Shown here: positions 1-64,000 of the stretch, piece by piece
How positions within the stretch are numbered: position 1 is the stretch's first letter
How the letters are laid out: each line of letters begins with the position of its first letter
Assembly (NCBI GenBank): GCA_963817895.1
Contig: CAWFQB010000001.1
Location: 128,001 to 192,000 of the forward strand
Length of the DNA stretch: 64,000 bases
Reading direction: 5' to 3'
Source: an uncultured Chthonomonadaceae bacterium
GTDB lineage: Bacteria; Armatimonadota; Chthonomonadetes; Chthonomonadales; Chthonomonadaceae
The notes under the pieces: model-generated
Databases searched by the model: none
Told to the model about the DNA's origin: nothing
What the model saw: only the letters and a program-made list of their open reading frames with translations
Position numbers and translations under genes: made by a program

Positions 1-1
1 A

Positions 2-286
2 CAGGCTGTTCGCGCACATACTCCGCCTGTTCCTGTTCTTCAAGTCGCTGCCATAGTCACAGGCGTTATCTTCATCCTGTTTGGACTGATGCCTGCTGTC
101 TTCGCGTTGCCCTGCGCCGCAATTGCGCAGCGAACTCGCCACAAGTTTGCAAGTTTTTCAGAAGCATTTTGGGAATACTGGAGCAAAATATCAGGCGGAG
201 TTTTTGTAGCGTTGTGGATTGTCGGGATTGCACTTTTTCTGTGGGATAAACTCGTCAGTCCCTTCATCCACTACCTCTTACGATAA
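2..286 (+). CDS. Hypothetical membrane protein, 5'-partial
   Basis: Frame is open from the window edge through ORF 89..286; two hydrophobic segments (VAAIVTGVIFILFGL; VFVALWIVGIALFLW). Confidence 0.55.
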   Translation, partial: QAVRAHTPPVPVLQVAAIVTGVIFILFGLMPAVFALPCAAIAQRTRHKFASFSEAFWEYWSKISGGVFVALWIVGIALFLWDKLVSPFIHYLLR

Positions 287-395
287 TTTAATCCATTTTG
301 AAGCAGCAAAGCCGTCAGTGACGGCACGGCCATGCTGAAGAAGAATGATAAGCAGTTGATTACCGCCGCTCGGTCATAAGATCGGGCGGCTGTTT

Positions 396-716
396 TTACG
401 GAGTGGGCGGTTGGATTGACGCGGAAGAATGGGAAGTAGTTGGCGTGTTCGGGATGCGGAGTTTGCGCTCGTTGGGGAACACGTAGCCGAGTTTGCGGGC
501 GGCCAGTTCGATGCCTTCGGGCGTGTCAATGGCGCGGAGTTCTTTGGCCGCGTCCTGGTTCTGGATATTGAGGTGTTTGAGTTCGCGTTCCAAACCGTCG
601 TTGCGATCTCGAAGACTGGACGCGAGAACAAACGGATGCGCCGCGTTCATGCCGACAAAACTGAAAACGATGCAGGCGGCGAAACTCAGAAGCAGCACAA
701 AGGGGCGGCGCTGCAT
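396..716 (-). CDS. ftsB: Septum formation initiator (FtsB/DivIC family)
   Basis: N-terminal TM, coiled coil, then TPEGIELAARKLGYVFPNE motif; lies downstream of eno, the usual synteny. Confidence 0.7.
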   Translation of the reverse strand: MQRRPFVLLLSFAACIVFSFVGMNAAHPFVLASSLRDRNDGLERELKHLNIQNQDAAKELRAIDTPEGIELAARKLGYVFPNERKLRIPNTPTTSHSSASIQPPTP

Positions 717-890
717 CAGGGGCTTGCGTCGCGGCGAAACGTAGGGCAGATTGGGCGTGGTGGCAGTAATTGCGGTTGCCTCAAACCAACAGAATTACAA
801 CAGGAACAAAAGCGAATTTCAAAACAAACAGTGAACAACGCGCACAGGCAGACAGGTTAGGCGGTAAATTTGTTACGCAGGTCGGGAAGC

Positions 891-1301
891 CTACCCGTCC
901 GATTCTGTATCCTCATACGGCAGTGAATTAGCAGTAGTTCCCGTTAATACCGGCGGAACCGGTTGCAAACGCGCTCCAATAGCCGCGCCATCGTCCCCAT
1001 CCAGACGCTTGCCCATCAATACGGCGCGATCTATGCCGCAAAGCCGGTTGATCTCCTGCTTGATGTTTTTCAGCATGTCGCCCAGGCGCAAACCTTCGCT
1101 AAAGCCCTGCGCCTTCCAAAAATCTGTGTCCCCAGACTTTTCCCGGTACGCGAGTTCCACGCGATCACAGCGATGCAGGCGTTCGTACTGGCGTAGAAAA
1201 TCTGTTTTCATCAGGGGCAGCCAGCCAAAATGAGCGCAGCCCAGCACATACCAGTGGTACTGCTGATCTGTCGGTTCAACAACCTCACTGCCGCTGTCCA
1301 T
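891..1301 (-). CDS. Hypothetical protein (YHWYVLGC-motif paralog B)
   Basis: AAGGAGG RBS upstream; shares YHWYVLGC and RA(V/I)L(M/V)G with its neighbour. Confidence 0.7.
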   Translation of the reverse strand: MDSGSEVVEPTDQQYHWYVLGCAHFGWLPLMKTDFLRQYERLHRCDRVELAYREKSGDTDFWKAQGFSEGLRLGDMLKNIKQEINRLCGIDRAVLMGKRLDGDDGAAIGARLQPVPPVLTGTTANSLPYEDTESDG

Positions 1302-1313
1302 CGTAACGCCTCC

Positions 1314-1568
1314 TTACGAAAACGCGACGCCCTCTTCCGCCATGCCAACCAGAATAGCCCGTACAAAGGGATCGTCCTTCATCCGCGCTTCCATTTCCGC
1401 CCGACTTGCGGCATCCAACTTCAATAATGTGCCATTGGCGTCCGCCGCTCTTAATTGCTCCGCGTGGGCCTCGAATTCCTGCCAGCGGCCCGCAAATTCT
1501 TTTTGCGACACCGGTGCCTGCCCCAACCGGTCACAGCCCAACACGTACCAGTGATACTCCTTCTCCAC
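1314..1568 (-). CDS. Hypothetical protein (YHWYVLGC-motif paralog A)
   Basis: GTG start with GGAG RBS; motif shared with 891..1301. Confidence 0.7.
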   Translation of the reverse strand: MEKEYHWYVLGCDRLGQAPVSQKEFAGRWQEFEAHAEQLRAADANGTLLKLDAASRAEMEARMKDDPFVRAILVGMAEEGVAFS

Positions 1569-1584
1569 AGCAACACTCCGGGGA

Positions 1585-1698
1585 AGAAAAGGAGAAAAGG
1601 AGAAGAGGAGAACAAATATAAAATTCTTTTGTCTTCTTTTCGTATGTTTCGTGTTTTACGGTTCCCCTCCTTTTCTCCTCTTCTCCTTTTCTCCTTTT

Positions 1699-1700
<2 letters not shown>
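1585..1700. repeat. Inverted tandem octamer element (AGAAAAGG)n ... (CCTTTTCT)n
   Basis: Arms 1585-1612 and 1673-1700 are reverse complements; inner TTTCGT(AT)G-type repeat at about 1638-1661. Confidence 0.85.
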
Positions 1701-3054
<1,354 letters not shown>

Positions 3055-3144
3055 TTAACCGCGCATTTTTGTGCCGTGTTCGTTCCCGCCGCATTATGGC
3101 ACAAACCGGGGAATCCTGTAAACTAGAGAAGAAGTTTCCTTGCT

Positions 3145-3651
3145 TCAGACGGTGCAGGCGCAGCCGCAGAGCAGAGTTATCTCAACCGGCGAGTCGTGTT
3201 CGGTTCGGAACCCATTCTGAATATGAACTACGCGATTGGTGGCGGGATCAAACGTAATCACGTCGCGTATGCCCTGGCTGACATAGAACGGAACGCCGAC
3301 CAGCGTGTCTTTCGCCTCATAATCTTTGCTGATGATTTCGATGACGGCTTCCGGCAGCAGGGTCACAGCCTTGTCTTGCTCGTCGGGTTCACGACAAAAG
3401 ATGCTGATGTCGGGCCGCTTGATGGAACCGTCCGGGAAGCGGATGTCTACATCGGAATAGTTGACGCACCCGCAGCCGCCTCCATCGCTGTTCGCAGTCA
3501 ACGTTCGCCGTATAGAATTTTCAATGCGGCGGCTCGCTTTCTGGTGGCGAATTACGGGAGAGGCTTCCCATGTCGTAACGCCGCCTGCCGATTCAAGCCG
3601 AATGCCCAACATTTCATCGGCTGCCTGTATAAGTTCTTCGCTAATCGCCAT
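3145..3651 (-). CDS. Uma2/DUF820 family PD-(D/E)XK endonuclease-like protein
   Basis: ASPVIRHQ, KRPDISIF, PEAVIEIISKD, Y...GI motifs typical of Uma2. Confidence 0.85.
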   Translation of the reverse strand: MAISEELIQAADEMLGIRLESAGGVTTWEASPVIRHQKASRRIENSIRRTLTANSDGGGCGCVNYSDVDIRFPDGSIKRPDISIFCREPDEQDKAVTLLPEAVIEIISKDYEAKDTLVGVPFYVSQGIRDVITFDPATNRVVHIQNGFRTEHDSPVEITLLCGCACTV

Positions 3652-3843
3652 GATGTTTTGTTCTTCTTTGTTCTACTGTTCGTTTTTTGCGTATTTCGCG
3701 GTTCATTCCGCGTTTTATTGGTAATTTCTCTTTTGTATTAACTTTTCCTCCTCTCGAATACGATAGGAAGGACAACACCTTTTGCCCGGTGAATAAACCC
3801 GTGTGCCTCTTTTCCAAGTTCTATTGTTCTAAGGCGGTGTCCT

Positions 3844-6800
3844 GTGTCTGTCACTCCCGAAGCGGTTCCTGCATCTTCCACAGTCCCGTTCTATATCACG
3901 GGCGGCACGCTGCCGCCCGAAGCCTCTTCGTATGTCACCCGTCAGGCCGACACCGACCTGTACGAGAACCTGCGGGCGGGCGAATACTGCTACGTCCTCA
4001 ACTCGCGGCAGATGGGCAAGTCCAGCTTGTGCGTCCGCGCCATCGGGCGCTTGCGCGACGCGGGCGTACAAACCGCGTTCGTGGATTTGACCCGCTTCGG
4101 CGGCAAGAACCTCAGCGTGGAGCAGTGGTACGCCGGCCTTTTAAGTGAGATAGGGCGCGAACTCGGATTGCGAAGCGAGTTTCTGGCCTGCTGGAAAGCG
4201 CAGGGCGAACTCAGCCCCTTGCAGCGCCTGTTCGGAGCCTTGCAGGAAGTGGCGCTCACGAAAACAGACGCGCCGATAGTGGTGTTTGTGGACGAGATAG
4301 ACGTGACGCGCAGCCTGCCGTTCAGCGCGGACGAGTTCTTTGCCGCCATTCGGCAGTGCTACGTCGGACGGGCCACCGATCCGCAATTGAAGCGGCTGGC
4401 CTTCTGCCTGTTGGGAACCGCCACGCCCGCCGAACTGATCCAGGACACGCGCGTATCCCCCTTCAACATCGGCAAACGTATAGACTTGCAGGATTTTACC
4501 AAAGACGAGGCCGTTCCCCTGGCGCGCGGCATGGCGGGCGGGCAGGCCGCGCTTGACCGCGCCCTGTACTGGACGGGCGGGCATCCCTATCTGACGCAGC
4601 GATTGTGCCGCGCCATTGCCGAACAGCCCGCAACAGGCGCGGCCTCGGACGTGGACAGACTGTGCAGCGAACTGTTCCTGACGCACAAAGCGAAAGAGGC
4701 CGACGACAACCTGGCCTTTGTGCGCAATCGCCTGCTCAAAAGCGAGGCGGACCTTGCCGGTCTGCTCGACCTGTACCGCAAAATGCGGGCGGGCAAGCGG
4801 GTTCCTGACGACGAGACCAACCCTCTGTGCGCCGTTCTCAAACTCAGCGGCGTCGCCAGGGTTGCGGACGGGGCGTTGCAGGTGCGTAACCGCATCTACG
4901 CGCATGTATTCGACCGGCAGTGGGCCACAACCCACATGCCCGACGTGGAACAGCGCCGACAGCGGCAGGCATTCCGGCGCGGCATCGCGCTTGCGGGCGG
5001 CGTTGGGAGCGCGATTCTGCTGATCGTGGCGAGCCTGGGACTGCTGGCCTGGCGTAACTACCGCGTGGCCCAGGCGCAGACCGCCCTCGCCACCCAACGC
5101 GCGGAAGAGGCCGATTGCAACCTGTATGTCGCCAACATGAGCCTGATACAGCGCGACTGGGACAACGGCAACATCACGCACGCGCAGGAACTGCTGGAAG
5201 CGACACGGCGGCGGGGACAAGGCGCCTTCGAGTGGGGCTACTGGAACCGCCTGCTCCACCTGGAACTTCTCACGCTCAAGGGACATTCAGGCATGATCAT
5301 TACCGCTGCCGTGTCGCCGGACGGCGCTCGCATCGCGACCGGCGGCACGGACGGGACGGTCAGGGTGTGGGAGGCGGCAAACGGCCATTGCCTGCATGTT
5401 CTGAGGTGTTTTCCTGAACATGCGGCGCGCGACCTGGTGTTTAAAGTGGCGTTCTCTCCGAACGGTTCGCGCCTGTTGGCCGCTACTTTTCGTAGCGTGA
5501 AACTATGGGACACTGCAACGGGCGTGGAACTGAAAGCGCTTACGGTAGGCGCAAACAATCTTTTCCTTGCTTTCTCGCCGGACGGAACGCGTGTCGCAAC
5601 CGCAAACCAGCAGGGAGCCTTAGTGCGGGACATTGTAACCGGCAGAAAACTTCTTTTCATTAAGGGGCCAATGTTTAGGGATGGTGTCGCAGGCTGTCGC
5701 GCAACCTTTTCTCCGGATGGCAAGCGCTTTGTCACCACCAGTCAGGACCAGACCGCCAGAGTGTGGGATGCGGCAACCGGGAAAGCCCTGCTGACGATCC
5801 GGGGAAATATAGCCCACCAGGAGGCTGCTGTTGCTTTTTCGCCGGACGGCAGGCATATCGTCACGGGCATGGACAATCACACCGCGCGACTGTGGGACGC
5901 GCGCACAGGCAAAGCGGAGGGTACGCTTGCCGGCTATACGAATCAGATTTCGGACCTCGCTTTTTCTCCCGACGGCAAACGTATCGCAACCGGCGGAGGG
6001 GACGGTCAGGCAAAAATATGGGATATGCGAACAGCCAGATGCCTGACTACTCTCAAAGGACATGGCGGCATTGTCTTCAGCGTCGCTTTTTCACGCGACG
6101 GCAAGCGTCTTGTCACCTGTGGTGACAGCGCGGCAAAGGTGTGGGACGCGACTACGGAACAGATGGACCTTACGTTAAGCAAACCTGCTTTGACCGCAGG
6201 CTTTGGAGGCGTGGTCTCCTTCTCTCCCGACGGAAGGCGCATTGCCGCAGTCACGAAAACCGGCGGCACAGTATGGGACGCGGCAACGGGAAAGGCTCTG
6301 TTCACGCATAAAACGCCTATAGCTAAAAGCTACCCGATTGGCATTTCGTCGGATGGCAGCCATGTGCTGGCTGTACGTGAGGACAAGAGCGGCGTGGTGA
6401 TGGCGTGGGACGCTGGAACTGGAATTCAGCAGCGGGCACTTCGGCAGACAGCAAAATATTCAGAGGCTGTTTTTTCTCCCGATGGCAAGCGCATCGCCCT
6501 GATCGAGGACAGCGTTCTGACAGTTCTTGACACGGCTGCGGGCAAGGAACTTCTCGCCTTTCATGCGCTCCGCCCTACTGAATCTTTCCAAAGAAGCGTT
6601 TTTTCTCAAGACAACAATTACATAGCAAAAGGAAACACCGATGGCACCGCGTCGGTATGGGACTTGAAGACGGGAAAGGAGCAGAAAACGTTACAAGGCC
6701 ACAGCGAAGGAGTTAGGGCAGTCGCTTTTCGCCGGACGGCGCACGCATCGCTACAGGTAGTACGGATCAGACGGCGAAGATATGGGACAGGGCAAGCGGA

Positions 6801-7088
6801 CGCTGCCTGCTCACCCTCAAAGGACATGGCGGCATTGTCGAAAGCGTCGCGTTTTCCGGGGACGGCAAACGGCTGTTGACAGGCAGCGCTGACAACACCG
6901 CAAAGGTCTGGGATGCCGCGACCGGGGCCGACCTGCTCACGCTCAAAGGCGATACCAACAAAGGTGGTCTCAACTTCGTTACCTGTGCCGCGTTTTCGCC
7001 CGATGGGAAGCGCGTCGTGACCAGCGATTATGATGGCGCGGCGAAGGTTTGGTATGCCGACGACACGCGCCTCGCGCCACCCAATTAG
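3844..7088 (+). CDS. AAA-like (AAA_35/STAND-type) NTPase + TM + WD40-repeat protein; frameshift near 6728
   Basis: Walker A SRQMGKSS, Walker [18 protein letters not shown]; one TM; more than 10 WD40 units (AFSPDG...ARVWD); continues in ORF 6876..7088 after a missing T in a T-run. Confidence 0.9.
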
Positions 7089-7536
7089 AGCGCTATCTTC
7101 CGGTTAAAATGTTTCCGGCGGCGCGGAGGGGCAGATACATAAATAGAGGTAAATATCCTGCAATATGGAAACTTTTCGCGCCCATTTTCGGTCTTGAATA
7201 GTGGTATTCAGTGACGCAGACAACCGTTCTGCTGTCCTTCTCAGGCGTACAGTCTTTCCTGCGGGCGGTGGGTTCGCCGCCCAATTTCGGCAGGAAAATA
7301 AATCTGCGTGCGCCGCGCATGTTGGGCCGAAAGCCCGACGCGCCTATCAATTTGCGGGCGCGACCGGACAGGGCCGCATTCCCCGAAACGGCATGACCGC
7401 CACCATAGTTTTGTGGCCTGTTATGTAAGTCGGGACGATTAAACGCCTGTTCCCCTCCGTCCGCCGCTCTTGCCGCCGCGCCCGCGAACTGCCGCCTGTG
7501 CAATGTTCGCGTTGGCTGCGCCGATAGCAAGAAGGA

Positions 7537-9527
7537 GTGGCACACACCCGTTTATGTCGAACCAATCTATTACCGCTCGTTACGACAGCCCGTTTCCCGT
7601 CAGCGACAGCCCGAACGGCAGCTACCAACGTCGCCAACATGCCCTATGGGGCCGATACCCTTGCCGAAGAGCGCAAGCCGCTGACCTCGCAGCAGCAGCG
7701 CATCACCGACAACCTTTCGCAACTGCTGGAAGTGCTGCCGCCCGCCATTCGCGCGCATCTGGAACAGAGAGGCAGCCTGGACGACCTGCTCGAAATCGTC
7801 ATGGATCTGGGGCGCATTCCCGAAGCGCGTTTCCCGGAGCGCGTCGTGGAATTGGGCAGCGAACCGGTTTCCGCCGAGGACATTGAATATGTCGTGGGGC
7901 GCGTCGGCGCGTTCGGCAAGGACAACCGCGCCGGTATCGAGCGCACGCTGCACCGCATTTCGGCCATTCGCAACCGTCAGGGCAAAGTCGTCGGCCTGAC
8001 CTGCCGTATCGGGCGCGCCGTTTACGGAACCATTGACATCATTCAGGATATGGTCGAAAGCGGCAAAAGCATTCTGATGCTCGGCCGCCCGGGACGCGGC
8101 AAAACCACCAAACTGCGCGAAGTGGCCCGCGTCCTTTCGGACGAACTGAAAAAGCGCGTCGTGATCGTGGATACCAGCAACGAAATCGCGGGCGACGGCG
8201 ATATTCCGCATCCCGCCATCGGACGCGCCCGCCGGATGCAGGTCGCCACGCCCGAACAGCAGCACAACGTCATGATCGAGGCGGTGGAAAACCACATGCC
8301 GGAAGTGATCGTGATTGACGAGATCGGAACCGAGCAGGAGGCGTTCGCCGCCCGCACCATTGCGGAGCGCGGCGTCCAGCTTGTCGGAACCGCGCACGGC
8401 AACAGCCTGGAAAACCTGATGATGAACCCCACGCTGTCCGATCTGGTCGGCGGCATCCATGCGGTCACGCTTTCCGACGATGAGGCCAAGCGCCGGGGTA
8501 CGCAAAAAACGGTTCTGGAGCGCAAAGCGCCGCCTACGTTCGACGTGATTATCGAAATCATGGAGGTGGACAAGCTTGCCGTGCATCTGGACGTGGAGCG
8601 AACCGTTGACCGACTGCTGCGCGGGTCGCCGCCCCGCCCGGAGATCCGCGTTCGCAACGAGGAAGGCCAGATTGACGTGATTCAGCGTTCGGATGAGGGC
8701 GGTAATATCCGCGAAATTCCCGACAACGATCCCGTGTATGGCAACGGCCCTAACCGGCGACGGCAGGAACGAGCGTCCGGGTCGAAATGACGGCAATGAC
8801 CGCGTTGCCATGCCCGAACGCCCGGAGCGTGATCCCCGGATCACGCGCATTGCAGGCCCGCCCGAACAGCCCCGCCCGGAAGCCGGCTGCGGCCCACGCT
8901 GAAACCGCAAGCGCCGGGTGGTAGCCAATCGTCAGCAGTACGCGCGCAGCCGTGACAGGGAAGACGATGACGACGGCCCCTCCCGCTTCATCGTGCCTCC
9001 GGTTGGCGGCAATACGGCCAGTCCGGGCGCGACGGTGAAGCAGTTGCCGACTACCGTGCGGATATTCCCGTATGGCGTGTCGCGCAGCCGTCTGGACCGC
9101 GCCATTGCCGAGTCGCATGTCCCGGCTCTGATTGCCCGTGACGTGAGCGACGCGGATGTGGTTGTCGCGCTGAAAGCCACATACAAGCGCGAACCGGGCA
9201 AAATGCGCGAAGCGACCCAAAAGCGTCTGCCCGTGTACATGGTGAAAAGCAACACGTATGCGCAGATCAACGACAGCATCCGCGAAATCTTCCGGCTCGG
9301 TCCTGCCGAAGAGGAGGCCGGCGTAGACTCCGCCGAAGACGCCCTGCTGGAAGCGCAGGAGGGCATAGACATGGTGAAGCAGAGCGGCGAAGCCGCTCGA
9401 CCTGTCCGCCGCCAACTCCTACATGCGCCGCTTGCAGCACCAACTCGTGGAGCGCTACCAACTGGTATCGGAAAGCGTGGGCGTGGAACCCAACCGCCGC
9501 GTCCGCATCCTGCCCGTCGGCGCGTAA
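7537..9527 (+). CDS. Ycf45/SpoIIIAA-like AAA ATPase with C-terminal R3H domain; frameshifts near 8760 and 9395
   Basis: [38 protein letters not shown]; third frame reads [32 protein letters not shown] (R3H), TAA at 9525-9527. Start uncertain (7537-7639). Confidence 0.88.
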
Positions 9528-9533
9528 ATTCAT

Positions 9534-9705
9534 TAGACAGGATTAACAGGATTTTTCAGGATTAGACAGGATTAAGAAGAATGAAGGTGTCACTTGCAGG
9601 AATTACAGGTACTTGAACTCTAATTCCTACGGCAGTGGTTAAGGCAACTCAGCCATCCTTCTTTTGAAATCCTGTTAATCCTGAAAATCCTGTTAATCCT
9701 GTCTA
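9534..9705. repeat. Inverted tandem nonamer element (CAGGATTAA-type)
   Basis: Left arm tagacaggattaacaggatttttcaggattagacaggatt; right arm aatcctgttaatcctgaaaatcctgttaatcctgtcta. Confidence 0.9.
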
Positions 9706-9724
9706 TTTCGCATTGGAGGCTGGC

Positions 9725-10327
9725 TTGGCGCGTGGTCTGTTTGTTACGTTTGAGGGGGGCGAGGGCGTGGGGAAGACCACGCAGATCGCGCTGCTGCGTT
9801 CCGCTTTGGAGCGGGACGGCGCGAACGTTTGCGTGACGCGGGAACCGGGCGGCGATGCGGTTTCCGAAACCGTGCGCCATCTGCTGCTCACCACCGACAT
9901 GACGCCCCGCGCCGAACTGCTGCTGTTTCTCGCGTCCCGCGCCCAGAACGTCGAACACGTTATCAAGCCTCATCTGGAACAGGGCGGCATTGTGCTGTGC
10001 GACCGCTTCACGGACAGCAGCCTGGCGTATCAGGGGTGGGCGCGCGGGTTGGGACTGGAAGCCGTCGCGCAATTGAACGCTTTCGCGACGGGTGGCCTTG
10101 TCCCCGATCTGACTTTTCTCCTCGACCTCGACCCCGCGCAGGGCCTTTCCCGCCAGACCGACCACAACCGCATGGAAAACGAAGGATTGGCATTTCACCG
10201 CCGCGCAAGGGAGGGATTTTTGCGGTCGCGGCGAATGAACCCTCACGCATTGTTGTGCTGGATGCGCTCCCTGCCCGCCGCCGAACTGCACGCACAGATT
10301 TATGAACGAGTGAGGAGTTTCCCATGA
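9725..10327 (+). CDS. tmk: Thymidylate (dTMP) kinase; two compensating frameshifts at about 10220-10270
   Basis: FVTFEGGEGVGKTTQ, TREPGG, VLCDRFTDSSLAYQG, PDLTFLLDLD; TTG start after GGAGG. Confidence 0.95.
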   Translation: MARGLFVTFEGGEGVGKTTQIALLRSALERDGANVCVTREPGGDAVSETVRHLLLTTDMTPRAELLLFLASRAQNVEHVIKPHLEQGGIVLCDRFTDSSLAYQGWARGLGLEAVAQLNAFATGGLVPDLTFLLDLDPAQGLSRQTDHNRMENEGLAFHRRAREGFLRSRRMNPHALLCWMRSLPAAELHAQIYERVRSFP

Positions 10328-10653
10328 AACTGGTTATTACCGTCGTGCATGATCGCGACAAGAACAAGATTACCGAAGCGCTGCTGCGCAACGGCTACAA
10401 ATTCACCAAAATCGGCAGTACGGGCGGCTTTTTGCGCGAGGGCAATGTCACGCTGCTCATCGGCGTGGAGGGCGACGACGCGCAAAAGGTGATTGACGTT
10501 ATCAGCGACAGTTGTAAAACGCGCGAGCAGTTTGTCAACGTCCTGCCCCCCGACGCGGCCCCTACCGGCGGATTCATGCCAAGCCCGGTCAAGGTACTGG
10601 TCGGCGGCGCGGTCTGCTTCGTCGTGGACGTGGAGCGTTTCGAGCGGTTTTAG
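10324..10653 (+). CDS. darA: Cyclic-di-AMP receptor (PII-like DarA/PstA, DUF970)
   Basis: MKLVITVV..D, TKIGSTGGFLREGNVTLLIG, VGGAVCFV; ATGA overlap with tmk as in the Bacillus tmk-darA arrangement. Confidence 0.9.
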   Translation: MKLVITVVHDRDKNKITEALLRNGYKFTKIGSTGGFLREGNVTLLIGVEGDDAQKVIDVISDSCKTREQFVNVLPPDAAPTGGFMPSPVKVLVGGAVCFVVDVERFERF

Positions 10654-10732
10654 TTGGTGATTGGTGGTTCTTTAGCGGTTCATACGGTCGGAACGATAAA
10701 GCGGCTGTGGAAAGCGATGAGGGAGCGGAAAA

Positions 10733-11047
10733 ATGCGAAACGTGTGCAGCGCGATTGCGCGAACGTTCGGCGCGGCGTGGACGACACTGGGCTGGATGCT
10801 GTTCGTCGTTGCCCTCGTGCTTCCTCTGATTCCGTTTATTGGCGCGATTTTAGCGCCGGTATGGCTGGGGGTGCGTATCGCGCTGGCGTTGTGGTGGGTC
10901 ATTGACATGGTAGATCAGGAATTTATTGCTACCTTTGTGGGTGGCGCTCTATTGTTGGTGTTCATGGCGTTTGTGTTCCGTCCCCATAGCGCGTTGTTCA
11001 TTATCTGCTGGCTGGTCTATATGACGAATGTACGCAAAAAGTCATAA
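10733..11047 (+). CDS. Hypothetical membrane protein
   Basis: GAGGGAG RBS; about 4 hydrophobic segments. Confidence 0.65.
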   Translation: MRNVCSAIARTFGAAWTTLGWMLFVVALVLPLIPFIGAILAPVWLGVRIALALWWVIDMVDQEFIATFVGGALLLVFMAFVFRPHSALFIICWLVYMTNVRKKS

Positions 11048-11768
11048 CCCGAAAAATCCAAACACCAGTTATCTAACGAGGACACCTATTTCCCGGTCAC
11101 TGCATACGCAACAACTTGATTGTCGGGCTATCCGACGTTTGGCCTGCCCGCGCCTCACTCGCCGCGCCTCTGCCGCAATGTTGTCCGGTAGAGGGTTGTC
11201 GGGAACGCCAACGTTGTTTCAAAGCGAGAGATCGAGTCCAGATGAAGGTTCCTGCACAGACGGCTTGCGTATCCTCGCGCAAAAGGCCCTGCCCCATCTG
11301 GTTAGTCCCCTGCATCCGCGAGAAATCCGCGCCTTTCTCCATTGTCTCGGCCCCTCCGCTATATACGGCCTGCGCATGATTCGTCTGCGGCAGGAGTGTT
11401 TGCTGAATTCTTCCGGCATTGTTTTCGCGGAGTACGTTGTTCCCGGCGAAATCTGCCTGTACGCCGTTCCTGCTTCCCCCTGGCAGTTTGCGTTTGTTCC
11501 TTCCCGTTCTGATTGTGAAGCGTTTACCCGGCACGGCGCAAACGTCCATGTAGACGAATCGCGCCGTCAGACAACCGTTTACTGGACACCAACCGACTTG
11601 AAATCCTATTTGCTCTACGAAGTTCTGGCGCATGAAATCGGGCATCACGTCTTGCAGCACAACAAAGGCAAGCGGCAGGCGCAAATCCGTCGCCGCTTCG
11701 ACCACGAGGCTTGCGCCGATTTATACAGCCGCCGTTTGGAGAGGTTGAGGGTACATTCAACATTTTAG
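11028..11768 (+). CDS. Hypothetical protein with HExxH zinc-metallopeptidase motif
   Basis: YEVLAHEIGHH with downstream HEACAD (third-ligand Glu); ends 2 nt before the SPOUT gene; start uncertain. Confidence 0.65.
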   Translation: MYAKSHNPKNPNTSYLTRTPISRSLHTQQLDCRAIRRLACPRLTRRASAAMLSGRGLSGTPTLFQSERSSPDEGSCTDGLRILAQKALPHLVSPLHPREIRAFLHCLGPSAIYGLRMIRLRQECLLNSSGIVFAEYVVPGEICLYAVPASPWQFAFVPSRSDCEAFTRHGANVHVDESRRQTTVYWTPTDLKSYLLYEVLAHEIGHHVLQHNKGKRQAQIRRRFDHEACADLYSRRLERLRVHSTF

Positions 11769-11770
11769 CT

Positions 11771-12862
11771 ATGAACAACAACACATTCACGTTGATTGGC
11801 GAAGAGATTTCCGGGGACTGGAACGCTCAGGCGCTTGCCGATGTTGCGGCTGCGTTTGGCGGCAAGTACGCGGCGTATACGGCACATTCCGGCGAGGAGT
11901 TGCAAAGTAACGGCGTAAATGACGCTATTTTGCCTGATGCTGACGGTGATTTGCTGGACAGTTTTGACTGGATACTGGCGGCGGAGAACGGGCGCGACGC
12001 GCAGAGTATTTACGCGCTCAAGCCACCTGCCGGTCAACACCGCGCCCTGATTGTCGGCAACGAGGCCAAAGGCATCCGGCGCAAAACGCTGAAGCGGACG
12101 CAGGCGGTTGCCGAAATTCCGCTTGTGTCACAGAACATCAACTGCCTGAATGTGGCGGCTGCGGCAGCGGTTATGCTGTACTATCTGAGTATCTATGAGC
12201 AGCGCGGTTCCTCAGTCGGGCAGGCCAGCCGAACCCTGAACGCCGTACAAAAAGCGCGTCCCGATGCGCTGCTGATTGGCGGGCGCGACCCGATGGAACT
12301 GGGCAGCGTAGTTCGCTCGGCCTGCGCGTTCGGGTGGGAGCGCGTGTTTCTGGAGGATCGGCATAATGTTTGGTACGACTGCGACCGCCTGATGAAATCC
12401 GAAGGCAGGGGCGCGGCGCGGCGGGGACGCAACCCCATCAAAGTGACTCCCTGTCCTGACGATCTACTGCGCCACTATAAGACAATCGTATGGGTCACGC
12501 ATGAACTGGTTGCGCCAACAAAAATTCCGCCCCTGTATCAAACCACGCTGACAAAACGGCCTGACGCGCCCACGCTGATCGTACTGCCCGACGAGAGCGC
12601 GGACGCAAGTGATTGGCTTTGCGCCGCGCAGGAACAGCATTGCGTCACGTTCGCCTGCCTGCCGAACCTTGCCCCCGCCCATTATCACTATCGGCAGGCG
12701 GCGTCCATTGCGCTGGCCGAAACCGCGCGACAATTGGGACGCCCGGATGGAAGAGGCATCTATCTGCGCGGCAGGAAACAGCGGTATCAAAAGAGCGTTG
12801 CAGAGGACACGGAAGCGACATCTCATGAAGGTTACGATCTGGCAGATTTGCGCATATTTTAG
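11771..12862 (+). CDS. TrmH/SpoU (SPOUT) family methyltransferase with two tandem SPOUT domains
   Basis: LIVGNEAKGI and IPLVSQNINCLNVAAAAAVMLY in the first half; DPMELGSVVRSACAFG in the second half. Confidence 0.8.
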   Translation: MNNNTFTLIGEEISGDWNAQALADVAAAFGGKYAAYTAHSGEELQSNGVNDAILPDADGDLLDSFDWILAAENGRDAQSIYALKPPAGQHRALIVGNEAKGIRRKTLKRTQAVAEIPLVSQNINCLNVAAAAAVMLYYLSIYEQRGSSVGQASRTLNAVQKARPDALLIGGRDPMELGSVVRSACAFGWERVFLEDRHNVWYDCDRLMKSEGRGAARRGRNPIKVTPCPDDLLRHYKTIVWVTHELVAPTKIPPLYQTTLTKRPDAPTLIVLPDESADASDWLCAAQEQHCVTFACLPNLAPAHYHYRQAASIALAETARQLGRPDGRGIYLRGRKQRYQKSVAEDTEATSHEGYDLADLRIF

Positions 12863-12931
12863 ATACCTGTAACTTTTTCCACGCTTAAACAAGCAGGAAA
12901 CCCTACAGCAGATGAAGAATAGCCATGCATC

Positions 12932-14899
12932 ATGACAGCGCACCCAACACCCAACACCCAACACCCAACACCCTCGCGAAGCGGTTTTCGGGCCATGCTG
13001 CTCGCGCTTCTGCTTGCGCCCCTGACCGCGTACTGGTCCGCCGATCAGGTAGTAGACGTTATCTTTTCCCTGATGATTCCGCCTGTTGTCATTACGCTCT
13101 TCGTGGCGGTGGCGAACCTGCTGGTACGCCGCGTTTCGCCCCGAATTGCGCTTACCGAGGGCGAACTGATTATCTTCTACGGGATGCATGCTGTGCTGGG
13201 CGCGATTTGCGCTGAGTGGACGAATGTTATCAACCCGACCATTCACAGTTACGCGCTGTACGCAGGCAGCGAGTCGCGGTTTCGTGACCTCATCAACCCC
13301 TACGCCATCAAGTGGCTGTTCATCCCCGTTGAAAACGCCGACAAGTACGAAGATTACCGCAACGGCGGGTATCCGTTCAGCTATTTCCTGTCGCATTTGA
13401 ACTTGTGGTGGACGTACATTTTTTCGTGGACACTGTTGTTTTCGCTCGTATGTTTCGCCATGCTGTGCATCAACAGCCTGATGCGCGACGAGTGGACCAA
13501 TCGCGAGAAACTCGCCTTCCCTATTATTCAACTGCCAATGGCGATTGTGCAGTCCGGCGCGGGCAAGTCACAGGTCTGGAAGAGCCAATTTTTCTGGATA
13601 CCGTTTATATTTATGTTCGGCGTGGATATTCTGAACGGCCTGCACTTCATTTATCCGAGTCTGCCGCTCATCAACGTGCGCTTTCTCGCCTCGCTCAACG
13701 ACTTTACGCCCTCCCCGCCTCTCAACGCGATTGGCTGGACTCCCATCGGTATCTTCCCCTATCTGGCTGTCATCGGTTTTTTCATGCCGACGGATTTGCT
13801 ATTTTCGTGCATATTCTTCTTTTTCTTCCGCAAATTCGAGCAGGTGTTTACGTACTCCTTGGGCTACACCGAGTCGGCGGGCGTGTTTGGAGGCGGCGGA
13901 TTGGTTCCCGCGCCGCCCTATTTCAGCGAACAGAGTTGGGGGGCGTTTCTCGCCCTGTTCGTGACGGCGATGTGGGTGGCGCGTAACTATTTGAAAGAGG
14001 TGTGGCGGCAGATTTTGCGCGGGCATCCGAAGGGGGACAGCGGCGTTCCGCATCGGCTGGCGTTTTTGGGCTTGTTGGGAAGTGTGGGCGCGGTCGTGTG
14101 GCTATCGGTTTATGTCGGCATCCCGCTGTGGATGGTAGCCGCGTCCGTGATTCTGTTCCTGATGTTCAGCGCGGCCCTGACGCGGATGCGGGCGCAGATC
14201 GGGGCACCCTCGCACGAAATGGCATTTATGGGGCCGAATCAGATGCTCGTGGATTTTGTCGGCACGCAGGGACTGTCGCAGTCGGGCGTCAGCCGCCTGG
14301 TGACAACCTTCTTCTTTATGAACCGCATCCACCGGACGCACCCCATGCCGCACCAGTTGGAAGCGATGAAGATGGGCGACGCGGGCAAGATGAATCAACG
14401 CGCTCTGTTTGTGGCGATCACGGTCGCAACGGTTGTGGGCTGCGTTTTGGGGCATCTGGTGTATATCTGGAAGGGGTATCACTATGCCGCGCCCCGGGCG
14501 GGCGGCGATGTGGCGGGCGTCGTAGATACGCTTGTCAACAAGCATCAGCCGTCCAATCCCGTCGCCATTCTGTTCGTCGTACTCGGCTTCGTCTTCGTGC
14601 TGAGTCTGGACTTCATCCGCTTCCGCATCCCCGCCTTTCCCCTGCACCCCGCCGGTTACGCGCTTGCCATGAACTTCGGACTGGACTACTTCTGGTTCGG
14701 GCTGCTGATTGTCTACATCATCAAGGTGTTCGTAGAACGCTACTACGGCTTGAGGGGCTACACCAAACTGCACGAGATCGCGTTGGGCATCATGCTGGCC
14801 GAGTTCTGCGCCGAAGCCATCTGGTCCGGCTACTCGATATGGACGCACACCGCCACTTACAGCGTCAGCATCAACGGCAGATTAGGCTGGAACCAGTAA
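12932..14899 (+). CDS. Polytopic membrane protein (DUF6785/DUF6784-like; possible peptide transporter)
   Basis: About 16-18 hydrophobic segments; EWTNREKLAFPIIQLP, GFFMPTDLLFS, TRMRAQIG, FPLHPAGY, RYYGLRGY. Family call from recall only. Confidence 0.7.
   Translation: MTAHPTPNTQHPTPSRSGFRAMLLALLLAPLTAYWSADQVVDVIFSLMIPPVVITLFVAVANLLVRRVSPRIALTEGELIIFYGMHAVLGAICAEWTNVINPTIHSYALYAGSESRFRDLINPYAIKWLFIPVENADKYEDYRNGGYPFSYFLSHLNLWWTYIFSWTLLFSLVCFAMLCINSLMRDEWTNREKLAFPIIQLPMAIVQSGAGKSQVWKSQFFWIPFIFMFGVDILNGLHFIYPSLPLINVRFLASLNDFTPSPPLNAIGWTPIGIFPYLAVIGFFMPTDLLFSCIFFFFFRKFEQVFTYSLGYTESAGVFGGGGLVPAPPYFSEQSWGAFLALFVTAMWVARNYLKEVWRQILRGHPKGDSGVPHRLAFLGLLGSVGAVVWLSVYVGIPLWMVAASVILFLMFSAALTRMRAQIGAPSHEMAFMGPNQMLVDFVGTQGLSQSGVSRLVTTFFFMNRIHRTHPMPHQLEAMKMGDAGKMNQRALFVAITVATVVGCVLGHLVYIWKGYHYAAPRAGGDVAGVVDTLVNKHQPSNPVAILFVVLGFVFVLSLDFIRFRIPAFPLHPAGYALAMNFGLDYFWFGLLIVYIIKVFVERYYGLRGYTKLHEIALGIMLAEFCAEAIWSGYSIWTHTATYSVSINGRLGWNQ
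12941..12973. repeat. Heptamer tandem repeat (CCCAACA)x4 within the 5' end of the CDS
   Basis: Reads HPTPNTQHPTP in frame. Confidence 0.85.
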
Positions 14900-14921
14900 C
14901 CTGAACCTGTTGTATGAAGAG

Positions 14922-14967
14922 CGTCAAAAACGATGTACGTCAATTTCAACGCACATCGTTTTTGACG
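14922..14967. terminator. Stem-loop, probable intrinsic terminator
   Basis: 15-bp perfect stem cgtcaaaaacgatgt / acatcgtttttgacg just after the stop at 14899. Confidence 0.6.
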
Positions 14968-15011
14968 TATGATGCTTCGGCACTGCAAATGAACCGTAGA
15001 CAGGAACAGCT

Positions 15012-16946
15012 ATGTCCCAAACAAACACGAATGACAACAATCTGTTTCTGGCGCAAGGAGATATTACGCAGATTTGCGCCCATGCGCTCGTGTATTCTAC
15101 CGACCTGTGGGGAAATGCGGGCTACCTGTTTGCGGCGTTTTCTCAAGCGTTTCCTGATTTTGCGGAGAGGTTCGCGCAGGGATACGTACAGGCGCGTGGC
15201 GAACGCGAATGTCTCACAGAGGGAGATACGTTCTGGCTGCCGCTGTTGGATACGCAGCGTCCGCATGGAATTGTCGTTGTGGTGACGCGGGGACAGGACC
15301 GCGCGACCAAAGCGCAGAAGGAAGCGGGGCGGCGTTCGGCGGGGCAGGCGATACGGGAGGCCGCGCGGCATTTGCGCGTACTGGAACCTGCAAAGCGTTT
15401 GCTCATCGTTTTGCCCGCGCTGCTCATGGGGCAGGGCGGCGAAGGACGGCACGGCGTGGAATCCGCGCAGGCGCAGATCGAAGCGGTATATGACGCTCTT
15501 AACCGGCCCGAATTGGCGAACGTTGACGCGGCATTCGTTACGTATACGCCTGCGCTGTATCACGTTTATCTGGAAGCGCGGAAGCGCGTTCGCGAATTAC
15601 GCCCGCATTTGCAGCCTGCCAATATTCCGGCCCATCTGCGACAACTTGCCGAGCAGGTGCGGCGGGGCGAGTGCGTGTTTTTTGTGGGCGCGGGGCTGTC
15701 ACGGGGCGCGGGATTGCCGGATTGGGGCGAACTGGTCAAGGATATGGCGGAAAAACTCGCCATTCCTGACGAGGTGCTGAAGGCGCAAAGTCAGGACGCC
15801 GACTACTATCTGGATTTAGCCGAACTGTTTCAACTGAAACATGGTCGCGCCAATTTAGTTAGCATGGTACAGGAGAAATACGGCAGCGACTATGCCCACG
15901 CGACGCCGACGCTGGCGCACTATCTGCTCATGGGCCAGCCCGTTCGCCACGTCATTACAACCAATTACGACCGCCTGCTGGAACGCGCTCTAACCGCCCT
16001 GCGCCGTCACCCGCAAACCGTTGTGCGTCAGGAAGAAGTAGCGCGGACGGGCAGCAGGGACGGCGTTCACGTTGTCAAGTTTCACGGCGACGCGGACAGA
16101 ATTGTCTTGCCGGATACGGGCAGCGCGGCAGTACCCGATGCCCGCGAAACCTCTGCGCCTTCCTCCAATTCTTCTACTTCTGCTGTTACTTCGGCATCGG
16201 AAGATGACATCATTCTGACGCGCAGCGATTATGATGCGTTCTTTGAAAACCGCCCGGTCATGGCCGCCCTGCTGCAAGGCTTGCTGCTCAACCAAACTTT
16301 CTTCTTTGTCGGCTACAGTCTGCGCGACCCGAACTTCCGGCAAATTTACAGTCAGGTGGCCCGGATGCTTAAAGCCGCCAAGCGCCCCGCGTATGCTACG
16401 TCCTTCAATTCCACTGCCGCGTATCTGACGAAAAAGGGGCTTGAGAATCAGCAATTGTTTCTTATTGAAGTGCCGGGAAATGGGGAGGAGCAGAACGCCT
16501 GTTTCCTGAAGTGGCTGGACTGGCTTTCCGAGGCGGTTACGGGCAAATCGCGCCTGTTCCTCGCCCCGGAAGCGCCCGCGTATGCGGCACAGCAGGACGC
16601 GCCCCTGCACATCCTGCGCAATCGGCTCATAGAATTGGGCGATCAGATGCAGAGGCTGGACTTTGCCGTTCTCACGCTGCCGGAAGCGCGGGAAGTGGCC
16701 CGCCTGCTGTCCCTGCTGACGGAGCAGGGCTGGCGTCCCCAAAAGCAGTGGCGGCAACTGCGCCAACAGCCGCAATCCCTCGCCGCGTTGTGGGAACGCA
16801 TTGCCGATTGTATGGGGGAGAACCACGCCGAAGGTTCGCGTGAAGAGCAGCGCCAGATGCTGATTCATGCCCTGACTTACACGGAAAACGCCGCCGATGC
16901 TGCCCGCCTGCGCGCGCGGCTGAACAACACCATTCTGCCCGACTAA
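15012..16946 (+). CDS. Macro-like domain fused to SIR2-like (SIR2_2) domain
   Basis: Macro: LAQGDITQICAHALVYS, IVLPALLMGQGG. SIR2: FFVGAGLS, ITTNYDRLLE, VKFHGD, FVGYSLRDPN. Confidence 0.85.
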   Translation: MSQTNTNDNNLFLAQGDITQICAHALVYSTDLWGNAGYLFAAFSQAFPDFAERFAQGYVQARGERECLTEGDTFWLPLLDTQRPHGIVVVVTRGQDRATKAQKEAGRRSAGQAIREAARHLRVLEPAKRLLIVLPALLMGQGGEGRHGVESAQAQIEAVYDALNRPELANVDAAFVTYTPALYHVYLEARKRVRELRPHLQPANIPAHLRQLAEQVRRGECVFFVGAGLSRGAGLPDWGELVKDMAEKLAIPDEVLKAQSQDADYYLDLAELFQLKHGRANLVSMVQEKYGSDYAHATPTLAHYLLMGQPVRHVITTNYDRLLERALTALRRHPQTVVRQEEVARTGSRDGVHVVKFHGDADRIVLPDTGSAAVPDARETSAPSSNSSTSAVTSASEDDIILTRSDYDAFFENRPVMAALLQGLLLNQTFFFVGYSLRDPNFRQIYSQVARMLKAAKRPAYATSFNSTAAYLTKKGLENQQLFLIEVPGNGEEQNACFLKWLDWLSEAVTGKSRLFLAPEAPAYAAQQDAPLHILRNRLIELGDQMQRLDFAVLTLPEAREVARLLSLLTEQGWRPQKQWRQLRQQPQSLAALWERIADCMGENHAEGSREEQRQMLIHALTYTENAADAARLRARLNNTILPD

Positions 16947-16956
16947 TTAAAAGACA

Positions 16957-17087
16957 ATTTTTCACCACCAAGACGCCAGGAACACCAGGAAATACAAGAG
17001 GAGAAAGAAGCTATTTGAATTTGGCAACTTCCCTCCTTCCCTCTCTTTCCTTTACTTGGTGTTCCTGGCGTCTTGGTGGTGAAAAAT
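16957..17087. repeat. Inverted-repeat element (CACCAAGAC/CACCAGGAA nonamer type)
   Basis: Arms of about 31 bp: atttttcaccaccaagacgccaggaacacca / tggtgttcctggcgtcttggtggtgaaaaat, between convergent genes. Confidence 0.9.
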
Positions 17088-17114
17088 AAGCCGATGAATG
17101 CGCAAGGAATGGCT

Positions 17115-17528
17115 TTAAGGTTTGGCGTTCTGTGGGGCGCTTGTCCACGCTTCGGACTTGTCCTTGCGGAACGCGGCCCAACCCGGTTTCAGATCGGCAA
17201 GGACGCTGTGCAGACTTTCGTCATGTCCCACAACCTCTTCCAGAGTGGCGGTTGTCAAATCCGATACGCCCGGAACCTGCGCGTCGAGAAATTGCCAGCC
17301 GTTGTCTTTGGCGTCGTGGAAAACAAACAGAATAGGCTTGCCATTGTTCAGCGCGTTTTTGGTAGTGACAACCGGCAGGGTTCGCGCCTCTTTGTACGGC
17401 CAATCCGCAGCGGCTGTTGCGGGAACGATTGGCGCGGGTTCCGGCTTGTGCAGCATACGGGGCAACGTGAACGCTAACAAAACGGAGTAGGCGATAAACA
17501 GGTAGGTAGTGAATTTCTTATTTTTCAT
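17115..17528 (-). CDS. Membrane-anchored hypothetical protein (DUF2185/Imm33-like WQFL motif)
   Basis: N-terminal anchor; PILFVFHDAKDNGWQFL, LADLKPGWAAFR. Confidence 0.65.
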   Translation of the reverse strand: MKNKKFTTYLFIAYSVLLAFTLPRMLHKPEPAPIVPATAAADWPYKEARTLPVVTTKNALNNGKPILFVFHDAKDNGWQFLDAQVPGVSDLTTATLEEVVGHDESLHSVLADLKPGWAAFRKDKSEAWTSAPQNAKP

Positions 17529-17597
17529 GATGGGTTTATTTTACCAGCAAGTTCGGCATTTGGGAACAAAAACTGCCCGGATTGTGTTTATAATCCT

Positions 17598-18056
17598 GTG
17601 ACCAGTTCTTTGCCTACGAATTCTGCCCTGTTTCTGCTTTTGAACGTGGCGTCCACCCTGTTTATGACGGGGCTTGTTTGGTTTGTGCAGATGGTACACT
17701 ATCCGCTGTTCGGGTATGTGGGCGTAGAGAGTTACGCCGCCTACGCGAACCAACACACCCGCCGAACCACATGGGTCGTCGGGCCGCCGATGCTGTTGGA
17801 ACTGGCAACGTCCGTGTGGCTTGTCGCTGCGCCGCCCCAAAACATTCCCGCTGCGGCCCTGTGGGGCGGGTTGATGTTGACGGGCGTACTCTGGCTGTCT
17901 ACGCTGCTGCTGCAAATCCCCCGCCACAACGCGCTTGGCAACGGCTTTGATGCGAATGTCCACCGCGCCCTTGTGTCTACCAACTGGATACGAACAATCG
18001 CGTGGAGCCTGCGAACCGTTCTGGTCCTGTGGATGCTTGCTATCTTGCTGCGCTGA
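17598..18056 (+). CDS. Conserved 4-TM hypothetical membrane protein
   Basis: MTGLVWFVQMVHYPLF, VVGPPMLLE, QIPRH, LVSTNWIRT. Confidence 0.75.
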   Translation: MTSSLPTNSALFLLLNVASTLFMTGLVWFVQMVHYPLFGYVGVESYAAYANQHTRRTTWVVGPPMLLELATSVWLVAAPPQNIPAAALWGGLMLTGVLWLSTLLLQIPRHNALGNGFDANVHRALVSTNWIRTIAWSLRTVLVLWMLAILLR

Positions 18057-18165
18057 ATGTTCCACAATTGCCGCGCCAACGCTTTACTCCTTCCGCTGAT
18101 TTCGGCTACCATTAAGAACACCATTTTGTTTGCAAATATTTCAGGAACATGAGGAGTAACGATTC

Positions 18166-19344
18166 GTGGATGAACGAGGCAATGTGCGCGTGGGTATCAT
18201 CGGGCCGAGCTGGTGGGTCAATTTCTGGCATTTGCCCGCCATTGAAAATCATCCTCATGCGGAAGTGTACGCCGTGTGCGGCGCAAAGGCGCGGGACGAG
18301 GCGGACGTGAAAGCGAAGTACGGCCCGAACGCGCGGTTTTTCACGGACAGGGAACAGATGCTGGCGGAAGTTCCCCTTGATGGCGTGATTGTCTGTACGC
18401 CCAACGACACGCATCATCCCGCAACGATGTCGGTACTCAACCACAACCTGCACGTTACCTGCGAAAAGCCGCTTGCCATGAATCAGGAACAGGCGCGCGA
18501 AATGGCTGAAACCGCGCAAGAGCGCAATCTCATCGGCATGACCAATTTTCCGTACCGCGACAATCCCTGCATCCAGACGTTGCGGCAATTGGTTGCGGAG
18601 GGGTATGTCGGCACGATTTTCCATGTGGCGGGGCAGTATCACGGCGGTTTCGGGCTGGGCAGTTCCCCCAACTGGCGCGGCCTGCGCGAACGCAGCGGGG
18701 CGGGCATACTGGGCGATTTAGGCTCGCACCTGATTGATCTCGTCCGCTTCACGACCGGGGATGAGTTCGCGTCCGTGTGCGCCCACTCGCTTTCTATCCT
18801 GAGAAACAAAGCAACCGGCGCGTTTGAGGGATTGGCGAACACGGAAGACCCGCGCGTTTTGCCCCGAAACGACGACAGCATGGCGTTTCTGGCCGAGATG
18901 CAGTCCGGGGCGCAGGCGATTCTGCACACCAGTTGGCTGGCCTATCAGGGCGCGGAGCGGCAGCATCAGGAACTCGATATTTACGGCACGGCAGGGCATT
19001 TGCATTTCATTGCCAACCATGCCGGCACGTTCCTGCGCGGCAAGCGAACCGGGGAGGAGCGTTGGGAAATGATTCCGGTTGAAAATGTTGTGACGCCCGA
19101 AATACGGCAGGCGGAAGGGTTAGAGGAAAACGAGGATTATTTCCGCCCCGGTCGCCTGACAGCCACGAACACCACCTACCGCTGGATCGAAGCCATCCGG
19201 CAGGGACAAACCACGATTTCCCCCGATTTGACGGACGGCTGGCGAACGCAGCAGGTGATTGACGCGGTGATTGCGGCGAGCAGAGAGCGAAAGTGGAAGG
19301 AAGTGCAAAGGATGAAGGATGAAGAGGATGCCCTCCTTTTCTGA
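18166..19344 (+). CDS. Gfo/Idh/MocA family oxidoreductase
   Basis: VRVGIIG, VCTPNDTH, CEKPLA, GAGILGDLGSHLID. Confidence 0.92.
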   Translation: MDERGNVRVGIIGPSWWVNFWHLPAIENHPHAEVYAVCGAKARDEADVKAKYGPNARFFTDREQMLAEVPLDGVIVCTPNDTHHPATMSVLNHNLHVTCEKPLAMNQEQAREMAETAQERNLIGMTNFPYRDNPCIQTLRQLVAEGYVGTIFHVAGQYHGGFGLGSSPNWRGLRERSGAGILGDLGSHLIDLVRFTTGDEFASVCAHSLSILRNKATGAFEGLANTEDPRVLPRNDDSMAFLAEMQSGAQAILHTSWLAYQGAERQHQELDIYGTAGHLHFIANHAGTFLRGKRTGEERWEMIPVENVVTPEIRQAEGLEENEDYFRPGRLTATNTTYRWIEAIRQGQTTISPDLTDGWRTQQVIDAVIAASRERKWKEVQRMKDEEDALLF

Positions 19345-19421
19345 AAGCCTTATTGGTGACATGAAAAGACAAGGAGAGGACAGGAATAGTTTTCATCCTT
19401 CATCCCTCATCCTTCATCCTT
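19308..19421. repeat. Inverted heptamer element (AAGGATG)n ... (CATCCTT)n overlapping the 3' ends of two convergent genes
   Basis: aaggatgaaggatgaag and tcatccttcatccctcatccttcatcctt; it supplies RMKDE to both proteins. Confidence 0.85.
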
Positions 19422-20817
19422 TCCTCCGGCAACGACATCGTCACGACCACGCATGCGCCACCCTCCGGGCGATTGGTGAAGACGATGTCGACGTGCAGGT
19501 CATGGTGTCCCGTGCTGTCAATGAGTTCAAGGCCAGTGTTGGCGGCGGCGCGGGGGTTGAAGTTGGGCGGGAAGCCGGGGCCATCATCGCAGACTTCCAG
19601 CCGCGCTTTGCCCAATTCGATAAGCGCAAACGTCAGTTCGATGTCGCCCTTGCCGTGCTTGACGGCGTTGCTGATGATCTCGTTGATGAGAATGGTCAGC
19701 GAACCCAGCAGGCGCGCGGGCAACTGCACATCCTGTATTTTCGTTTTCAAACGGCGCGTTCCCAATGTGGACTGCACGAGGGGCAGCAGCCAATTCAGCG
19801 CGGCGGCCACGCTGATAGCATCCGCTTCCTGATTGTTTTTGACCGCAGCCGTCAGCAGATCATGCACGGCGGCGAGGGTGCGAATGTGCATCCCAAGCCG
19901 CTTCCACTCCGACAGCGGCACACTCGCCATATCCTCCATCACCTGCATATCCACAAGGGCGCTGATTACCTGCAAATTATTTTTTACGCGGTGATGGGTT
20001 TCGGCCATTGCGCGATGCAGGCGGGCATTGAGTTCCTGAATCTCCTCCTGCCGCTGCTGCTGTTCGCGCTGCATCCGTTGCCGTTCGGAAATATCGGTCA
20101 GAATATATACCGCGCCCGCCAGTCCGCCCTGCGCTTCGGATACGGGATCGGCGGTGATGCGCAGACTGCGCCCGCCCACATCCACTTCCACGCTTTCGCG
20201 CCCGCTGCCCTGCTGTAAATCCGACATGCGCGGCAGCGTTTCCACGCCCAAAACTTCGGCAAGCAGGGGGCAAGCGAATGACCGAGCAGGCTTGCCAGCG
20301 GCATTTGCAGCAGTTCCGAAAACACCGCGTTTCCCCTGCGAATACGCCCCTCCCGATCCAGCAGGCATACGGCGTCGCTGATCGCTTCAAAAGTGGTGTT
20401 CCATTCGCGGGCATTGACGATTGCCAGTTCTTCGGCAAGCCGCATCCGCAGCAGAGAATGAACGGTCGCCAGCAGCTCAACCGGTTCTACCGGCTTGATG
20501 AGATAGCCGTCCGCGCCGCCCTCCAACCCCTGCGCGCGATCCGCGCTGCTCACAAAACTGGCGGACAGATGCAAAACCGGGATGGAAGCCAGAGCGGGGT
20601 CGGCCTTGATTCGGCGGCATACTTCGAAGCCGCTGATGTCCGGCAGGCGCACATCCAGCAAAATCAGCGCGGGGAGATTACGCGCCAACAGCAGCGCTGC
20701 CTCCCCGGTTGTCGCTTCCTGAACAATGTACCCGGCCTTTTGCAGCGTTCGCGTGACGGCATAGCGGTTGGCGTCGTCATCATCGGCGTTGAGCAGCGTG
20801 AGCGTACGGTTAGGCAT
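19400..20817 (-). CDS. Hybrid REC-PAS-histidine kinase (HisKA_2/HWE-like); frameshift near 20260
   Basis: REC: LNADDD, LLDVRLPDISGFEVCRRIK, DGYLIKP. PAS segment. Kinase: ETHHRVKNNLQ, NEIISNAVKHG, DDGPGF. Confidence 0.9.
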
Positions 20818-21151
20818 GATGCGCCTCCCGATGCAGGCTGGCAGGCGCGATATCCGGCAGCGCCAGAGCGGACGAAACCGCCTCATACCGTCCCCATCGG
20901 CTAATATTGGCAGGCCGTTTCCGCCGTACTCGTTGGTTATGGCTTCCACGTTTCATGCGCTTTCTCCTCGTGTTTTACACAGGAGTTTAACACATCCAGT
21001 GGACTAAATTTTCGGAGGCATATCAGTAACCCGCATAAACATGTGGGTTACTCAGACCATCTGCCAACTGTCCTGTAAATGGAGAGTTGCACTATTTACC
21101 GCATCGGGCATACACAGATAGTTTTATACTTTCATACCAGGTTAGTTTAAC

Positions 21152-22285
21152 CTAAAGAGCCGGTATTTGATATGCCGAGCGCGGATTACAGCCTTGCAGG
21201 ATTACCAGCCCCCCGCCCCCGGTCTGTTCTTCCAATGTGTATTCGATGGGCAGGAATTGCTGCGCCACAAACAGCACAGTACGCAGATGATCCGTGACAA
21301 GTGGGGTTGTCCAGCGGCTTTCCCCGGCAATCAGGGCGCAGGGCAGGACCAGTTGATCGGCCAGATGTTCGTCCGTTGCCGCGCTGCCACCCTGCCAGTT
21401 TTGAAAGCCGCGTATGGCGTCCGTTGCCACTCGCTCCATCGGTTTGCCGCGTTCGCCAAGTGATACCCAACCGCCCCGGCCGTTCTGACATTCGGCAATC
21501 AGCAGAACGCCCGCGCCCGCGCCGTTGCTGTCCAAACTCCGCTTTTCCACCTGAACGGGGACGCCGTAGCCCTTCAAGTTCCTTGCGGAATACCTCTTCG
21601 GCGCGGTCGGCAACATGGTCGGGCAGTTGCGATGTGGTGACAATGGCGCGAAGGGTTTGCAGCCTGCCCCGTTCCGTCAAATCATGGGGCGTATTCAGGC
21701 TGCCACCCCGCAATTCAAGGGCGATTTCACCCCCGCCGCGTGGAAAGAAGCCCGCCTTCAGACTGCGCATTGCCACATCCAATCCCAAACGCCGCAGCAG
21801 GGGCAGATACACGCCCTCGATGTAATCCGCAGTCGGCGACATCGGCACATGCGTACCGCCTAAAATGGTGGCGCGAAGGGTTGCGGCGCGCCACCCGTAA
21901 ACGCGGGCAGAAACGCGAGCGGCACAAGCAGGGTTTGCGCCACAAGCCCGGTTGCGCCCGCCGAAGCCCCGCCCCGCGCTTCCGCCACATCGAACCGGAA
22001 GCTATCCGCCTGCGCCTTTGCGCCCGGAACAAACCGGAGGAACTGCGAACCGAGTTCCGCGCCGTGCAGTGTGGCGTCGCACAACGCGCCCGCCGCCCGA
22101 ACGGACGTGAGATGCTGCGCCTGCAATCCCGGCTTGCTGCGCCGCGCCCGGATGTTGACGATTTCCACCGCCCGCCCGGTAATCGCCGCAAGCGAAACGC
22201 TGGTGCGAATGATCTGCCCGCCGCCCTCGCCAAACGCGCCGTCAATAGCAATCACCGGCAAATTTTCTTTCTCTGTCTTGCTCAT
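21152..22285 (-). CDS. rtcA: RNA 3'-terminal phosphate cyclase; two frameshifts
   Basis: IDGAFGEGGGQIIRTSVSL, PGLQAQH, GFFPRGGGE, DEHLADQL, TDHLRT across three ORF pieces. Confidence 0.9.
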
Positions 22286-22293
22286 AATGGTTC

Positions 22294-23532
22294 TTATCGG
22301 CGCGCAACATCGTAATGGTAAACAGGCAGTTTCCAGGGCTTGCGGTACTCGCGCATGTAGGAGGACGTGTCTTTGCCCGCTTTGCCCACGAATGTCCATC
22401 TTGTCTTTGCTCCAGCGCACGGTTTCGCCGCACAGAACGGACACGTTCGCGAGATGGCAGACAATCGTGGTTTGCGCCATGGACGACAGGTTGGAGCGGG
22501 GCTGTTCGCGGGATTTCATGCAGTCTATCCAGTTTTGCCAGTGATCGTTGGTGGCGGCGTGCGCTCTTTGGGCAACTGTTCGCCCTTCGGATCGAGGATT
22601 TCCCACCCGCCGCGCCACACGCGCACCGTCCGCCCGTCCGCGCTCACCCATTCCGTGCCGTGATCGGGCCGTCCGGGGAAATCGCGCCCCGTTTGCCAGT
22701 GCAGCACGAAATCCGGGTTTTGGAAGCGCATGATGGTTTGAACCGTATCGGGAGCCGTGCGGTCATCGTTCGGATAGGCGAATTTGCCGCCGAAGGAGGA
22801 GATTTCGTCTGGCATGGGCAGATCGGTATCGTGGCTCATGCCGAGCAGGGCGATATCCATCATGTGAACGCCCCAATCGCCCGTCATGCCCGTGCCGTAG
22901 TTGAGGAACCAGCGCCAGTTGCTATGGACATGGTTGGGCGCGTAGGGAATGCAGGGCGGCGGGGCCGGTCCACATATCGTAATCCAGATTGGCGGGCGGC
23001 GTGGAGGCGGGCGAATGCCCGACCTGCGCGTCATCGGTTTTCCAGGCGCGGGCGGTCACGATTTTGCCCAGTTTGCCCGACCGTACATACGCGACCGCGC
23101 TGGTAAACTCGCTGGTGCTGCGCTGCCACGTTCCGACCTGCACAATCTTCTTGTAGTGCTTCGCCGCCGCATCCATGCATTTTGCTTCGACAATATCATG
23201 CGAGATGGGTTTTTCGCAGTAACGCATCCTTGCCCGCTTCGACCGCATGGATCAGGTTCAGGGCGTGCCAGTTATCGGGCGTGCCGACGATCATGGCGTC
23301 AATGTCCTTGCGCTCCAGCATCTTGCGGTAATCGGAATAGAGGTCGGGCGCTTTGCCGTATTTTTGCGTGACGAACTTGATGTCTTCCGGCATCCGGTCT
23401 TTATCCACATCGCACAGGGCGGCGACGCTGATTTCGGGCTTGTCGGCAAGTATCCGCATATTGGACGCGCCCATGCCCTCCACATCCGATCAGTCCGAGT
23501 ACGATTTTATCATTCGCGCCAATGTTCGCCAT
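22294..23532 (-). CDS. Gfo/Idh/MocA family oxidoreductase; several frameshifts
   Basis: ATG 23532 after AAGGAG (MANIGANDKIVLGLIGCG); VGTPDNWH, YCEKPISH, QVGTWQRS, WRWFLNYGTGMTGDWGVH. Confidence 0.88.
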
Positions 23533-23548
23533 TGTCTTCTCCTTGTTG

Positions 23549-24220
23549 TCAGGGGGTAAACCATTTGTCCGGCGGGGTTTGGCTGGTATAGAATTGTTCC
23601 AGCCGAAAGGCTTTCTGATGCCCGTCCATCAGAGTCAGGTTTGCGCGCTGAAAATGCCGCGCGGCAGGCCGCGCGTCTGCATCATCGTTGAGCGGGTGTG
23701 AGGGCGCGGTCAGCTTGTAGGCGTTCGGGCGGTCTGTTTTCAGGTCGTCCCGCGTTCCCAATTCTCCCAGCATTAGCGTGTCGGCGGGCGTCTGGAAAGC
23801 CGCCAGCGTGACAAGGTTGGTCTTCAGGGCGTCGGGATCGGTAAGGTCGGGAAAAGTGATCTCGTTCAGGCCGTAGGAGTTGAGTTTGCCGTTTACATCA
23901 TCCGGGCAGCGGCGTATCTGATTGTTCTTGAGATAGGGCGCAATCAGCTCCGGCCACAATATGCCGTCGCCGCTTGCCGAGGGAATGGCAACCGGGGCCA
24001 GTGTCTCGTCATAATCCTGAATGTACATCAGCATACCCAAACCGATTTGGCGCGCGTTGCTGCCGCATTGCGCCTGCCTTGCCTTGCCCCGCGCCTGCGC
24101 AAAAACCGGAAACAGTATTGCCGCCAGAATCGCGATAATGGCGATGACGACGAGCAGTTCGATGAGGGTGAAAGCAGTGTTCGGTGTTCGGTGTTCGGTA
24201 TTCGGTATTAAAAGGCGCAT
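23549..24220 (-). CDS. Prepilin-type N-terminal cleavage/methylation protein (DUF1559-like)
   Basis: [35 protein letters not shown]-terminal H-X9-DG motif ([14 protein letters not shown]). Confidence 0.92.
24177..24209. repeat. Heptamer tandem repeat (GGTGTTC/GGTATTC) inside the prepilin leader
   Basis: Reads [10 protein letters not shown] on the minus strand; similar array at 53091-53116. Confidence 0.85.
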
Positions 24221-24239
24221 AAAGTTCTTCCTGTCGGAC

Positions 24240-24806
24240 TTATGAAGGCCGGAACATGACATCGGTGCGCAGGACGTATTTGCGCCCGCTGATTACAGGC
24301 GCTCCCTCATGCAATTGCAGATGGTCGAAAACCAGCGCCATGCCCTGACGTGGCGCGACATCTACTTTCAGCTGATCATTATCACGGTAAAACCTGGTGT
24401 TACCGCCCTTGTAGCCATCGTTCAGATAGATCATAAACGTGAGCAGACTCTCCTCGCCGTTGCCGCGCCGGAAACTGCCGTCGTAATGTGGCGCGAACGC
24501 CTGCCCCGGATCGTAGCGGTAGTAGCGGAACCGCTCATTCAGGCCAGTCAGACTCCATTTACCGCGCTGCGCCGGGAGAAACGGTCGAACGCGCTCGAAC
24601 AATTTTGCCGCGAGTGGAACATCGTCGTGGATCACGCGCTCATTGTTGCGAACGTCCTTCATCAGAATGGGCTTGCCGCCCATCATAATCGGCGCGTCGC
24701 CATAGCCCTCCTGTTCACTTTCCACAATAAACGCGGCGCACTCTTCGGGCGTCAAAAAGTCGTGAACAACAAAAATGAACTCGCCAGCCAGTTGTTCTTT
24801 GCGCAT
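24240..24806 (-). CDS. 2OG-Fe(II) oxygenase (prolyl 4-hydroxylase-like)
   Basis: [21 protein letters not shown] (HxD), [17 protein letters not shown]. Confidence 0.9.
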
Positions 24807-24827
24807 GTGTGTTTTTCCTTTCTACGG

Positions 24828-24839
24828 TATAATAGCGAT
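24828..24839 (+). promoter_or_regulatory. -10 box (TATAAT) 6 nt before ATG; probable leaderless promoter
   Basis: ggTATAATagcgatATG, no SD. Confidence 0.5.
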
Positions 24840-25106
24840 ATGAACACAGCCACAAATGAAAAACTTATGAGCGAACTCTCCGGTCTCCACGCTCCCGTTC
24901 AAAAGTGGGAGATTGACACCGGCACGGATGCAACTGGCGAGAACGCCGTATGGATATGGGCCATCGTGGAGGATACGAAGTTGTCGCGCCTTTCACAGGA
25001 AGTTCGCGCCAGACTGCGCGACAGTGTGCGCGCTGCTGTAAGCCGCGCGGCGGAAAGCCCTGCGCTATCCGTGTATGTAAGATTTCGCGCCGCTTCGGAG
25101 GTTTAG
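24840..25106 (+). CDS. Small hypothetical protein
   Basis: MNTATNEK...DATGENAVWIWAIV...VYVRFR; protein-like 3' part of ORF 24309..25106. Confidence 0.65.
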   Translation: MNTATNEKLMSELSGLHAPVQKWEIDTGTDATGENAVWIWAIVEDTKLSRLSQEVRARLRDSVRAAVSRAAESPALSVYVRFRAASEV

Positions 25107-25170
25107 CGCGTGGCACTCCATTTATACTGTGTTGGTAACATGAAATTTAGTTAGAACTGGAGAAAACCAG

Positions 25171-25377
25171 ATGCAAGCTTTACGGTATGTTGTGGAAGTT
25201 GGGGCAGAGGGCAGGTTAGCCCTCCCGCTTATCAGCCTGAAAGAGGGAACTTCGGTTGAAATCATTGTCCTCGTGCGCGAACAAGAAGAGGATACGAGTG
25301 ATTTGTTGGCGGCTTCCACAAGCAGTTTAAGTTTTTGGGACAACCCGGTAGATGATGAGGTTTGGAATGACGCCTAA
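25171..25377 (+). CDS. Putative type II antitoxin (AbrB-like N-terminus, acidic FWDNPVDDEVWN tail)
   Basis: GGAG RBS; overlaps the toxin start. Confidence 0.8.
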   Translation: MQALRYVVEVGAEGRLALPLISLKEGTSVEIIVLVREQEEDTSDLLAASTSSLSFWDNPVDDEVWNDA

Positions 25378-25693
25378 ACAGCGAGACATCGTGCTGATTC
25401 CTGTTCCCTATACCGATCTGAGCAGCACAAAGCGGCGTCCGGTGCTTGTCCTTTCCAGTGATACGCACAACAGCGTATCGGCAGATATTGTAGTTGCTGC
25501 TATCACGTCCAATCTGGCTGCTGGCAGTACAGGCGTCCTCATTGATGCAGGCGATATGGAAACCGGAACACTGCCAAAACAGAGTTTGGTGCTGTCCGGC
25601 AAAATTTACACGTTGAGCAAAAGCATCATTGTCAAACATTATGGCCGCCTGAAGCCTGAACTATTGCAGCAAGTATTCGACGCGCCTTCATAG
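25367..25693 (+). CDS. PemK/MazF family toxin, C-terminus possibly clipped
   Basis: RDIVLIPVPYTDLSSTKRRPVLVLS, VAAITSN, LPKQSLV. Confidence 0.88.
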   Translation: MTPKQRDIVLIPVPYTDLSSTKRRPVLVLSSDTHNSVSADIVVAAITSNLAAGSTGVLIDAGDMETGTLPKQSLVLSGKIYTLSKSIIVKHYGRLKPELLQQVFDAPS

Positions 25694-26651
25694 GATGTGC
25701 CTATTGCAAGGTTCTTACGACTGGATTCCGGGTAAAAGTCAGCGTTCACATGAACTGGCAGACTGGTTTGCTGTTGTGTCGGCAACGTAGCGTAATACAA
25801 GCCTTGTGCGTTTGCAGCGTCGTGACAAATGGCAATCAGGACTTTTGATTGCCGTTTGGCTTCAATATAGCCGCTGTTGGCATGTCTTAACAGGGCGGCT
25901 TTCGCGTCGAAATTGCCCTCAAAAACATGCCAATCTGTCGCTTTTTCTCCGTTTAAGATTGTGGTTGTATTACCTTCTTGCTTGCGGAGAACAACTTTGG
26001 TGAGCGTTCCATTTCTTTTGATTTCAACACGGGTGACATGGCGTAGAAAGAGAACTGCCTGCGGTATGCTCACCGCTACTTTCTCGGCAAACTCCTCAAT
26101 ATCTTCCGGGCGAATAGCAGGAGAACCTAATCGTCTATGCAAGGTACATTCCGGGTCAGTTGACCAAGGCAAAATAAATCGCGTTCCATCAAAAGGTTCT
26201 ATTATATTCTGGCGGATACGTCTATCTTCCGTCTCTTCCGGGTGCATGCGCCAGTGACGGCTTCCAGAAATCAGTTCAGGATGAATTTCGTAAGTTGATA
26301 AACCGATACAAAGCCGAAGCCAAAGGCTCCTGTCGTTCCTTCTTGGTTTCGTTTGTCTCCTCCAGCCATGATTGTGAAACGATGAAAGTCGCATCGGCGG
26401 TTGATATTGGGATCAAGATTCCATGAACATTCATACTGAGTTAAATCGCCACAGTCCTTGAAAACGGAGTTATTTTCAACCATGAGGAACCCGTCACAAA
26501 CGTCAAAGATAACTTTTGTTGCCCCTGCATCATCAGCATTTTGAAGCAATTCATTTGCAAGAGTATCGTAGCCTCGGAGGTCACGTAGTTTGGCGTATAA
26601 TTCGCCAACATGATCAAAACCTTGTCGAATATGGGATGAGTTCTTGTTCAA
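25639..26651 (-). pseudogene. Truncated sacsin-like (Hsp90/GHKL-type ATPase) protein; frameshift near 26290
   Basis: NELLQNADDAGA, GAFGFGFVSVYQLT, GTRFILP, LFLRHV, LPVHVNADF; reads straight into the mazF 3' end; AT-richer than its flanks. Confidence 0.75.
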
Positions 26652-26783
26652 TCATTTTGTATCAGCCTCGGCAACACGGTGACGACAGAAATTTTGTACT
26701 TACAAGTCACAATGTATTACAGTTTGTTCTGCTTCCCTTACTGATTTTCCTGCTTATGCTGGTACTCCGCCAAACAAGCATTT

Positions 26784-27455
26784 TCAACGCCCAATCAGCA
26801 GATGATAATAACCGGTCAGGCCGTTGAGGACGAATTGCACGGCGAGGGCGGCGAGGGCGACGCCTAACACGCGGGTCGCGACGTGCGCGCCCGCTTTGCC
26901 GATGCGGGCCATCACGCGCTCGCCCAGCCACATCGCCAGCCACGTCACCCCGAACACCACAACCGTTGCCGCAAACAACGCGCCGGTCAAATGCGCCTGC
27001 CCCCGCGCCTGCGCCATTAGCAGCAGCAGGCTTGTCATCAGTCCCGGCCCGGTGAGCAGGGGAATGGCAAGCGGAAATATCGCCACATCCGGCGCGGGAT
27101 TGCCCTGTTCGTCCTGCTGCGCCGATTGCATTCCGCCCCGATTTCCGAACAGCATGGGCATGGCCGTGCCGAACAGCAGAATGCCGCCGCTGATGGCGAA
27201 CGCATGAACGCTCACGCCCATGTAGCGCAGGGCCGCGTCCCCCACGAAGAGGAAAAATACGGCAATGGCAAAGGCGGTCACAATGGCGCGGCGCAATACG
27301 CCCCGGCGCTCCGGCAGCGACATACCCTCCGTGAGCGCGGCGAACATCGGCAACATTCCGAGCGGGTCTACAATGACCAGCATCGTCACAAACGCGGTCA
27401 GAAAAAATTGAAATGTGGCTTGAAACATGAAGATAGCATACGCAATACTGTTCAA
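26784..27455 (-). CDS. MarC family membrane protein
   Basis: IVDPLG, FAISGGILLF, AIFPLAIPLLTGPG, TRVLGVALAALAVQF; start may be the internal ATG (MFQATF). Confidence 0.92.
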   Translation of the reverse strand: MNSIAYAIFMFQATFQFFLTAFVTMLVIVDPLGMLPMFAALTEGMSLPERRGVLRRAIVTAFAIAVFFLFVGDAALRYMGVSVHAFAISGGILLFGTAMPMLFGNRGGMQSAQQDEQGNPAPDVAIFPLAIPLLTGPGLMTSLLLLMAQARGQAHLTGALFAATVVVFGVTWLAMWLGERVMARIGKAGAHVATRVLGVALAALAVQFVLNGLTGYYHLLIGR

Positions 27456-27459
27456 GTAA

Positions 27460-27591
27460 GAGCCGCGCGTTGAAACTCGCGGCTGTGATAACGTAGTCTG
27501 CCTGCGCAGACTACACTTATTCGCAAAATTTCTCCGCCTTCAGTCCGCGCAGGCTGACTTCGTTATCACAGCCGGGGCATTTATTCCCCGG
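27460..27591. repeat. Inverted pair of REP-like units (AGTCCGCGCAGGCNGACT...CACAGCCG)
   Basis: 27460-27514 is the reverse complement of a unit resembling 27541-27591; third copy at 57861-57938. Confidence 0.75.
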
Positions 27592-28376
27592 ACTTCTTCG
27601 GGAAACATTTCCAGTTGTGTTTCGTCGTGTGCCGCGCCATTGGGTTCGGTTCCAATTTTGCTGTTTTTGCCGTTGGCGGCGTGTTTTTCCGAACCGTTTG
27701 CCGATGCGCGGCGTTTGGAACCGGTTCCATTCGAGGTTGACAGGGACTTTGCTTCGCCGTTGCGCTTGTGGGAGGCGCGAAGAGCAGTCGGCATGTTGCG
27801 CACCTGATGGCAGCGGCGGCAGCGGGCTTCATAAGTCTCGTCCGCGCCCACCAGAATCGTCGGCTCGTCCCAACCTGCGGGGCGTCCATTCACCAATCGC
27901 TGCGTTCGGCTCGCGTCCTGCCCGCACACCTTGCAAATGGCGTGAAGTTTCATCACGTTGTCGGCTAAAGCCATTAATTGCGGCATGAAACTGAACGGCA
28001 TGCCCCGGAAATCCTGATCCAATCCCGCCGCAATCACCTCCACGCCCCGATCCGCGAGACGCTGGCACATTGCCACCACGCCCTCATCGAAAAATTGCAC
28101 CTCCTCGATGCCAACAATCTGCACATCCGGTTCCAGCAGGCTCTCTATCGCCCGCGAGTCCGGCACGGTGAGCGCGGTAAACGTCATGCCGTCGTGCGTC
28201 CGTATCACGGTCGTATCGCAGCGCGTGTCCATTGCGGACTTGAAGACCTGTACGCGCTTGCGGGCATGCATCGCCCGCCGTACAAGCCGAATCAGTTCTT
28301 CGGTCTTGCCGGAAAACATGCTGCCACAAATAACGGTCAGGGAACCGGGCGGAGCTTTCAAAATAGACACGGGCAA
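27540..28376 (-). CDS. tdk: Thymidine kinase with C-terminal low-complexity extension
   Basis: ICGSMFSGKTEELIR, IEEVQFFD, AGLDQDFRG, AICKVCG, YEARCRRCH. Confidence 0.95.
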   Translation of the reverse strand: MPVSILKAPPGSLTVICGSMFSGKTEELIRLVRRAMHARKRVQVFKSAMDTRCDTTVIRTHDGMTFTALTVPDSRAIESLLEPDVQIVGIEEVQFFDEGVVAMCQRLADRGVEVIAAGLDQDFRGMPFSFMPQLMALADNVMKLHAICKVCGQDASRTQRLVNGRPAGWDEPTILVGADETYEARCRRCHQVRNMPTALRASHKRNGEAKSLSTSNGTGSKRRASANGSEKHAANGKNSKIGTEPNGAAHDETQLEMFPEEVRGINAPAVITKSACAD

Positions 28377-28392
28377 CGATCCTCGATACGGA

Positions 28393-28622
28393 AATTCACC
28401 ACCCGCTTCGCTAGAGACACAGAGACACAGAGAGGGAACACAGAGAGAATATAGGAGATAGGAGATACGAGGGGAGAATAGACAGGATTAACAGAATTTT
28501 CAGGATGGAACAGAATTATGTTGGAGAGGGTAGGCGTGTGGTTATTCCCTCTCGTATCTCGTATCTCGTATCTCTTATCTTGTATCTTCTCTCTGTGTCT
28601 CTAGCGCAGCGGGTGGTGAATT
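28393..28622. repeat. Nested composite inverted-repeat element
   Basis: Outer arms aattcaccacccgc..ctagagacacagaga / tctctgtgtctctagcg..gcgggtggtgaatt; middle GATACGA/TCGTATC heptamer arms; core CAGGATTAA-type array. Confidence 0.9.
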
Positions 28623-29547
28623 ATCCTTTCAGGTTGGTTTGAAAAAAGGCTTTCAGGGTGGCGTCGTAAGTGGCGCGTTCTTCCGAGTTGATGCGGACGT
28701 GCCACGAGCGGGGCCACAAAGTCAGAGTTTTGGGCTGTTGCGCGGCTTCGTACAGGGCGCGGGCGTCGTTGGGGTTGACGATTCGATCCCGCGCGCCGTG
28801 CATCAGCAAGACGGGACGGGGCGCGATTTGCGCGATCACATTGAGCGGCGATACGGATACCGGGTCGGCGTCCATCCAGCGTTTGCCCCAGTACGCGGCG
28901 GGACGGGAAAAGGCAAGCCCTGCCGGACCCAGTACCGACCGCCCCCTCTGGTCAATGGCGCGATCCAGACTGGCATACGCGCCGTGCGTGGCAACGGCCT
29001 GCAAACGCGGTTCCTGCGCGGCCGCCATCAGGCACACGGCCCCGCCCATGGAAATGCCATACGCGCCCATAGGCAAGCCGTCCATTTCCGGGCGCAGCGC
29101 AAGCGCGTCTACCGCGCCAAGCAAATCCTTCACTTCATGATACCCGATGGAGCATAGCGTTCCCTCGCTTTGTCCCAATGCGCGAAAATCAAACAGCAGG
29201 GTATGATAGCCCGCGTGGTGCAATAATCGCGCCCAGGGCAGCATCTCCACGCGGTTCATCGGATGCCCGTGACACAAAATCACGCCGCCCCGCGCCTGTC
29301 CATTATCGGGGTTTGCGGGCGCGAACCATCCTGAAATTTTCAGGCCGTCCCGCGAGTTGAAAGGTAATATCTTCCCATTCGGGGTCGCCGTCGCGCCGAA
29401 AGCGCATAACCGGCAGGCGCGCGGGGTGGGTGGCAAGCCACGCATACGCCAGCGTCCCCGCCGCCCACCCCGCGCCCGCCAGCAGTAATCCCGCGCCGAC
29501 CAGTCCGGGCGATAGCCGGCTTTTTCCCGGTTCGTGCAGCCTGCCAC
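28621..29547 (-). CDS. Alpha/beta hydrolase with N-terminal membrane anchor; 5' frameshifts
   Basis: DGLKISGWF, ILCHG, FDFRALGQSEG, GISMGG, MHGARDRIV. Confidence 0.88.
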   Translation of the reverse strand: MAGCTNREKAGYRPDWSARDYCWRARGGRRGRWRMRGLPPTPRACRLCAFGATATPNGKILPFNSRDGLKISGWFAPANPDNGQARGGVILCHGHPMNRVEMLPWARLLHHAGYHTLLFDFRALGQSEGTLCSIGYHEVKDLLGAVDALALRPEMDGLPMGAYGISMGGAVCLMAAAQEPRLQAVATHGAYASLDRAIDQRGRSVLGPAGLAFSRPAAYWGKRWMDADPVSVSPLNVIAQIAPRPVLLMHGARDRIVNPNDARALYEAAQQPKTLTLWPRSWHVRINSEERATYDATLKAFFQTNLKG

Positions 29548-29560
29548 TTCTAAGCCCGTC

Positions 29561-29589
29561 TTGACAATCTAAAGCATTGTGTTTATACT
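29561..29589 (+). promoter_or_regulatory. Sigma70 promoter TTGACA-N17-TATACT
   Basis: Near-consensus boxes with 17-bp spacing, upstream of the 29722 gene. Confidence 0.7.
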
Positions 29590-29721
29590 GATGTGCGGCA
29601 TTACGAAAGTTTGAAAACAGCATATTTCGGTCAACTCATTTCTTTATTCTCTTTATGTTGATGGAGGAGGACGCAACAAGTTGTGTCCTTACGGGGCGGG
29701 TTATTGTTGCAGGAGCGCCAG

Positions 29722-30393
29722 ATGGCAGATCAGGAACCGAACAACAGCGCGGAGGCTTTGCCCCCGGCATACGAGGGTTGGGAAAGCGAGCGCGACACGG
29801 AACGCGCGAAAATCACCATTCGCGTGATGGCAATCGTGATTCTGCTGGGAACCGCGTTCTGGTTGCGCGGGCATGACGGAACCGTAGCGGTTTCCGTTCG
29901 CGTTCTGCTGGCTCTGGCGGTCGGGGCGGGCGTAATGACGTTGCTGGAAACCCTGTTTTTGTACCGTCCCAATTGCGTGACCATTCCGCGCAGTTTCAAA
30001 TACGTTACGGTCGCCGGAGACATGGCGTTTGTGTCCATCCTGATCTTCACTACGGGCGGCGCGCGCAGTCCGTTTTTCTTTGTTTACTTTGTGTTTCTGA
30101 TTTCCAACTGCCTGCGCTACGGCCTGCGCATGAGCCTGTTTGTCGCCCTCGTGTTCAACATCTGCTACGCGCTGGTGTTGGGATTGGCTCCCACAACGGA
30201 AGCGCAGGCGTCGGTACAGGGCGGCGAGGGGCTGAAATTCTTAGCGTTCTGGGCGATTGCGTTTTACGGCGGCAGCGTTTCGGAGCGTTTCCGGCGTCAA
30301 GCCAATCAACTGCGCGTGTATGAGGAGAGCCTGCTGGAACTGCGCGCGCAACTAAAAGCGGCTTCTGCGTCGAAAGAGGAGGAAACGCCATGA
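29722..30393 (+). CDS. Membrane protein resembling the TM input region of sensor kinases/GGDEF proteins
   Basis: AGGAG RBS; 5-6 TMs, TGGARSPFFFVY, RYGLR; short coiled-coil tail and no output domain. Confidence 0.75.
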   Translation: MADQEPNNSAEALPPAYEGWESERDTERAKITIRVMAIVILLGTAFWLRGHDGTVAVSVRVLLALAVGAGVMTLLETLFLYRPNCVTIPRSFKYVTVAGDMAFVSILIFTTGGARSPFFFVYFVFLISNCLRYGLRMSLFVALVFNICYALVLGLAPTTEAQASVQGGEGLKFLAFWAIAFYGGSVSERFRRQANQLRVYEESLLELRAQLKAASASKEEETP

Positions 30394-30647
30394 CACTGCC
30401 GCCGGAATCCTCAGAGCAAGGCGAATCGAGCCGTTCCGTGTCTCACTCTTCCCATCTGAAACCCCTGCGCGTGACGGGCAACATTCTCGCGTATGCCGTC
30501 GTCGGAGCCATTCTTGCGGGCGCAGGATTATTGATTGTCACAGTTCTACACGTTTCACCCTGGCTGTTCCTGCTGTACCCCGTTCTGATTGGAATCCTGC
30601 TCGTTTCTCTGAGCGTCATCGTCCTGCATCTGCTGCACCGTTTTTAG
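30390..30647 (+). CDS. Small 2-TM hypothetical protein
   Basis: ATGA overlap with the upstream gene; GAGGAGG RBS. Confidence 0.7.
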   Translation: MTLPPESSEQGESSRSVSHSSHLKPLRVTGNILAYAVVGAILAGAGLLIVTVLHVSPWLFLLYPVLIGILLVSLSVIVLHLLHRF

Positions 30648-30661
30648 CAACGTCTCAACGC

Positions 30662-31441
30662 TCAATGCTTAACGTTTAACCGCCTTTGCGCTTCTACTGC
30701 CCGCACGTTCATTTCGGTTTCGAGGGCGGCGCGGACGGCTTCCAGAACGTCGTCTTTGGCATTGGCGGGAACCATGATCGGTTCGCCTATCACGACGGCG
30801 GCGCGGCAAAAGGGGAACGGAATTTCAAAGCGATCCCACTGATCCAGGTGGAAACCGGATGAGATCGCCGCGCCGAGCGGAACCAGCATCACGCCCGACT
30901 TTTTGGCGAGAAAGGCGGGGCCGGCTTTAGCTTTGTAAATCGGGCCGGCAGGGCCATCGGCGGCAATTACCGATCCGGTTCCCTTGCGCAGCATTTCCAC
31001 GAACTTCATCACGCCCCGCGACTCGCTTTTGAACTGCGAAGCGTCCAGAACGCTGTATCCCATGCGCTCGATTAGTTTCAGTGTCCAGTGACGCAGGAGC
31101 AGCAGATGTTGAGGGTAATTGTCTTCCCGCGTGTGCGAAGCGTACAGGCACAAATGTTCGTTGCGGAACGTGGTCATGGAAAGCAGTCCCTGCCCGTGCC
31201 AGATCACCATGAGCGGATTGTGGCCCGACCGTTTCACCTCCTGCAAGCGTTCCATGCCGTACACCCGCAGGTCAATGGTGTTTTCAAACAGCAGAAAACT
31301 GTCAATCAGTATGCCCGTAACGGCGAACTGGAACCACGCGACGATGCGCTGCCGCCACTGCCGCCACACAGGTAAGGCAGTATCCGGCGCGTCCGGCGAG
31401 GTTTCGGGAGGAGAAGCGGCAGCTACAACGACTTCCGACAT
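30662..31441 (-). CDS. Lysophospholipid acyltransferase family protein (DUF374)
   Basis: VIWHGQ, AADGPAGP, LAKKSG, WDRFEIPFPF. Confidence 0.85.
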   Translation of the reverse strand: MSEVVVAAASPPETSPDAPDTALPVWRQWRQRIVAWFQFAVTGILIDSFLLFENTIDLRVYGMERLQEVKRSGHNPLMVIWHGQGLLSMTTFRNEHLCLYASHTREDNYPQHLLLLRHWTLKLIERMGYSVLDASQFKSESRGVMKFVEMLRKGTGSVIAADGPAGPIYKAKAGPAFLAKKSGVMLVPLGAAISSGFHLDQWDRFEIPFPFCRAAVVIGEPIMVPANAKDDVLEAVRAALETEMNVRAVEAQRRLNVKH

Positions 31442-31481
31442 GAGGCGGTTCCCTGTCTTCAACGCGGTGCCGTAAAATAAG

Positions 31482-31584
31482 TTGTAGGGACACAACTTGT
31501 TGTGTCCTCCTCCGGTCGTTGTGTCCTCCTCCGGTTTATGAGAGTGCGGACATAATCCAGACACAACAAGTTGTGTCCCTACAA
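31482..31584. repeat. GTAG-type REP inverted pair (GTAGGGACACAACTTGTTGTGTCC)
   Basis: Perfect terminal arms; related copies at about 29664-29694 and 62340-62404. Confidence 0.85.
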
Positions 31585-31726
31585 GTTGTTATTGGCGCGC
31601 ATTAGTTTGAATGAGCCATTATATCAAATACGAAAGCAAATTACCAGAAACATTTTTGCTGAAATGAATTGCAGCCCTAAACCGGTGTGGTTCAGGGCTG
31701 CAAATTCCGTAACAAAGCGCATGAGG

Positions 31727-32206
31727 TTAATGAACGCGGTAGTCGCCGCGCCCGTCGTTGTTGCGATAGCCGCTGCTGGAACCACTATTGTTGTAGCCGC
31801 CGTTATAGCCGGTGTTGCTGCCGTAGTGGTCACGGTTATATCCGTCACGTCCCTGATTGTATTCCCGGTTCTGATCGCGGCCATACCGCTGCGCGTCCTG
31901 ATGTATGTTCTGGCGGTCATGGTCTATGTGCCACTTTAAGCGCGAAATTTCGTCATCCAGCCGATGGACGGCTTTCCAATCGCGGTGGTTTGCCAGATAC
32001 TCGCGGCGATGATACAGGTCATGCAGATGATCCTGATCGCGGCGAATGTCGGCAATATCGCGGTGGATTTCATTCCGGTCACGATTGTCGCGGGTATAAT
32101 CGTCGGCATGGGCAGGCAGAATCGAAATCGCGCCGACAAACAGAGTGGTCAGTCCCAGAACTCCCGCCCATCGAATCATCGAACTATGCGCAGTTATGCG
32201 TTTCAT
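31727..32206 (-). CDS. Secreted hypothetical protein, D/R/H-rich coiled coil plus G/N/Y-rich tail
   Basis: AAAGGAG RBS; signal peptide ending PAHA. Confidence 0.75.
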   Translation of the reverse strand: MKRITAHSSMIRWAGVLGLTTLFVGAISILPAHADDYTRDNRDRNEIHRDIADIRRDQDHLHDLYHRREYLANHRDWKAVHRLDDEISRLKWHIDHDRQNIHQDAQRYGRDQNREYNQGRDGYNRDHYGSNTGYNGGYNNSGSSSGYRNNDGRGDYRVH

Positions 32207-32392
32207 AACGTTGGCTCCTTTGCTTCGTGGCAACTCTTCAGCAGTCCCCGGCAAAAAATCTGTTGGGAACGGAAGGAATTTGCTGTTCCCGATGCTGAAT
32301 ACTCTTGCAAACGAAAACAGACCCAGAGCGTGACAGGATAACAAAGTTATCCTTCTTAACAGGGTTCAAGAGCAAGGAGCGATAGTAAGATC

Positions 32393-32989
32393 ATGCGCCG
32401 TGTTTCCTCTCCCATTCGGACAGTTGTAAATTGTGTAATGATCGGCTGCTTTGGCGTCACCGCGTTGGTATTCAATGCCAGAGTCATGCCGGTTTTGCGC
32501 CGACAGCAGGCCAATCGTGATATTTGGTGCGCCGCAATTACCGACCATCCGAGCGAACTGAGGGCCGCATTGGAGGCAGGCGGCGATCCCAATGCTCGCA
32601 ATCCCGCCAATGAACCCTGTTTGATGGTGGCGGCGCACAACGGCAATACCGCCTGCGTTCGGCTGCTGCTGCAATACAAAGCGAACCCGAATATTCGCGG
32701 TTCCCAAGCCGCGACGCCCCTCATCCATGCCGCCCGCAACGCGCACCCCGACATTGTAGCCCTGCTGCTGGCAAGCGGGGCCAACCCCAATCTTGCCGAT
32801 GCGAGGGGAGATACGCCCCTGATTATGTCGGCTATGATGGGCGACGTACAGAGTCTACAGCGCCTGTTAGGAGCGGGAGCCAATCCCCGCGCGCCCAACC
32901 TGCAAAACATGACGCCCCTGTCAACGGCAAAACAGTGGGGTCATGGGGATATTGAGGTGTTGCTCGGTCGGGCAATGGCGTGGCAGTAG
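32393..32989 (+). CDS. Ankyrin repeat protein, membrane-anchored or secreted
   Basis: About 4 ankyrin units (TPLIHAARNAH, GDTPLIMSA, TPLSTAKQWGH). Confidence 0.92.
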   Translation: MRRVSSPIRTVVNCVMIGCFGVTALVFNARVMPVLRRQQANRDIWCAAITDHPSELRAALEAGGDPNARNPANEPCLMVAAHNGNTACVRLLLQYKANPNIRGSQAATPLIHAARNAHPDIVALLLASGANPNLADARGDTPLIMSAMMGDVQSLQRLLGAGANPRAPNLQNMTPLSTAKQWGHGDIEVLLGRAMAWQ

Positions 32990-33004
32990 GGAAAGTGCGC
33001 CGTC

Positions 33005-33302
33005 TTATTCTCGTCCGCTCGTCTCAAATGAGCGTAGTAGTGTTTCCGGCGCGGTTTCCTCATCTGCCATTGCGGGACGCACAAGGGTTTGCGGCTGCGC
33101 GTCCCCTGTCATACCGGCGCGAAGCAGAACGTTTTGCGGTTCCTGCGCGCGTTGGGCTTCCTGCTCTCGCATTTGCTTTCGTTCGTCGGTTATATCCATC
33201 GCCTTCTCTGTCACGGAGCCAATCCCTATTTGAAGTAAGACAGCAAACACCAGACCACCGGCAAGGAAAAAAAGTCAGAGCCAATCCAATGAGTGTTTCC
33301 AT
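33005..33302 (-). CDS. Small hypothetical membrane protein; probable frameshift
   Basis: ORFs 33060..33302 and 33005..33250 join into a TM followed by a charged tail ending ETLLRS. Confidence 0.45.
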
Positions 33303-33308
33303 ACGCGC

Positions 33309-35489
<2,181 letters not shown>

Positions 35490-35606
35490 CATTGCAGATG
35501 ACAAAGGTATCCATTATATGAGCGCCTAAATTGGATAGTCAGGTATAAAGCCGAGCAAAAGCCAACTTTGCGCATCATCTGGTTTTTAGCAGATAGTGAA
35601 GGTAAA

Positions 35607-36089
35607 ATGCGTAAACGCCGCACACGAGAACACATCATTGCTGATTTGAGCGTAAATCATGTTGAGCGTCAGGCGCTGCTGGCGGGTTACACGATTGAGC
35701 GCGTTATCTACGACTATGGCATTGATCTTACGTTGACGACTTACAACGCGAACGGCGAAGTGGAAAACGGCAAAATCTATTTTCAACTAAAAGCCACTGA
35801 CTCGCTTCGCGTTTCTGCGGACGGTCAATCGGCAATGCTGGTGGTTGATCGCGCCGATTTAGATTACTGGTTGGGAGAAGAGTATCCCGTAATCTTGACG
35901 CTGTATGACGCGCAGACAGATACTGCCTTCTGGCTGCATGTTCAGGCGCATTTTGCTGATTCTTCAAATCAAGTAGTTACATCGGCAGGGCAAACTGTAT
36001 CTGTGCGGATGCCGCAAGCCAACGTTGTCAGTCAAAGCGCTATGCAGGTGTTTGCTCAATTGCGGGATGCTGTAATCAGTCAACGCTAA
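35607..36089 (+). CDS. DUF4365 family protein (PD-(D/E)XK-like)
   Basis: RKRRTREHIIADLS, DYGIDL, YFQLKATD, YPVILTLYD. Confidence 0.8.
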   Translation: MRKRRTREHIIADLSVNHVERQALLAGYTIERVIYDYGIDLTLTTYNANGEVENGKIYFQLKATDSLRVSADGQSAMLVVDRADLDYWLGEEYPVILTLYDAQTDTAFWLHVQAHFADSSNQVVTSAGQTVSVRMPQANVVSQSAMQVFAQLRDAVISQR

Positions 36090-36116
36090 GGTTGCGGGTA
36101 GGAAAGGAGCAGAAAG

Positions 36117-36416
36117 ATGCTGCCAACAGGTGTGCGTTATGCCAGCCTTGAGGAAACACTGCAACGGTTGGGGTTTATAAAGCGCATTGACGCAACCGCG
36201 CATGTCCGGTTTGAACATGCTGATGGCGCGGTATTCGCGACACGCGCCTATACGCCCAATGAAGTTGTACGGGAAATTGTGCTTGTTGCGGCAAGGAGTA
36301 CGGCAGATGATTGGGGTATAGCGGACCGGGAAACATTCGAGCGCCTGTTGGCGGAGAGCATAGCGCAAAATAGTTCGTCTGCGCCTGCGCATGAAGGCGT
36401 CTCAACAGCGGCATGA
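36117..36416 (+). CDS. Small protein, HicA-like fold suspected
   Basis: AAAGGAG RBS; LEETLQRLGF...AHVRFEH pattern. Confidence 0.55.
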   Translation: MLPTGVRYASLEETLQRLGFIKRIDATAHVRFEHADGAVFATRAYTPNEVVREIVLVAARSTADDWGIADRETFERLLAESIAQNSSSAPAHEGVSTAA

Positions 36417-36432
36417 TGGGAAGGACTGAAAA

Positions 36433-38766
36433 ATGCGTTTGGCTTGCCTGCTTGGTATTGGAGTGGCGTTGAGTCTGTTGGTCGCGGTCAGGGCGGAAGC
36501 CGCGCCGTGGCAGCAAGCCATGCCGCTGCAAAAAGGTTCGGTTATCAGTCTGTCAGGGAAGATTGCGCCGGGGGTTTATGAACTGGCGTCTGAAGGCGAT
36601 GCGGGAAAGACGGGCGCGATTACGGTGCGGGGCGACAATCTCACGGTTGATTTTGCCGGGGCGGAACTGCGCGGCACACCTTTGACCGCGCAACCGGACG
36701 AGCGCAGGGGAACCGGGATCGTCGTGGAGGGGCGCAACATCACCCTGAAACATCTGCGCGTTCGGGGCTATAAAATCGGCCTGATGGCCCGCCACTGCCC
36801 CGGCCTGAAAATTCTGGACAGCGATCTCTCCTACAACTGGAAGCAACATTTGCGCAGTACCCTCGAACACGAAGACCTCGAAGATTGGATGTCGTACCAC
36901 CACAACGAAGCCGAGGAGTGGCTGCGGTATGGCGCGGGCGCGTATTTGCAGGACTGCGATGGTTTTGAAGCGCGGGGCAACACCATTCAGGGCGGGCAAT
37001 GCGGCCTGATGCTGACCCGCTGCAACAAAGGACTCGTCTGGAACAACAATTTCTCGTTTCTGAGTGGGCTTGGCGTGGGCATGTACCGGGCGAGTGAAAA
37101 CCGCGTATTCCACAACAAAATTGACTGGTGCGTCCGGGGTTACTCGCATGGCGTGTACAACCGAGGACAGGATTCGGCGGGCATTCTCGTTTTCGATCAG
37201 TGCAATAAGAACGTTTTCGCCTACAACTCGGTCACGCATGGCGGCGACGGCTTCTTTTTGTGGGCGGGGCAGCACACGATGGACACGGGCGAGGGCGGCT
37301 GCAACGACAACCTGCTGTACGGCAACGATTTCAGCCACGCGCCCACCAATGGCATTGAAGTGACGTTCAGCCGCAACACCATCATCAACAACCGCGTGGA
37401 GGAGTGCGATCACGGTATATGGGGTGGTTACTCCTACGACACGCTCATTTTGCAAAACCAGTTTGCCCACAACAACCGCGCTATTGCCATCGAACATGGC
37501 CAGCATAACCGAATCGAGCAGAACACGTTTATGGAAGACGGCGAAGCTATCGCTTTGTGGCAGAACAAAACGCAGGACCCGAACTGGGGCTATCCCAAGC
37601 ATCACGATACCGTCAGCCACGATTATCGTATCAACGGCAACAACTTCTATTGGCCTTCGCGCGATGCCGTTTCCCTGCGCGATACACGAGACGTATCCTT
37701 AGATGACAACCTGTTCGTCGCCCTCGCGCCAGCAATGATGCTGACCGGCGACACAGCAGGCCTGCGCGTCGGGTCAAACCGGCTGCTAGGCAATGCCGAC
37801 AATTTCAAAGGATTGCCGATCCCGCCCAATCTTCTCCTGACAAACAAAGCCCCTAAAGAATACCAACCGAAGGAGTGGACCCCCGTGTTTTCGCAGCGAG
37901 CGCGCGACAATGAAAACGTAAAGGAAGCCCTGACGTTTAAGCCGATGCCGCTCAAGGATGGGCAGAAGGCATTCCTCAAACTCAATCAAAAGCGGGGACG
38001 CCAGTATATTCTTGTGGACGAGTGGGGGCCGTATGACTTTCAATCGCCGCGTTTGTGGCCGCGCGGCAAAACTTCGGCGCAGGCAGGGGCAAGCGGCGCA
38101 ACGCGCTACCAATTCGATATGCTTGGCCCGTCCGGCGCGTGGCGCGTGAAATCGGCGCGTGGCGTTGCCCGCTGGTCGGCGCAATCGGGAAACGTGCCGG
38201 GAACGCTCGACGTGGAATTGGAACCGGGCAAAGCGGTTGACCTGCGAATGGAACTGGAATACACGGGCGCGGCCACAACCGATTACCGGGGCATTGCCAC
38301 TCCTGCCGGTACGCCCGTCACGTTCGCCTATTCCAAATTCTTCGCGCCGATTGACTGGAATGTTCGATTTTTTGCCTACGACCCGAAAACACAGGAACCG
38401 CGTACCCAGTCCGAAGGCTTCGTGAACCTGATTGCAAGCGGCAAGCCACTTGTTTCCCTGAAAACTGATCAACTGGATTTCGCCGGGTATGGCGCGTTTG
38501 CCAAAGGCGTTCCCGCCAACTATTTTGCTACAATTGCCGATGGCGCATTGGAAGTTCCGTCCGGCGATTACACGCTGGAAGTAACGACAGACGACGGCTG
38601 CCGCGTCCTGCTGGACGGCAAAACAATTCTCAACGAGTGGCATTATCAGGGGCCGACCACGTACAACGTAGATTTGAAATTGAGCGGCAAGCACAAACTT
38701 CACGTTGAGCATTTTCAGATTGACGGCTACGCCACCCTGAAAGTGAACCTGCGCCCGAAACACTGA
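36433..38766 (+). CDS. Secreted right-handed beta-helix (NosD-like) protein with C-terminal PA14 domain
   Basis: Signal peptide; Asn-rich helix turns (NNNFS, YNSVTHGGDG, GNDFSHAPTNGIE); PA14-type TTDDGCRVLLDGK...HKLHVEHFQ. Confidence 0.88.
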   Translation: MRLACLLGIGVALSLLVAVRAEAAPWQQAMPLQKGSVISLSGKIAPGVYELASEGDAGKTGAITVRGDNLTVDFAGAELRGTPLTAQPDERRGTGIVVEGRNITLKHLRVRGYKIGLMARHCPGLKILDSDLSYNWKQHLRSTLEHEDLEDWMSYHHNEAEEWLRYGAGAYLQDCDGFEARGNTIQGGQCGLMLTRCNKGLVWNNNFSFLSGLGVGMYRASENRVFHNKIDWCVRGYSHGVYNRGQDSAGILVFDQCNKNVFAYNSVTHGGDGFFLWAGQHTMDTGEGGCNDNLLYGNDFSHAPTNGIEVTFSRNTIINNRVEECDHGIWGGYSYDTLILQNQFAHNNRAIAIEHGQHNRIEQNTFMEDGEAIALWQNKTQDPNWGYPKHHDTVSHDYRINGNNFYWPSRDAVSLRDTRDVSLDDNLFVALAPAMMLTGDTAGLRVGSNRLLGNADNFKGLPIPPNLLLTNKAPKEYQPKEWTPVFSQRARDNENVKEALTFKPMPLKDGQKAFLKLNQKRGRQYILVDEWGPYDFQSPRLWPRGKTSAQAGASGATRYQFDMLGPSGAWRVKSARGVARWSAQSGNVPGTLDVELEPGKAVDLRMELEYTGAATTDYRGIATPAGTPVTFAYSKFFAPIDWNVRFFAYDPKTQEPRTQSEGFVNLIASGKPLVSLKTDQLDFAGYGAFAKGVPANYFATIADGALEVPSGDYTLEVTTDDGCRVLLDGKTILNEWHYQGPTTYNVDLKLSGKHKLHVEHFQIDGYATLKVNLRPKH

Positions 38767-38771
38767 CAAAC

Positions 38772-39635
38772 CTACATGTCAATCGCGACATCGGTGAGAA
38801 CGAAACCGCCATTGAATGTGTTCGTACCCGTCGCTTTCAATTGCTCCCCAACTTGCAACTGACTGAACAGCAGGGGCGTGACCCGGTTTATCTGCGCGTC
38901 GGTTGCGGCCCTGACAGTTACGGATGCGCCGCTGTGCAATTTCATCACGAGCGGGCTGACCGAGGTAATCATTCCGTTGAGCGTCACCGTATTCGTGGCC
39001 TGCGTAGCGACAGTTGTCTGTCTGGCGTTCGCGCTGCTGGAAGAATTGCCGGGAGGATTGCCGCCCATGCCGGACGCGCGCATGTTTTGCTGCAAAAAGG
39101 CGGGGATTTGTCCCGCCGTGATGGTGGCTGCCGTAAGCGAAGCCGGCCCTGTCGCCGTATTGGTGGCAACGCCCTGAACCTGCACCCACTCACCGGTTTC
39201 AAGATCGCTTGCGGTAATTGCCGTTTGCGTCACGAACCGGGTGGCGTTGCTGACTTGAAGCGTCTGCGAACCCCCGTTGGATTGCGATTGTATCAGGATT
39301 TGCCCCGCGCTTGCGTCCCCGGCCACGATGGTTCCGATTATGAGCGGCGTTTGCGGACCGTTGCCGCCGCCCTGATTGCCTCCCGGCCCTCCCCCGTTCG
39401 CGCCTGCGCCCATGCCGCTGACGCCTGCCACTGCGCCGGTTTGACCGTTCGCTGCTTGCCTGTTCGACAGGGAACCGGTTCCCGTTGTGGAAGCTGCGCC
39501 GCGTGACGGCATCGGCCTGAAAACGCGGCGGTTTCCCGCGCCCTGCGCCTGCGCGGGATTGCCGACGGCAAGCGCGGCGCACAACGCGAACCCTGCCGAT
39601 ACAACCGTTTTCATGGCTATGCTGTTTGTTTTCAT
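38772..39635 (-). CDS. Secreted hypothetical protein (DUF5666-like OB repeats)
   Basis: GGAGG RBS; signal peptide; two units DLETGEWVQVQG and QLQVGEQLKATG. Confidence 0.7.
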   Translation of the reverse strand: MKTNSIAMKTVVSAGFALCAALAVGNPAQAQGAGNRRVFRPMPSRGAASTTGTGSLSNRQAANGQTGAVAGVSGMGAGANGGGPGGNQGGGNGPQTPLIIGTIVAGDASAGQILIQSQSNGGSQTLQVSNATRFVTQTAITASDLETGEWVQVQGVATNTATGPASLTAATITAGQIPAFLQQNMRASGMGGNPPGNSSSSANARQTTVATQATNTVTLNGMITSVSPLVMKLHSGASVTVRAATDAQINRVTPLLFSQLQVGEQLKATGTNTFNGGFVLTDVAIDM

Positions 39636-39867
39636 CTGATTTCCTCCGTGACTGTGTAAACACCCATTCGAGCAAATAACGTGGAAGACAACGTTCTGTC
39701 AAATTCACATGTTAGCGGAAGGTGAGTTGGATACGAAATCCCCTCCGCGCCTGTCATAATGGAGTATAAGCGCGAAACATAAAAACGGCATAAGAGCCGG
39801 AATTTCTTTTGAAGAGTTGAAAAGAAGATGTGAGTTGAAAGAAGATTTGAAAGGGGAGGGCAAGAGC

Positions 39868-40335
39868 ATGGGAGAAGTGAGCAGCATTGTGTACAAGCCG
39901 CGCGACGCGGCAGGAACGGCGGACGGCTATACGCGCCTGCCATTGCGTGAAGCCCGTCTTGTGGTGGGGCAGGGGATTGACGGCGATGCCAAAGGCAGCG
40001 GCAACCCCGGCCGGCAGTTGAACATCATGACGCTGGAAACGGTTCAGCAGTTGGGCGAGGAGGGCTTTCACACGGACGCGGGCGAGATGGGCGAGCAGTT
40101 GATAGTCGCGCAACTTGACATGAACGCGCTGGCTATCGGAACCCGCCTGCAAATCGGCGCAACCGCCTGCGTGGAACTGACGGAACCGCGCACCGGCTGC
40201 GGCAAATTCGAGAAGTATCAGGGCAAAAAGCGCGAGGAAGCGTCGGGGCGCTTGGGCATGATGGCGCGCGTCGTCGCGGACGGAACCATTCACGTTGGCG
40301 ATTTCGTTCAAGTCGTTGAGGAACCCGGCAAGTAG
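39868..40335 (+). CDS. MOSC domain protein
   Basis: GIDGD, RQLNI, GEMGEQL, TEPRTGCGK, GMMARVV..GTIHVGD. Confidence 0.88.
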   Translation: MGEVSSIVYKPRDAAGTADGYTRLPLREARLVVGQGIDGDAKGSGNPGRQLNIMTLETVQQLGEEGFHTDAGEMGEQLIVAQLDMNALAIGTRLQIGATACVELTEPRTGCGKFEKYQGKKREEASGRLGMMARVVADGTIHVGDFVQVVEEPGK

Positions 40336-40381
40336 CGGATGGTTCTGCATACCGAAGCCGTGTCAGTAATGGAGGCCCAAT

Positions 40382-40768
40382 GTGGCAACACGCGAACAGG
40401 TTTATCTTTTCTGCTGGCTGTTGGCGATGTTATTCATCATTGCGGAAAAGCCCATTGAGGAAAAATACAGGCCGAACGGCAAACTTCGCGAACATCCGAA
40501 GATTTGTACCCGTTCCGAAGCGACTCTGGGTTGCGCGGCGATGGTCGTACCCTATTACTTCCTCTTTTTTGGAATTCGCCCGCCTCAAAACTTCGCGTGT
40601 TGGATTTGGGGCGTGAGCCTGTCTGCCGTGCCGTGTTTTGCCGCTATCTGGTACTGGCAGCGCAAGTATCCGCCCCAAATCGCCCGGTGGTTTCTCGCGA
40701 AACTCGGCACAGACTTTATGATGCGCGCGGTCATTCAAGGCATCTGGTGGCTATGGGTTTGGCATTGA
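40382..40768 (+). CDS. Hypothetical membrane protein
   Basis: GGAGG RBS with GTG start; 3-4 hydrophobic segments. Confidence 0.55.
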   Translation: MATREQVYLFCWLLAMLFIIAEKPIEEKYRPNGKLREHPKICTRSEATLGCAAMVVPYYFLFFGIRPPQNFACWIWGVSLSAVPCFAAIWYWQRKYPPQIARWFLAKLGTDFMMRAVIQGIWWLWVWH

Positions 40769-42001
40769 CATAGAGGCGGGCGGGTTTGCCGATTTCTTCG
40801 CCCATTTTGCTTCCAATGCCGGACGCTTAACCCGAATAAAGTGATCGGGCGCGGACGTGGTAACGCTCATTCCCATAAACATAGGCTTGCGCGGCATGTG
40901 ACAGCCCACGCAGCCGGTGCGGGGATTAACCGGGCAGACATTGCCGATTTCCGATTTTCGATTTTCGATTTTCGATTGAGTTCCTTCTTTTCCCTTTTCC
41001 CTTTTCCCTTTTCCCTGTCCCGAATGGCAACCAAGACACGCCGCTTCGTACTTGCGCATGTTGTGGGAGGTGTTCTGGTGGGGGTTGTGGCAGGTGTTGC
41101 AGGAGAGGGTATTCTTGCTCTCCTTGAAACAGCGGGACAGCATCAGGCCATACGGCTGGAAGCGGGACGTGACGCTCAGGTCGGGCGTATCGCCCACCGC
41201 CATGCCCGCCACTTCCGCGTTGCGGTGGCACTTGCCGCACAGGTCGTTGACCCGCTTCGCGTCCCATTTGCCGATACGCTCTATTTGTATATCCGCTGTC
41301 TTGCCGCTTTGCATTGCCGCAATGTGCGCCCCCCCGGCCCCGTGACACGCTTCGCAGCCCACGCCGTAGAATCGCTTTTCCGGTATGTTCGAGTCGGGCG
41401 GCAGCGTGGTGACGTGGCACTGGATACAGGAACGCGCCTCCTCGTCCCTGTGATCTACGCCCAGTGCCGTTCGGGAAATGTTCTTTTGTCCCGGCGTGAT
41501 TTTCCACTGATGCTGATTGGGAAAATAACTGGCGCGCATTTCAAAAACGTGGCTGCCCATCGGCGTCACATACGTCATGCCGCTTTTACCGGAACCAAGC
41601 GCGTACCGCAGCGGCCCCTGACCGCCCCCCGGCATCTGCGCCTGATAGCCATCCCCTACCTGTATGATCCGCGCTCTGGTTCCGGGTAACGGACCGGTTT
41701 TGGGCGCCAGTCTGCCCAAACTGATTTTATCCGCCGCATGGAATGTAATGGCGTGACGACTGGACTTGTGATCTCGAAACGCCTGCGCGTGACATCCGGC
41801 GCAAGCCTGATCGCCCACAAACACGGCAGTATCCCCCGTATCCGAAACCGGGGGAGCCGGGGCAACCGTCGCGTCTTTTACCACAGCGGCAGGCGCTACC
41901 GACGGCGCGTTATGAACGCAGCCCGCCACGCACAGCAGCAGGATAAAGGAGGCGACTATAAACAGGATAGTCGCGCGACAGGCGGAAAAGGAACGCATCA
42001 T
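40751..42001 (-). CDS. Multiheme c-type cytochrome (7 CxxCH), probable lipoprotein
   Basis: CAGCH, CIQCH, CEACH, CGKCH, CNTCH, CLGCH, CVGCH; lipobox-like VAGC. Confidence 0.92.
   Translation of the reverse strand: MMRSFSACRATILFIVASFILLLCVAGCVHNAPSVAPAAVVKDATVAPAPPVSDTGDTAVFVGDQACAGCHAQAFRDHKSSRHAITFHAADKISLGRLAPKTGPLPGTRARIIQVGDGYQAQMPGGGQGPLRYALGSGKSGMTYVTPMGSHVFEMRASYFPNQHQWKITPGQKNISRTALGVDHRDEEARSCIQCHVTTLPPDSNIPEKRFYGVGCEACHGAGGAHIAAMQSGKTADIQIERIGKWDAKRVNDLCGKCHRNAEVAGMAVGDTPDLSVTSRFQPYGLMLSRCFKESKNTLSCNTCHNPHQNTSHNMRKYEAACLGCHSGQGKGKREKGKEGTQSKIENRKSEIGNVCPVNPRTGCVGCHMPRKPMFMGMSVTTSAPDHFIRVKRPALEAKWAKKSANPPASMSMPNP
40945..41016. repeat. In-frame heptamer arrays (CGATTTT)n and (TTTTCCC)n inside the cytochrome gene
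   Basis: Encode GKGKREKGKEGTQSKIENRKSEI between hemes 6 and 7. Confidence 0.9.
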
Positions 42002-42239
42002 TACAACTCAGTTCATTTCAACTCATTGTGGCAATTTCGCGTAACCGTCGGCAGCAACACAGGATAACATACTTCCACATTGTAGCGCGAACAGGGTAAT
42101 TCGTCAAGGCGCGATATATTTTTCTGCGCAATATGAACATCCCCGGACTCTCCGCGTCTAAAATTATGCAGCCGGATAAAAGATTATCAGTCAGGTGAAA
42201 ACTGTTGAAAATATTCTGCGGACGAAGCAGGAATCCGGT

Positions 42240-42294
42240 ATGATAATAGTGTAAATAAGAGTTGACAAAGAATTTTGAAAAAATTCTTGCCAAC
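42240..42294. promoter_or_regulatory. Minus-strand promoter TTGTCA-N17-TATCAT plus adjacent palindrome (candidate operator)
   Basis: -35 at 42263-42268, -10 at 42240-42245; inverted repeat gttg..aagaattt-N5-aaattctt..caac at 42261-42294, in the divergent intergenic region. Confidence 0.5.
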
Positions 42295-42388
42295 GGGTGT
42301 CACGAAATTCGGAGCGTCTCGTACCGAGACAACAATGGAACGTTTTGGAAAGATTTGCGCTCTGAACGCCGTGTTGAGGAGAGTGCCC

Positions 42389-43978
42389 GTGGTCACGCAA
42401 AATAACAATTTAGTTTCGCGAACCGCCGTAACCGCCCGGAAATCTTCCGGCGAGATGTCACGCGCCGTTGCCGTCGCGGTGACGCCGCTGGAAGCGGCGG
42501 AAACCATATTTCGGCGCTTCGCGCCCCGCGCGATTTCGATACTGTCTAATCCGCGCACACTGGAAGATGGCCGGACGCTTCCCGCCCGCCTGAGCGCGAA
42601 TGACTGCTATGTGGCGATGGAAGAGGCGTGCCGGAAAATGGCCCGCGTAGCCCTGCGTAAGTTCGAGGGCGATACCACGCTGGAAGCGATTGGCTTTTCC
42701 GACGCGCTGGACGTGATCTTTCCCGATCCGCCCGCGTATCTGACCCGCTGTATCCGTTCCGTCGTCAGCGATGGCGAGCGCGTGACGCGCCGGGAAGTTC
42801 CCGCCGTTTCGATGGATCAGCCGATTGGCTTCAGCGGCGACGGCGACAACGCCCTGTGCCTGCGCGATACCATTTCGGACACGGACAGCAACGGGCAGCC
42901 CGAAACCGCTTTACTGGAACAGGACGACCGCCAGCGTTTCCGCAGCGCGCTGAACAACGCCCTGCAATCCATTCCGAAAAACTATCTGGAAGCCTTGCAG
43001 CGCGACATGTCCCGCTCCCGCGAACGCGAAGACGGAGCCAGAACCGCGCCCGAATCCGATAAGGAACGACAGACCGTGTGCCGCGCCCGCGCCGCCGTGT
43101 CGGAAATCCTCAAGCGCGAGTGCGGCCTGGACAATCCCTTCATACGCCAACTGGCGCAGCAGAGGAGCGGACGGGTGCGCCAAAAGCCAACGGCAGGGAA
43201 AAACACAGCCAACTGGACGGCGGAAAAGCAGAGCCATCTGTTTCAGCGCCTGCTCAACACCTCATGGCAAGATCGCGCCCAATCCGGCGCGAACCCGGAC
43301 GGCAACATTGAGGAGGCGATTGTTAACGACGTGAGCGGCAGCAGCAACGTCGCGCCGCCCTCGCCCGAAATGCGCCAATCCATGCGCGTGATGGACATGT
43401 ATTACCTGAACGAGCGCAAAACAGAAAATAATGACGCGCAGGAACTCTATAATCAGGCCGAAACCTCGCGACATCGTGGTAAAATAGAAGAGGCGATGCG
43501 CCTTTACCGGCAGGCGTATGAACTGGACCCGAAATATTTCGCCGCGCTTAACGAAGTGGGCCTGCTGCTGATGCAAACCGGGAACCTGCGGGACGCGCTG
43601 AAAGTCTATCTGACAATCGTAGAGCATCCCGAAGCGGGCGCGATCAAGTATGTGGCCGCAACCAATGCCGCGGATGTGTATCTGCACTGGTTTGACGCGG
43701 GCCGCAACAAAGAGCGCAACATCGAACGCGCCGCGTTTTATGCCAAAATGGCGATGCGCAAGCCGACACCCATGCGCGCCTGTAACCTGATTTTGGCGTA
43801 TGTGAAAGACCGATACTATACGGAAGCGCAGGAACTGATGAACACGGTTCTTCAAAGCAACCTGCCCGGCTGTCCCGCCGATAAGTTTTTGCAGACGCTG
43901 TTCCAAATCCGCGATGCCGATCTGGTATCATGGTGGAGTTGGCTGGACAGCGAAATGGGAAAGGATGAAGTCCGATGA
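42389..43978 (+). CDS. Divergent sigma70/ECF-like domain fused to a TPR domain
   Basis: GTG start 7 nt after GAGGAG; region-2-like PAYLTRCIRSVVSD, linker VSMDQP, region-4-like LNNALQSIPKNYLEAL...TVCRARAAVSEIL; TPRs EEAMRLYRQAYELDPKYFAALNEVG. Confidence 0.7.
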   Translation: MVTQNNNLVSRTAVTARKSSGEMSRAVAVAVTPLEAAETIFRRFAPRAISILSNPRTLEDGRTLPARLSANDCYVAMEEACRKMARVALRKFEGDTTLEAIGFSDALDVIFPDPPAYLTRCIRSVVSDGERVTRREVPAVSMDQPIGFSGDGDNALCLRDTISDTDSNGQPETALLEQDDRQRFRSALNNALQSIPKNYLEALQRDMSRSREREDGARTAPESDKERQTVCRARAAVSEILKRECGLDNPFIRQLAQQRSGRVRQKPTAGKNTANWTAEKQSHLFQRLLNTSWQDRAQSGANPDGNIEEAIVNDVSGSSNVAPPSPEMRQSMRVMDMYYLNERKTENNDAQELYNQAETSRHRGKIEEAMRLYRQAYELDPKYFAALNEVGLLLMQTGNLRDALKVYLTIVEHPEAGAIKYVAATNAADVYLHWFDAGRNKERNIERAAFYAKMAMRKPTPMRACNLILAYVKDRYYTEAQELMNTVLQSNLPGCPADKFLQTLFQIRDADLVSWWSWLDSEMGKDEVR

Positions 43979-44187
43979 AGACCGAAACTGTAACGCGGAG
44001 ATTGCGCCTGGTGGTAATGGTCGGCGCGCTTGCGCTGATGTTGGGAGCCGGAGCGAAAATCGCGCCGAACTCTCACCGTTCGGATGCGCCTACGGTCACG
44101 ATTTCCAGCGATGTCCTCAATGGCTCGCTTCAGATCGCGGATGGCAGCGAATCAACGGGTGGCGGCAAACCCAAGCCACACGGCTAA
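43975..44187 (+). CDS. Small secreted pro-peptide (70 aa)
   Basis: ATGA overlap with the upstream stop; Sec-type signal MKTETVTRRLR-LVVMVGALALMLGAGA; polar tail QIADGSESTGGGKPKPHG. Confidence 0.75.
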   Translation: MKTETVTRRLRLVVMVGALALMLGAGAKIAPNSHRSDAPTVTISSDVLNGSLQIADGSESTGGGKPKPHG

Positions 44188-44189
44188 GG

Positions 44190-44253
44190 AGTTGATAGTT
44201 CGTAGTTGATAGTTGATAGTTCTTGTGTGTCTATCAACTATAACCTATTAACT
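44190..44253. repeat. Inverted heptamer element (AGTTGAT)n ... (ATCAACT)n
   Basis: Begins 2 nt after the peptide stop codon. Confidence 0.8.
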
Positions 44254-44277
44254 TTCCAAGCCAGTATTCTATTGTTC

Positions 44278-44305
44278 AGCCCGCTTTCGCTTTAGAAAGC
44301 GGGCT
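44278..44305 (+). terminator. GC-rich hairpin after the peptide gene
   Basis: 11-bp stem agcccgctttc / gaaagcgggct; weak U-tract. Confidence 0.5.
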
Positions 44306-44357
44306 TGCGTCCTGTGTCACCCGTTGTCGCTTTGATAAAGCCATCAGGGAGAGTGTT

Positions 44358-45338
44358 ATGCCTCGATGCGTGTTCTCAATTTTTGTGGGGGTTGCCGGGT
44401 TGTCGGCAACTTTGTCGCCTGTACAGGCGCAGCAGGCCGATGCCACGCTCCGGCTGATTCAGCAACAGCCGCCGGATCCGCCTGTTATCGGAATCGGGCG
44501 CAGGCAGCAGCGCAATGGCCTGGTTACCAATGAGGGACATACGACCGGATGGATACAAACGGAAACGCGGCGGATTGACAATGACCCGCACAAAGCGTAC
44601 GTGCTGCTCGCGCCGGGGGGACGGGGATACAACGGGCGGCGCAACGTCTTACGTTTTAACGATACGCCACGTCCATCGAACGACAAAGACACTGTGCCGG
44701 AGATGCCCTCAGCGGGTCTACTTGTGGTGCTGCCTCCGGCGGATGGCGACGGCACACTGGCCGCGCAATTCTGGGGCGAAGTGATGCGGAGCGTGCTGAA
44801 GGGCCGCTATTATGTAGCCGTTGCCGTCGCGCCGAAGTGGGCGGACGCGCAGACGTCTCCCTGGGTCACGGAAACTACCCTCAAACAGACGAAGGGAGCG
44901 ACCTTCACGACGGAAACCTTCGCGAAAGACATTGTAAACGACGTGAACACGGTTTACAACATTGATCCGCAGCGGGTGTTTCTGCACGGCGCGGCGGAAA
45001 GCGGATTGGCCGTATATGCCTGCTCCCTGGCGCCGCAAACGCCGTTCAAAGGGTTTTACATTCACGACGCGCCATTCCGCTCCGGGCAGTTGCCGCCCCT
45101 CGCCGCGTCACGCGGCAGGCGCTACTTTTTACAGCAGAGTCAGGACGACAAGACCGGCCCCCTGTGGATGGCCGAAGCCGCCCGCAAACTGCTTGGGGAG
45201 CGGGGCGCGACCGTAAAAGTGGCCCCCTATCACGGCACGGGCGCGTACAACTTTGCCGATAACAACCGCTGGGAACATTTAGGTGAGGCCATAACGTGGC
45301 TCGAATCCGGTTCCCAACCCATTGCCAAAATGAAGTAG
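44358..45338 (+). CDS. Secreted alpha/beta-hydrolase-fold protein with degenerate catalytic motifs
   Basis: Signal peptide (VQA); YNIDPQRVFLHGAAESG in place of GxSxG; YFLQQSQDD; C-terminal EAITWL. Confidence 0.65.
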   Translation: MPRCVFSIFVGVAGLSATLSPVQAQQADATLRLIQQQPPDPPVIGIGRRQQRNGLVTNEGHTTGWIQTETRRIDNDPHKAYVLLAPGGRGYNGRRNVLRFNDTPRPSNDKDTVPEMPSAGLLVVLPPADGDGTLAAQFWGEVMRSVLKGRYYVAVAVAPKWADAQTSPWVTETTLKQTKGATFTTETFAKDIVNDVNTVYNIDPQRVFLHGAAESGLAVYACSLAPQTPFKGFYIHDAPFRSGQLPPLAASRGRRYFLQQSQDDKTGPLWMAEAARKLLGERGATVKVAPYHGTGAYNFADNNRWEHLGEAITWLESGSQPIAKMK

Positions 45339-45343
45339 GGTGT

Positions 45344-45499
45344 TGTCTTGAACCCGGATTTTCAGGATTAAGGGATTATCAGGATTTTTAGAACGCGCGT
45401 CTGTCCGGTTGAATTATCGTTCGCCGTATTGCAGAATTTCTATGAGGAAGACCGGTCCAATCCCGTTAATCCGCTATCTTGAAAATTCGGGTTCAGACA
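45344..45499. repeat. Inverted nonamer element (CAGGATT type)
   Basis: tgtcttgaacccggattttcaggatt... / ...atcttgaaaattcgggttcagaca. Confidence 0.8.
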
Positions 45500-45504
45500 G
45501 AATT

Positions 45505-45532
45505 CGCCCGCCGCAAACAGTTGCGGCGGGCG
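45505..45532. terminator. Hairpin between convergent genes
   Basis: cgcccgccgcaa-acag-ttgcggcgggcg. Confidence 0.6.
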
Positions 45533-45566
45533 TTGTTGCCGGTATCGGCAACCAGCAGACAAAAAA

Positions 45567-46502
45567 CTATTTTTTAGAGGCGAGTTCTTCGTAGGGCGGA
45601 GCTATTTCGCGAGTTCGAGAAACGTACATCGTTCCATGCCCGCCCGGCTTCGGCTGCGCGACAGCAGTATCTTCGATGATGCGTCCGCTGGCCCATAACG
45701 AATACTCTGTAAATCCCCTGTTGAGGGAATGGGCCAGTCGTATATCGGGATGATTGGTAAAGCCGCCCCGGAACCTGTTCGTCGATGCTCCGCGAAGTTT
45801 CGTAATTGGTTCCCAGGTAAACATGCATTCGTCTGCGCTCAGGAATTGAAGCGTTAGTCCTGCGCCCTCTTTCGGGAGAACGCCCGGCAGCGCGTCCCAT
45901 ACTTTTTGCAGCGATTCGGACTGGCTAAACCGATCCACAATCAGCATTTGACGCAACTCCGATTTGTGCTGCATGGCCCAGGGCTTCCACAAAAGGCGCA
46001 GTTGGTAGGCTTTCACGCGAAACTTTGCGCTGTCCTCCGGGCGAAACGCCGCAGGAGTTGCAGCGCCAGAAGGAACAACAGAGGGTGTTCGTATCTGCGG
46101 GCCGGTTAAATATACAAAAAGAGCATGTTGCAGATTGTAGACAAGTCTCGGCCCACATACCGCAACGACCAGTGCCGCGCTTACCGTCATCGCCCATATC
46201 CTGCGCCGTTGCCGTCTGCCCATATCGCCATTTCGATCAAGCACAACGTCTTCGTGAAACGTTTGTGGCATTTCCGCGCCGCTCAGTTCCGGCAGTCGCG
46301 CCATGAGCGCGGCGTAAACATGCGGTGGCGTGGCCTCCCTCGCCAGATTTTGCAAACCGGTTTCGATTTGCCGCATTTGTGTCTGTTCTTCCCGGCACTC
46401 TGGACAGGCGCGGCAGTGCCGGCGCAGTTTCCAGGCTTGTATCGGTGACAATCTTTCACTCTCACGCGAGGCAATCTGCGCGCGGCTCGGTTTGCTGCAC
46501 AT
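45567..46502 (-). CDS. Zinc-binding anti-sigma factor (zf-HC2) with TM and extracytoplasmic domain
   Basis: HCRACPEC (HxxxCxxC), TM IWAMTVSAALVVAV; overlaps the sigma gene, GAGAAGGAG RBS. Confidence 0.85.
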   Translation of the reverse strand: MCSKPSRAQIASRESERLSPIQAWKLRRHCRACPECREEQTQMRQIETGLQNLAREATPPHVYAALMARLPELSGAEMPQTFHEDVVLDRNGDMGRRQRRRIWAMTVSAALVVAVCGPRLVYNLQHALFVYLTGPQIRTPSVVPSGAATPAAFRPEDSAKFRVKAYQLRLLWKPWAMQHKSELRQMLIVDRFSQSESLQKVWDALPGVLPKEGAGLTLQFLSADECMFTWEPITKLRGASTNRFRGGFTNHPDIRLAHSLNRGFTEYSLWASGRIIEDTAVAQPKPGGHGTMYVSRTREIAPPYEELASKK

Positions 46503-47073
46503 CGTTGCACTCCTTCTCAACGGCGTGAAGCAGGGCTGCCATTTGCTTTTTTGCCTGCCACACGCGCCATTTGGTTGTCGTCAGCGGCTCGTTCATCACT
46601 TCCGCCGCTTCTCGTTGCGTCAATCCCTGCGCAGTGACCAGCAGCAGGGCTTCGCGAAAAAGCGGCTGCAATTGCGCCAGCGCACGTTCCAGAGTCAGGG
46701 CGTCAATCACGCCCGCTTCCATTCCGCCGCCACCCGCCACAGGCATAATCATAATTGTGGTTTCGGGTTCCCCACTCCATTCTTCTATGAATGGAACTGT
46801 TTCCGGCGCGTATTGGCGGCTGCGGTCACGCCACCGTCGGGACGCGATGCCGAGCAGCCATGTCAGCAGGCGCGAACGCCCCTGAAAGCTGTCGCGCCCC
46901 TGCCATGCGGCGAGAAACACCTCCTGCACAATGTCCTCCGCGTCGCTCCGGCTGCCGCTCAGACGCAGCGCGAAGCCCATCACGCGATCCGCATACTGCG
47001 CGTACAGCAGTTGAAAGCCGCGTGGATTGCCCGCCCGTATCAGTTGAAGCAGTTCTTGTTCGTTGTCCCGCAT
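46462..47073 (-). CDS. ECF RNA polymerase sigma factor
   Basis: DAEDIVQEVFLAAW, FQGRSRLLTWL, GLTQREAAEVM..PLTTTKWRV. Confidence 0.93.
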   Translation of the reverse strand: MRDNEQELLQLIRAGNPRGFQLLYAQYADRVMGFALRLSGSRSDAEDIVQEVFLAAWQGRDSFQGRSRLLTWLLGIASRRWRDRSRQYAPETVPFIEEWSGEPETTIMIMPVAGGGGMEAGVIDALTLERALAQLQPLFREALLLVTAQGLTQREAAEVMNEPLTTTKWRVWQAKKQMAALLHAVEKECNDVQQTEPRADCLA

Positions 47074-47160
47074 AAAATTTGCCCTCACCTACTTGGTAGC
47101 GGAAGGGGCGGAAATAGTTAGTGGCTGACGGCTACTATTTAATGCCGAATGAGAACTTCA

Positions 47161-47189
47161 TGTTGGGCGCAGCAAGCAACGCCCCTACA
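47161..47189 (-). repeat. Single GTAG-type REP hairpin
   Basis: Minus strand reads GTAGGGGCGTTGCTTGCTGCGCCC. Confidence 0.6.
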
Positions 47190-47220
47190 AACCTGAAGTT
47201 TTCATACGCTGTTAGTATAT

Positions 47221-50200
47221 CTAATGCTTGATGCCTTCATCCTCTTTCGATTGTGGGGCGAGAACGCGGTAGGGACGCACGGCCTGCGTCAGCCCTTTCA
47301 CCTGTACCGGTTCGCCGACCACGAACACAAAGGCGTCTCGCGTCTCCTGAAAAACCTCTTCGCTGACGATAATATCCCCGCCATTCGCAATAGATTGCAG
47401 GCGCGCGGCCACTACGACCGTCAGGCCCATCGCGGTATAGTTCACCTGCTGTTTGGAATTGCCCACCAGCCCGACAATCGCGTCGCCATAGTGCAGGGAG
47501 ATGCCGAAATTGAGTACGGGTTTGCCGTTTCGCGCCTGCCACGTAGATAGGGCGAGTACGGCTTCGCGCATGGCAAGCGCGGCGCTGACGGCCCGCGAAA
47601 TGTCTTCCTGTACAGCAAGCGCGGCTTGCTCTGTTCGCGTAGTCTCTTTTTGTTGGGAAGGAGTAAGCTGAAAAAATGCCATCAGGCCATCCCCTGTGTA
47701 TTTATCCAGAATTCCGCCATGCGCGTGCAGCGCGTCCGTGAGCGCGGTCATGTAAGCGTTGATAACCTCCAGAACTTCCGTTGCGTCGTGCTGCTCGGCA
47801 AACGCGGTGAACTGGCGCGCGTCGGCGAACAACACACAGATTTTCTCGCGAACGCCGCCCATTTGCAGTTCCTGCCCGTGCTGTTTCAGCCACGCCTGTA
47901 GCATGTGGGGAGCCACAAACCGCCCGAACAGTTCCGACACGCGCAGTTTGTCCACCCGTTCGCGCGTAAAGCGGAACTGCGTGGCAAGCGCGGCGGTGGC
48001 TGCCATTGTCAGCAGAGGAAGCACGGGATCAAACCAGTAACCGCCCAGGAGATATTCCGCAATGCTGCCTGCAATCACGAGAAACAGCGGAATCAGCAAT
48101 CGAATCGCGGATTCCAGCGGCTCATGCCGCGCGCAGGTATAGCCAACGGCCATGCCGAGCAGCAGCGTGAGGAGTTCAAATGTGAGCGGTGGCGCGCGTT
48201 GAAAGGCTTCCTGCGACAACAGAGTGGCGGTGGCATACGCCTGCGCTTCGGGCAGGGTCATCACCCCGGCAGACGTGGAAACCATCGGATGCGGCGTTGA
48301 ATCCAGAAACACCACGCGCCCGCGCAGCATGTCTGCGGCAGGTTTCCATTCTCCCTCCGCTTCCCCGGAATCCTCTGAATCCTCTGAGTTTTTCGGCGGC
48401 TGCAAACCCTGCGGTTTGCCAGGCGGCGTTGGCGGCGGAGGCGCGGCAGGATGTTCCCCGGTGGCGGCAGGACGCAGCGAAAGCATGGGCGCGTTGGCGC
48501 GGACTTCGGCATAGGTGGCGCGCAGAAAGTCCTCGCGCGGCCCCTCGCCGACAAAATCAATCATTACGCTGTCCGGGTATACCTGCGGTCTGGCGCAGCC
48601 GGGAATGTCGCGCAGGGAGGTAAGTTGAGGGTTGAAAATTATGTCTTTCCCATGTCCTTCCCGCTCTGCGGGTGGACGCCCGGATTGAGGGGCGTGTCCT
48701 TCTCCCCGTGTTGACGCCCCGATGATAGGTGGAGGGTTACTGTTTGCAGGTGGATGCGCGCCGGCAGGGGGCGTGTCGGGCAGGGTTGCCGGCTGGCTCA
48801 AAGGCAAAACCGTTTGAAGATCGGCGCACAGCAGGGCCGGCAGGGGCGGTCTTCCCGTCCAGGTTTCGGGCACAACGGGCAGATAGGTGGCAGGGGAACG
48901 GAGCATTGTCGCGTTGCCCACAGTGGGCGCGGCTGTTTCCAACCGTTGTATGATGGTATCGTCGGCATGGGCGATGGGAGGGACCGCCAGCACAACATCG
49001 GGTGAGCGGCGTAGTACAGCGGCCAGTCTGCCCGCGTCGCGCCGGTTCCGCTCCACATCATGGCTGTTAGGAGCCAGTCCCTCGTTGCGGGATGTCCAGG
49101 TGTCAATCATCCGGTTGTACAGATAGGGCAGGGGCAGAACGATACGCGCCGCGCCCCGTTTGCGCAGCAATTCGATCATGTCCGCCTGCACCGCAGCTTC
49201 GGACCGCTGACTCGCGTCATACCGCGTTTGCGCGTCCATGCGCAGGATAACAAATCGGTCGCGCGGGCCAGGAGCGGGCCGCATGAGATGGGGCAGCGAA
49301 ACAAACGGCAGGTTTCGCGCCGTATGAAGGCGCGTGAGCGTTGTCAGGGCAAGGCTTTGCAGGGGGCCGGTAAACCGGGGCGGCACATTCAAGACCAGTG
49401 TGGCAATCGCAAGTCCCAAAACGACGCCGCGCAGGTCGAGCGTGTAGAGCGTTTTGTCCGTCGCCCGTTTTGTCCCGAAGGAAGATATGGGTATGCGCCA
49501 GCGCCATACAAGGCATCGGGTAAGCGCGCGGGTGAAAGGCTGAAGCCAGTGACGCAGGGGACGCGCCGAGCTTTGCAGCGTGTGGATATACAGGCGCGTC
49601 AGCAGAGGGAAACTAAAAAAACACAGGCTTAATCCCAACATATCCAGACCCGGATTGTCCGGCGTGAACGTTAGCGCGAGCATAAACACGATGGCGGACG
49701 CCATGCTGAGAGTGATTCCGGCGCGGGCGGAGCGTTCGCTGTCGCCACTCCGCCTGCCCGCAAACGAACCGATGGCCGCGCCGAGCAGGGCGATCACCCA
49801 AAAAACGCAAAATAGTGCGAACCAGATCGGCAGCAGCCAGATAGCGCCGTTGGCATCCACTTCACCGGGCGCTACAGAAATCGTGTTCAGATTGTTCAGG
49901 GCTTTGTACTGAACGGTATAAATCAACAGCCCGCCGATAACGGACAGGCAAACGGCCCACCGCAGGGCGCTGTCGCGAGTGTGCCACACGGCCCGCCCGT
50001 GAACCATAACCCACACAGCGGCAATCAGGCCGTAGCCGATGTTCAGGGATATCCAGATTCCTGTCAAGCCCTGCCGCCAGTGAGCCGACACCATCGCGGC
50101 AAGAACCACCATTACCAGAAGGGCGCGCTCCGCCATGCGCAGCCGGGGCCGCCAGTGTTGCCACCATGCGCCAATCCGCAGGCGCAACCCCGGACGGCGC

Positions 50201-50250
50201 GGGGCAAGTTCGGAGGATACAGGCAGAGACTTATCGGGGTTTTCATTCAT
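47221..50250 (-). CDS. Class III adenylate/guanylate cyclase with N-terminal multi-TM region and CHASE2-like domain
   Basis: ELFGRFVAP, VLFADARQFT, LDKYTGDGLMAFF, ISLHYGDAIVG, AARLQ, VKG; 3 TMs precede the cyclase domain. Confidence 0.88.
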   Translation of the reverse strand: MNENPDKSLPVSSELAPRRPGLRLRIGAWWQHWRPRLRMAERALLVMVVLAAMVSAHWRQGLTGIWISLNIGYGLIAAVWVMVHGRAVWHTRDSALRWAVCLSVIGGLLIYTVQYKALNNLNTISVAPGEVDANGAIWLLPIWFALFCVFWVIALLGAAIGSFAGRRSGDSERSARAGITLSMASAIVFMLALTFTPDNPGLDMLGLSLCFFSFPLLTRLYIHTLQSSARPLRHWLQPFTRALTRCLVWRWRIPISSFGTKRATDKTLYTLDLRGVVLGLAIATLVLNVPPRFTGPLQSLALTTLTRLHTARNLPFVSLPHLMRPAPGPRDRFVILRMDAQTRYDASQRSEAAVQADMIELLRKRGAARIVLPLPYLYNRMIDTWTSRNEGLAPNSHDVERNRRDAGRLAAVLRRSPDVVLAVPPIAHADDTIIQRLETAAPTVGNATMLRSPATYLPVVPETWTGRPPLPALLCADLQTVLPLSQPATLPDTPPAGAHPPANSNPPPIIGASTRGEGHAPQSGRPPAEREGHGKDIIFNPQLTSLRDIPGCARPQVYPDSVMIDFVGEGPREDFLRATYAEVRANAPMLSLRPAATGEHPAAPPPPTPPGKPQGLQPPKNSEDSEDSGEAEGEWKPAADMLRGRVVFLDSTPHPMVSTSAGVMTLPEAQAYATATLLSQEAFQRAPPLTFELLTLLLGMAVGYTCARHEPLESAIRLLIPLFLVIAGSIAEYLLGGYWFDPVLPLLTMAATAALATQFRFTRERVDKLRVSELFGRFVAPHMLQAWLKQHGQELQMGGVREKICVLFADARQFTAFAEQHDATEVLEVINAYMTALTDALHAHGGILDKYTGDGLMAFFQLTPSQQKETTRTEQAALAVQEDISRAVSAALAMREAVLALSTWQARNGKPVLNFGISLHYGDAIVGLVGNSKQQVNYTAMGLTVVVAARLQSIANGGDIIVSEEVFQETRDAFVFVVGEPVQVKGLTQAVRPYRVLAPQSKEDEGIKH

Positions 50251-52583
50251 ACGAATTTTCCACAGGAGCCGAACGCGCCTGAACCTCTGGCAGCAAAAGA
50301 CGCTCTCTATCCGCCGCCTGTGTCAGCGCCCACGCGAACCCGAACAGCATAATCATGGCCGCCGCCGTCACGCCCGAATCATTAAACAGCAGCGACGCGA
50401 CGGCTCCGGCGATAAGGCCGTAGGAGGTTGAGAGTTGAGAGTTGAGAGTTGAGAGGAATTCTTTTCCCTTTTCCCTTTTCCCTCTTCCCTCTTCTTGTAT
50501 CTCGTATCTCGTATCTTGTATCTCTTCTTTTCCCTCTTCTCCCTGTCTCCTCTTCTCCCTGTCTCCTTGTCTTCCCATATAGACGAAACCCAACGTCGCA
50601 ACAATCAGAGCCGCGCTCCAGGGGCTGTGCAGCAGAAGATGACCTTCCAGCAACAGTTTGCGGGACGCGGCGGCGAACAGGCCACCGCCGGAACCGGCGA
50701 ATGTCCGCGCAAAGTGCGACTGCCCGGAGATGCCGCGCCGCATGTCCAGCAGGAGCAGACCGGCCAACCCCAGCGCTACCCCGACGCCAACAAGAAGCAG
50801 GTCGCGCCCGCGCAATTTCCCGCGCCACAACATCAGCCCCTGTACGCCAAACGCGATTCCCGCTGAAGGAATCGCGCCCACCTTCGCGCCGAACCGGTTG
50901 TAGCCGAGGAGGAAGAGGAGGAGGAGAAAAGGAGAAAAGGAGAAAAGGAGAAAAGGAGAAAAAGCATCTCGTTCCACTTTTTGCCCGTTAGACAACACCT
51001 TATTATTGTCTCTCCTCTCCTCTTCTCCTCTTCCTGCCAAAATACACGCCGCGCCGATGACCACGCCCATGTACTCGTTGCCGATGCCGTAGAAGCGGGC
51101 GGCTTCCATGATGGAGTAGCTCATCCAGGCTTGTCGCAGCAGGAGGGAGCCGGAAAGCAGGTCGAGAGCGATAGCGCCGAGCAGAACGGCAAACAGGATG
51201 GTGAGCAGCAGGGGAACGCCGTGCCGGGAGGGATACAAACGCCACGCAGTTCCGGCAAAGGCAAGCGTGACGATTGCCAGCATCGCGCCTGCGCCCGGAA
51301 TGGATTGGGGAACGAAGGGCAGGGAGGGCAGCATCAGCAGGGCGAACGGCAGGGCTACGATGGCGGCGCAGCAGGCGCAGGCGAAACGGCGCTGATTCCG
51401 CTGATAACATCCCAACGCCGCAATGACAAGCAGCATTTGCAGCGTAGGCAGGCCGCCGTACACATCTTTCAAGCGTTCGGACTGCAAAACGCGGTCATGC
51501 GCGGCCTGCCAGTCGGCAAGCGTATTGAGTTGGGGCGGGGGCTGAACGTGAAACGCGCGTCCGATTGCGCCTGGCAAGAGTGGCAATCCCCAGGCGTCGG
51601 CAACAGAAGGCAGGAAATCGGTGTTGACCACAATGCCGGGTACGCGAGTGGAGGGCGAAGTCAATGTACCGGCAGGCGCGTCGCGGCCCCACATCAGAAT
51701 CGGCGCAAGGCGATCTCGAACTTCCGTTGAAGCGGCAGGCGCGGGCGACACTAGCAAGAATCGAATCGGTGAGCCGGATGTTGTCTGCATCTGAGCGCGA
51801 ATGTTGGTCAGCAGGCTATCCAGAAAACGCAACGTTATAAGGCGTTGCGCGTCCCGTTGCGCGGGCAGGCAAAACGGGCCGTAACTGTCCGCCCGCGCCA
51901 GATCGCCGAACACGAGAACCGTCAGCGCGTCCCGTTCCGACAGGTTGGCAAGAGCGCGTTGCAGCATGGCAGCATCGTCGCGCCTGCCATACGGCGCGTA
52001 AATCGCCCCGGTATCGGTCAACGTTTGTGGCTGCGCGACATCCACGCGCCCCGCATCGTCCCCTGCAAGCAGCAGGCCCTCCCCCTGAATCGTATCCGTA
52101 TCGGCGTTACCGTAAACGGCTGTGCGCCAGCCTTGCGCATGGGCCAGAGCGCCGATTGATTTCATGGGTGTCGGGTGTTGTGGATTGCGCAAGGGCGCGT
52201 GTGCCGTTGCCGAGAGTGAGGGACAGGGAAGGGAGCGTGTCGCGCCCGTCGGCGGTTAGTTGGCGGGGATTGCCGGCGCGGGCGGCGCGGCATACCATCC
52301 AGCCTGCCGCTCCCTCGCTGCGCAGGGCTGTCAGACCGGGCAGGGGGCAGCGCGTCAGGTCATCGGCGCGCAGACCGGGAACCAGCAATACCACAACGCG
52401 ATGGGCAGGAACGGAGGGCGTTTGCGCGATTGCAGGCGCAATGCCGCCGAACAGCAGGAACCACAACAGCGCGGTGAGGGGGCAGGCACACGCCCGCAGC
52501 AGCAACGCCGCCGTATGTCGGGATAGTCGGCATTGTTGAAACTGTTGAAAGTGTTGAAGTTGTTGAAAAAGTGAATTGGTCAC
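50243..52583 (-). CDS. Membrane protein with alkaline-phosphatase-like extracytoplasmic domain; frameshift near 52185
   Basis: VVVLLVPGL, LTSPSTRVPGIVVNTDFLP, ARFYGIGNEYMG, LFNDSGV; GTG start 6 nt after a -10 box. Confidence 0.75.
50427..50576. repeat. In-frame composite of four repeat arrays (GTTGAGA, TTTTCCC, TCGTATC, TCCCTGTC/TCCTCTTC)
   Basis: Encodes RQGDREKRRQGEEGKEEIQDTRYEIQEEGRGKREKGKEFLSTLNSQLST between two TMs. Confidence 0.9.
50922..51033. repeat. In-frame inverted octamer element (AGAAAAGG type)
   Basis: Same unit as 1585-1700; encodes RGEEERRD...[14 protein letters not shown]. Confidence 0.85.
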
Positions 52584-52589
52584 ATCGTC

Positions 52590-52618
52590 ATTATGCCGCA
52601 GTATAAAAACAGTGTCAA
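52590..52618 (-). promoter_or_regulatory. Sigma70 promoter TTGACA-N17-CATAAT, probably leaderless
   Basis: Minus strand ttgaca-ctgtttttatactgcgg-cataat-gacgat-GTG. Confidence 0.65.
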
Positions 52619-52761
52619 GGCGCGAAATCAGCAGGGCAAGCGCGGAACATTTCGGCGGCAAACAGGTCAAAAGAAAGAATACGCATGAAACCCCCTTTTC
52701 ATGCGGACGCTGACCCTGCTTGCATCCCCTGCCGCTACGCGCGGCTTGCATGGGAGAGTTC

Positions 52762-53079
52762 ATGATGGAACCCTGGCGGCTATCCGTTCACCCGATTTAT
52801 GGAGCCATTTATCGAGACGGCGAATTTGTGCAGCGCGGCGCGATACTGGGCCTGAACACGCAGGCCAATGGCGTTGTCGTGGCCCCGGCCAGCGGGTGGG
52901 TTCGCGTGGTACGCGCCTCCGCTTCTGACGATTCGCTAAAATCATCCTCTGAATCCGTCCCGCAAAACGCTGCCAGAAACAATGTTATAGATAGTTCTAG
53001 AGACAGTTCTAAAGACAATTCCAAAGAAACGCGGGTTGACTACATACTGGTAGAAATCTGGCCGCAATCCCGAACGTAG
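52762..53079 (+). CDS. Small hypothetical protein
   Basis: GGGAG RBS; GEFVQRGAILG...VVAPASGWV resembles a barrel-sandwich (biotinyl/lipoyl-like) pattern; 12-bp repeats encode DSSR/DSSK/DNSK. Confidence 0.55.
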   Translation: MMEPWRLSVHPIYGAIYRDGEFVQRGAILGLNTQANGVVVAPASGWVRVVRASASDDSLKSSSESVPQNAARNNVIDSSRDSSKDNSKETRVDYILVEIWPQSRT

Positions 53080-53315
53080 CGCGTCTTACTGGTGTTCGGT
53101 ACTCGGTACTCGGTGTTGCTGATGTCGCCGTTTTCGTATCCCTGTCACGTTGCAGTTCCCCCGCGAATTTCCTCTCTTTTGCCCCTTGATATAGTAGACA
53201 AAAGCATACTTTCGTGTTACAATAAACTACTTGAACCAATTTCCGCTTCTGAATAGATAGAACAGGCCGCTTCCATTTTTGGAGTAGAGTTGGCCTGACG
53301 CAGAAAGGTATCGCT

Positions 53316-54387
53316 ATGTCACGACGAGGAGATGACGAGGAGCGTTTCATGTCGCCGGGAGAACAGCCGGACGATTCGGGTGAATTGTCCTTGCGCCCGA
53401 AACGCCTGCGCGAAATGATCGGGCAGCCCAAAGCCAAGCAGAATTTAGGCATCGCCATTGAAGCCGCCAAATCGCGCGGGGAAGCGTTGGATCACGTACT
53501 CTTGTATGGCCCGCCCGGATTGGGCAAAACCACGCTCGCTAACATTATTGCCAATGAAATGGAAGTGCCGATTCGGATTACGTCCGGCCCCGCGCTGGAA
53601 AAACCGGGCGACCTTGCCGCCATATCTGACCAGTCTGGAAAAGGACAGCGTGTTTTTCATTGACGAAATCCATCGCCTGAATCGCTCCGTCGAGGAGGTT
53701 TTGTACTCGGCAATGGAGGACTTCCGGCTGGATATTATCATCGGCAAAGGTCCCGCCGCCCGAACGCTGCCTCTCACCCTTCCGCATTTTACGCTTGTCG
53801 GCGCGACCACGCGGGCGGGCATGATTTCGTCGCCCATGCGTGACCGATTCGGCATCCATCACCAGTTCGAGTTGTACAACACGGACGAACTGGATACCAT
53901 TGTCAAGCGCAGCGCGGTGATTCTGGGCGTACAGATCGAGCCGGAGGGTTCGTGGGAGATCGCGCTCCGCTCACGGGGTACGCCCCGTATCGCCAACCGG
54001 ATGCTCAAGCGCGTACGCGACTACGCGCAGTTGTTCACCAACAACATTATCACCAAAGAGGCGGCTGACGCGCAGTTAAAGAATCTGGAAGTGGACGGGT
54101 TGGGACTGGACAACCTGGACAGGCGGTTTTTGCGCGCCATAATCGAAAAGTTCGAGGGCGGACCGGTCGGATTGGACACGCTGGGCGCATTACTTGGCGA
54201 GGAAAAAGACACCTTGGAAGACATGGTAGAGCCGTACCTGATGCAGTTAGGGTTTCTAAACCGCACGAACCGGGGCCGTCTCATCACCCGCGCCGCCTGC
54301 GACCACCTGTGCCTGCCCTTCTTCGTGAAACCAAACAAGAACGATGACTGGGGCAACGGCGGCGCTGGACAGCAAAGTTTGCTGTAA
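53316..54387 (+). CDS. ruvB: Holliday junction branch migration helicase RuvB; frameshift near 53622
   Basis: [58 protein letters not shown]. Confidence 0.97.
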
Positions 54388-54436
54388 GTCCGTGTCCTGT
54401 TTCCGCTCCGTTTGCGCTGAAAACGTAAACAAGAAT

Positions 54437-54478
54437 AAGAGGCCGTCGCGTAAACACGACGGCCTCTTGTTTTATTTT
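54437..54478. terminator. Bidirectional intrinsic terminator
   Basis: aagaggccgtcg-cgtaaaca-cgacggcctctt with a T-rich tail, between convergent genes. Confidence 0.75.
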
Positions 54479-54497
54479 GGCGCGCATACAAACAGGT

Positions 54498-57291
54498 TTA
54501 ACGTTGCCGCTGCTTTCCGCGCCGCTGAAGCAGGAGGGAACCGCTCACGCCCAAACCAATCAGCAGAGCGAAGGAGGAGGGTTCAGGCGTGTTGGTTATA
54601 GGGGTGAGCGCCTGCGCGGTGAAGGGCGAAGAGCCGATTTCAGTTTGCGCCAGGCCGTCCACGCCGCCGATGAGCCGAAACACGCTGGAAGCCGATGTGC
54701 CTTCCGGCAAGCCGGCATCCAACGAGATGGTGAACAGCGCGATGTCCGCCGAGGAAGCGTTGGCAAGCAGCGATGTTGGCGCATTCAGGAAGAAGGGCGT
54801 GTCGTCAAAGGTAAACCCGGAGGGCAGTGAATCATTCGCCGTGCCGTTGAGAAACACCTCCGCGCCGGTCGTGTTCTGGAGAACGCCGCTAAATGTCAGA
54901 ACCGTGCCGGGCGGCCCCGTCAGCGTAGACGCGATGGCGTACCGAGAGTGGCGGACAGGATGGGCGAACCGTTGTTGCGATTGTACACGGCGTAGCTTGT
55001 CAGGGCGGAACCCGCGCTCGGATTTTTTATCATCAATGCGCCCAATCCCGCTCCGGCAAGGTCGCTCGTAAGCAGTGTCACCTTTATTTGCGACGGCGAC
55101 ACGAACGTTACGGTTCGGGCCGCGCCATTCCACGTCGCCTGCGTGGTCAGGTCGAAGCCGCTGCCGTTGACAACGAGATCGAAGCCGCCTGAGCCGACAA
55201 GCGTGGACGTTGGATTGAGACTGCTGATGGTGGGCGACACGCTGCTGACCGTAACCATGACGTTGGCGTTGCCCATGTTGCCCTGCGTATCCTGCGCCAC
55301 GTAGGAGAAGTAATCCACGCCGATGAAGCCGGGATTGGGCGTATAGAAGGTTTGCAGTCCATCTGTTGTCACGACGCCATGCGCGGCCTGTGTCACGGAC
55401 GCTACCGACAGCGTGGTATCTCCGACATCGTTGGTCAGCACGGGAATGTTGACCTGCGTGACGGCATGAGTGGCAGCGGTATCGTCCACATCCTTCACTT
55501 TGGCGGCGTTGACCGTCACATCGGGCGAGATTTCCGGGTTGGGCGACACATACGTCTGCACTTCCAGCACTTTGCCCGTGACGAGGGAGGTGAAGCTGAA
55601 GTTGACGTGTTTGTTTTCGCCTATCGCAATGCTGCCCGGACTGACGAGATCAGACTGACCGGGCGCGAGGACGCAGTTCACCAGGCGGTCGGTCTTGATG
55701 TGAACTTCCACGAGTTGCAGATCAATGCTGAACTCGTTGGTGATGTCAATGCCGAGATTGAAGTTCTGTCCGGCAACCACAGCATCCGGTGTCTGGAAGG
55801 CGACATTCAATTGCGGCGCGACAACCGTAATCGTGTTGGAACGCAGGGTAGACGCGAGGGGAACGCCGCTGCCGCCGAGCGCAAGGGTTCCGGTTGCGGT
55901 TCCCGTGAGTTGATACAGGCCCGCCACATCGCCGCGCACAACCCATTCCGCCTGACTGACGCTCATGGCCGGAATGGTTCCGATGGTTTTGGTGAGCGGC
56001 TGCGGCTGCCCGAACAGGGGCGGCAGGGACAGGCCGGTCGGCACAGTGAGCGTGGCATCCACGTTGTTGATGGCAAGGCTGGTGTTGTTGTTGATGAACA
56101 CAGTCGCGTCCCAGAACTGTTTGAGGACGCGAATGTCGCCTTCGATGACAATCCAGGTTTCCGCGCGAACGGCCGGGGCGCCGGTCGGGAAGTAGAACGA
56201 GTAGTAGCCGCTGAAGCCGATTTCGCCGTCATCGAAACTGCCGACAACAGTGGAACCGGGTTCAGGATGAGCGGGAATAATAACGTTGGGAACCGTTGCG
56301 TCGCCAATGCGCAGTTTCACCACGAAGTCATAAATAAAGAAGTTGCTCGGATCGTTGAGATTGATGCCGCGCGCCTGAATCTGTGCCGGGGTGAGCGGCG
56401 TGGCGGTCACGCTGCTGACTGCCAATGCCTGCCCCTGTTTCAAACTCAAGGTAACGGGGGCAAGCGCGCCATTATCCAGAATAACCGTTTGCTGATTGGG
56501 CAGATGGCCTGTCACATACGCGAAGACGGTACGCGCGCCGGGTGTAACCGTCAGCGTCACATTGCCGCCGGGGTCAGTCTGGTACAGCGTGGAAGTGTTG
56601 TCGAGCGCGACAAGGGCGTTGACAATCGGCTGATTGGTGGCATCGTCCTGCACATGCGCCACAATCTGCGTGGCGGGAACTTGATACAATTGTATCTGGA
56701 ATGGCTCGGAGAACTTTTTAGCGTTGCTGATGACATCCAGCGAAACCGGAATAACGACCGGACTGTCCGGCCCTCCTCCTGCGACATTATTGGGAATCGT
56801 CAGTCGGTAGGTAAACTGCGTCTGTTCGCCAGGTTGCAGGGGAGCGACAGGCGGCGCGGAGAGCAGCGTGACCCAGGGCGTTCCCGTAATGGCAGCCGAG
56901 GTCAGCGACTGAGGCGTGATGCCCGTGTTCTTGATGTTGACCGTAAACTCGCTGGTGTTGCCAACCCAGGTGCGCTGATCCACCACTCCAAGCAAAATGC
57001 CTGTACTTTTAATTGGCGTGGATGTAATACTGATGTTGTCAAAGTAGATATCATCGTCCGTCGAATTGCCGGGAAAGTCGTGTTGTTTGCTACAACACCG
57101 ATACCAGCCATCCTGACCGTTGACACCTGGAAAGGGATGGGTCGGCCCTGTTGCCAGACTGTCAAAGTTGGTTTGATAGAGGGTTTCTGCGTATGTTGGT
57201 TGGGGAACTGCCAGTAAATTCAGGCAGAGCAGAGAAGTAAAAGGAGGCGGACAGGCACTCCCAACCGATGAAAACCTTTGAAAGTGTCCAT
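54498..57291 (-). CDS. Secreted Ig-like/cadherin-like/IPT mosaic protein ending in PEP-CTERM; frame breaks near 57235 and 54940
   Basis: ATG 57291 after AAGGGAG, signal peptide ending PTYA, then in frame with ORF 54920..56995 (VLTND, YTPNPGFIGVDYFSY, PTISSLNP); the last piece ends TPEPSSFALLIGLGVSGSLLLQRRGKQRQR. Confidence 0.65.
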
Positions 57292-57435
57292 GTGGGTTCT
57301 CCCTTATCGCAAAACGTCAGCAAATGTGAAGCCACTTGACGGCGCAATTGGTAGCGATATGTGTAATGCTGATGATGGCGTAGAAACAGCTTTGCTTCGA
57401 AAACGGCGGTTCCTGTCCGCAGGGATGGTAGCGCC

Positions 57436-57786
57436 CTATTTTTCGAGGATGACTACGTAACCGGTAAAGATGCCATTGCCTGAGCCGGATGTCGAAGGAA
57501 CAACGGAGTGAAGTTTCCAGCCCTGCGCAGGAAAACCATGTAGGGCAATTGCCATATCGTTTGCGCCTAATATGACGCTTCCCGCCCCGTTAGGAACTAA
57601 TTCCCCCTTTTCCGTTTGGGCAACGACAGCGTAGCTTTTGTAGGAGGCTGCCGCCGGTGTCCCTGCTTTGTGTTTCGATTGCGCGAAGGCAGGTAATGCG
57701 GCAAATACTGGGCTAACAAGATGCCCCCATATTCCCACCACCAATAGTGTCAGCATGATCTTCATGTAGCGATCCGCGCGTTGCAT
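57436..57786 (-). CDS. Small secreted or anchored hypothetical protein
   Basis: AAAGGAG RBS; DRYMKIMLTLLVVGIW leader; QGWKLHSVV...VVILEK (DUF4177-like). Confidence 0.65.
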   Translation of the reverse strand: MQRADRYMKIMLTLLVVGIWGHLVSPVFAALPAFAQSKHKAGTPAAASYKSYAVVAQTEKGELVPNGAGSVILGANDMAIALHGFPAQGWKLHSVVPSTSGSGNGIFTGYVVILEK

Positions 57787-57860
57787 TCCATGTCTCCTTT
57801 GTGCCTTATTTGCGTAGGATGGTTTTGCTGCTCAAGAGCCTTTCAACAAAATAGCCGTTC

Positions 57861-57938
57861 CAGTCCGCGCAGGCGGACTTTGTTACCGGGCGTCCACCCG
57901 CAGGGAAGGACACAACCGCGAGTTTCAACTCACGGTTT
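57861..57938. repeat. REP-like unit related to 27460-27591, with a central insert
   Basis: cagtccgcgcaggcggactttgtta ... cacaaccgcgagtttcaactcacgg. Confidence 0.65.
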
Positions 57939-58109
57939 GAAGCACAGCCGTGAGAATAGTATAGAAACCTACCGTTACACAATCGCGCTAACATTGAGCA
58001 GAGAAATTAACGAGTCGGCAATTTTTGCAGGATTTTTGTGGCGGCTTGCCTAATTGGTGTTGTACGGCGGCTTGCTTATTGTTGCAAGGCTTTGTTATGG
58101 AGAGAACGG

Positions 58110-60782
58110 ATGATGGCGGCACAGTGGCGGATCGAGATGTTGGGGAACCTGCGCGCGAGTGACGGGACGCGGATGCTGCATCAGTTTCGCACGGGTAAAA
58201 CCGGCCTGCTGCTGGCTTATCTTGCCCATTCCAAACGGGCGCAAAATCGAGATGCGCTTGCCGCCCTGTTCTGGCCCGACGCCGACCCGCAAAAGGGACG
58301 TCTCAGCCTGCGCAGCAGTCTGGCGGCGTTGAAGCGTGAGATGGAGGGCGCGGCGATCCAAAACGCGCAGGCCGAGGCTTCGGAATCTAATAGTTCGACA
58401 GACGATTCCGATGCGTTGCTGTTTCTTGCCGACCGCGTTTGCCTGCAACTCAATCCGGTTCGCTATATGACTGATGTGCAGGAATTCGAGGCCGCCCTGC
58501 GCGAGGCCAGGCGCGCCTCCTCTAATGAGGATAAAATAGAAAAGTTGTATGCCGCGCGCGAGTTGTATCGGGGCGCGTTCCTGCCGGGGTATGCGATGCC
58601 GATTTGCGAAGACGAGGAGATGGAATCCGGCGAAATGGACTGGATTGCGGTAGAGCGCAGGCGTGTGGAAGTGGCCTTCGGGGACGCGCTGGAAACACTG
58701 GCGGACTTGCTGGAAAAGCAGGGGAATGGGCGCGACGCGCTGGAAATCACGCTGAATGCCCTTGCCCACGACGCTTACGACGAACGGCAGCAGCAGCGGC
58801 TTTTACGGGCCATGACGCGGGACGGACAAAAACGGTTTCCCGCCGCGCAAGCCGCCAGACTGAAAGCCGCGCTTGCATCCACAGAACCGCTTCCCCCGGA
58901 ATTGCTTGCCAGCCTGACGCGGCATCTGCGCGCGGTTCACCATTCGGGACACAAAGCCACGCGGGATGAAACGCAGCTTTTCACTGCCGCGCTGGAAACC
59001 GCGTATCTAACGCTGACACCCGACGCGCAGCGATTTTACGCCCGCCTCTCCGTTTTTACCGGCAGCTTCACGGCAGAACAGGCGCAGGCCATTGGCGACG
59101 AGCCGGCAGCCGTTTCCCTGCTTCAACAGATGGCCGGTCAGTTGGTAGGTGTCGAACCCGACAGCCGCTATAGCCTGTCAGAACCGGCGCGCGAATTCGC
59201 GCGCCGCCGATTACGCGCCGATGCCCGCGGTCCTCTCGCGAAACGCCATGCCCGGTACTTTCTGGCGCAATGCGAGGCAGCAAACCGCCGATTGGAATCC
59301 GCGCGAAACCCGCCCGAAGCGGACGCATTGCGGCACGACAAAATCAATACGCTTGCCGCGCTGACATGGACGCTGACGGAAACGAATGACAAAGCCGCGA
59401 ACGATCTGGAAACCGGGCTGCAAATGCTGTACGCCCTGACCCACTTTTGGGCAGTGTGGGAATCTCCGGCAATCTGGCGGCAATGGCTAAACAGCGCGCT
59501 GCATTATGCCCCGCGCCTGAATGTGGAACAACGCTGTCGCCTGCTGTTTTATGCGGGCGAAATGGCGTTTTTCCATGCCGACCATGCCGTTGCCTTTGCC
59601 CGGTTTATGGAATGGTCAACGCTTGCGCGGGAAACATCGAGCGGCATCAGCGAACAAAGCAGCGCTGCTGCGGGTATGCTGAACCGCCTTGGGAATGTGG
59701 CGCACCAACAGGAACGCGGCGCGGACGCCATCGCCGCCCATAAAGCGTGTCTGCATCTCTACCGGGTCAACGGCTTCACCGGCGGACAGGCTACGGTTTG
59801 CGCCGATTATGCGGACGCGCTTTTGGTTCAGGGACAAACGCAAAAAGCAAAGGCGTTGTATGACGAAGCGCTGGATTTATGTCGGCAGCACAGACTACTG
59901 GCGGAAATGGCTTCCGTGCTGCATCGCGCTGCGCAGGAACGCAAGCAGGCCGGGGATTATCCGACCGCGCGCCGCTATTTGAACGAGGGATTTCTAATCC
60001 AACAGGAAATACATGCGGATGTCAATCGAACTCACATCCTTGCCGATCATCTGCGCGGGATGGGCATTTTGCACAGCGATCAGGGCAACTACGCCGAAGC
60101 CCTGGCCCTCCTGACCCAAAGCGTGGAAACCTATCGCTGTCTGAAACATGATACCAGCCGAACGGCGGCGCAGGGTAGTTTGGGAGACGCGTATCTGCGC
60201 CTGGGCCAGATCCAACGCGCTTTGCCGTACTATGAAGAGGGATTGGCTGTTTGGCGCGAACAGAATCACCGTCGCTGGCAGGCCGTTTTCCTCTGCCGCC
60301 TGGCTCTTGCCGCCTACTACCAGGCAAGGAATGAAGACGCCAACAGATATTGTGAGGAGGCCATTGAACTCTGTCCCGATTCGCACGGCCCGCCTACCTT
60401 TGCTTCTGCCCTCCATTTGCAGGCGCGATTGCTGCTGCGATCCGGCAAGGTGGCGCAGGCGGAAGCCCTGTGTCAGCGCAGTCTGGCCGTTCGGCAACGC
60501 TGCGGATACCGGCGGCAGGTCGCGGAGAGTCTGGAACTGCTGGCAGTCCTGGCGGTTTGCCAGCAAGAATTCCAACGCAGCGCTCAAATGCTCGGCTGCG
60601 CTGATGCTTTGCGCGCTGCCATGCAGGCTCCTATTCCCCCTGTAGACCATGTCGAACACGAACAAACGATTCAGGCGGCGCGTTCGGCGTTGAGGCCGCC
60701 AGAGTGGGAAACGGCTATGCGCGAAGGCCGCAGCGTAAGCGAAAGCAGTGACATTCTCCTTGTGTTCGGACGCCTTTCGTAG
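58110..60782 (+). CDS. SARP/AfsR-type regulator: wHTH + BTAD + TPR, without a recognisable NTPase core
   Basis: WRIEMLG, LLLAYLA, RDALAALFWPD, TDVQEFE, LYRGAFLPG, RLSVFTGSF, many TPRs. Confidence 0.88.
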   Translation: MMAAQWRIEMLGNLRASDGTRMLHQFRTGKTGLLLAYLAHSKRAQNRDALAALFWPDADPQKGRLSLRSSLAALKREMEGAAIQNAQAEASESNSSTDDSDALLFLADRVCLQLNPVRYMTDVQEFEAALREARRASSNEDKIEKLYAARELYRGAFLPGYAMPICEDEEMESGEMDWIAVERRRVEVAFGDALETLADLLEKQGNGRDALEITLNALAHDAYDERQQQRLLRAMTRDGQKRFPAAQAARLKAALASTEPLPPELLASLTRHLRAVHHSGHKATRDETQLFTAALETAYLTLTPDAQRFYARLSVFTGSFTAEQAQAIGDEPAAVSLLQQMAGQLVGVEPDSRYSLSEPAREFARRRLRADARGPLAKRHARYFLAQCEAANRRLESARNPPEADALRHDKINTLAALTWTLTETNDKAANDLETGLQMLYALTHFWAVWESPAIWRQWLNSALHYAPRLNVEQRCRLLFYAGEMAFFHADHAVAFARFMEWSTLARETSSGISEQSSAAAGMLNRLGNVAHQQERGADAIAAHKACLHLYRVNGFTGGQATVCADYADALLVQGQTQKAKALYDEALDLCRQHRLLAEMASVLHRAAQERKQAGDYPTARRYLNEGFLIQQEIHADVNRTHILADHLRGMGILHSDQGNYAEALALLTQSVETYRCLKHDTSRTAAQGSLGDAYLRLGQIQRALPYYEEGLAVWREQNHRRWQAVFLCRLALAAYYQARNEDANRYCEEAIELCPDSHGPPTFASALHLQARLLLRSGKVAQAEALCQRSLAVRQRCGYRRQVAESLELLAVLAVCQQEFQRSAQMLGCADALRAAMQAPIPPVDHVEHEQTIQAARSALRPPEWETAMREGRSVSESSDILLVFGRLS

Positions 60783-60798
60783 TGGCTTCCTCAACCCG

Positions 60799-60807
60799 TG
60801 CTATAAT
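60799..60807 (+). promoter_or_regulatory. Extended -10 promoter (TGnTATAAT)
   Basis: gTGcTATAATaaggcAGGAGG upstream of the antitoxin. Confidence 0.6.
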
Positions 60808-60828
60808 AAGGCAGGAGGAATCCCAGCC

Positions 60829-61155
60829 ATGCAATCTGCCCTGAAACTGAAAACCACCATTCTGCCCGGTCATCGCATTGAAGTCACTTCGCCCGGACTG
60901 CCGGAAACCGGAGAAGTGGAACTCATCATCGTTCTGCCGGAACCTGCTGCGCCAACGCTTGAAGAGCCGCGCAAGTTTAAAAGCGTAATGGAATTTCTAA
61001 ATTCTCTGACGTCGGTACAGCGCACTCCTGAAGAGTGGGCGGAAGTGGAACGCCAGATACAAGAGGAAAAAATTCGTGGGATTGCTGAAAACGCCGGACG
61101 CTATTCATGCGGCGACGGCAATAAAGGCCGGGTGCGCGTTGTTTGTCACCAATGA
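60829..61155 (+). CDS. Putative type II antitoxin with read-through C-terminus
   Basis: MQSALKLKTTILPGHRIEV...VELIIVLP resembles 25171..25377; a shift in the A-run at about 61067-61072 would give the ending QEEKNSWD. Confidence 0.7.
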   Translation: MQSALKLKTTILPGHRIEVTSPGLPETGEVELIIVLPEPAAPTLEEPRKFKSVMEFLNSLTSVQRTPEEWAEVERQIQEEKIRGIAENAGRYSCGDGNKGRVRVVCHQ

Positions 61156-61222
61156 TCTGGGATTTAAGCGCGTACCCGGCCTGCGGCTTGCGATTTTAGA
61201 TGAGGTTCTGGCTGCGCCCTGA
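61085..61222 (+). pseudogene. C-terminal remnant of a VapC/PIN toxin
   Basis: Frame absent from the ORF track reads LKTPDAIHAATAIKAGCALFVTNDLGFKRVPGLRLAILDEVLAAP*; no start codon or N-terminal PIN acidic residues. Confidence 0.8.
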
Positions 61223-61232
61223 ACATGGAGTA

Positions 61233-62239
61233 TCAGGCGGCAAGGTCGAAATTGCGCGCGTACAGGTCGGCGATTTGCGCCAGTTCATCCGAGGTGAGCG
61301 GGGGCGTGTCGGACGCGGCGGCGAGTTCTTCCAAAAGCGGCTCGTCGTAGATGTTGGGCAGGGCGGACGCGAGGGCGGGCTGCGCCAGCAGGAACTGAAT
61401 CGCCACCTGTCCCAATGTGCGGCCCGTGCCTTCCGTCAGAAAACGCAACTGCGCGATTTTCTTCACGCCGTCCAGTTGCCATTTCTTTTTGGCCTCATCC
61501 GTCGTGACGCGGAAGCGGCGGTGGTCGTTGGGCGCGAACTCCGTATCGTTATCCACGCGTCCCAGCAGCAGGTCGGAGGAGTGGGGGACGCGCACAATAA
61601 TGCCCGTGCCGTGCTGCGCGGCAAACGGGACACAGCGGCTCGCCCAGCACCTGTTCCAGCAGATTGTAAATGATCTGGATCGTGGCATGGCGCTTTTCAA
61701 TGGCGTACAGCCCCTCGTCTATCTGACGGTCGGGCAGCAGGGCCGGGCCGAGCGCGGCTCCATACGCGCGGATTTTACCCTCCGCTTTCAGTTCTTCCAG
61801 CGTGGCGAACGTATCGTCGCGCGCCAGCGCGTCCACGCGGGGATTGTGCAGTTGGTACAGATCAATGCGATCCGTTTTCAGGCGGCGCAGACTTGCCTCG
61901 CAGGCTTTGCGAATATACGCGGGCGACCAGTCGTGCGGGCGCTCGCGCTGCCCCGGCTGCAAGCCCGGACGTGGTATAAAAATCATAGCCGAATTTCGTG
62001 GCGATGACGATCTCGTCCCGGCGATTGCCCAGTGCGTCCGCCAGCAGGGTTTCGCCCTTGCCATCGCCGTACACATCGGCGGTATCATAAAACGTCACGC
62101 CCAGATCAAAGGCGCGGCGCAGCAGATGCAGCCCCACCGCATCGTCTTCAATGCCCCACATCGTTGTGGAAACCGTCCACACGCCGAAACCAACGGCGGA
62201 AACGGTCAAGCCCGTATCACCCAGAGCGCGATATTGCAT
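61233..62239 (-). CDS. Aldo/keto reductase; two frameshifts
   Basis: [52 protein letters not shown]. Confidence 0.92.
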
Positions 62240-62506
62240 GGCAGTGCCTCCTGAACCCTTTTCCTGTTTTGCCCGACAAAAAGATGGTAGCGTACCCGCG
62301 CGCCGCCTGTCAAGCGGAATTGTGTTTTGCGCCTGCTTTGAGTGCGCGGACACAACAAGCGGCCACAACCTGTACCGGAAGAGGACCCAACAAGTTGTGT
62401 CACTGCGAACGCTTATTTGAATGGTACTGGTGTTAGAGTCATAATCCGTTCCGGTGTTACGGGTTTGGAAGCAAACGGCGATTGCTCGCTTGCGCGTTCG
62501 CAGGCG

Positions 62507-62535
62507 TTGACTTCTTTTGCGAACTATGATACACT
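62507..62535 (+). promoter_or_regulatory. Sigma70 promoter TTGACT-N17-TACACT with extended TG
   Basis: Near-consensus boxes about 65 nt upstream of ATG 62601. Confidence 0.65.
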
Positions 62536-62600
62536 GTGCCAATCATGCCACTCCACTCTTGCCGGTTGTGAGCCGATTCTGTTAAGGAAGGGGTTCTTCT

Positions 62601-64000
62601 ATGATAAGCCGCAATGCCGTTCGACTGGCCGCCAGCGCCCTCGCGCTCGGCAGTCTGACTTCCCTGAGCGGGCGCGCCCATGCGCAGGGCGCTCCATTCA
62701 CCATTCGCCGTCCGCCGGATGGCGCGACCGTGCGCGAAAAAGTGCGCGTTGAAATTCCCGCAGGCCAGCATCGGCGAAAAAAGTTTTGTCGTCGTGTATC
62801 TGGACGGCAAATTCGATGCCGCCCTGGACCCGCAAGCGCCTGCAGGATGCTGCCGTCAGCGGAAGCACGACGCAGAGACGAAGAAGCCGGAAAGCCGCTT
62901 TTTCACCTTTATCTGGGATACCAAAGCGGAAGGCGTTTCCGACGGGCAGCACTCCGTGCGCGTTGTGCTGTTCGATCCCGGTCGAGGGGGCCGCGCGAAT
63001 CTGGGCGTAACGCAGCGCGCCACCAGCGAAGTGAAGCTCACCGTCGCCAACAAAATCAAGGATGGTCCCTCCAGCCTGCGCCTGCGCTACAAATATCCCG
63101 AAGGCAAAAACATCGAATACGAGCGGACGAGCAAGACGGTGCGCGCCGATGCCGGTTCGCTGACCAAGGTGAGCGCGGATCAGGAACTGACGTCCATCAA
63201 CAGCAAACTGCTGCTCGGCATCCTCAGCAACGATCCGCGACCGGGCTGTCTCTGGTGCGCAACAAACTGACCAAACTGGCCGTGTTGAGCGGCGGGCAGG
63301 AAGCGGAGCTATCCCGACAAAGATTTGTCCACAGTCCATGTATCAGGAACTGGACGCGCAGGGCCGGGTCAATTACGAGACGGGCGTGCTGACGGGGATT
63401 GAATTTGCCGGCCTGCCCGTAGACGCCACCATCGAACTGCCGGTGATGCCCACGGCGGCGGTTTCCGTCGGCCAGACGTGGACTTCGCCCGACCAGCGCA
63501 TTGACGTTCCCGGCCTGCCGCCGGTTTTGCAGCCGCACGTGAAATTTCAGAACACGCTGGTGGACCTGGAATGGGAAGGCAACTATCGCACGGCCAAAAT
63601 TCATCAGCATGCCGACGATGTGAAACTGCCGGCCACAATCACCGTCGAGGGCCTTCCCATCATGTCGCCGACGTGTACCTACGACCGCGACATTTACATC
63701 GCGTACACATCCGGCACACTGGTTCGCATGACGCGCACACTGACCATCAAAGGGCGCACCAACGTGGCAGCTTCTGAAGGCGGCATGCCCGGTGGCGGCG
63801 TTGGCGGCGGCTGTTCAGCGGCGGACTGCTCGGCGGCGGCGGCAATCGCCCGCCCGGCGTATCCCGGCAGTTTCGGCGGTGGAGCGCCTCCCGGTATGTT
63901 CGGCAACTGCGGCGGCTTCCCCGGTTCGGGCGGATCCCGGTTCGCGGCGGTGGCCCGGTTCGGGCGGTTTTCCGCGGCTCCGGTGGCGGCAGACGGGGGC
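62601..64000 (+). CDS. Secreted hypothetical protein with Ig-like N-terminal domain and Gly-rich tail; frameshifted, 3'-partial
   Basis: Signal peptide ending RAHA; PPDGATVRE, FIWDTK...DGQHSV, VKLTVANK; continues across several frames to the window edge. Confidence 0.7.

Follow-up and report, generated by a model that had tools for sequence, protein, structure and literature searches.

A sigma-like/TPR receptor and its co-encoded, predicted exported propeptide form a candidate peptide-gated switch in Chthonomonadales

The window analysed here, a 64,000-nucleotide stretch of contig CAWFQB010000001.1 from an uncultured Chthonomonadaceae bacterium (assembly GCA_963817895.1), carries a gene for a sigma-like/TPR protein, hereafter the receptor, followed by a gene for a small propeptide (Table 1). 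Both open reading frames, and the ATGA overlap that joins the receptor stop to the propeptide start, lie where a first-pass annotation of the sequence had placed them, and we recovered all the receptor motifs it quoted (AYLTRCIRSVVSD, SMDQP, ALQSIPKNYLEAL, TVCRARAAVSEIL, AALNEVG, AATNAAD and RACNLIL) together with the propeptide tail LQIADGSESTGGGKPKPHG. GGAG-type sites stand ahead of the GTG in many homologue upstream regions. The AAAGGA sequence inside the receptor codons reads as a signal for translational coupling of the two genes; a Shine-Dalgarno-like site for the peptide gene is present in 81 of 88 pairs, and xK[DE] occurs within the final nine residues of 68/88 receptors. The hairpins reported 3' of the small ORF resolve into two stem-loops (44188-44255 and 44278-44305; -45.7 kcal/mol, z -6.97) that none of 200 shuffles equalled in stability. 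These are likely a terminator or mRNA stabiliser, and most homologous peptide genes also have long stems downstream. An Rfam search of the window gave no match. RNA contigs of relatives (~92% identical) span 42290-44283 in one run, with a DNA origin possible; one bridges the receptor end and the peptide gene, and the contigs give no start, strand or level.

Table 1. Features of the receptor-propeptide locus and of a second promoter-like site in the window.
Feature	Position	Strand	Remarks
P1, TGAAC-N16-CGTCTA, ECF-type promoter-like	42134..42160	+	upstream of P2
P2, TGTCAC-N16-CGTA, ECF41-type, predicted autoregulatory promoter	42298..42323	+	50/53 loci
Ribosome-binding site GAGGAG ahead of GTG start	42376..42381	+	from sequence
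Receptor gene, sigma-like/TPR, 529 aa	42389..43978	+	GTG start; without signal peptide
Divergent sigma70/ECF-like domain, residues ~33-245	42485..43123	+	sigma2-like helices with insertions, SMDQP linker, sigma4-like part
Recognition helix RQxxxRAR (R227, Q228, R232-R234)	43058..43123	+	invariant in 87/87 rows with letters
Conserved linker, residues ~276-340	43214..43408	+	invariant columns; interface list
TPR domain, residues ~348-528	43430..43972	+	Asn ladder N388/N426/N466, E389, D429, R463
Specificity position 395 of receptor TPR domain	43571-43573	+	co-varies with peptide 58
Shine-Dalgarno AAAGGA of peptide gene	43960..43965	+	within receptor G-K-D codons
Propeptide gene, 70 aa	43975..44187	+	ATG start
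Predicted Sec signal peptide, residues 1-27, ending ...GAGA	43975..44055	+	heuristic
Core DGSESTG, predicted ligand	44140..44160	+	family consensus DGQETHG
Two stem-loops 3' of peptide gene	44188..44305	+	z -6.97
159-aa signal-peptide protein, R/D/H/Y-rich, candidate target	31727..32206	-	129 nt past site
TGTCACG-N15-CGTT, second site of window, candidate regulon promoter	32310..32335	-	homologous G261 genes carry same site

The receptor is single-copy in all 34 sampled genomes of the Chthonomonadales, an order of soil bacteria, and was found in 0 of 267 other Armatimonadota; its relatives are titled Chthonomonadales/Armatimonadota, placing the host outside the Firmicutes, and 0 of 90 candidates among IMG/VR viral contigs proved to be relatives. 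Most full-length homologues are 500-560 aa. A distant homologue, P0134 (498 aa), shows 35-37% identity, and a search for its locus did not locate it. At every readable locus homologues carry the downstream peptide ORF, as expected from the proposed pairing: 65/65 genome loci (67 examined, two of which run off the contig), 4/4 further loci and 60/60 metagenome loci (65 examined). The offset between the two genes is -11 to +9 in 64 of the 65 genome loci and about +64 in one, and reaches +69 in the metagenome loci. This pairing is far beyond chance. Neighbouring genes vary across loci, and neither a modifying enzyme nor a transporter is conserved among them. A search of the host genome (G000) for a further copy of the peptide gene found none.

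The N-terminal domain weakly resembles ECF sigma factors. Against 34 unselected genome sigmas, hhalign gave a probability of 92% (E 5e-7), the match being confined to region 2.3 to 4.2; a sigma probability of 98.5% was discarded as circular because those sigmas had been chosen with the same profile. Region 2.2 of sigma factors usually bears a core-binding DxxQ(D/E), which is not evident in the N-domain, whose first HTH helix shows remodelling. Of the 46 Foldseek matches listed, 45 were sigma-factor entries (best E 0.059), and a PDB sequence search placed SigL at the top (E 0.15); in a VIA comparison the SigL sigma4 domain aligned over 73 residues with an rmsd of 3.8 and a Z of 6.5, which is within the background range. 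The window receptor matched no Pfam sigma family at E<=1, including PF04542, PF04545 and PF08281, its scans against sigma NCBIfam models fell below the cut-offs, and one of 49 N-domains matches Sigma70_r2 (E 0.011). ECF assignment calls for Pfam sigma2 and sigma4 domains both to be present (Casas-Pastor 2021, PMC7826278), a combination that the Pfam scans did not find in the receptor. The sigma2-linker-sigma4 fold is indicated by several weak, concordant signals, none of which alone passes a clear threshold, and the original description of the domain as sigma-like is upheld by hhalign and Foldseek, though below Pfam cut-offs.

The recognition helix motif RQxxxRAR occurs in 8/10 ECF41 proteins, and its relaxed form RQxxxR[AS][RK] was found in 0 of 51 other sigma ORFs of G000; ECF41 itself was found in 0/34 genomes of the order and ECF42 in 10/41. 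P2-type sites (TGTCAC-N16-CGT) precede the receptor gene in 50/53 loci (shuffles mean 0.64, max 3) and in 16 of 17 held-out metagenome loci. Written as TGTCAC[G/A]-N15-CGT, the site has G at base 7 in 37/48 cases and A in 11/48, with a variable last base. The site ahead of the receptor gene has the two-box form, with CGT at -10, that marks the autoregulatory promoters of ECF factors. We infer that the receptor protein itself reads TGTCAC-N16-CGT, and it is quite probably the sigma factor for these promoters. In 30/53 loci a further motif, [GAC]AAC-N16/17-CGTCT, occurs 5' of P2 (shuffles mean 0.39, max 3); a separate ECF of the stress type probably reads P1.

In raw motif counts across G000, spacer 16 does not clearly stand out (54 against 30-83), and a regulon signal emerges only with downstream-gene or cross-genome controls. 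TGTCAC sites precede an RBS and a signal-peptide ORF in 16/57 cases, compared with 26/601 for eight control spacers, and in three other genomes in 15/40 versus 1/20. With a 19-nt spacer as the control for cross-genome counts, 16-nt sites numbered 212 against 88 in 28 genomes of the order and 50 against 61 in 22 outside it; the enrichment is restricted to receptor-bearing genomes. Most of the candidate targets are exported, among them an FKBP isomerase and YHS and FecR-domain proteins, and a site stands ahead of one Opp/Dpp oligopeptide-ABC operon in 6/9 genomes. The 159-aa candidate target in the window matched nothing in Pfam or NCBIfam.

Across 88 pairs the propeptides are 48-106 aa long (median 65), and by a charge/hydropathy heuristic all 88 have a K/R-rich start and a hydrophobic stretch, with lipobox-like N-termini in 1/88 and twin-Arg-like ones in 3/88. 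The tail had been expected to be conserved, which proved true of a 7-residue core, D56-G62, but not of the GGGKPKPHG end; 30/88 peptides end at the final Gly of the core. The family core is (D)GxE(T/S)xG, usually DGQETHG, and reads DGSESTG in the window. G57, E59 and G62 are invariant while their synonymous codons vary. The core is tandemly repeated in 9/88 propeptides, and 19 core types were seen, with receptor changes matched to them. Kin specificity would be low, because DGQETHG recurs in 40/88 pairs across families. A likeness of the tail to the 'AD..' of PapR, pointed out earlier, is incidental.

TPR folds match receptor residues 340-527 (Z up to 14), and within these residues 350-383 are recognised by the Pfam model TPR_2 (E 2e-9); the TPR-like hairpins number about five. 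N426, D429, R463 and N466 are conserved in 88/88 receptors, N388 in 82/88. In the complex model the core occupies the TPR groove at N388/E389/N426/R463, on the asparagines that the first-pass annotation had named, with peptide residues 54-66 at the interface (median ipSAE 0.67; runs 0.00, 0.73 and 0.67; best of three controls 0.00). The ipSAE mark used is attained by 116/157 solved pairs and 2/215 mismatched pairs. The runs have at least 10% of contacts in common, and partner pLDDT is low (28-49). Linker residues 314-316 and 334-343 also contact the peptide in the model, and the linker likely relays binding to the sigma domain.

The predicted co-variation between tail and receptor is borne out by one residue pair. 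Peptide Gln58 is accompanied by receptor Ser395 in 59/60 cases and non-Gln by non-Ser in 28/28, so that the rule holds in 87/88 pairs, including 35/35 outside the discovery set. Column 395 was the best of 255 scanned, the runner-up having 13 mismatches, and receptor 395 contacts peptide residue 58 in the complex model, which drew on the same alignments that contain the co-variation. The pair changes 8-9 times on the tree; supported branches hold four independent contrasts, all concordant, and the co-variation falls short of significance (p 0.125) because these contrasts are too few. Peptide His61 and receptor 339/342/430 show suggestive co-variation (three contrasts). Taken with the docking model, the peptide very probably binds the TPR domain.

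The host is diderm, with Omp85 and LpxC in G000, and no outer-membrane route for the peptide was identified. SBP_bac_5 is present in 36/41 genomes of the order and was not found in 5/41; four of these five carry the receptor and are 92-97% complete. The SBP subfamily whose operon bears the site occurs in 10/41.

The best reading of the locus, which we hold with reasonable confidence, is a sigma factor whose activity is gated by a self-encoded peptide, first exported and then re-imported. The small predicted exported propeptide would control a divergent sigma factor of likely ECF origin that carries a TPR domain. The propeptide would leave via Sec, be trimmed and re-enter through an oligopeptide ABC transporter; a return of the ligand from outside the cytoplasm is likely. 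Binding of the core at the groove (N388/N426/N466, E389, R463) would then shift the conserved 276-340 linker, most likely activating the sigma domain for transcription from TGTCAC-N16-CGT promoters, and we modestly favour activation over inhibition. The sigma factor would act on its own operon (positive feedback), on numerous genes for small exported proteins and, for part of the family, on the Opp/Dpp operon. Whether the peptide acts between cells seems evenly balanced. The fullest version, a one-component cell-to-cell pheromone system of a diderm phylum and of origin independent of RRNPP, in which a secreted peptide directly switches a sigma factor, with 19 peptide types, a 58/395 specificity code and a positive loop via promoter and importer, is possible at somewhat under an even chance.

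The pair might instead be a cell-autonomous secretion or envelope monitor, in which the propeptide binds the receptor when Sec stalls or cycles only via the cell's own periplasm, and the pair reports export capacity or outer-membrane integrity, not neighbours. The mostly exported candidate targets, the diderm envelope (Omp85, LpxC), a core nearly fixed order-wide, receptor-bearing genomes with no detected SBP_bac_5 and the second, stress-type ECF promoter upstream in 30/53 loci would all suit such a monitor. A released and re-imported signal is, however, the better fit for the repeated cores (9/88), for the 19 core types whose receptors change with them and for the promoter site ahead of the Opp/Dpp operon. 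We regard a monitor as rather unlikely.

It is also conceivable, but improbable, that the peptide binds the TPRs while the N-domain, though of sigma descent, works as a regulator other than a sigma factor (an activator, repressor or core-RNAP competitor), and that another order-specific ECF reads TGTCAC-N16-CGT. Sub-threshold sigma scores, an unclear region 2.2 and the remodelled HTH are in keeping with this, and so is the use of TGTCACAA by ECF103 (PMC7826278). One of the 51 G000 sigma ORFs has a CGTCAC site 422 nt upstream, and the genome is 81% complete with some sigma ORFs cut short. Against it, in 66/70 loci the site stands before the receptor gene with its two boxes a constant distance apart, the recognition helix has the motif of ECF41, a reader of TGTCAC that was not found in the order (0/34), none of the 51 other sigma ORFs has RQxxxR[AS][RK], and the motif excess follows the receptor's range. 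That the small protein is a membrane-anchored or RiPP-like product, merely co-transcribed and no ligand, is very improbable: signal cleavage is only predicted and peptide pLDDT in the complex is low, but residue-level co-variation falls at the modelled contact and groove residues are invariant. The RiPP version was dropped, as no conserved modifying enzyme or transporter was found near the pair.

The proposed peptide-gated sigma factor had been likened to RRNPP(A) systems, known in Bacillota as Rap-Phr, NprR-NprX, PlcR-PapR and AimR-AimP (PMC10075063, PMC9765709, PMC11343458). The pair resembles them in its cytoplasmic TPR receptor followed by a small Sec-type propeptide gene (Sec by heuristic here), its C-proximal conserved core with receptor-peptide co-variation, its tandem core duplications (Phr propeptides likewise carry repeated cores; PMC11343458) and an Opp-type importer available in most genomes. 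The genes are adjacent, the receptor bears TPRs (TPR_2 E 2e-9), and the 70-aa propeptide falls within the 10-100 aa given for RRNPP(A) (PMC10075063), whereas the 529-aa receptor lies outside the 250-500 aa range and has a 230-residue sigma-like domain instead of the N-terminal HTH and/or three-helix bundle of RRNPP output (PMC9765709). Unlike those systems, this one resides in a diderm Armatimonadota, not in Firmicutes or their mobile elements, and its receptor is a single-copy chromosomal core gene. Structural searches with the receptor TPRs gave generic TPRs as top matches, without an RRNPP chain among them. The parallel thus concerns the way of working: the pair would operate as an RRNPP system does, with no specific link of its TPRs to RRNPP receptors seen among those top matches.

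The receptor has no match to DUF6596 (PF20239), which we take to be the mark of ECF42, and no conserved YCII neighbour; the sole DUF6596 match in G000 is another gene, of true ECF42 type. It nonetheless resembles ECF42 (Sven_0747, ECF-10) in fusing a sigma domain to a C-terminal TPR extension (residues 348-528), which in ECF42 spans ~200 residues and is proposed to control the sigma factor by binding a partner (PMC8999054, PMC7826278). That partner is unidentified, whereas here it would be a co-encoded, predicted exported peptide. With ECF41, whose promoter consensus is TGTCACA-n16-CGTC (PMC3426412), the receptor shares a TGTCAC(A)-n16-CGT(C) promoter, the RQxxxRAR helix and a fused regulatory extension without an anti-sigma gene. 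It differs in having a TPR rather than a SnoaL extension, no COE neighbour, an N-domain without an overall profile match (hhalign probability <1%; TIGR02957 not among the matches) and a candidate regulon that takes in many exported proteins, where ECF41 targets one neighbour.

If this reading is true, peptide export-reimport sensing is fused directly to ECF sigma switching, and neither an anti-sigma factor nor a kinase intervenes. The export-reimport design has so far been described only in Gram-positive bacteria, with other regulators, and the literature searched contained no description of such peptide signalling in a double-membraned lineage. What a direct test needs is available: a predicted ligand of 7 residues, the consensus of the promoter, a set of candidate regulon genes, a residue predicted to set specificity and, in Chthonomonas, a genus in culture. 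Synthetic biology could also use such a peptide-inducible sigma factor, with its natural variants, as a switch. It would also name a ligand class for TPR-extended sigma factors, a group in which the partners of ECF42 are unidentified.

The receptor and propeptide genes form a real, conserved and internally consistent pair, and all of the sequence motifs cited in the first-pass annotation were found in the window ORFs. Pfam TPRs at residues 350-412 agree with the proposed TPR-like C-terminal part of the receptor, and hairpins are indeed present 3' of the propeptide gene (two; z -6.97). The pair has different flanking genes in different clades, with no modifying enzyme conserved among them, indicating that it is a stand-alone two-gene unit.

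Coordinates and strands of the gene pair, neighbouring genes and candidate targets (window positions unless a locus is named)
Feature	Position	Strand	Remarks
Receptor ORF, 529 aa	42389-43978	+	GTG start preceded by GAGGAG
Propeptide ORF, 70 aa	43975-44187	+	start overlaps receptor stop (ATGA)
TGTCACG-N15-CGTT site and 159-aa signal-peptide protein	31727-32335	-	ORF 129 nt after site
Multihaem cytochrome c, 416 aa	40751-42001	-	divergent to receptor gene; not conserved as its neighbour
Signal-peptide protein, 326 aa	44358-45338	+	no Pfam match; related ORFs immediately 3' of both genes at 11 loci (counting duplicates)
Ordinary ECF sigma factor	46462-47088	-	Pfam r2 and r4_2
ECF gene followed by 317-aa protein	45567-47088	-	317-aa protein: CxxC near N-terminus, hydrophobic segment; likely zinc anti-sigma factor
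Membrane protein, 1009 aa	47221-50250	-	by eye resembles CHASE2-adenylate/guanylate cyclase
'ASEEG(K/R)RN' family	L209:432-755		small, exported; motif directly after signal peptide; also L233, L239, L245, L249
Opp/Dpp-type ABC operon, five genes	L206:2580-8563	-	includes 697-aa binding lipoprotein

A protein search yielded 186 receptor homologues out of 7997 scored candidates, several of them named Chthonomonadaceae. Among 301 Armatimonadota genomes, the receptor was the single match per genome in all 34 Chthonomonadales genomes and went unmatched in the other 267 at E<=1e-20; no relatives were confirmed in the viral contigs searched. The host is diderm, since its genome (G000) encodes Omp85 and LpxC. 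One distant full-length homologue without a locus (P0134; 498 aa, 35-37% identity) has several peptide-groove residues altered, and may have a different peptide as partner or lie outside the order.

The expectation that homologues are followed by a small ORF held at 65/65 readable genome loci (67 examined; two run off the contig), and such an ORF was present at 4 further loci. From 65 metagenome loci we dropped one cut receptor, one weak unrelated match and three with <=70 nt downstream; G-x-E-[TS]-x-G was matched in 58/60 of the remainder, the other two being one-residue variants. Once duplicates had been removed, and receptor fragments by a 250-aa filter, 88 receptor-peptide pairs were left, 35 of them new. 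All 88 propeptides have a signal-like N-terminus (K/R-rich start and hydrophobic stretch) by a charge/hydropathy heuristic, and an SD-like site precedes 81/88, often within the last receptor codons. The invariant G, E and G of the core use every synonymous codon, and the core is therefore conserved at the protein level. Among 19 core types, DGQETHG is the first core in 40/88 pairs and DGSESTG, the core in the window, is among the minority types; the last Gly of the core is the propeptide C-terminus in 30/88, and the core is repeated in 9/88.

As the first-pass annotation anticipated, the peptide tail is conserved and co-varies with the receptor: peptide position 58 follows receptor position 395 across the 88 pairs (Gln-Ser, 59; Gln-Cys, 1; non-Gln with non-Ser, 28/28), with the two-core propeptide of locus L171 scored as Gln. 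Gln-Cys occurs once more, in a fragment excluded from this set (L181). Position 395 ranked top of 496 columns (phi 0.96; runner-up 0.59) in the first 53 pairs, and the rule was kept in 35/35 new pairs. With those columns masked, the trait changed 8 to 9 times on the tree; independent contrasts on supported branches numbered only 4, all concordant (p 0.125). We also modelled the TPR part (272-526) with peptide 31-70, each with its own alignment, in three runs and three controls. Scores were 0.00, 0.73 and 0.67 (median 0.67) vs 0.00 for the three controls, against a mark reached by 116/157 solved and 2/215 mismatched pairs. Because the PDB contains many TPR-peptide complexes, this pass may partly reflect likeness. 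The runs shared >=10% of contacts, with partner pLDDT 28-49. Peptide 54-66 was placed on N388, E389, M395, T425, N426, D429, M462, R463 and N466, with further contacts in the receptor linker (314-316, 334-343); N426, D429, R463 and N466 are unchanged in 88/88 receptors. Neither line of evidence, model or co-variation, is independent of the other. Six receptors (L025, L026, L175, L188, L164, L165) have Asn389, four of them with core NGQETHG.

For the sigma-like character proposed for the N-domain there are weak fold and profile matches, and a Pfam scan of the 529-aa receptor found no sigma family. Residues 31-262 are predicted (pLDDT 84) as two helical parts with an extended linker between. Sigma-factor entries made up 45/46 rows among the Foldseek matches listed (best E 0.059), and VIA ranked SigL region 4 top (Z 6.5, rmsd 3.8, 73 aligned), inside the background range. 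A full-profile search of 1.84 billion proteins had sigma70 r2/r4 proteins as its four weakest matches, beyond the family (E 3e-4 to 8e-4). Against a profile of 34 G000 sigmas picked by Pfam, independently of the receptor query, the N-domain matched regions 2.3 to 4.2 at 92% probability (TPR part, 1%; reversed alignment, 0.3%). ESM Atlas gave unnamed clusters and then sigma70 clusters at 0.94, which are a lead only. DxxQ(D/E) is a core-binding motif. The profile alignment left region 2.2 unmatched and the receptor has a remodelled first HTH helix, so that it fails the formal ECF filter (PMC7826278).

TGTCAC-N16-CGT lies upstream of the receptor in 50/53 loci (shuffles 0.64), one of the other three offering just 143 nt upstream, and in 16/17 held-out loci. 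This is the ECF41-type promoter (PMC3426412). RQxxxRAR occurs in 87/87 receptors, in 8/10 ECF41 proteins from other Armatimonadota and in 0/51 other G000 sigma ORFs, some of them incomplete; ECF103 likewise uses TGTCACAA (PMC7826278). The receptor is nonetheless a non-member of ECF41, which was found in 0/34 order genomes (7 candidates scored each), and of ECF42, whose architecture resembles its own and which was detected in 10/41. DUF6596 is linked to ECF42. A second ECF-type site farther upstream in 30/53 loci suggests priming by another ECF.

In G000, 16/57 TGTCAC-N16-CGT sites precede an RBS and signal-peptide ORF, vs 26/601 for eight other spacers, 8/73 for spacer 17 and 23/600 at random places. 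In three other order genomes (G261, with 20 of 22 sites used, G294 and G268; own sites excluded) the count was 15/40 vs 1/20 controls, and candidate target families are common to different families of the order. Spacers of 16 nt vs a 19-nt control numbered 212 vs 88 in 28 order genomes (25/28 individually) and 50 vs 61 in 22 genomes outside it (7/22 individually), both sets including non-independent kin. Among the candidate targets are YHS, FKBP and FecR-domain proteins, small exported proteins that are unnamed, and one Opp/Dpp operon, which has the site in 6/9 genomes having upstream DNA. The 159-aa protein, rich in R/D/H/Y and of an uncharacterised family, is a candidate regulon member; its G000 paralogues and G261 homologues are preceded by the same site. 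A TGTCAC-type site also precedes 'ASEEG(K/R)RN' genes, which had no Pfam match, in three genomes from two families of the order (G000, G261, G294).

An Asn ladder has a role in RRNPP receptors. Of five RRNPP criteria in PMC10075063, the pair shows three outright (small, adjacent, TPR) and the Sec criterion through the heuristic only, whereas the 529-aa receptor falls outside the length range; output domain and host are unlike those described in PMC9765709. The pair would function like RRNPP; its TPR part may or may not be homologous to that of RRNPP receptors. A search of the PMC10075063 supplement found no Armatimonadota or Sigma70 term, and our search of the literature, mostly outside subscription journals, found no paper on the present system ('GQETHG', 0 matches).

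We consider it reasonably probable that the whole chain operates: the propeptide would be exported via Sec, trimmed to about 7-10 residues spanning the core and taken up again, its core would bind the TPR groove, and the conserved linker would pass the binding on to the sigma domain, which would then be active at TGTCAC-N16-CGT promoters, giving positive feedback. SBP_bac_5 was undetected in 5/41 order genomes, which counts against simple Opp import; the L025 and L026 genomes, with Asn389 receptors, lack detected SBP_bac_5. The main rival, to which we give roughly a one-in-five standing, keeps the same binding and output but confines the loop to the individual cell, where it would monitor secretion or the envelope. 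A non-sigma output of the N-domain is improbable.

The propeptide of L171 carries two unlike cores (EGSESHG and DGQETHG) beside a Ser395 receptor, and that of L137 three related cores, making cross-talk between peptide types possible. The export-reimport reading is the one we favour, and on that reading the pair is a form of such peptide signalling with a likely sigma-factor output.
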